Source: Macrostomum lignano (lineage: Eukaryota). From it: a DNA stretch of 64,000 nt. Under the pieces are notes generated by a model. The model had not been told where the DNA came from, did not search any database, and saw only the letters and a list, made by a program, of their open reading frames with translations. The stretch spans positions 124,001-188,000 of the forward strand of contig NIVC01001840.1 in NCBI GenBank assembly GCA_002269645.1. The letters are read 5' to 3'. How positions within the stretch are numbered: the first letter of the stretch is position 1; every line of letters starts with the position of its first letter. Made by a program: the position numbers and the translations under genes. Of this stretch, positions 1 through 64,000 are shown one piece after another.

Positions 1-37245: not shown

Positions 37246-38899
37246 CCGTCTTTTCGAGATTTTTTTAAGAACCGTCTGGCCGATTTTTTTCAAATTAGCT
37301 TTGCAAATTGTTATTCATCGGAGATAAAGCATAACTTTTTTGATGGAAAATTCAAATTAGAAGTGAGTCGAATATTAAAAAAAATATTTTTCAATGCTCT
37401 CAATGTTTGAATTTTGAATTTGAATGCCCATCAAGGGGGCTAATAGCTATAGAGTGCATATACAAGTATAACATTTCAAACGATGAAAAATTCGAATTGG
37501 AAGTGGGTCAAATATCGAAAAAAACTGCTTTTTAATGCTTTTAATGATTTAATTTTGAATTTGAATGCCCTCCATGGAGGGGCCTTAATGCTCTATTGTT
37601 AATTCTATTAAGGGCCAACCCCCAAGGCACAGTGAAGTGTACATGCCTAACGATAAATAAAGCATTTGTCGCAGAACAGACACTGAAGCAACTGTCTGTA
37701 GAAAAATATTTTTAAAGCAACCTGCCTCTCCGGTTATAAAAGATATTACTGAACCGGTCTGCATTAATTTTATTAGAATAATCCTTACGCACTACTGTTA
37801 CTAGAAATGCAAATAAATGCTTAAAAGTAACTTCATGAGTAAACATCTTTCAAAGTGAAACTTATACAGCTTATACAAATTTCTTTCAGCAACGTATATA
37901 CAACGATGCTAAGTATAAAAAACCCCAGGGAATGCACAGCCACTGAGGTACTTGTAAGGGGTTGGGTTAAGCTTACAGTATGCAAGGATGTTTTCTTGTA
38001 GGTGAAAAACCGTCTCATTAAGCCTTGGTGCGCTCGTAAGTTTAATTGAAATCTGACCTCGCAAAACCAACCACTTCAGAATGGAATTATGTACAACAAA
38101 TAACGATGCGATATGAAACTGCGACTATAGTCAATAGCTTTTGAAGCAGCTAGCAATTCATAGCTATCAAAAGCCTTTCGGTCTCAGAGCCAGAGGTCCC
38201 GCATTGATTGTTGCGCCCTGCATGGAATATGCCAGCAACAATTTCCTCATTTTGCTCGTTCTATCAACAAGGACTACTTAAGTAGATATATACGTTACTT
38301 AAGTCGTCTTTGTCTATCAACTAGCTGCTATCAAACGGCTATTCCTCTCCTCTCTTACTGTCGCAGCTCGACGTCCCCTCTCTACCCTCCGTTTTAAGTT
38401 GTTAGGGGCAGCGCAGCAAAAACGGCATCACCAGTTTCACTCCACAGCGGGCTTCACAAGCCCTGGCCCTCATCCAGCCATCATCAATCTGCTGCTGCAT
38501 GGACGGACCATGGAGGAAAGAATAGGAGGGACACGGAGGGAAGATCTGGGTATGGCGAGGAGGGCGGGAAAATCAGAGAAGACCAGAGCTTTTGGGAACT
38601 TCAAAAATTGGGGTACCCATATTTGTCTATTGGAGTAGGGGGGGGGGGGGAGCACGGCCCCCCGTTGCCCCACCCTGACCCCATCCTACGAGCCAACTTT
38701 CTGAACGAAAAGCTTTATGAACATTAATAGACCCATAAGAAAGGCACAACATATCAAAAGACGAACATTGAGTCTGCATCCTCTCGAAAGCAAAAACATT
38801 TCTTGTGCTGAAAAATGAAAACTTCCTATCTCCGTCGCGTATTATTCGGCGATAGCCAGCCTTCTTAACGTTTTCTAAGAAACGTAGATTCCCAGTCAG

Positions 38900-39690
38900 C
38901 TAAGTATGCTTCTTCACAAATTGGAATTTAGTGTAGAAATGCAGCGGAATCTCGTGCGTCTTCGCCAGCCCAGGCACTCGGTGGTCCCCGCCAGGGTGTT
39001 GTTCCAGAACCGCTCGACCATGCACTGCAGTGCCAGCCGTTGGAAATTATAGTAGAACTTGTTGACAAAGAACTCCAGCCTCTCATTCATAGCCGGCAGG
39101 TCTTTGATGCCCCAGATGCAGATCTGGCGCATAGCTTTGCCGGAGAGGCAGGTATAGCCGAACACGCCGAACAGCCAGTTCTTGTAGCGATTGAGAAACG
39201 GCTGCTTTACGTTGTCCGTCTTTAGGCCGGTCAGGTCTGCGCCAGGCACTTTGAGCACGTCCGGGTTGTGATTCAGCGAGGCAAATAAGGTCTCATCCGG
39301 GCACGGCCAGCTGCCGTGTTTTCTCAGGTGCTCAATGATCTGCCGCCCAACGCTCGAGAATACGTACTCTACGAATCCTCTGGTGGCGGTGATGTGCACC
39401 GAGCTTTTGTACCACTGGATCTCTTTCTTACTGCCGTCGGGCAGTTGAACCGAAGGCTGCGGCGTTCCTCTGTGCGTGCCGGCGTTCTCCAGGTTGTTTG
39501 CTCCGTTCAACGATTTGAGAATTCTAATGAGTTCGCGCATAGTGCGCAGCGGGTACTCCTGGCCTACCAGGTTGATGAAGTAACGCCATTTTTTGCTCAT
39601 CTCCAGCAGGCGCTTCATGCAGTACAGGTCGGCCTTTAGCACCGTGAACGTTCCCCACAGAGTATTCAATAATGGAAGAGTTTCAAAACT
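38900..39690 (-). CDS. Glycosyltransferase family 14 (core-2/I-branching beta-1,6-GlcNAc transferase), C-terminal half only
   Basis: ORF 38914..39669: WG..TVLKADLYCMKRLL, KWRYFINLVGQEYPLRT, CPDETLFASL, RQICIWGIKDL, FFVNKF. The N-terminal anchor and stem were not found; a frameshift near 38986-38989 is possible. Confidence 0.85.
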
Positions 39691-39879
39691 TTAAAGTATT
39701 TTCTACTGTTTTTAGCTGTTTTTACTGTCTATATCAGTTTTAGAGCAACTACCCTATTATTACTACTTCTAGGGAAGAGTTTGAAAATTTTATGTCGGCT
39801 TGATGCTTCGAAATGTTTATTTTTTTGTCTTATCTATCGGTAATTCGAAAAATAGTTGAGCGCGCCCAGCGACAATTAA

Positions 39880-40605
39880 CTGGACAAGCTAGTTGCTGTT
39901 GCAGCGAGTGTCGGCCTAGTGGTCAACACGCATAAGACCGTCGTGCGCTGCGTGCCGGACGACATCGAGGCTGCGATTTTGTGCGGAGGCGCTGGTGGAC
40001 AGGCGACAGAGCTTCCGCGTTGTCAGCAGTTTGTTTACCTTGGCGGTCTGGTTCCCGGCGTCCGCGAGGATTTGCGGCGTCGCCGCGGGCTTTCCTGGGC
40101 TGCCTTTCGTTCTGTGAGGGCCGTCCTGCAGTCCGAGGCCTTACCCGACCGCCAGAGGGCGGCGTTGTTCCAGGCCGTGATCGAGACCGTCCTGCTGTAC
40201 AACGCCGAGACCTGGACGCTGACGGAGTCACTCGAGAAACAAGTTGACGCGGCGCATGCTGGCCTGCTGGCTCAAGATCGGCTACGAGCGAGTGACCAAA
40301 GCGGCTTTGTATCACCGCGCGCCGGCCTGGTCCGTCCAAGAGACCTGTTGCGCCGTCGTTGACTCCAGCTGGCAGGCCACATCATCTGCGCCGAGTCGTA
40401 CTGCCCACAGCCGGTGCAGGAGGTGCTGCTGCTATCGCTGCAGGCACCCTACCGGTGGGGGCAGACCCGCACTCGGCGTTTCGTCGACTGCCTGCTGGCT
40501 GAAGCCTGGCGCCTTGGATTCGGCCGGCGGCGTGGCGTTCCTTTACAACCTTGCCCTGAGACGCGCCCTGTGACGCTGAACGCGTATTCTGTTGTTGTTG
40601 TTATG
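39880..40605 (+). mobile_element. 5'-truncated RTE-type non-LTR retrotransposon (post-RT region), degenerate
   Basis: GLVVNTHKT, FVYLGG, VLLYNAETWTLT, RR*LQLAGHI; frameshifts and stops; ends in a short (GTT)n tail. Confidence 0.85.
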
Positions 40606-40609
40606 CTTC

Positions 40610-41545
40610 TGGTACTCTTATTATAGAGAAAAAACATAAGCAGCTTTCATTCCATAGCGATGTCTGAACTCCGACACGAGGGCCTTCTTCTTAAGCTCAA
40701 AGACTCGAGTCAGGACGATCCTCTGGACGCTGTCCAGGCGTCAGTTCAGCGGTGATCTCTGGTCACTTCGGGTTGCAAGTCGCCGTCACTAACATATCCG
40801 GCTTGCCGAACTTTTAAACGTACGTCATGGCGTCCTGGAGACGCTCCATCAGATATCGCGGTCCGCGGTATCCTGTTGGTCGGTTCGTATCATGATCTTG
40901 CTGGCGCAATACTTCATGGGAGACAGTTTGCGGCCATTGGTCATGCAAAGCTCGGGATGCCAGCCGCTCTCTCTGTTCGGAAACAGAAACACGGTCGAGT
41001 ACTCCAGCGGATCGTATGTTCTGTGCGTCTCAGAAATGCTTCACCTTCACGCAGTTGGATGACTAAATGTCGCAGCTGTTCGGTGCTAGCTCAGCATCCC
41101 CTGCAACAAGGATTCCCACCTCGTTCGCCGTGGGCAGATTGTACCGCCTGAATGTGAGCAGAAATGGTGTTTAAATTACAAAGTGTAATTTAACGTACTA
41201 AGTGTATTTTAATGTTACAGAAATAATAAATTTTTGAATAATAAGACTATACGAAATTATCTATGCTTGAAGAATGCAGCTTACCGAATGTATTCACCAG
41301 CCGGGCGTCGATCTGGGTGAATCACGATACGAGCATCTCACAGCTGAGGATCTTTGCTGATTCGCTGCGATACAGCCAGCAGACTCCGCCCATACGAATT
41401 GCACTCGTGAAGCAATTCTTGCAGCAACTGCAGAAGCTCAGGCTTCATCTTTTAGCTGAGGCTGAGGCGGCTTTCGAGCTCGCGATCCAAAAAGTACACC
41501 TGCCAGCCCTTAGGAGTACTGGAAGCATTAGCCATGAGCGGCTAG
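40610..41545 (-). mobile_element. Degenerate Helitron RepHel fragment (Rep domain N-terminal part) containing an intron
   Basis: Minus-strand translation across stops and frameshifts: QVYFLD..LLQLLQELLHECNSY; RRYNLPTANEV; YDPLEY; GWHPEL; GPRYLMERLQDAMTYV*KFGKPDMLVTATCNP..PEI..GQRPEDRP..RVF.LK; AYVF..EYQK. Intron 41284-41148 (GTAAG...CAG). Confidence 0.85.
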
Positions 41546-41559
41546 GTAGATACTTTTCA

Positions 41560-42075
41560 TTTTACAGCACAAAAATTGTCATTGCTTTCGATAGGAGGCA
41601 GACCTATAGTGCATGTTCAAATTTTTATATGTTGTGTATTTCTTATAGCTCTATTGATGAAAGCTTTTCTTTTGAAAAATTAGGTTTCTATGTTAATTTT
41701 TTATTCTACGCTCGTACGTACAATTGTACAAGTCCTGTGACTAAAAACCATTAAAATGGCACGGCTCGGCTCATTGGTTTTATGAATCTATTTTATCATT
41801 CTTAGCTTGACTGTGTAACAATATGTGTAACAGTCAAGATCCATAAGATGGTTATGGTAAAATAGATCCATAAAATCAAGAGTAGAGCTGTGCCATGCAT
41901 TTTTATGATTTGTAGGTACAGGAAATGTAGGTAGAATAAACAATCGCATAGAATTCTAATCTTCTCTACGCAAAGCTTTTTATGAATATCAATAGAACAA
42001 TAAACGCCCAACATATCGAAAGATGAACATTGAGTCTGCCTCCTATCGAAAGAAATGAATTTTTTTGTGCTAGTC
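41560..42075. repeat. Imperfect inverted repeat pair (41560-41710 and 41930-42075); third arm copy at about 38705-38825
   Basis: AGCACAAAAA..CATT.CTTTCGATAGGAGGCAGAC occurs on opposite strands; likely a MITE or foldback remnant. Confidence 0.7.
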
Positions 42076-42144
42076 CATAAATCGAGAGGCAAAGTCCAGG
42101 GACGGATTGATAGCGACGTACAGTTAAAATTACAGAATGTACAG

Positions 42145-42780
42145 TCAGTGCCCCCTCCCTAAAAACACACGGAGAACATGGCCCGCGCCACTGCGTTGGA
42201 GTTGAGTGTTGAGGCTGGGGGAGTGCGCTTTAATGTACAACGCTGCTTCAAGTATCTGCAGTTTGGAGTCAAATGAGCATTGGTCAATGACTTTGAAGCG
42301 CTCTTCGGGTTTGCAGTTGGAGCAACTATTCCACTCTAAGAAATGGTTTTGGATACCCGACGGTTTCAGCCAGTGCTCCCTGATTCTAGTGTGCAGGTGC
42401 CTTTTAGTTTTCCCCACGTATAGGAGACGCTCTGGTCATCAGAGCAGTTGAATTGATAAACGACACCAGCACGAAGAGCTGGTTTAACACGTGACTTCAA
42501 CCAACCGACAAAGTTGCCAACCTTAGCAGAACAAAAGATGACGCGGATGTTGCAACTAAGCGAGTTGCGGAACAATTTGCAGATTTTATTTTTGAAAAGT
42601 TGAGAAGGATAGCCAAAGAGAGGGAGGACAAGAGTTGGTTCGATGAGATCGATGGGATCGGCTTTAGCGCTAGGCTGATTGACAATTTTCTCAGAGACGA
42701 ATTTGTGAATGCGAGTATGGATAAACGCACGAGGATAACCATTTTGCTGAAACATTTCAACAAATATGTACTTAATTATT
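42145..42780 (-). mobile_element. Penelope-like element 3' fragment (RT thumb end plus GIY-YIG endonuclease), frameshifted
   Basis: NGYP; GVVYQFNCS; YVGKTKRHLHTRIREH; ILEA(A)LYIK..PSLNTQ. Confidence 0.9.
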
Positions 42781-43259
42781 GATTAAATTTACACCAAAAA
42801 TTTCGTATTTATTCACTTCCGATCTCTACTAGAAGATGCACACTGTTGTGCGAAACGCGTCGTTTAACTAAATTAATGTTTATTTTCGCTTCTGTATTCA
42901 TCTTACTTTGATAAATTCTAAATCGACGCTTAATGCTTATGGTATACACTACGAGTATATACACAGGTAAAGGTAACAAGCTACACTGTATTAAAGGCAC
43001 GATGTAATTTTTACTGTCGTAAAAATGTCATTGAGACCAATTACTTGTACTTGACTAGCCATTGTAGGCATTTGTAATCTTCACACCAAAAGTAACTATT
43101 CTAAATTTAGCATCAACTTTTGTTATATTTTTTCAACTTTAAATTTTATTCAGAAGTGTCATAAATGTACGATTATTAACTTGAGCTTGTCGCGATTGTG
43201 AATTTGCATTGCTACGTCCTACGTAGAAGTACATGTAAGGATGCATGGAGAACCATTAG

Positions 43260-44066
43260 GGTTGTTAATCTGGGAGAGTTGTCTGGGGGAGTTTAGTTTT
43301 TTAGTCGTGGCTTTTAGCTACATGTAGTCACCGCGTTTTAGGCTCAAAGTTTATTATAGTTTAAAAAAAATGCTGTTTATGTCAGTCCCATTCTACACTA
43401 TTAATCACTAGTTGAGTTCGTGCCAATTTACATGATTAGCCAGTCGGGCGCTGGGCTGTGCGAGCATTTGAACTTGCCACATTCACATCGCTTTTTCTTC
43501 TATTGCTCTCGAGTCTCGGATATCTACCATCCATATAAAAATGATATACAGATCCTTAGCCAGACTTCTGGATAAAATCACAAGTATTCCTCACTGACAA
43601 CGGCCAACAGCAAAGTTTCTAAGCTAAATCACAGCTTAGAAAAGCAGCTAAAACAAGTACAACAAAGCAGCAAAGCAACAAAAAATGATGTAAGTTTTTT
43701 AGCGCCAGGTGCCATTCCAAGCAAAACTGATACCAAAAGCCTGGATCGATCGATCTTAAGCAACAATATCCATGCTATTCACCAAACTTTTAGATAATCG
43801 TGAGGACTTTTTGATAAATCCGACTGGTCGCTCTGGTAAGATGTAAGATGTAATGGCAAGGGCCATCTCCAACCAAGTGCTAGAAACTTTAAAATAACCT
43901 TTTTATGCTTTGTAGACAGATCGAACAACTTTACCTCCAGAACTTTCTGTCCACTGTTTGACATTACCGGAAGAAGCTAAGTTAAAACAGGGCTTGTCCT
44001 AAATCGCCCTGCTTCTTGCAATCGTTGACTGCAATCAACTCTGAGCGGCCAAGAGCTATCAATAGC
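43260..44066 (+). mobile_element. Old, heavily degenerate RT/RNase H LINE 3' portion ending in the (AAC)n tail at 44067
   Basis: Remnant peptides: VFSRG..HV, YVSPILHY (cf. YVRPVLEY), VFLTD, APG, CPLFDI, and terminal IALLLAIVDCNQL* (stop 44042-44044), which matches the terminus of the adjacent intact copy. Confidence 0.6.
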
Positions 44067-44146
<80 letters not shown>

Positions 44147-44147
44147 C
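44067..44147. repeat. (AAC)n, about 27 units
   Basis: Direct inspection; one AAT variant. Confidence 0.98.
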
Positions 44148-44938
44148 TACACCGATGGCTCGGCCATCGGAGGGGTCGAAAACGGCGGAGCCGCTTGGAT
44201 CCTCCTCGACCATGATGGCACTAGCCGTCGCCGCGGGCACGCAGCAGCTGGTCGCTGGTGCAACTCTTACGAAGCCGAATTAATGGCCATCAAGCTCGCC
44301 CTGGAAGACATTATCAGCTCCGAACCGCGCCATGCCGTCATACTGACCGACAGCCAGAGCGCCATCGCCGCCATCAAAGCTGACCGTCCAACCCTCAACC
44401 TGCGGCTTGAGCAAGTTAAAGATCTCCTCGCTAACGCAGCCATGCACACGAAGATCGCCCTGCAATGGGCTCCGGGACATTCGGGAGTGCCCGGTAACGA
44501 ACTGGTCGACGCAGAGGCCAAGTTCGCGGCCACTCTGCCTCAAGACGAGTCCGAAATTTCCCTTGCAGCTGCTAAAGAGCGCATCCGCCATCATCTCAAG
44601 TACCGCCCAACCCTTCAGGGGCACTTAGCCGAGGTCTATGGTAAAAAGATCTCCTTCCATCAGGGACCGCGTCGCCAACAAATCCTCGTGGCGCAGGTCA
44701 GAGCAGGCCACTGCCCTGTCTCCAACTATTACCGCAACCGCACCGACATCACCGAAGGCGGCCCCTGCCGACTTTGCCTGGATGTTCCGGACCAATTCCA
44801 CCTCTGGACCTGCCCCAAGCTCGAAGCTAATCGGCGCAACATCGGCGTCACTAGTCTGAGTGACTTTGCACGTGGTGACTTGGTGGCGCAGCTCCTGGGA
44901 GCCGTCGACTGGCGGCCCCTGTGAGTTGCTCACCGCAG

Positions 44939-45018
<80 letters not shown>
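44148..45018 (+). mobile_element. 5'-truncated LINE (RNase H domain plus Cys/His C-terminus, uninterrupted frame) with (AAC)n tail
   Basis: YTDGS, YEAELMAI, ILTDSQSAI, LQWAPGHSGVPGNELVDAEAK, RAGH, CRLC..HLWTCP; stop at 44924, 16-nt 3' UTR, (AAC)n at 44941-45018. Confidence 0.92.
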
Positions 45019-45019
<1 letters not shown>

Positions 45020-45423
45020 CGGTTAAGCGATCTCCCGCCACTAACTACGTACGCGTACATACACAAACATTAGGGAAGTGGCTAGTTTAGCTGAAAGGGT
45101 AAAGTATGAGGATTAGAGTGGGAGCGACTACTGGATGGAAAGCGAATAAATGTTGGTGAATAGGAGGTTGATAGTTGTTCAGAGAATCCAATACTTAAAC
45201 AAACAAAAAACCCGGATGTAGTCTTGAAGTTCTGGCAGTGGTACGATACTAAGTAGAAGGTAAACAATGGTAGCCGATAGCAACAAAAAATACACTGAAT
45301 CAGATCAAAGTCTCCCAAGGAGCTTCTCAAGGCCTGCAGTTGACGAAACGCCGAGTACGGAATTACGAGCTATATGCATAGCCTCTCCAGTAGGATGTTT
45401 GTCTGTGTCCAGTTTTAATAAAG

Positions 45424-46506
45424 CTACAAGTGGGTCACGGCGTCGATAGTTGATATGTACACACTGGAAGATGCTTGCGTCGCTTGGTTCTCCTCAGCAG
45501 CAGTGGAAGCAGCGGCAGTGGCGTCGGCGCTTGGTCGATGGCGACTGGCGATGCCAGCACCAACGCTGGCGCTACGCGAAGCGAGCCCTCGATGGCCGGT
45601 GATACGTCTGAACAGGTGCGTTCCAAAGTAAATAAACGGATTAGCCAGACTATTGGCAGCGGTCAACAGGTACACCAGAATGTTGACTACTTCGCTTTCA
45701 GTGTAGTATTTCTGAATGTTATCGTCCAGTAAGCGCAGTCCACCATCGATGAACCAGAGTACGTTGGGGAAAGCTTGCGTCAGAACGAACACGATGCTAT
45801 TAGCTAGCATGATTTTCGTGAAACTCCTGGCCGCTGCGCTAAATGTTCGACAAGAGGTTCGCTTTCTGCACAGCTCTCTCAGGACCAGGCCGTAGAACAC
45901 TGTCATGGACACTAGCGGCAGAATAAAAGCGGCCAGTATCCAAACGTAGAACTGGATTGTGAAGAACAATCGCCAGTGCACGATAACGTAGTCGCTTTTC
46001 CTAGTTGGGTCGCAGTTTCCGTCAACTAAGACTGGCGGCAGGCACCAGGGAGCCGAAACCAGAGCGCTGGCCAGGACGCACGCGCCAATTCCGAGCAGAA
46101 CGGTTCGCATCTTCAGGAATTTGTAACGCATCGGCTGGCACACGGCCACGTATCTCTCGCAGGCCACCAGGCACAGGTTGAACACGGACCAGAGGAACAG
46201 GCACCAGAACAGCATGCCAGTGTAGGCCACATTGCACAGAAACAGATCCAATGGTAGCCAACCAGACAGAGGTAAATTGTTCCAGTCCTGCAGCTGGTAG
46301 AGCAGAGCGGCCGTGCACACGCTCAGGTCCAACCAGGCCTGCAGTCTGAACAGAGCCAACGGTAACCGGCTGGTGACTCGATTGCACACCAGGTAGACGA
46401 ATAACAGCAGGTTGAGCAGGATGCCCAGCGCGTTCACTGGCACGTAGATTAGGCGAGTGGGCAACGAACTTGTCGAGTTGTCAGTCGTAGAAATTTCTAG
46501 CGACAT
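45424..46506 (-). CDS. Intronless rhodopsin-like (class A) GPCR, 360 aa, paralog 1
   Basis: Seven hydrophobic segments, CERYVAVC (DRY-like), Cys at the top of TM3 and in ECL2, ANPFIY (NPxxY). ATG at 46506; the ORF track starts at an upstream GTG. Confidence 0.92.
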   Translation of the reverse strand: MSLEISTTDNSTSSLPTRLIYVPVNALGILLNLLLFVYLVCNRVTSRLPLALFRLQAWLDLSVCTAALLYQLQDWNNLPLSGWLPLDLFLCNVAYTGMLFWCLFLWSVFNLCLVACERYVAVCQPMRYKFLKMRTVLLGIGACVLASALVSAPWCLPPVLVDGNCDPTRKSDYVIVHWRLFFTIQFYVWILAAFILPLVSMTVFYGLVLRELCRKRTSCRTFSAAARSFTKIMLANSIVFVLTQAFPNVLWFIDGGLRLLDDNIQKYYTESEVVNILVYLLTAANSLANPFIYFGTHLFRRITGHRGLASRSASVGAGIASRHRPSADATAAASTAAEENQATQASSSVYISTIDAVTHL

Positions 46507-46734
46507 CACATGCGATATTCAATTAGCAGATTCATACATTTCATACAGTTCATACATTTTCCCCTGCTTTAAAGCTAGTTGTAAATTGCTCAACCAAATT
46601 TCTGCTAGCCAATGAGAAGCCTCACGCTGAACATACGAGCTACTCCGTTATTGAGCAGCTATAGTTTTAGATAAGCAACCTGCATCAGAAGCCTTTTTGC
46701 CTGTGCTTTAAACCGTTCTCTCCTACGAGCTTGG

Positions 46735-47505
46735 ATCACCGAAAGCATGAAAACATATTGACCTAATTCAACGACAATGTACCCTGTTGTATGAGCTTCT
46801 ATTGTAAGTTTTTCTTTATTTTGGTTATTGAATGAGAGCAAGGCGGTGGTTCATTTAGTTTATCGACGGAAATCAGATCGAAGAGAAAACAAGGGGAGAG
46901 TGATTCGTGGCACTGCCGTCGCCGTATATTTATAGTTTTGTAAATGCCTTCCGGAAATTTCTAGAAAGATTGAGCGCATCTTAACAAAGCGATTAAAAAC
47001 TTAATTATATACGTTACGCAAATACAAGTAGAATATTAACAGTTAAGTAATAATTAATAATTTACTATTTATATGCGTATGTAATAGATAATCTGCTAAC
47101 TCGAAGAAGTTTCTGGAAAAATAAAAATGTTTTAACTTTAGAAATCTGACGAAATTTCGAGAAAGTTATTAATGTACGCTACACTATCACCGAAAGCATG
47201 ATAACATATTGACCTAATTCAATGACGATGTACCCTGTCGTATGAGCTTCGATCCCCGAAAGTATGAAAATACGTTGAACTATGAAAATGACAAGACACT
47301 GACAATTCAATGAAAATGACAATGACAAGACAATGACAATTTAATGACAATGTACCTTGACGTATGAGCTTCGATCACCGAAAGCATGAAAATACGTTGA
47401 ACTAATTCAATGACAATGTACCCTGTCGTATGAGCTTTCATCATAGAAAGCATGGAAACATGTTGGCCGAATTCAATGACAATGTACCCTTGCCGGATGA
47501 GCTTG
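46735..47505. repeat. Interrupted 66-bp tandem repeat
   Basis: CCGAAAG at 47190 and 47256; further units at about 46735-46800 and 47340-47505. Confidence 0.8.
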
Positions 47506-49261
47506 AACGATATTTTTATTACACTACTAAGAACGAGCTCATAATGCAAACACTTTTTAGTTAGCCTTGAAATCTTAAAAGTCGTTATATGCATCATATA
47601 TGTTACCTATGTAGTGTGTTAATAAGCAATACGAGCGTATCTGCACGAATAATAAAAACCCACTGAAAATCTCCTCCAAAGTGCTGTATTTTGTGTTTAC
47701 TTCGCTGAGCAAGAGCAGTGTCAGTGGTAATAAATCAACGTAATTATCCTTTCATTGGCTCGGGCTTTTTGACGAAGATGGACCGACCAGCAGTAAACAG
47801 GATCTGCTTTCGCTTCACTAGAACCAATTTGACTAGTAAATACGCATTATATACTACTCGATACTACTCGATAATTCTGCCTAATGGTTAAAACATCTTG
47901 ATGAGGACGCACTTTTTCCCAAATCCCGCGCTAGCACATGGGCTCTAAACTTACTAGCCTACTAACAGTGGGCGATGGGCATTTTTATCCTTTTTCTGCG
48001 AATAGTCATAGAATCTATACTAGATATAATGTCTGGCCATACTAGTAGTCATAATAACATAGGCATTGCTTTTTGGGTCATAAATCATCGCTTTCGAAGC
48101 TGGTCTGACAGCCACCTGCGCCTCACTCAGTGTTGAGACGGGCGCCAGATGGTCTGAGAGGATGCGGGCGGTAGCTTTTTTCTCATCATTTTGACAGGCC
48201 ATCAAGATTTATGAGGTCAGAGCCCATTGTTCGGATTCACTCAAGCGTGTGACAGCTTTGACAGCTATGCGTTTTACCCCTAAAAGTACTTTGGGATTAG
48301 CGATTAGCGATTTCTCTTCATTATCTTCACTTTCTATTTAATAAGAGCTTTCTAATGTATATTTTTTCATTAATTTCTGTCAATCCTACGCGAAAAGTCA
48401 TAAATCATTTTGTTGCGATTTTGAGTGATTTATGGCCGCACCTGTCATCTTTTTACGACCCTGTGGGAACTGATAGGATCTCTCGGTCACGTGATTCTGG
48501 GTGGCAACAAGCTTAGCCAATCAGAAAATTCGGCGCTCATTTTAACAAAACGGCTCAGCCAATCAGAATCGACGTGTTCCATTATAACAAAATGCGGTCC
48601 AGTTGGCGGCTATTTAAACCGGAGTTTTTGGCCCGCTCGGACACAACTCTTGCTCGGGCCCAGCACGCAGCTTCTGGTTCCCGGAGCGCGACCGTCGTTT
48701 CTTGATCCCCGGATTGCGACTTCCCCCCATCATCATCAAGGACGAGTCCCCCGGTCGTCAGCAGCGAACATCAAGCGAAGATCATCACCTGCTAGCTATT
48801 AGCGAAGATTGTATCAGCATCATCCCGAGTCTACAGCTGCGAAGCATCAAGCCGATTCGGTCACTGTGGATTACCTGGTCTCCGGCTGTTGAGTTTCTGA
48901 TTGGTTGGGTGAGAGGCTACCTAGACTTGCTTGATTGGGTGATCCCCTATCTGTCCCCTGTTTCAGTAGCTGAATTAGGCGCACACTTTTGCTCATTTTG
49001 TTCAGTAGTGCTGTTACTGAGGCAGAAATCACTTAATAATACTACTAGTAGTCTGAAACTCCAATTCAATCTGAGGTGTGAAGTGATCTAAGGAGAAGGT
49101 TAAATCTAACAGTTATTTTTATCGGTTTTATTTCTTTGTTCGCCGATGGCTCAGATGAGTGGCTAAGCTAGTAGGCGCCGGTCACAGTGGACCAATGGCC
49201 AGGCAGTCCCCAGTCGATCAATCAATCAAATCAGTGAGCAAAACTGCCAGAAGTGCAGAAT

Positions 49262-49912
49262 CGGCGCCAGAGATGTACTTTGTGCACTCTAGGTTAGCCA
49301 AGCGGCTCGGGTAATGAATCATGCGAGGTCTCTGAAGTTCGAGTTAGTCTATCATCAGCGCTATGAGAGGCTAGTTGGCGCGTTGAAGGCCAAAAGTACA
49401 TATCTTCGTATTTAGCAATGTAATAGTACATGTAGCTACCCCATAGACTCGCCACTGCAAGAATCCCCTGCACAAGTCCCCTCTGTACCTGCATGGCCAA
49501 TGCGATCTAGTCCCAGCAGTGTCCCTTATCATCGGCTATGACTTCGAGATTGACAGCAAAAAGACACTAGTTGGCAGGTAAGTGCAAAGCCCCTTCTAGT
49601 CGGAAGCCCGATTTCGAGAGTCCCGGTGTGGTGAGCCAGGACGCACGGGCTGGTGGCAGCGAGTTAGCTTAGTCTGCGGATGAGCTAATTTCTACCTTCA
49701 AAATTCTCCCTGCTTGTCTCTCGCTGTCCCTCTCTTAGCTATAGGACCTAGACTGCTCGCCCCACGATAAAGCTACCATGGGGCTGACCATCTGACAGGA
49801 GTGGGGGGCCAGGACTCTAATTGATTTATTTCTGAGGCCTGAGGCCCGAAGGCTTCCTCACAAGGGGCCTGAAAGGTCGAAACCCATCAATCTATAGAAT
49901 AGATTTGATACA
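49262..49912 (-). mobile_element. Putative LTR (49274-49912) followed by a primer-binding-site-like sequence
   Basis: Termini TGTA...TACA; on the minus strand the LTR end is followed by TCTC-TGGCGCCGA. No second LTR or gag/pol is visible. Confidence 0.5.
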
Positions 49913-49964
49913 TGTACTTATTTAAGCAGTCTAGCTTCATATTCTTCGTCACATCACTACTGCA

Positions 49965-50420
49965 CGCTATCTGCACACTATCTGCACACTATCTGCACAC
50001 TATCTGCACACCATAAAATATCTGCACATTATTTTTACACTATCTGAGAACTATCTGCACAACATCTGCACACCTTCTGCACAAATTCTACAAAATATCT
50101 GCACACGATCTGCACACTATCTGTACACCGTCTGCACACTATCTGCACACCATCTGCACACCGTCTGCACACTATCTGCACACCATCTGCACACCGTCTG
50201 CACACTATCTGCACACTATCTGCACACCATCTGCACACCGTCTGCACACTATCTGCACACCATCTGCACATCATTTGCACACCGTCTGCACACTATATGC
50301 ACACTATCTGCACATCATCTGCACACCGTCTGCACACTATCTTCTGCACGCTATCTACACCTTATCTGTACGCTATCTGCACGCGATTTGTACACTATCT
50401 GCATACATGTACTATCTGAA
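49965..50420. repeat. 11-bp minisatellite (CTGCACACTAT and variants)
   Basis: Direct inspection. Confidence 0.92.
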
Positions 50421-51214
50421 AACTATTAACACACTATCTGCAAAAGCAATCTGTATGAAACTAGAGGCATAGGGAAATGAGACTATAGATGCACTGAAGA
50501 ATGAAACTAGATGCTTTTGGGAATGAAAGTTCCTAAAATTAAAGTAAAATTCTCTGCCTAAAGAACGAATTTCATTCTGTCAGAATGACGTAGATGAAAC
50601 GGGTCTTTTGGAATCGAATCAATCACTAAGGAATCGAATTCTGCATGAAAGTTCGGCGAAAATCATTCGCAGTTGCAATTATTCATAGAAAAATGACAAA
50701 GAAAGACAAAACGACAAAGAATCGAGTCTAGCTATTGATCTCAGAATCTGCAGGTGAGGTGTCGAATTACTCGTTTCAGCTCCTTCTATCAGTATTCGTT
50801 AGATTTTTCGAGAATAAAAATGACGTATCCAAGCAGCTACAGGATCGAATAATTGAATTTCGAATTTGACCAATCAGGTTGTATCGAATTTAAACAAAAT
50901 TTAAATTGCATCTCAGTTCTTTGTTAAAATGCTACTTTGGCGACAATTTGAGCTGGAATTTTTCAGAACGGAGAATTGCGATAGAGCAGTACAGCACTAA
51001 AGTCTGCCAGGTAAGAAGCAATCTACATGTGCTTGACTGCAATCTGACGAATGAATATTGGCGAATTAAATAAATCTCTTCTTCTGCCTCTAAATACCAG
51101 AATGACATGGTTAAAATATTTGATAGAAAACTGAATAGCTTTGAAGAAATTGAATTTGAAGCAAATAGTAAAATTAAAATAGCTAAACCAAACAGGTTTC
51201 AGAACATAGAGCCG

Positions 51215-51530
51215 TTATGGACCAGAGACATTGTGGATTGAGCAGTGATAGACCAAAGACATTGTGGATTGAGCAGTGATGAACCAAAGACACTGTGGAC
51301 TGAGCAGTGATGGACCAAAGACATTGTGGATTGAGCACTGATGGACCAAGGACACTGTGGATTGAGCAGTCATGGATCAAGGACATTGTGGATTCAGCAG
51401 TATTAGACCAAAGACACTGTGGATTGAGCAGTGATGGATCAAGGACATTGTGGATTCAGCAGTAATAGACCAAAGACACTGTGGATTGAGCAGTGATGGA
51501 CCAAAGACACTGTCGATTGAGCAGTGCTGA
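51215..51530. repeat. 31-bp minisatellite (GACATTGTGGATTGAGCAGTGATGGACCAAA)n
   Basis: Period measured from 51229 to 51260; about 10 units, ending about 100 bp upstream of GPCR paralog 2. Confidence 0.93.
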
Positions 51531-51628
51531 GCAGCAGCTGAAAATGGGCATATAACGCTCACGGTTTGACTGGGACCTGAATAAAAGTTTTATGTTCCTC
51601 ATTCTTTCAGAGACAAACTCCATCAAGG

Positions 51629-52624
51629 ATGCTGGACCGGAACTCGAGCACGGCAAATTCTCTGGACACTCGCCTAATCTACGTGCCAGTGAACGCGCTG
51701 GGCATCCTGCTCAACCTGCTGTTATTCGTCTACCTGGTGTGCAATCGAGTCACCAGCCGGTTACCGTTGGCTCTGTTCAGACTGCAGGCCTGGTTGGACC
51801 TGAGCGTGTGCACGGCCGCTCTGCTCTACCAGCTGCAGGACTGGAACAATTTACCTCTGTCTGGTTGGCTACCATTGGATCTGTTTCTGTGCAATGTGGC
51901 CTACACTGGCATGCTGTTCTGGTGCCTGTTCCTCTGGTCCGTGTTCAACCTGTGCCTGGTGGCCTGCGAGAGATACGTGGCCGTGTGCCAGCCGATGCGC
52001 TACAAATTCCTGAAGATGCGAACTGTTCTGCTCGGTATTGGCGCGTGCGTCCTGGCCAGCGCTCTGGTTTCGGCTCCCTGGTGCCTGCCGGAGATGCTAA
52101 TTGACGGCGTCTGCGACCCGTCGATTCAAGGCGATTACGTAATCAACCGCTGGCGCCTGTTCTTCACTATCCAGTTTCATATTTGGTTTTTTGTAGGCTT
52201 CGCCCTGCCACTGTTGGCAATGTCGGTGTTCTACGGCCTGATCCTGTGCGAGCTGCACGGCAAGCGGCATTCTTGCACCACCTTCAGCTCGGCTGCCAGG
52301 AGCTTCACCAAGGTGATGCTTGCAGCCAGCGCCGTGTTTGTTGTCACCCAGGCCTTTCCAAACCTGCTGTGGTTCCTGGACGGTGCGTTGCACGTCCTAG
52401 ACGCGGGCATGCAGGAGTACTTCACCGAGAGTGCCTCGATCAATATTCTTGTTTACCTGCTGACTGCGGTTAACAGTTTGGCCAATCCCTTTATCTATTT
52501 TGGAGCTCACCTGCACAGGCGGCTTTGTAGGCAGCCAGGTACAACGACAGCAACGTCGCAGCAGCAGCAGCAGCAGCAGCAGCAGTCCGAAAGCAACTGG
52601 CAGGTGGAAATCACCCGTCTGTGA
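51629..52624 (+). CDS. Intronless rhodopsin-like (class A) GPCR, 331 aa, paralog 2
   Basis: Seven TM segments, CERYVAVC, ANPFIY, short poly-Q tail; N-terminal half identical to paralog 1 at protein level. Confidence 0.92.
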   Translation: MLDRNSSTANSLDTRLIYVPVNALGILLNLLLFVYLVCNRVTSRLPLALFRLQAWLDLSVCTAALLYQLQDWNNLPLSGWLPLDLFLCNVAYTGMLFWCLFLWSVFNLCLVACERYVAVCQPMRYKFLKMRTVLLGIGACVLASALVSAPWCLPEMLIDGVCDPSIQGDYVINRWRLFFTIQFHIWFFVGFALPLLAMSVFYGLILCELHGKRHSCTTFSSAARSFTKVMLAASAVFVVTQAFPNLLWFLDGALHVLDAGMQEYFTESASINILVYLLTAVNSLANPFIYFGAHLHRRLCRQPGTTTATSQQQQQQQQQSESNWQVEITRL

Positions 52625-53884
52625 GCAAGCAGAGCTCAGACTTTGATATTCAAGAAAGCGAACCGAAGTACTTCAGCCGCTAACTGAAGAAGTTCAAGAA
52701 AATTTAGTCAGTTGGTCCAATCGACTACAAGATGCACTCTCAGAGTTACAGTGGTTTTAGGGATGGTATTTTATGACACTGATTTACCTAAAGATTAACT
52801 TGACTTATAAAACTGTCGAACATCTTTAATTAATACTATTGAATATTTGCATCCCAAAGAACGAACTACTGAGTTATTTCTTAGACCTTTTTGTTCCATC
52901 GTTCAAGCAGTTTGTATTAGCAAGGTTAACAAGGTTTTTTAGATGCAACCTCATCGAGACAAAGCTAGAAATTATTTTTCCAAAAAGTACTACTGAAAGC
53001 TGCTGAGTAGTATGACTAGTGCATTGGTTAATATATATATTTTTCAACACAGAAATTAACAGATAAAGCGCGGTACTCAAAAGAGCTCAAATTCCAAAAG
53101 TGCTTTTCCCGAAAAGCGGAGACAATGCAACAATAGTTAAAAGAAAAACAATGTCAAAATACACTGCTCAAGTCGTATAAAAAACAGGTGTTACAGGTCG
53201 CCGATCTTGAAGGCGGTTCACGGTTCACATGTAGAACGTCCCTCACGGAATGAAAGGCAGCCTTGGAACCAGATCTTCGAGGTAGACGAACTGTTAGCAT
53301 CGCGGAAGTTCCGTATAGGTAAACACAAAAAAATTGGATTCAACTCAATCGCTTCGTGCCTATCGAAAAGCTGAAACTGTGCGGGAATAATCCTGAGGCT
53401 CTAAGCAGTTTGGCAAAATCTTGAGTCCCTAATTCGCAAATCAATTTTCAGTCGGGGAAATTTCTCTAATCTTCTTCTATGCCACCTGCTAACTAATTAC
53501 TTTGCAATCGGTTCTCTCTCTGTCTCCTGTCTCTCTCGGCCTCTCTCACCTGGTCACGCAATCTTCGGATTCTCACGCACGAGGTCTTCGAATTCTTGCT
53601 TTCAGTTAATGATGAAGAATATTTCAAGTTCTGAGCAGCAAACGAACTGACAAAAGCTTTGATCGAGTGCAATTGCTTGTTGCTATGGAGATCGCTGAGT
53701 TTCCGAGTGAAGAAGAAGATGACGGTTTGCAAGTTTGCACTTTTGTTTGTTGTAGCTCGTACCTACATGTACCTCGGCATGCACATCGATAAAAAAGTTA
53801 CAGCTTGTGTTTCAGTTCGGCTAGATTGTAATCTGTTTATTAAAATATTTGTCTATGGATGCATGGGTCTGTTAGAGAGATGAA

Positions 53885-54135
53885 GCTGTTAGATAGAGAT
53901 TAACCTGTTAGATAAAAGATGAATGTATTAGATAGGGGATGAACGTGTTAGATAAGGGATGGACCTGTTAGATAAGGGACGAACGTGTTACATAGGGGAT
54001 GAACCTGTTAGATAAGGGATGAACGTGTTAGATAAGGGATGAACGTGTTAGATAAGGGATGAACGTGTTAGATAGGGGATGAACCTCTTAGATAAGGGAT
54101 GAACGTGTTAGATAAGAGATGAACGTGTTAGATAG
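53885..54135. repeat. 20-bp minisatellite (GAACGTGTTAGATAAGGGAT)n
   Basis: Direct inspection. Confidence 0.92.
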
Positions 54136-54659
54136 ACTCTCAACTTTATTAGAACTATTTTTTCGAAACGATACTTGAAATTTACTTTAAAAAACCTGTT
54201 GTTGGATGAATTTTTTTTCGTTTGAAAAATTCACGAACCTTAAATATTATTTTTCCTGTTGTAGTTTATGCATGCGAATATACACTAAATATAGTTGCGT
54301 ACTTTGCACAAGAAACTGTGTGCCAGAGGAAATTGATAAAGAAGCAATGAGCAGCTGAGTGAGAGACTGGGCCAGGTGAGAAAAGTCCGGACAGGCCTAT
54401 TTTACCTCTTCGAGAAGCACTCAGTTGCAAGAGAGTAATCTCCAAGATCGTGACAGACAGACATACGTGCGAGAATCAATATCCTAAATACTCATATAGA
54501 TAGTGGGCTAGTACAAGAAATACTTGAAAAACGGCTTCTAAATATAGACATGATTTTTTTACAAATGACGTCTACAAATCACAGGTGACAAGCAAAAAAC
54601 TTTCTGATTTCAGATTCGGACAAGCCATCATCGACTTTCAGATTTGGCAAGTAAAGCAT

Positions 54660-54970
54660 TGGTTGTTGTTGTCGTTGATGTTGTATGTTGTTGCTGTTGT
54701 TGTTGTTGTTGTTGTTGTTGACTGCGGACCGAGCTCGAAATAACCGGACCAGGTACCAAACCCCTACCGCTGACAGAGCCAGCGACAAAGGCTGAGCACA
54801 GAGGGCCGGACCGAGCCACATCCACCGCCCCTGAGCCAGGAGCGGTGACCGATTCCCGGCGCTCTTCGCCGCCCGAAGAACGGGCGTTGCCTCCCCCCCG
54901 CGACAAAGACGCGGCGCCGGATAGGGCCTGCTGATTACCCAGCAGGCTGGGAGTAAATCCCAGGGGGTGC

Positions 54971-55056
<86 letters not shown>

Positions 55057-55265
55057 TTGTATGCGGTGAGCCTCTCCTAAAGGTGACACCAACCGATGGC
55101 CCCTAGGAGAAGCGCCATTTCGTCGGCGCGAGCGAGTTGACACATTTCGGTAATGCCGTGAGTATGGCGTTGGATGTCCAGGGCCGGGCAGTTGAGAAGG
55201 TGTGTTGTTGTTGTTGTTGTTTGTGGTGGTGTTGTTGGTGTCTTTGTCTTTGTTGTTGTTGTTGT
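54660..55265 (-). mobile_element. Stack of short 3' ends of (AAC)n-tailed LINEs separated by (AAC)n tracts
   Basis: 55054-55200 encodes HLLNCPALDIQRHTHGITEMCQLARADEMALLLGAIGWCHL* and ends GCTCACCGCATAC-(AAC)n, matching the copy at 44148-45018. 54721-54970 ends CCGCAGT-(CAA)n and is more diverged. Confidence 0.75.
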
Positions 55266-56214
55266 TTTATTTTTTCGATACATATATGGGCTCCGATGCT
55301 ACTTTTATCTTGTATGAAATTCTGCTTATTTAACAGAATCAAGCATAGCTCGTAGCGAATCAGAACTAAAATATATATTTTACCTGTGTTGCAGTTTGGA
55401 TGCAAGTCCCTCGGGAAGAAGGAGGATAAAGTATTAATAATTTTTGACATGTCATCAGAGAAGCCACAACAATCAATCAATGCTATCAGACCTATTAGAT
55501 TCTATTAGATAGCTACCGCGAGGCAATTTCTTATGAGGGGAAAATTGTTTTAATAATGATTGCCTATCGAAGCTTTTTCCTTCGAATTCCGGATGAGATC
55601 CCTCAGAGGCCTGCAGACTCCTAAAGCAGATTCAGCAATCGATGTAGCTATCGAGGCTACAGCAGATCAAGGAAGAGAGGCAAATAGATTGAAAAAAACA
55701 GCGTATAGATCGAAGCTCACGGCAGTTTTCAAAGTCTAACAGACCTAAATTTAGTACCCAAAAACGCAGCTTTTTTCGACGTGATTCTCAAAGCGAAGTG
55801 TCCTATCAATACGAAGATAAACAAACTTATTTGATCAATTATACATCCATGGACAACTGCTGTAGAAGGACGCTGCAATCGATGTTTTTGAGAAATGAGG
55901 CGGCTAAGGAACGTATATTTGTCGCAGATGACGAAGAGTGTTGACGTCATCTTGTACTCGTACAGAGCGCCATAAGAACGTTGGAGTCGATTTTATTACG
56001 AGTAATGCCGCAGTCACGTCTTTTTCGTCTATGGCACAAGGTGTGGCTATGTTGTTGCCCTTATGGTATGATGCGAATACTCTGGTCGCATCGCTAAGAA
56101 CGCATTACTCTAAATGGGGTCTCGCCAAAGACACATCTGGTCAAAGGAAATCCTCCCTAGAAACATCTCTCGATTTCTCATGAGCATACCAATATAAGTT
56201 CCTTATTCGCCTTA

Positions 56215-56345
56215 GCGGCAGCTATTGCAAAGGCTGCGTGCGGCTGTTCAGTCCAAGGACTGGGGGGTCGCCACACACACCCCTCAATTACTGTACCCCA
56301 GCTAATGGTGGCGCCCATTTTACAGCTGGGTGGATGCATTGCGCG
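56215..56345 (-). mobile_element. Partial SINE body, homologous to 58695-58810
   Basis: Shared AAGGCTGC..TTCAGTCCAAGG..GGGGGTCG.CACACAC..CCTCAA.TAC..CCCCAGCT...CCCATTTT.CAG. Confidence 0.6.
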
Positions 56346-58893
56346 TGCAGTGAAAACCGGCTTAGGCCGGTTATTAGCTATTCGGAAATTAAAACGAGTT
56401 AACAGTGCGTTTTACTTAGGAGTCAATAAATAGTATCTGTAATAAGCATGCTTAACTACTAAAACATTATCGTCGCTTCATATTTATATTCAGTAGAATA
56501 GATTCAGTAATTTTAAATACGTTTTTTACTCGTATATCTTTCGATTTCAAACTAGCTAAAATGACTACGACGTTAAGACGTGTCGCAGTCAGTCATCATT
56601 AGCTAAATTAGCTAATTAGGGTTGTTGTCATTAGCTAAAACGCGTTGCAAACTAAATGGCTTATTATGAGATTAAATCTGAACACTGCTTAATGAATGGC
56701 TAGCGAAAGTCGAGGGTACACCCTAAGTGAGAGCGCGTGGTGTCTGCTTCCTGTGTGCAAACTTGCCTCCTAAATTTTCGACCTGATTTGCTATGATGAC
56801 CGAAGCCCGGCATACATATGAACACACTAATTTAGTAAAAGCTGATGTCGTGCACCTGTCTAACCATAGGAAACAGTACTCGCAACATTCTGTGCTACTT
56901 AATTCTCCAGTCTCCTGTAAGCGCGCCTCATCCAAACAAAAAGATTGAACTCGGAACATCCTACAAGCTGATGTATCCCAGTTCATAATTAGCATAGTAA
57001 ACCGCAGCAAACAAAAGGGTTAGCATGCATCGATCCCTCATTTCGACAGATTGCTCATTAAGACGCGCACAAAATGCTCATACTACTTGCCCATTTGCAT
57101 CTAGGTCCATTGGCAAAGTCACCATTGAACGATACATGCAGTGTGTGTATCGAGTCGAGCTTTGAGCATCCGCTCTCAATCTGCTCGCTAACTAGCTAGC
57201 TCGTGCACTGCAACTTGAGACAGAAGCGACTCGTATGCGCAGGCGAACTAATCCTCCGAGTCGCCTCAAACATGTCCTACTCGTGCTTATAATTACTTCT
57301 AATCCCTTCTTCTGTATGTCTATACTCGCGGAGTAGCTATGCGTGTACTCAGTTGAGTTTGCGAATTCATCCAAAGCTACCACTGCATGTGGCTGCATGT
57401 GAGCTATACGTACGCTCACGCATGCACACTGGGCACGAGAGGGAGAGGGGGGGGAAACGGCTCAGCATCTGGCTGCCGAGCTTTAAAGCAAGTGCTTCAA
57501 TCCCGTCCTGTGCCCAGCACGCACCATTGAGCTGCCCATGCTTTTTCTTGATTCGCCCATTTCTTCCATCCCAACGGAGCCCCTCCCTTGGCCTGTACCC
57601 TTTTTTGATCTCCGTTTTTGCAGGCTTCCCTCCATCCAACATCCACCGACGGGAATGCCCTACTCTCCTCTCATGCATGCAGGTCTCGAAGCCGCATACA
57701 GTAGCTCTTAATCCCTTGCCCCATGCTAGATCTTTCCTTGTTGGTCCACTTCTTTCTTCGTTAAGTAATACTATGAAAGTGTATATGAACACCTCTTGCA
57801 TACTTCGCTAGATACCAGCTACATAGCATGTATTCATCTTCGATTGTATTCGCATTTTCAGAAGTGCAACAACCCCTCTCCTCGCCAAACCGCCCACAAG
57901 GCCACTGTAGATTGAACCACGAGCCTGTCCTTACACTTGTATTGTGATTGCACCTTACAATCTCATCCAATGGTTGAGTTCCCCAGCGGCTGAGCTTAGC
58001 TAGCTTAGCTACTATAATAAGACTTATTTTACCTGCGTAGGATTGAGGTACGAGCTACCTAGTTACGCCGACGTATTCAGACTCGATAAGGCGCTGTATT
58101 GAACCCTGATTATTCGATCAGTTGTGCCAGCATTCACCGCATGAGTCATCCGCAGCGTCGCTGCAACTCGGCTACCAGCCGTAGCAGCGCTTCCGGCGAC
58201 TCGAACCATGAAGGCGGCGGAAGTGGCACGGTCGCAGGTGGCGCTACCGCAGCTACCGGCGGATGCTTTGAGTCAGTGCACGAACGGGTTGGCAGCTACT
58301 TTAAAGTCAAAGGGATTAGAAGAACGTCTAGGTGAGTGCATGAAGCTTTACTATAGTATTACTGAGCAAGCACGCGAGAGCTTATAAAAGAGTACTTGAT
58401 GCGTCGAGTCCATAATTTCCCTCTTGAGTCAGCTAATGAGTGGGTACATGTAATTCTTGGGTGAGCTTTGAGTTCGAAAAAGTTCATGGCTGAGTTCATC
58501 AGTGTGTTCCCTGCAGTGGCTCCTCTGCTCTCGGCCCTAGCTTTCTCCGACGTGCCCCCGGCATCCCGTTTCGGCCATGCATTGTTGCGCATCAGTGGCA
58601 TGCTGTTCTGACTATATGCACTTTTTAAAATTAAACCTGCTCTAATGGGCAGATGTGCAACCGACAGCGGAGCCGAAGCTATTGCGCGGCGCATCTAAAA
58701 GGCTGCTTACGGCTTTTAATTCAGTCCAAGGGGGGGGGGTCGTCACACACCCTCAAATACCCCCAGCTTATATAATAATGCTGGTACCCATTTTTCAGTT
58801 AACCTGGGTTAACTGAAGGAATGCAGAGTTATAAGTGTCTTGATGACTTCATCAAGGACGCAATTGTTACGAGTGGATCGAGAATCGAACCCC

Positions 58894-61800
58894 CGGGAGA
58901 GCAACAACCTGCGCCTCCCCGAGGTGCCCTCTGGAGGACCGAAAGGTTCACGAAATGCAGGTCAGCAACGGGCCCTTCTCGAGGCCCAACACCGCGACGC
59001 AGTCTCTTCGCCGCCCAATTGGAATCTGGCGGCCACCTGCCGATTAAATGACTAGCCGACGCCTGAACCAGCCCGCCGAGCCTCAACGGCGGGCCCCCGG
59101 CGGCGCGAGGCGCCCCCCGACCCAGCGGCCCGTGCGCGCGCGGCCCCCCAGTAGCCTACACCTCCTGCAACTCAACGCAGAGGGCGTCGCCTCCAAGATG
59201 TCCGAATTGTGCAAGCTGCTGCTGGATCTGCGCATCGACGTGGCGTGCCTGCAAGAGACCCACACCACCGAGGGTCGGGATCCGCGCCTGCCAGGGTTCA
59301 ACGCGATCTGGCGCCACCGACAGAGCGGCCGGCGCTCCGGCGGCCCCACGCGCGGAGGAGGCGCTGCAATCCTCATCCGCGAGAGGCTGCGCTTCGAGGT
59401 GCTGCAGGAGCGCCCCTGCGCCCCCGATGACGTCACCACGGAGTGGGCCGGCGTCCGGGTTTTCCCCTCTGAAAAGAGCGTCGAGAGCCTGGACATCCAC
59501 TGCCTCTACATCCCGCCGATCAGAACGGCTGAAGGCGACGACCGCGTGCAGCGCTTCAGCCCCCAGCACCTCCCGTCCGGCGTCAACACGGTGATCCTGG
59601 GCGACCTGAACGCGCACCATCCGGCCTGGGACCCCGAATCGGAAGAGTCGGACCTGGGCACGGTGGTCTTCGAGTGGTCCGTGGTGTCCGGCATGCGCGT
59701 CCTGAACGACAACAGCGCCACCCACATGCCGCGCCGCGCCAACACCCGGCAGACGGCGCCTGACGTCAGCCTGTCCCACAAGTCGCTCGCCAACCGGGCC
59801 GAGTGGCAGGTCCGGGGAGACGTCGGCTCGGACCACCTGCCGATCTGCATCACCATCCACAGCCGAGGCGCGGCCAAGCGCGGGGGCGCCGCCCGGCGGT
59901 CCTGGGCGAAGGCGGACTGGGCCCGGACCGAGGAAGCCCTGGCTGGCTGGGAGGCCTGCCCGCCCGAGTCGGTCAGCGAGGCCAACCAGCAGCTGACCAC
60001 GGCCATCCAGGCGGCCGACAAGGCGTCTGTCCCTCGCGGGGCGCGGCCCTCCGCGAAGGCCTGGTGGACGCCAGAGGTCGACGACGCCGTGAAGGCTCGC
60101 CGCGCCGCGTGGGCCGCCGCCGCCGCCGACCCGAGCGTGCGGCCTGCCTGGAATCGAGCCTGTGCCGACGCCAAGAAGACGATCGCCGACGCCAAATGCG
60201 AGAGCTGGAGGACCTTTGCCGGCGAGGTGGCAGCTGACAGCGACCACTCCAAGATCTGGAGAGTTGTTCGCTCCCTCGACGGCAGAAATAGCAACCTGCA
60301 GCGGGACGCAGCGCTCTGGGTGGGCCAAAAGACGCTCGTCCAGTCGAAGGACATCGCCGAGGCCTACGCCCGTGAGTATGCCGCCGTCAGCCGCCTCCCT
60401 GACGATCTGCACTGAACATCTGCAGCACCTCGGTGCCGCTGGCCGCCGGGCGGTCCTGCAGCTGATCAACGCGTCCTGGACCCAGGGGGAGGTCCCCGCG
60501 GCGTGGCGCCGTGCCCACATCGTGCCGATCCTCAAGAAGGGCAAGCCGGCCGACGAGATCGGCTTATACCGGCAGATTGCCCTCACCTCCACTCTGGCCA
60601 AGCTGGCCGAGCGTCTGGTTCAAGCGCGGCTCTACTGGTGGGCCGAGTCCCGGCACTTGCTGCACCCCGCCCAAGCCGGCTTCCGCAAGCGGCGCAGCAC
60701 CGAGGACCAGATTGCCCGCCTCACCCAGCTCATCAGCGACGGCCACCAGGCGGCCCCCGCTAGGCGGACGGTCGTCGTCCTGTTCGACTTCCGGTGGGCG
60801 TACGACAAAGTCTGGAAGCAGGGCCTGCTGCACAAGCTGCACAACGCCGGCATCCCAGCGGCCGGGGTCCGCTGGCTCAGCAGCTTCCTGGCCGATCGCC
60901 GCGCTGCCGTCAGGGCGGCTCTTCCGAGAGGGCCTGCCACAGGGGAGTGTCCTTGCCCCTCTGCTCTTTGCGCTGTACATCAACGACCTGCCTGACCACC
61001 TGCCGTCCGACTGCACGCCGTTCCTCTTCGCCGACGACCTGGCCATCGCAGTGCAAGGCCTGACCGTGGAAGAGGCCGAGACGAAGGCGCAGGCTGCGAT
61101 CGACGCGGTCTCCGACTGGGCGACCGAGTGGCGGATGGAGCTGGCGCCGAACAAGTGCGCCGCTTCCCTGTTCACCACCACCGCTGGAGAGGCCAGCCGC
61201 GAGCTGCGTCTGCGGCTGAACGACGCCCCGCTCTCGACGGACCGCCAGCCGCGCTTCCTCGGCGTCATCCTGGACCGGCTGCTCAGCTTCACGGCGCACG
61301 CCGCCAACGTCGCCGGCCGCGCCCGCGCCCGCTGCGGCGTTCTGGCGGCGCTGTCTGGCAGCAACTGGGGCGCCAAGCAGAGCGACGTGCGCCAGCTCCA
61401 CACGGCCTACGTGCGGCCGGTGCTGGAGTACGCTGCCGGCGCCTGGATGCCGACGGCCTGCAGGACAGCTATCGACCACCTGGACCGGGCCCAGCGCCTG
61501 GGCGCGCGCATCATCACCGGGTGTCTACGGAACACCAGGTCGGAGGTGCTGGAGCGCGAGGCCGAGTTGCCGCCGATGGCAGTCCGCGCGGAGATGCACG
61601 CTGGCCTCCTCCACGAGCGCGCCCTCAGGCTGCCGCATGACAACCCGCTGCGCGCCTGCGCGGCCAGCGTCGGCCCGCGTCGCCGCCTCCAAAGCGCCCG
61701 CGGCTGGCGCGAGACGGCGGCCAGTGTATGCAGCGCTGCGGGCCTGGGCGGCTTCCCGCGAGAGCCTGTCCACGCTGTCCCGACGACACTTCCCTGGGCT

Positions 61801-62780
61801 GTTCTGGACTCCGTCACCCTCGGGCTGCAGCTGGCCTCCCCGACCTCGCGGGGGGACCTGCCGGAGGCCCGGAGAGCCGCGGCGGAGCAGACGCTTGCTG
61901 TCCTGCCGCCCGCCAGCACCGTGGTCTGGACCGACAGAGCGGCGAAGGACGGCATCCTGGACGGCGGCAGCGGCGTCCTGGTCGAGTCCAACACGACGCT
62001 GTGCGTCGCTGCTGGCCATGTGACGTCCAGCTTCCACGCCGAGTTAGTGGCCATCGCTGAGGCCCTTCGGTGGGTGCTCGCGGCCCCGGACCCGGCAGAG
62101 CTGTCGCCGGTCCGCATCTGCTCCGACTCCCTGAGCGCGCTTAGCGCGCTCGCGTCCGGCCCCGGGTCGACGGGCGCCACCATGATCGACGCCGTCTGGG
62201 CCAGCCTCGCCGACCTCGCGGCCCGGGGAACCTCGGTCCACCTGCAGTGGGTGCCTGGCCACGCGGGAATCCCCGGCAACGAGGCCGTGGACGAGATCGC
62301 CAAGCGAGGCTCCACGCTGGCGCAAGGCACCGCGCCAGTCCCGCTAGCTTCCGCGCAGGCTGCCGTCCGCCGCCACTGCCTCACCCGCTGGCACCAGATC
62401 TACAACGCGGCGGCCACCGAGGCGGCGAGCACGAGCTCGCTTGCCTGGCACCTTGCCTGCACGGCGGGCCGCCTGCCGCCTCAGCCGACGAGCGACCGCT
62501 GCCTGGCCCTGCGGGGCTTCCAGGCCGCCATCGGCGTTGACGTGGCCCCCACCTGCCGCTTCTGTGGCGATGGAGAGGAGACGGCGGCCCATCTGCTGAT
62601 CTCCTGCCCCGCCCTGACATCACACCGCTGCCTCCTCTGGGGGCCAAGCCCGGAGCGCGCGGCAGTTTTCGAGAACTGCGTCGCGGTGTTGAACTTCCTC
62701 GGGAAGGCGGGCGCCATCTGACGCCCGGTGCCATGGGCCCTGGCCCGAGCACGCCCGAAGAAGAAGAAGAAGAAGAAGAA
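58894..62780 (+). mobile_element. Near full-length single-ORF LINE (APE-RT-RNase H-CCHC), Ingi/I-group-like, inactivated by two internal lesions
   Basis: APE (LQLNAEG, CLQET, GDLNAH, GSDHLPI) from ATG 59048; RT (PILKKGK, QAGFR, LPQGSVLAPLLF, FADD, RFLGVILD); RNase H (WTD, HAELVAI, SDSLSAL, WVPGHAGIPGNEAVD); CRFC..H..C; stop at 62721; (AAG)7 tail; 13-bp TSD AGAATCGAACCCC at 58881-58893 and 62777-62789. Frameshifts with apparent deletions near 60400 and 60915. Confidence 0.95.
58896..58962 (+). ncRNA. HDV-like self-cleaving ribozyme (predicted) at the LINE 5' end
   Basis: P1 58896-58902/58926-58932 (G.U at the cleavage site, one A-C mismatch); P2 58907-58912/58957-58962 (6 bp perfect); P3 58913-58915/58923-58925; L3 UCCCCGA; P1.1 C58917-C58918/G58933-G58934; P4 58936-58949 with GAAA loop; J4/2 A-C58951-GAAAU. 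Confidence 0.85.
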
Positions 62781-64000
62781 TCGAACCCCGACCTTTCAGT
62801 CGTGAATCCGACGCTCTAACCACTATATCGGTGCTTGAACTCAATGCGGGATCTAGGCAAGCGGAGTTCAAGGGGATCGCGAAGAAAATCCTTGGATCCG
62901 CCACTGGCTACAGCTAGCTAGTACGTTCAGAGGGCGCAGCCAGGAATTTTGGAGAGATGGGGTTTGTATATCAAAGCTAGGGGTCAAGAGGGTTGACGAC
63001 TTTTGACTACCATCCTGTACAGAATTTATTACTCTACAAGAGAGGGGTCCCGTACAGAAAAGCTCATTACTCCTCTCAAAATGAAGATTGACAAAAATCG
63101 AGTTGTGCATCTTTGTAGAGAGATAAATTTTGTACAGCAGGATGGCGAAGAATAACCATGCAGCTTTCTAGGTTCAAAAATAAATCCAGGGAGCATTAGA
63201 AAAAACCAGCCTCCAACAATTTTCTGCAAGATTTGGCCAGTTTTTCCTCCCTAGTTAAGTACTCCCTGGTGTAGTGTAGAGATTGGCCTTTCATGGCGTT
63301 ATACTTGAGCATGTATTGATCGGTGGGTTCGTAGCTGACGGGTGGTGGGGCGGGGGGTCGGAGACAGTGTGATTTTCATAGGTTGTACCCATATCCGCAG
63401 CAGGTCTCCAAAGGAAAGCAGAATTTATTGATAATTGATTACTGACAATTAAAACGGGTAGGGAATCCCACTTTTTAGCAATCTGAAACCGCAGCAAAAC
63501 AACGACTATTTAGACGTTAATTATGGAACTGGCGGTAACAAAAAGCAAAAGAATCAAATAAAAACGTTTTTAATTGTTTTCTACCGCATATTCGTGATTT
63601 TTTGTTTTAACGCGACTTTCCATGAAATAATTCTATAAGCGTCGGCTCCTTAGCGCTTGAGCTGTATAGTGGCATAGTGGCATAGCTAGGCTAGGCCTAC
63701 TTCATTGTGTTACTATTGCAATTTGCAAGTCTGTGTGATCTAATCTGATAGTCGCGAACTTCATTTGTTAGACAGCGACTGTTAAGTTTATTGTCAAAAT
63801 TCGCACTGCGAATTGATTTTGCTATCTATTTTTTTATTGTAGTATGGCAGAGAGACTCATTTCTTCTACTGGCTACGTACCTGAAGACGGAATGACTGGC
63901 GCTCAGCTTTTCGAGAAAGGAGCTGGTATGACATACAAGTAAGCAACAATAAACAACTTTTATGTCATTCATTTGGTTTGTTAACAATAAAACTTTGAGT

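What the first reader, a model, noticed from the sequence alone, without database searches (positions are those of the whole stretch)
43260..45018. RNase H LINEs stacked head-to-tail in their own (AAC)n tails (locus 1)
An intact-frame, 5'-truncated copy (44148-44940) begins directly after (AAC)~27 and ends in (AAC)~26. The sequence upstream of the first tract is the decayed 3' end of a related LINE: its last codons read IALLLAIVDCNQL* versus VAQLLGAVDWRPL* in the young copy, with RT-thumb and RNase H remnants further up. The first tract therefore looks like the old element's tail, used as the landing site for the young one. This suggests a self-propagating system in which each insertion creates the target for the next. 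Microsatellite-specific non-LTR elements are established (Waldo and Mino in AC repeats; Kibi and Koshi in TC/TTC repeats). An (AAC)n-specific RNase H-bearing family is not one I recognise.
Basis: partly seen in the sequence, partly recalled or inferred. Interest (0 to 1): 0.8.

Follow-up and report, generated by a model that had tools for sequence, protein, structure and literature searches.

The report
AAC-tailed LINE fragments stacked in AAC tracts

Summary
The core observation is real. The stretch 44148-44940 is an intact 258-codon RNase H plus Cys/His C-terminus of a LINE. It is cut off exactly at the RNase H start and lies between (AAC)~28 and (AAC)~27.

A second stack on the minus strand (54662-55266) repeats the pattern with two more fragments. 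All three readable 5' junctions lie in AAC tracts, which make up only 0.59% of the window.

The claimed old LINE upstream shrinks to a ~65-nt stub. Its last 13 codons plus stop rank first of about 6,400 stop-adjacent sites. A profile HMM, an anchored frameshift-tolerant alignment and tblastn with seven relatives find no RT or RNase H remnant further up. Its tract is 99% pure, so "old and decayed" is not shown.

Relatives from five other assemblies end in (AAC)4-7 at ordinary sites: 0 of 11 measured 5' junctions lie in AAC, and none are stacked. Sister families end in (GAA)n. The AAC repeat is therefore the element's own tail, as (TAA)n is for the I factor.

Best reading: priming inside the tail makes long AAC tails preferred landing pads. 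Not excluded: true endonuclease specificity for (AAC)n, or single-event template-jump concatemers. This is a new member of known kinds, of moderate interest.

The parts
43640..43684 (+). Possible decayed older (AAC)n-like stretch upstream of the stub (weak evidence)
   Evidence: It is the best AAC-like stretch in the window outside the five clear tracts, at 26.8 bits against 22.6 for the next best. blastn to a pure tract gives E=0.043. The ungapped scan does not flag it.
44003..44066 (+). Stub: the last 13 codons (IALLLAIVDCNQL), stop at 44042-44044 and a 22-nt 3'UTR of a divergent related LINE; nothing recognisable further upstream
   Evidence: Peptide ranks 1 of 6419 and 1 of 6381 against the young copy. 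DNA-level alignment anchored at the tail gives p~0.01 over 64 nt. There is no extension of homology.
44066..44151 (+). (AAC)~28 tract 1: tail of the stub and landing site / 5' flank of the young copy
   Evidence: TRF gives 28.7 copies. Purity is 99%.
44148..44940 (+). Young 5'-truncated LINE copy: RNase H plus Cys/His C-terminus ORF (44148-44924 including stop) and 16-nt 3'UTR GTTGCTCACCGCAGAC
   Evidence: Translation. Pfam RNase_H 7e-14. 40% identity to P0001 and 36% to LINE3. All relatives align from 44148.
44939..45019 (+). (AAC)~27 tract 2: tail of the young copy, possibly plus the remainder of the split tract
   Evidence: TRF gives 27 copies. Purity is 99%.
55203..55266 (-). Locus 2: imperfect (AAC)~21 tract at the 5' side of fragment b
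   Evidence: TRF gives 77% matches. 9 of 64 positions do not match; Fisher p=0.002 against the inner tract.
55059..55202 (-). Fragment b: the last 41 codons (…EMALLLGAIGWCHL*) plus 3'UTR GAGAGGCTCACCGCATAC of a family related to the young copy
   Evidence: tblastn 45% identity, E=2e-6. Translation.
54971..55058 (-). Locus 2: pure (AAC)~30 tract between fragments b and c
   Evidence: TRF gives 30 copies at 97%. Purity is 99%.
54720..54970 (-). Fragment c: 250-nt GC-rich non-coding, strongly folding sequence ending GCTCGGTCCGCAGTC(AAC)n; possibly a non-autonomous partner or a long 3'UTR that shares only the terminal box
   Evidence: Sequence and three-frame translations. No HMM hit. RNA fold z=-3.8. 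No other copy in the window.
54662..54719 (-). Locus 2: imperfect (AAC)~19 tract at the 3' side of fragment c
   Evidence: TRF gives 85% matches. Purity is 93%.
58884..62780 (+). LINE3: near-full-length sister-family LINE (APE, RT, RNase H, zf-RVT) with frameshifts, an (GAA)8 tail at 62757-62780 and a 12-bp target-site duplication GAATCGAACCCC (58872-58883 and 62778-62789). It serves as a comparator that shows the lineage's architecture and a tail unit at the start of the duplication
   Evidence: Sequence. ORFs. Pfam Exo_endo_phos, RVT_1, RNase_H, zf-RVT. Its closest relatives end in (AAG)5.

Best explanation
WHAT IT IS
The finding consists of 5'-truncated 3' ends of an I-factor-like LINE lineage (APE endonuclease, RT, RNase H, C-terminal Cys/His motif). 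Its transcripts end in a short box, GCTC..CCGCA(G/T)NC, followed by an element-borne (AAC)n tail.

SHOWN
- The tail belongs to the element, not to the target. Relatives in five other assemblies carry (AAC)4-7 at unrelated, non-AAC sites.
- Sister families carry (GAA)n instead.
- In this genome the tracts are 19-30 units long.
- Copies have their 5' junction inside an existing (AAC)n tract three times in 64 kb, producing two head-to-tail stacks.

INFERRED MECHANISM
- Target-primed reverse transcription starts inside the terminal repeat, as with the UAA repeats of the I factor.
- A nicked (GTT)n bottom strand pairs perfectly with the (AAC)n end of the RNA.
- Long AAC tracts, which in this window are all LINE tails, are therefore preferred landing sites.
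- Each insertion splits the tract and adds a fresh tail, so stacks grow by successive hits.
- On this reading the preference follows from tail-to-target complementarity plus unusually long tails in a genome prone to microsatellite expansion. It does not need an AAC-specific endonuclease.
For: - Anatomy of both stacks.
- RNase H and Cys/His identity.
- The architecture of the lineage is seen in LINE3 and in the full-length relative L048, which has a separate upstream ORF, an APE ORF and an RT-RNase H ORF.
- The AAC tail is clade-wide and sits at ordinary sites:
  - L001;
  - 11 independent truncated copies with tails of 4-7 units, different flanks and 0 of 11 5' junctions in AAC;
  - L048, L054 and L055.
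- Sister families end in (GAA)n or (AAG)n.
- LINE3's target-site duplication begins with GAA, one unit of its own tail. The L039 duplication begins ACA. Both fit priming by tail-to-target pairing.
- All AAC tracts in the window abut LINE fragments and cover 0.59% of it, yet 3 of 3 5' junctions lie in them.
- Locus 2 tract purities of 86%, 99% and 93% (p=0.002 for outer against inner) fit successive events.
- The window is extremely rich in long microsatellites.
- Literature: I-factor TAA/UAA repeats are needed for precise RT initiation, and UnaL2 repeats are linked to slippage (PMC3747384). The I-factor ORF2 architecture is given in PMC2881922.
Against: - There are only two loci and three or four elements, all in one 64-kb window.
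- The host genome could not be searched, so the fraction of family members outside AAC tracts is unknown.
- No empty (pre-insertion) allele is available.
- No endonuclease domain of the AAC family is present in the window, so its specificity is untested.
- At locus 1 both tracts are 99% pure, so the order of events cannot be read. A single event is equally possible there.
- No seed element is recognisable upstream of the 5'-most tract of locus 2.
- The stub rests on 13 codons plus a weak DNA signal (p~0.01).
- No target-site duplications flank either stack.
Confidence: 0.5

Rival explanations
1. True microsatellite specificity. In this host the family has evolved an endonuclease that cleaves (AAC)n/(GTT)n, as proposed for Waldo, Mino, Kibi, Koshi and Dong. 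On this reading essentially all copies sit in AAC arrays, and part of each flanking tract is target rather than tail.
For: - 3 of 3 readable 5' junctions are in AAC tracts.
- No family copy in the window lies outside a tract.
- No seed element is visible upstream of locus 2's first tract.
- The 3' junction is always C|AAC.
- Microsatellite-specific APE-type LINEs are established (PMC3812793).
Against: - Related AAC-tailed families in other hosts insert at ordinary sites: 0 of 11 5' junctions in AAC, plus L001, L048, L054 and L055.
- The sister family LINE3 has an ordinary target-site duplication.
- The 5' junction phase within the repeat unit varies among the three copies.
- The endonuclease of this family has not been seen.
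Confidence: 0.2
2. Single-event concatemers. During one target-primed reverse transcription the RT reaches the 5' end of a broken template and jumps to the (AAC)n 3' end of another LINE RNA. It thus copies several short 3' fragments, each with its tail, before the cDNA is joined to the chromosome. On this reading the internal tracts are tails that were never genomic targets.
For: - All four elements are severely truncated (about 65, 793, 144 and 250 nt).
- The locus 1 tracts are equally pure at 99%.
- End-to-end template jumping is documented for the R2 RT (Bibillo and Eickbush 2004, cited in PMC2881922).
- Each stack mixes different subfamilies, and fragment c is non-coding.
Against: - Locus 2 tracts differ in purity (86% against 99%, p=0.002), which suggests different ages.
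- No single target-site duplication bounds either stack.
- Both stacks begin with an AAC tract or a stub rather than unique DNA joined to an element body.
- No stacks are seen among the AAC-tailed relatives elsewhere in about 300 kb of related loci.
Confidence: 0.2
3. No insertion preference. Independent AAC microsatellites and LINE fragments were brought together by unequal exchange, duplication or passive accumulation in a repeat-rich, low-recombination region.
For: - The window is very repeat-dense.
- Passive accumulation near CA repeats was proposed for Drosophila Waldo-A/B (PMC3812793).
Against: - The junctions are exact, with the element abutting the tract on both sides in every case.
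- Every tract follows a LINE 3' box in the C|AAC register.
- There are no AAC tracts elsewhere in the window except a chance (GTT)4 beside a Helitron fragment.
- The fragments in a stack are different sequences, not duplicates.
Confidence: 0.05

Closest known systems
I factor of Drosophila melanogaster (I clade LINE) and I-like RNase H-bearing LINEs
   Same: - ORF2 has the same order: APE, RT, RNase H and a C-terminal Cys/His motif (PMC2881922; here).
- The tail is a short trinucleotide repeat rather than poly(A). In the I factor this is (TAA)n, and it is needed for precise initiation of reverse transcription (PMC3747384 citing Chambeyron 2002).
   Different: - The tail unit is AAC (GAA in sister families).
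- Tracts here are 19-30 units, against 4-7 in relatives.
- Stacking in own tails is not, to my knowledge, a described feature of the I factor.
- Placement in the I clade proper, as opposed to Nimb, Ingi, Tad1, LOA or R1, was not tested.
Microsatellite-targeting LINEs: Waldo (ACAY)n, Mino (AC)n, Kibi (TC)n, Koshi (TTC)n, Dong (TAA)n
   Same: Copies are flanked on both sides by the same microsatellite. The list is in PMC3812793 and holds no AAC-specific family.
   Different: - Those families belong, from my own knowledge, to the R1, Tx1 and R4 clades, and their specificity is a property of the family.
- Here the repeat is demonstrably the element's own tail.
- Related families are not AAC-specific.
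- Specificity in this host is untested beyond three junctions.
Zepp LINEs of Chlorella/Coccomyxa, and telomeric HeT-A/TART arrays
   Same: - They form clusters of nested or head-to-tail truncated LINE copies (PMC3446292; PMC13534243 abstract).
- From my own knowledge (Higashiyama 1997, not readable here), Zepp copies insert into the poly(A) tail of earlier copies.
   Different: - Those tails are poly(A), and the clusters are telomeric or centromeric, with one per chromosome.
- Here the tail is (AAC)n and the stacks are small and lie among genes: a 7TM receptor ORF lies 400 bp from locus 1.
L1/Alu insertion into A-rich tails, and microsatellite birth from LINE/SINE tails
   Same: - The primer end of the nicked target pairs with the RNA tail, so earlier tails attract new insertions.
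- Tails seed microsatellites (PMC3812793).
   Different: Here the tail is a trinucleotide repeat in a lineage that recognises a specific 3' end, rather than poly(A) with relaxed recognition.

Membership tests
I-like RNase H-bearing APE-type LINEs | RNase H domain with catalytic D-E-D-D downstream of the RT | tested here: met
   Pfam RNase_H 7e-14. D3, E44, D68 and D121 are invariant in the alignment.
I-like RNase H-bearing APE-type LINEs | C-terminal Cys/His (CCHC-type) motif after RNase H | tested here: met
   C207, C210, H218 and C222 are conserved with P0001. zf-RVT is hit weakly in LINE3.
I-like RNase H-bearing APE-type LINEs | N-terminal APE endonuclease and RT in the same element | tested here: inconclusive
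   This is met in the sister element LINE3 and in the relatives L048 and L054. The AAC-family copies in the window are truncated before these domains.
I-like RNase H-bearing APE-type LINEs | Placement of the RT within the I clade (against Nimb, Ingi, Tad1, LOA, R1) by phylogeny | not tested
   No reference set of clade representatives was available. The PDB search was uninformative.
I-like RNase H-bearing APE-type LINEs | Simple-repeat (non-poly(A)) 3' tail carried by the element | tested here: met
   (AAC)n follows the 3'UTR in copies from six sources at unrelated sites.
Microsatellite-specific LINEs (Waldo/Mino/Kibi/Koshi/Dong type) | Most or all copies have both junctions inside the same microsatellite | tested here: inconclusive
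   3 of 3 readable 5' junctions in the window are in AAC. That is only two loci, and the host genome is not searchable.
Microsatellite-specific LINEs (Waldo/Mino/Kibi/Koshi/Dong type) | Specificity shared by related family members | tested here: not met
   0 of 11 5' junctions are in AAC in a related AAC-tailed family. L001, L048, L054 and L055 are also at non-AAC sites.
Microsatellite-specific LINEs (Waldo/Mino/Kibi/Koshi/Dong type) | Endonuclease that cleaves the repeat specifically | not testable with these tools
   This needs a biochemical assay, and no APE domain of this family is in the window.
Own-tail nesting LINE clusters (Zepp-like) | Head-to-tail truncated copies, each abutting the tail of the previous one | tested here: met
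   Locus 1 reads stub, tract, young copy, tract. Locus 2 reads tract, b, tract, c, tract.
Own-tail nesting LINE clusters (Zepp-like) | Large clusters at telomeres or centromeres | not testable with these tools
   The chromosomal position of the window is unknown. The stacks hold only two elements each.

The most novel reading that the evidence does not exclude
In this host, an I-like RNase H-bearing LINE family has become truly (AAC)n-specific and seeds its own targets: its long AAC tail creates the very target its endonuclease and RT require. AAC microsatellites in this genome would then be largely LINE-made and would grow as nested stacks. This would be the first microsatellite-specific lineage outside the R1, Tx1 and R4 groups, and a case where target specificity evolved from tail identity.
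Probability: 0.2. Interest if true: 0.55.

Novelty: new member of a known kind. Interest (0 to 1): 0.35.

Why it matters
If the preference holds genome-wide, it shows in a simple system how a LINE's tail sequence can steer where the next copy lands, and how a microsatellite class can be created and then repeatedly interrupted by one element family. It would also explain clusters of AAC tracts and mis-assembly-prone stacks in this repeat-rich genome.

The (AAC)n tail on RNase H-bearing LINEs from six sources, with (GAA)n in sister families, is a useful annotation marker. I did not find it described in the literature I could search.

It does not open a new class of mechanism. Simple-repeat tails, microsatellite targeting and own-tail nesting are each already known.

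Tried and rejected
1. Extended homology of 43260-44045 to LINE proteins was rejected. The tests were tblastn, a frameshift-tolerant local alignment against shuffles, a family HMM on three frames against 138 host segments, a stop-anchored alignment and seven full-length relatives. My own by-eye matches (LVALVR, CPLFD) did not survive these tests.
2. Reaching the host genome failed.
   - An exact-protein look-up found nothing.
   - The closest protein is only 40% identical.
   - The 7TM receptor gave no homolog.
   - A viral contigs pattern scan was empty.
   - Three genome-contig hits (two Poribacteria MAG contigs and one Akkermansia MAG contig) are chance matches inside bacterial coding sequence, with only three AAC units and no LINE. 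The sponge-host idea they suggested was dropped.
3. No target-site duplications flank either stack.
4. The (GTT)4 at 40591-40602 was tested as a possible seed copy at a non-AAC site. It lies beside a Helitron_like_N fragment, not a LINE.
5. A decayed older tract at 43640-43684 is the best residual AAC-like stretch, but only marginally. It is kept as weak.
6. A conserved 3' hairpin in the AAC families was not significant. One appears only in the (GAA)n subgroup.
7. Clade placement through solved structures was uninformative. Rfam and tRNA scans of the window were empty.
8. Literature searches for an AAC- or CAA-tailed or AAC-targeting LINE found none. Repbase could not be consulted.
Full report
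THE SEQUENCE

The window is eukaryotic and AT-rich (45.7% GC overall). It is dense in long micro- and minisatellites (68 TRF rows).

At locus 1, an (AAC)n tract of 28.7 copies (44066-44151) is followed at once by a GC-rich (60%) open frame of 258 codons (44148-44921). Then come a TGA stop, the 16-nt 3'UTR GTTGCTCACCGCAGAC and a second (AAC)n tract of 27 copies (44939-45019).

The frame is an RNase H domain (Pfam 7e-14, covering profile positions 7-140 of 141). Its D-E-D-D residues are intact, and a C-x2-C-x7-H-x3-C motif follows. Alignments of seven relatives all begin exactly at 44148. This is therefore a LINE copy truncated at the start of RNase H and joined directly to the tract.

A SECOND STACK

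On the minus strand, 54662-55266 reads in element orientation as follows:
- an imperfect (AAC)~21 tract;
- fragment b (144 nt): the last 41 codons, ending EMALLLGAIGWCHL*, plus the 3'UTR GAGAGGCTCACCGCATAC. It is 45% identical to the young copy (E=2e-6);
- a pure (AAC)~30 tract;
- fragment c (250 nt): GC-rich and non-coding, with a strongly folding RNA (z=-3.8), ending GCTCGGTCCGCAGTC;
- an imperfect (AAC)~19 tract.

The box GCTC..CCGCA(G/T)NC immediately before C|AAC is shared by the young copy, b and c.

Every (AAC)>=5 tract in the window abuts one of these fragments. The tracts occupy 380 bp, or 0.59% of the window. Three of three readable 5' junctions fall in them, which chance does not explain (about 2e-7 under random placement).

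THE CLAIMED OLD LINE UPSTREAM

The peptide IALLLAIVDCNQL* is there (44003-44044), 22 nt before tract 1.
- Among all 6,419 stop-adjacent 13-mers in host DNA on both strands, it is the single best match to the C-terminus of the young copy. Ungapped, it is also the best match to fragment b.
- In a stop-anchored, frameshift-tolerant alignment it ranks 1 of 6,381 against the young copy and 8 of 6,381 against fragment b.
- At the DNA level, anchored at the tail, support is modest (p~0.01 over 64 nt) and fades with length.

Nothing further upstream is LINE-like.
- A local frameshift-tolerant alignment scores 29 against a shuffle mean of 29.7.
- A 21-member family HMM scores -2.7 bits, inside the range of 138 host control segments. 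The young copy scores 287 bits.
- The anchored alignment gains nothing beyond codon 13.
- tblastn with full-length relatives is silent over 42800-44147.

What exists, then, is a stub of about 65 nt from a divergent relative. There is no decayed body with RT-thumb and RNase H remnants. The stub's tract is 99% pure, the same as the young copy's, so the stub need not be old. A very short 5'-truncated copy explains it as well.

A faint AAC-like stretch at 43640-43684 is the best residual AAC match in the window, at 26.8 against 22.6 bits. It may be an older tract, but this is weak.

WHOSE REPEAT IS (AAC)n?

Relatives answer this.
- The closest protein, P0001 (40% identity), lies on a contig that ends stop, 23-nt UTR, (AAC)5.
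- A metagenome scan returned 46 loci. Many are from one sample series and belong to one family with the 3' end ...GATCGAGCGCCAGAAGAA(AAC)4-7.
- Each of these loci with a tract has a single tract, always just downstream of the ORF, and the downstream flanks all differ.
- Eleven independent copies are 5'-truncated at different points (561-1823 bp). None has AAC at its 5' junction.
- A full-length relative on a 2-Mb contig (L048: a separate upstream ORF, an APE ORF and an RT-RNase H ORF) ends TAA(CAA)6. So does a second copy in that assembly (L054).
- A copy among arthropod cuticle-protein genes (L055) ends in (AAC)5. All three are at ordinary sites.

The window also holds a sister element, LINE3 (58884-62780), with APE, RT, RNase H and zf-RVT.
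- It is 36% identical to the young copy in RNase H.
- It has an (GAA)8 tail and a 12-bp target-site duplication GAATCGAACCCC that begins with one tail unit.
- Its nearest relatives end in (AAG)5.

The lineage therefore carries family-specific trinucleotide tails. (AAC)n is a tail, not an ancestral target.

MECHANISM

The architecture and the simple-repeat tail match the I factor. Its TAA/UAA repeats are required for precise initiation of reverse transcription (PMC3747384 and PMC2881922).

If priming occurs inside the repeat, a nicked (GTT)n strand is an ideal primer for an RNA that ends in (AAC)n. This window's genome makes very long repeats, and its AAC tracts are 19-30 units against 4-7 in other hosts. 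Such tails become landing pads, and each hit splits the tract and adds a new tail.

Two observations fit pairing at the priming step. LINE3's duplication starts with GAA, and the L039 duplication starts with ACA.

At locus 2 the tract purities are 86%, 99% and 93% (p=0.002 for outer against inner). This fits the following order: an old tract, then c, then b bringing a fresh tail.

I rate this tail-homing reading at 0.5.

RIVALS

- True endonuclease specificity for (AAC)n in this host's family (0.2). It is consistent with 3 of 3 junctions and the missing seed at locus 2. It is not supported by the relatives.
- Single-event concatemers made by RT template jumping onto other RNAs' AAC ends (0.2). 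It is attractive for locus 1, where both tracts are equally pure and the elements are very short. It is disfavoured at locus 2 by the unequal purities, and generally by the absence of a bounding duplication.
- Passive co-location (0.05). It is contradicted by the exact junctions.

COMPARISON WITH KNOWN SYSTEMS

- Microsatellite-specific LINEs are known for ACAY, AC, TC, TTC and TAA repeats. None is listed for AAC (PMC3812793). I found no paper on AAC-tailed or AAC-targeting LINEs, but Repbase could not be checked.
- Own-tail nesting is known for Zepp (PMC3446292; the poly(A)-tail detail is from my own knowledge).
- Head-to-tail arrays are known for the Drosophila telomeric elements.
- L1/Alu tails attract insertions and give birth to microsatellites.

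The present case combines these known features with a new repeat unit. I file it as a new member of known kinds, with interest 0.35.

LIMITS

- The host could not be identified.
- The decisive genome-wide census of 5' junctions, the search for empty-site alleles and the endonuclease assays remain to be done.

Noticed in passing
window 58872-58883 and 62778-62789, with flanks 58715-58883 and 62781-62860: LINE3 is inserted, with a 12-bp duplication, into a repeat whose minus strand has a tRNA-like T-arm box (GGTTCGATTC) and D-loop-like TAGTGGTTAGAGC, possibly a tRNA-derived SINE. ARAGORN and Rfam find nothing. A similar 'cagtccaagg...ggggtcgccacacac' segment recurs near 56240-56330 and 58722-58790.
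   Followed up: partly
window 62733-62752; L049 2239-2255; L050 2354-2369: The (GAA)n-tailed subgroup has a G/C-rich hairpin roughly 5-16 nt before the tail, with a different sequence in each member (GGGCC..GGCCC, GGGCCCC..GGGGCCC, GGACCU..GGGUCC). It may be a 3' recognition stem-loop. The z-scores are -1.1, -3.4 and -1.9.
   Followed up: partly
window 54720-54970 (-): Fragment c is non-coding but folds far better than shuffles (-133.6 kcal/mol, z=-3.8). It shares only the terminal CCGCAG.C box with the LINE copies, so it may be a non-autonomous element mobilised by this LINE.
   Followed up: partly
window 44016-44924 (+): The upstream (AAC)n tract is in frame with the RNase H ORF. This gives a 302-aa ORF with a poly-Asn run of about 28 residues in front of RNase H. 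It is probably accidental.
   Followed up: no
window 45427-46506 (-): An intronless 360-aa rhodopsin-family 7TM receptor ORF (Pfam 7tm_1, 5.8e-17) lies about 400 bp downstream of locus 1. The word-indexed protein search found no homolog.
   Followed up: partly
window ~40710-40850 (-): A Helitron_like_N fragment with internal stops (Pfam 1.1e-11) lies next to a chance (GTT)4 tract.
   Followed up: yes
window 42145-42755 (-): Two overlapping ORFs (90 and 129 aa) look by eye like the GIY-YIG endonuclease end of a Penelope-like element. They have no Pfam hit at E<=1, so this is unverified.
   Followed up: partly
window 1-37241, e.g. 25063-26178, 7782-8941, 21443-22554: There is an extraordinary density of long tandem repeats: (AGAT)279, (AGGAG)~227, an 80-bp satellite in 14 copies at 99% identity, and a 42-bp satellite recurring at 694-1861, 11358-12676 and (inverted) 29785-30059. 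This indicates a genome prone to repeat expansion, which may explain the unusually long AAC tails.
   Followed up: no
window 63846-63941 (+): The last ~100 nt of the window read [32 protein letters not shown]. By eye this resembles the N-terminus of IMP dehydrogenase, probably a first exon. It was not tested.
   Followed up: no

What the first reader, a model, noticed from the sequence alone, without database searches (positions are those of the whole stretch)
54660..55265. Second, independent (AAC)n-LINE stack on the opposite strand (locus 2)
On the minus strand the order is: AAC-like tract, ~150-bp LINE end, (AAC)~27, ~250-bp segment, (AAC)n. The first segment encodes HLLNCPALDIQRHTHGITEMCQLARADEMALLLGAIGWCHL*, which aligns without gaps to HLWTCPKLEANRRNIGVTSLSDFARGDLVAQLLGAVDWRPL* at 44.8-44.9 kb and shares the pre-tail motif GCTCACCGCA. 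The second segment shares CCGCAG before its tail and a weak RLC..ALSAVGVW similarity. The same architecture at two loci 10 kb apart, from diverged subfamilies, argues against local duplication. It also means some apparent poly-Q/poly-N ORFs and (AAC)n microsatellites in this genome may be retrotransposon tails.
Basis: partly seen in the sequence, partly recalled or inferred. Interest (0 to 1): 0.75.

Follow-up and report, generated by a model that had tools for sequence, protein, structure and literature searches.

The report
AAC-tailed LINE stack with ribozyme-like rider
Two short retrotransposed pieces sit head-to-tail between three (AAC)n tracts in what is most likely a Macrostomum flatworm genome: one is the tail end of a LINE, and the other is a 250-base non-coding element that seems to begin with an HDV-like self-cleaving ribozyme, an arrangement that fits the known habit of some LINEs of inserting into the microsatellite that matches their own tail.

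Summary
On the minus strand, 55266-54662 reads: degenerate (AAC)n, a 142-bp segment, pure (AAC)30, a 250-bp GC-rich segment, (CAA)n.

Segment 1 is the 5'-truncated 3' end of an RNase H-bearing LINE. It covers 41 codons, the stop codon and the motif GCTCACCGCA. It is 45% identical in protein to the locus-1 LINE at 44.15-44.94 kb, and the two diverged under purifying selection.

It shares only the pre-tail motif GCTC..CCGCAG. Its 5' half matches Rfam's HDV-like ribozyme model below the gathering score, and an unscored pseudoknot pairs in the correct register.

The best relative is a Macrostomum lignano UniProt entry. Two M. lignano entries and two marine-metagenome relatives also show LINE copies directly preceded by (AAC)n or poly-Q.

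The best reading is that a LINE lineage with (AAC)n tails integrates into (AAC)n tracts, and that segment 2 is a short non-autonomous rider. This is a new member of known kinds. The ribozyme rests on a single copy and is untested.

The parts
55203..55266 (-). Upstream (5') degenerate (AAC)n tract. It is the presumed old target microsatellite or an orphan tail. No LINE 3' motif precedes it.
   Evidence: TRF gives 21 units at 77% match. Sequence read.
55061..55202 (-). Segment 1, a 5'-truncated LINE 3' end: the last 41 codons (55202-55080), stop TAG (55079-55077), and a 16-nt 3' UTR ending in GCTCACCGCAT.
   Evidence: Translation. BLASTP E=1e-10 to the locus-1 C-terminus. tblastn E=1e-8. Also matched by the C-termini of P0009, P0154 and P0028. 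Codon-position identity 63/68/37%.
54971..55060 (-). (AAC)30, the tail of segment 1 and at the same time the 5' flank of segment 2.
   Evidence: TRF gives 30 copies at 97% match.
54721..54970 (-). Segment 2, a 250-nt GC-rich non-coding element that ends in GAGCTCGGTCCGCAGT just before its tail. It is a candidate non-autonomous (SIDE/NARTc-like) retroelement.
   Evidence: No similarity to LINE ORFs. Single copy in the window. The whole segment folds with z=-4.2. It shares the pre-tail motif.
54858..54969 (-). Candidate HDV-like ribozyme. P1 5' strand is either CACCCCC (54969-54963, distal) or CCUAUCC (54925-54919, proximal). J1/2 hairpins are at 54962-54926. P2 is GGCGC (54918-54914) paired with GCGCC (54862-54858). 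P3 is GCG (54912-54910) paired with CGC (54902-54900). L3 is UCUUUGU. P1' is G7 (54899-54893). J1/4 is AGGCAA. P4 is at 54886-54870. J4/2 is GCGAAGA, with the putative catalytic C at 54868.
   Evidence: Rfam RF02682 scores 29.5 bits against a gathering score of 44. E=0.0024 for the 901-nt region and E=0.17 for the whole window. P2 pairs in the same register as in the model consensus, with a chance of 0.0019. The distal P1 fold is -51.5 kcal/mol and the proximal is -45.1 kcal/mol.
54721..54857 (-). 3' domain of segment 2, a long stem-loop followed by UCGGUCCGCAGU. It is the presumed recognition end for the LINE reverse transcriptase.
   Evidence: MFE -68.2 kcal/mol, z=-4.1 against 300 dinucleotide shuffles.
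54662..54720 (-). (CAA)n tail of segment 2. About 8 units are pure, and the tract then merges into a degenerate tract.
   Evidence: TRF gives 19 units at 85% match. Sequence read.
44066..44151 (+). Locus 1: the (CAA)28 tract directly 5' of the truncated LINE.
44151..44938 (+). Locus 1: a 5'-truncated LINE (RNase H domain, CCHC knuckle, stop at 44922-44924, 3' UTR GTTGCTCACCGCAG).
   Evidence: Pfam RNase_H E=1e-12. Translation. About 95% identical in in-frame blocks to M. lignano A0A1I8HLF9.
44939..45019 (+). Locus 1: the (AAC)27 tail.

Best explanation
Locus 2 is a head-to-tail pile of two separately retrotransposed copies inside one (AAC)n tract.

The host genome is most likely Macrostomum lignano or a close congener. 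It carries a lineage of APE-type, RNase H-bearing LINEs whose RNA ends in a short conserved motif (GCTCACCGCAG/T) followed by (AAC)n.

Proposed mechanism (inferred, not shown). During target-primed reverse transcription, the nicked bottom strand of an (AAC)n.(GTT)n tract can base-pair with the (AAC)n RNA tail. New copies therefore enter existing (AAC)n tracts, including the tails of earlier copies, always in the orientation of the tract. Each new copy brings a fresh tail that becomes the next target.

Segment 1 is an ordinary, severely 5'-truncated LINE copy (shown).

Segment 2 is a 250-nt non-coding passenger that borrows the same machinery through the shared 3' end (inferred). Its 5' half folds as an HDV-like self-cleaving ribozyme (predicted). 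Such a ribozyme would cut a read-through transcript at or near the element's 5' boundary. That would produce a unit-length template without a promoter of its own, as in R2 SIDEs and L1Tc/NARTc.
For: Segment 1 is a LINE:
- The LINE identity of segment 1 rests.
- Its divergence from locus 1 under purifying selection rests.
- Locus 1 has an RNase H domain and a CCHC knuckle.

Tails and 3' motif:
- The conserved pre-tail motif occurs only at the three tail junctions.
- All (AAC)n tracts in the window lie at the two loci, and each of the three tailed inserts directly abuts an upstream tract in the same orientation.
- The outer tracts of locus 2 are degenerate, and the tract just 3' of each insert is pure. 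This is what fresh tails dropped into an old tract would look like.
- Relatives carry (AAC)n tails: L007 (AAC)24, L002 (CAA)11, L010, L045, L046, and P0094, whose ORF reads through into a poly-Q run.

Copies preceded by (AAC)n elsewhere:
- The full-length LINE in L008 is preceded by (AAC)n.
- In L007 the (AAC)24 tail is followed by the 5' end of another LINE, E=7e-17 to the L008 N-terminus.
- In M. lignano A0A1I8HLF9 the same family as locus 1 is truncated at a different codon and is directly preceded by KKKQQQQ.
- In M. lignano A0A1I8I0H8 a Q7 run directly precedes a LINE truncated in the RT thumb.
- A neighbouring LINE with a (GAA)8 tail has a 12-bp target-site duplication that begins with GAA, which is consistent with tail-target pairing.

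Ribozyme:
- The 4-kb, 65-70% GC LINE in the same window gives no such hit.
- P2 pairs in the correct register, with a chance of 0.0019.
- The L3 U...G, the J1/4 AGGCAA and the J4/2 GCGAA core are all present.
- The more stable P1 puts the cut 1 nt inside the (AAC)n/segment-2 junction.
- Long structured J1/2 regions and variable P1 positions are documented for retrotransposon HDV-like ribozymes (PMC3774820, PMC4908430).
Against: - No genome-wide census was possible, so 'preference' rests on three inserts in the window plus four cases elsewhere.
- No target-site duplications can be seen inside a microsatellite.
- Segment 2 is a single copy here. It found nothing in a metagenome pattern scan or in a protein search, so its mobility, copy number and LINE partner are not shown.
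- The ribozyme score is below Rfam's gathering score (29.5 against 44 bits), and its whole-window E-value is only 0.17.
- Both P1 options carry one mismatch, and position +1 is C rather than the usual G.
- A loose structure-only descriptor matches about 29 places in the window, so the fold alone is not significant.
- Because P1' is a G7 run, six different pyrimidine-rich 7-mers can serve as P1.
- No HDV-like hit was found at the 5' ends of related LINEs.
- A shared 3' hairpin is not supported by covariation across three sequences.
Confidence: 0.62

Rival explanations
1. The stack arose in one event by template switching. During a single round of target-primed reverse transcription, the reverse transcriptase first copied segment 2's RNA. 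It then jumped from that RNA's 5' end onto the (AAC)n tail of a second RNA, the segment-1 LINE, and copied part of it. The result would be one chimeric insert.
For: Template jumps onto other RNAs are documented for R2 (PMC3414825). Both segments lie on the same strand and are joined only by tail sequence.
Against: - The top of each stack (55266-55203 and 44066-44151) is a bare tract with no LINE 3' motif upstream, so at least the top tract pre-existed or is an orphan tail.
- The outer tracts are degenerate and the inner tracts are pure, which suggests different ages.
- Full-length copies are also preceded by (AAC)n in L008 and L007.
Confidence: 0.12
2. Segment 2 is merely a 5'-truncated long 3' UTR of another (AAC)n-tailed LINE family, or another retro-copied cellular RNA. 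On this view the ribozyme match is a chance product of GC-rich, structured sequence.
For: - The match is below the gathering score, with a whole-window E-value of 0.17.
- The structure-only descriptor is not specific.
- Segment 2 is a single copy with no homolog found.
- P1 is imperfect.
Against: - The 3' UTRs of the two related LINE ends are only 14-16 nt long.
- The P2 pseudoknot, which the model does not score, pairs in the exact consensus register, with a chance of 0.0019.
- The core nucleotides in L3, J1/4 and J4/2 match.
- 4 kb of 65-70% GC LINE sequence gave no such hit.
- No Rfam family for a cellular RNA matches.
Confidence: 0.3
3. The two loci are not independent. An ancestral (AAC)n tract or LINE tail downstream of an ancestral GPCR gene was copied by the inverted duplication that produced the two GPCR paralogs. 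Alternatively, unequal recombination between tails joined the segments.
For: Both stacks lie downstream of, and antisense to, one GPCR paralog, at 408 bp and about 2 kb from the stop codons. The paralogs are old: in the half not affected by gene conversion, third-position identity is 48%. Flank homology would therefore be undetectable even if it once existed.
Against: There is no flank homology at all. The LINE fragments are only 56% identical and diverged under selection. The same architecture occurs at unrelated loci in M. lignano proteins and in other organisms.
Confidence: 0.07
4. Nothing was transposed. The tracts are ordinary microsatellites, or are poly-N/Q coding sequence of a host gene (ORFs 54628-55143 and 44016-44924).
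For: Long ORFs span the tracts.
Against: The ORFs are made of the RNase H and C-terminal LINE parts plus repeats. Pfam finds no other domain. The stop codon and the 3' motif sit immediately before the tails.
Confidence: 0.01

Closest known systems
I factor of Drosophila and the I group of LINEs (I, Nimb, Ingi, Loa, R1, Tad1, Outcast)
   Same: Same domain order: APE, RT, then a C-terminal RNase H with a Cys/His knuckle (group definition in PMC4640811). The tail is a trinucleotide repeat rather than poly(A). The I factor ends in (TAA)n, and that repeat is needed for precise initiation (cited in PMC3747384).
   Different: The tail unit here is AAC. The clade was not resolved, because no RT phylogeny against reference elements could be run. 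The closest proteins are unnamed metagenome ORFs and mis-annotated M. lignano gene models.
Microsatellite-specific LINEs (Waldo/Mino, Kibi/Koshi, Dong, Togen, some HERO families)
   Same: Copies are embedded in one microsatellite, in a fixed orientation, and form head-to-tail arrays. The target equals the tail. The general phenomenon is described in PMC4640811 and PMC5035012. The family names other than Togen and HERO come from my own knowledge of Kojima & Fujiwara 2003/2004.
   Different: I know of no (AAC)n target reported for these families, although Repbase could not be checked. Specificity here is inferred from a handful of copies. It may reflect only tail-target pairing rather than a sequence-specific endonuclease.
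R2 SIDEs (short internally deleted elements) and R2 HDV-like ribozymes
   Same: A short element made of a 5' HDV-like ribozyme plus the 3' end recognised by the LINE protein. It sits in the LINE's specific target, and its 5' end is set by self-cleavage of a co-transcript (PMC3414825, PMC3774820). A long J1/2 and a movable P1 are also features of R2 ribozymes.
   Different: R2 uses a restriction-like endonuclease and targets rDNA. Here the partner LINE's own 5' end is unknown, and no ribozyme was found in related LINEs. Cleavage is untested.
L1Tc/ingi with NARTc, RIME and SIDER in trypanosomatids
   Same: These are I-group LINEs with RNase H. The LINE and its short non-autonomous derivatives share a 5' HDV-like ribozyme (PMC3185411, PMC3383444, PMC4035085). 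From my own knowledge, not checked here, NARTc is about 0.26 kb, similar to segment 2's 250 nt.
   Different: Those elements have poly(A) tails, a dual promoter/ribozyme (Pr77) and no microsatellite targeting. There is no sequence similarity.
Perere-3 with twister-variant ribozymes in Schistosoma mansoni
   Same: Another flatworm non-LTR element whose 5' end carries a self-cleaving ribozyme used to process co-transcripts (PMC8501958).
   Different: The ribozyme class is different (twister), the element is not site-specific, and the ribozyme sits on an autonomous element rather than a short rider.

Membership tests
APE-type non-LTR retrotransposon (LINE), RNase H-bearing I group | Reverse transcriptase domain | tested here: not met
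   Neither locus 2 nor locus 1 retains RT, because both are 5'-truncated. RT and APE are present upstream of the homologous RNase H/C-terminal region in relatives: L008 and P0012, P0022 and P0094. The fragments are therefore filed as LINE remnants, not as complete elements.
APE-type non-LTR retrotransposon (LINE), RNase H-bearing I group | RNase H domain and Cys/His knuckle at the C-terminus of ORF2 | tested here: met
   Locus 1 has Pfam RNase_H at E=1e-12 and the motif CRLC...HLWTC. Segment 1 keeps only the distal part of the knuckle (HLLNCP) and the C-terminus.
APE-type non-LTR retrotransposon (LINE), RNase H-bearing I group | Clade placement by RT phylogeny | not tested
   No reference RT sequences of named clades were available in the tools, and no RT is present in the fragments.
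APE-type non-LTR retrotransposon (LINE), RNase H-bearing I group | Variable 5' truncation with a constant 3' end and a repeat tail | tested here: met
   Truncation points differ among copies: TDGS (locus 1), RRGH (P0009), HLLNCP (segment 1) and the RT thumb (P0030). All end at the same C-terminus, motif and (AAC)n or Q-run.
Microsatellite-target-specific LINE | Copies flanked on both sides by the same microsatellite in the same orientation | tested here: met
   This holds for 3 of 3 inserts in the window. L008 is (AAC)n-flanked at its 5' end, and in L007 a tail is followed by the next LINE's 5' end. Poly-Q runs lie directly 5' of truncated copies in two M. lignano proteins.
Microsatellite-target-specific LINE | The majority of genomic copies reside in that target | not testable with these tools
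   The source genome is not in any searchable DNA collection.
HDV-like self-cleaving ribozyme | Match to a curated covariance model at its gathering score | tested here: not met
   RF02682 scores 29.5 bits against a gathering score of 44. E=0.0024 for the region and 0.17 for the window.
HDV-like self-cleaving ribozyme | Nested double pseudoknot (P1, P1.1, P2, P3, P4) with a catalytic C in J4/2 | tested here: inconclusive
   All helices can be drawn. P2 (5 bp) sits in the consensus register with a chance of 0.0019, and C54868 lies in GCGAAGA. However, P1 has one mismatch in either option, position +1 is C, and the fold alone is not statistically specific.
HDV-like self-cleaving ribozyme | Covariation across homologs; self-cleavage activity | not testable with these tools
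   Only one copy is available.
Non-autonomous LINE-dependent retroelement (SINE / SIDE / NARTc type) | 3' end shared with a partner LINE | tested here: inconclusive
   Only the last ~17 nt (GCTC..CCGCAG.C) and the (AAC)n tail are shared. A common 3' hairpin is not supported by covariation.
Non-autonomous LINE-dependent retroelement (SINE / SIDE / NARTc type) | Multiple dispersed copies with constant ends | not testable with these tools
   Segment 2 is a single copy in the 64-kb window, and the genome is not available.

The most novel reading that the evidence does not exclude
Segment 2 may be a full-length copy of an undescribed family of roughly 250-nt 'ribozyme-headed' riders in Macrostomum. 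On this reading an HDV-like ribozyme replaces the pol III promoter head of a classical SINE. The ribozyme would carve unit-length templates out of read-through transcripts of (AAC)n-linked retroelement stacks. An (AAC)n-targeting, RNase H-bearing LINE lineage would then copy those templates back into (AAC)n tracts. The microsatellite would serve as landing pad, primer-binding site and transcriptional conduit at once. It would also be the first HDV-like ribozyme reported from a flatworm, as far as the searched literature shows.
Probability: 0.35. Interest if true: 0.6.

Novelty: new member of a known kind. Interest (0 to 1): 0.42.

Why it matters
- Annotation: in this repeat-rich flatworm genome, many (AAC)n microsatellites and poly-N/Q/T 'ORFs' are probably LINE tails and insertion scars. 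UniProt gene models such as A0A1I8HLF9, A0A1I8I0H8 and A0A1I8JA23 already contain such debris.
- Transposon biology: this would add an (AAC)n target/tail pair to the list of microsatellite-homing LINEs.
- If the ribozyme holds up, it would add a third independent case, after R2 SIDEs and NARTc/SIDER, of a short element that pairs a 5' HDV-like ribozyme with a LINE 3' end.
- M. lignano is a transgenesis-capable laboratory model (PMC5730564), so cleavage and mobilisation are directly testable.

Tried and rejected
Segment 2:
- Protein similarity of segment 2 to LINE ORFs was tested in three frames, against the window LINEs and against 162 relatives. None was found.
- Nucleotide similarity of segment 2 to locus 1, segment 1 and the GC-rich LINE is not above shuffles.
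- Rfam at gathering score over the whole window found nothing, so segment 2 is not a known small-RNA pseudogene.

More copies of the ribozyme:
- An exact-pattern scan of metagenome contigs for the ribozyme core gave 0 hits.
- A protein search with the open frame of segment 2 gave 0 hits.
- The closest relatives' loci were scanned at E<=1, and 20 long loci at gathering score. No HDV-like hit was found.

Other tests:
- My own structure-only HDV descriptor matched about 29 places per window. It was too permissive and was dropped as evidence.
- The host could not be identified through the GPCR: no homolog at E<=1e-10 and no exact record. The host was identified instead through the LINE hit to M. 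lignano.
- Homology between the flanks of the two loci was tested and none was found. The test is weak because the GPCR duplication is old.
- A consensus 3' hairpin across the three tail-proximal ends was tested. The covariation term was unfavourable, so the result is inconclusive.
- Counting N-terminal poly-N/T/Q runs in the 150 best protein hits was not informative in bulk. Only individual cases could be read.
Full report
**What is there**

All coordinates in this section are on the minus strand. The region reads in this order:
- 55266-55203: a degenerate (AAC)n tract of about 21 units.
- 55202-55061: a 142-bp segment, segment 1.
- 55060-54971: a nearly perfect (AAC)30.
- 54970-54721: a 250-bp segment at 66% GC, segment 2.
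- 54720-54662: a (CAA)n tract. It is pure for about 8 units next to segment 2 and degenerate beyond.

It then has TAG and the 16 nt GAGAGGCTCACCGCAT.

Locus 1 has the same layout on the plus strand: (CAA)28 at 44066-44151, an ORF remnant at 44151-44924, the 3' UTR GTTGCTCACCGCAG, and (AAC)27 at 44939-45019.

Every (AAC)6-like match in the 64 kb lies in these two loci, where shuffles give none. The only corrections are small: the middle tract has 30 units, not about 27, and segment 1 is about 140 bp.

**Segment 1 and locus 1 are LINE 3' ends**

The locus-1 remnant carries a Pfam RNase H domain (E=1e-12), followed by a CX2C...HX3C knuckle and the C-terminus.

Segment 1 aligns without gaps to the last 38 residues at 45% identity. 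BLASTP gives E=1e-10, and tblastn over the whole window gives E=1e-8. It is also hit by the C-termini of other LINE proteins.

At the nucleotide level the two ends are 56% identical. Identity by codon position is 63%, 68% and 37%. They therefore descend from two subfamilies that diverged under protein-level selection, and one is not a local duplicate of the other.

By contrast, the 10-mer GCTCACCGCA just before each tail is identical, and it occurs nowhere else in the window.

**Host and relatives**

The word-index protein search found only eight distant metagenome hits. The exhaustive profile search found 4875 relatives.

The best relative, P0009, is UniRef100_A0A1I8HLF9 of Macrostomum lignano. 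Its in-frame blocks are about 95% identical to the locus-1 LINE. The window therefore most likely comes from M. lignano or a very close relative.

This fits the window's content: intronless rhodopsin-type GPCR genes, a core-2 branching-enzyme fragment, and an extreme load of tandem repeats. The M. lignano genome paper reports 15% simple and tandem repeats (PMC5730564).

RNase H downstream of RT places the lineage in or near the I group of LINEs (clade list in PMC4640811). I could not resolve the clade.

**Do relatives show the same tails and the same 5' flanks?**

Tails. Among 80 related metagenome loci, the closest ones end in (AAC)n: L007 (AAC)24, L002 (CAA)11, L010, L045 and L046. More distant ones end in other microsatellites such as ACCT, TC, AAG and ACG.

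5' flanks:
- L008 holds a full-length 1462-aa APE-RT-RNase H LINE that is directly preceded by an (AAC)n tract.
- In L007 the (AAC)24 tail is followed by an ORF homologous to the N-terminus of that LINE (E=7e-17). This is a head-to-tail stack in another organism.
- In M. lignano A0A1I8HLF9 the locus-1 family is truncated 26 codons further in and is directly preceded by KKKQQQQ.
- In M. lignano A0A1I8I0H8 a Q7 run directly precedes a LINE truncated in the RT thumb.
- In M. lignano A0A1I8JA23 and in P0094 the C-terminus runs into Q-runs.

That criterion is not met in the cases I could reach. A genome-wide count was not possible.

**Segment 2 is something else**

- It has no protein similarity to any LINE ORF in any frame.
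- It has no nucleotide similarity above shuffles to the LINE fragments.
- It has no second copy in the window.

What segment 2 does share is the very end. It has GAGCTCGGTCCGCAGT before (CAA)n, against GCTCACCGCAGA or GCTCACCGCATA in the LINEs. The pattern CCGCAKNCAAMAAC occurs only at the three tail junctions.

The whole segment is unusually structured (z=-4.2). Its 3' 137 nt form a long stem-loop (z=-4.1).

**A candidate HDV-like ribozyme**

An E-value scan of 901 nt around the finding gave one notable match. It is Rfam RF02682, the HDV-like ribozyme family defined on Faecalibacterium prausnitzii, at 54925-54855 on the element's sense strand. The score is 29.5 bits and E=0.0024.

This is below the family's gathering score of 44 bits. 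In a scan of the whole window the E-value is 0.17. The 4-kb, 65-70% GC LINE in the same window gives no such hit.

Reading the alignment, the core elements are all present:
- P3 is GCG/CGC.
- L3 is UCUUUGU, with the U and G of the consensus.
- P1' is a G7 run.
- J1/4 is AGGCAA, identical to the consensus.
- P4 is a 5-6 bp helix.
- J4/2 is GCGAAGA, which carries the candidate catalytic C at 54868.

The P2 pseudoknot is not scored by the covariance model. It pairs perfectly (GGCGC at 54918-54914 with GCGCC at 54862-54858) in exactly the register of the model consensus. Composition-matched shuffles give this with probability 0.0019.

The weak part is P1. The proximal option, CCUAUCC, has one mismatch and two G.U pairs. 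A distal option, CACCCCC at 54969-54963, has six G-C pairs and one mismatch, and it is favoured by about 6 kcal/mol. The distal option would leave two hairpins in J1/2 and would place the cut 1 nt inside the (AAC)n/segment-2 junction.

Long, structured J1/2 regions and shifting P1 strands are documented for retrotransposon ribozymes (PMC3774820, PMC4908430).

Caveats:
- The G7 run can pair with six nearby pyrimidine-rich 7-mers.
- A structure-only descriptor matches about 29 places in the window, so the fold alone proves nothing.
- There is only one copy, so there is no covariation evidence.
- Related LINE 5' ends show no ribozyme.

I put the chance that this is a true HDV-like ribozyme, active or relic, at roughly 60%.

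**Mechanism**

Shown:
- There are three tailed inserts.
- Each abuts a same-strand (AAC)n tract.
- They share a conserved pre-tail motif.
- Truncation points vary.
- The architecture recurs elsewhere.

Inferred: the (AAC)n RNA tail pairs with the nicked (GTT)n bottom strand of an (AAC)n tract and primes reverse transcription. This is analogous to poly(A)/T-rich priming in L1 and to the requirement for UAA repeats in the I factor (cited in PMC3747384). On this view tracts, including earlier tails, attract new copies in a fixed orientation, and stacks grow.

Two further observations fit this model:
- The outer tracts of locus 2 are degenerate, while the tract just 3' of each insert is pure.
- The neighbouring (GAA)n-tailed LINE has a 12-bp target-site duplication that begins with GAA.

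Segment 2 would be a non-autonomous rider that uses the shared 3' end. Its ribozyme would release a unit-length template from read-through transcripts, as in R2 SIDEs (PMC3414825) and L1Tc/NARTc (PMC3185411, PMC4035085). In flatworms, Perere-3 does the same with a twister variant (PMC8501958).

**Rivals**

- A single chimeric cDNA made by template jumping is possible. It does not explain the bare tracts at the top of both stacks or the differences in tract purity.
- Co-duplication of an ancestral tract with the inverted GPCR pair cannot be excluded. The paralogs are old: third-position identity is 48% outside a roughly 400-nt gene-converted stretch. Both stacks lie downstream of and antisense to one paralog. 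However, no flank homology exists, and the inserts themselves are clearly different.
- The main rival for segment 2 is that it is only a truncated UTR or a chance structure. I weight this at about 0.3.

**Novelty and verdict**

The following are all known kinds:
- trinucleotide-tailed LINEs;
- microsatellite-homing LINEs;
- head-to-tail arrays of such LINEs;
- ribozyme-plus-3'-end riders.

This locus adds an (AAC)n case in a macrostomid flatworm, and possibly a flatworm HDV-like ribozyme. The searched literature holds no report of the latter.

The finding is real and is mostly correctly interpreted for segment 1. Segment 2 is reinterpreted. Interest is moderate. The decisive data are a genome census and a cleavage assay, and both are straightforward.

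Noticed in passing
window 58882-62789 (+): A near-full-length, 65-70% GC LINE encoding APE, RT, RNase H and zf-RVT, with ORFs at 59048-60415 and 60511-62721. It has a (GAA)8 tail (62757-62780) and a 12-bp target-site duplication, GAATCGAACCCC (58882-58893 and 62778-62789). Joining the flanks gives a tRNA-like sequence on the minus strand that ARAGORN does not call. This is probably a tRNA-derived SINE or pseudogene hit in its T-arm.
   Followed up: partly
window 45424-46509 (-) and 51629-52624 (+): Two intronless rhodopsin-family GPCR paralogs in inverted orientation. The first ~400 nt of the aligned stretch are 94-100% identical, and the proteins share a 139-residue identical block. The rest is about 70% identical, with 48% identity at third positions. 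This looks like an old duplication with a recent gene-conversion tract. No homolog at E<=1e-10 was found in the protein database.
   Followed up: partly
L007 ~2009-2090 and L008 ~301-385: The N-terminal regions of the related full-length LINEs carry a 2A-like ribosome-skipping motif (AGDVE[R/E]NPGP) followed by Cys-rich, PHD-like repeats. 2A-like peptides are known in APE-type LINEs (PMC3708506).
   Followed up: no
L008 4897-6729 (+): A Penelope-like element ORF (RVT_1 plus GIY-YIG) lies about 260 bp downstream of the LINE tail in the same marine-metagenome contig.
   Followed up: no
Proteins P0009, P0022, P0030 (UniRef100_A0A1I8HLF9, A0A1I8JA23, A0A1I8I0H8; Macrostomum lignano): Long M. lignano gene models named 'C2 domain-containing protein', 'RNase H domain-containing protein' and 'ribonuclease H' are translations through LINE fragments, poly-Q runs from (CAA)n tails and tandem repeats. 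P0022 fuses LINE RT/RNase H with APC/Armadillo repeats. These are likely annotation artefacts.
   Followed up: partly
window 694-1861, 11358-12676 and 29785-30059: The same 42-bp minisatellite unit (AGAATGGATTGCTAATCTAGCC...) forms three arrays, the third in inverted orientation. The window also holds many other minisatellites and a 1.1-kb (AGAT)n tract at 25063-26178.
   Followed up: no
window 38914-39669 (-): An ORF with a Core-2/I-branching enzyme domain (Pfam Branch, E=2e-20). It is a likely host gene or gene fragment.
   Followed up: no
tool behaviour, vs 71: The word-index protein search missed the M. lignano entry that shares a run of 60 residues (58 identical) with the query. The exhaustive search found that entry as its top hit. 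Negative results from the index search are therefore weak.
   Followed up: no
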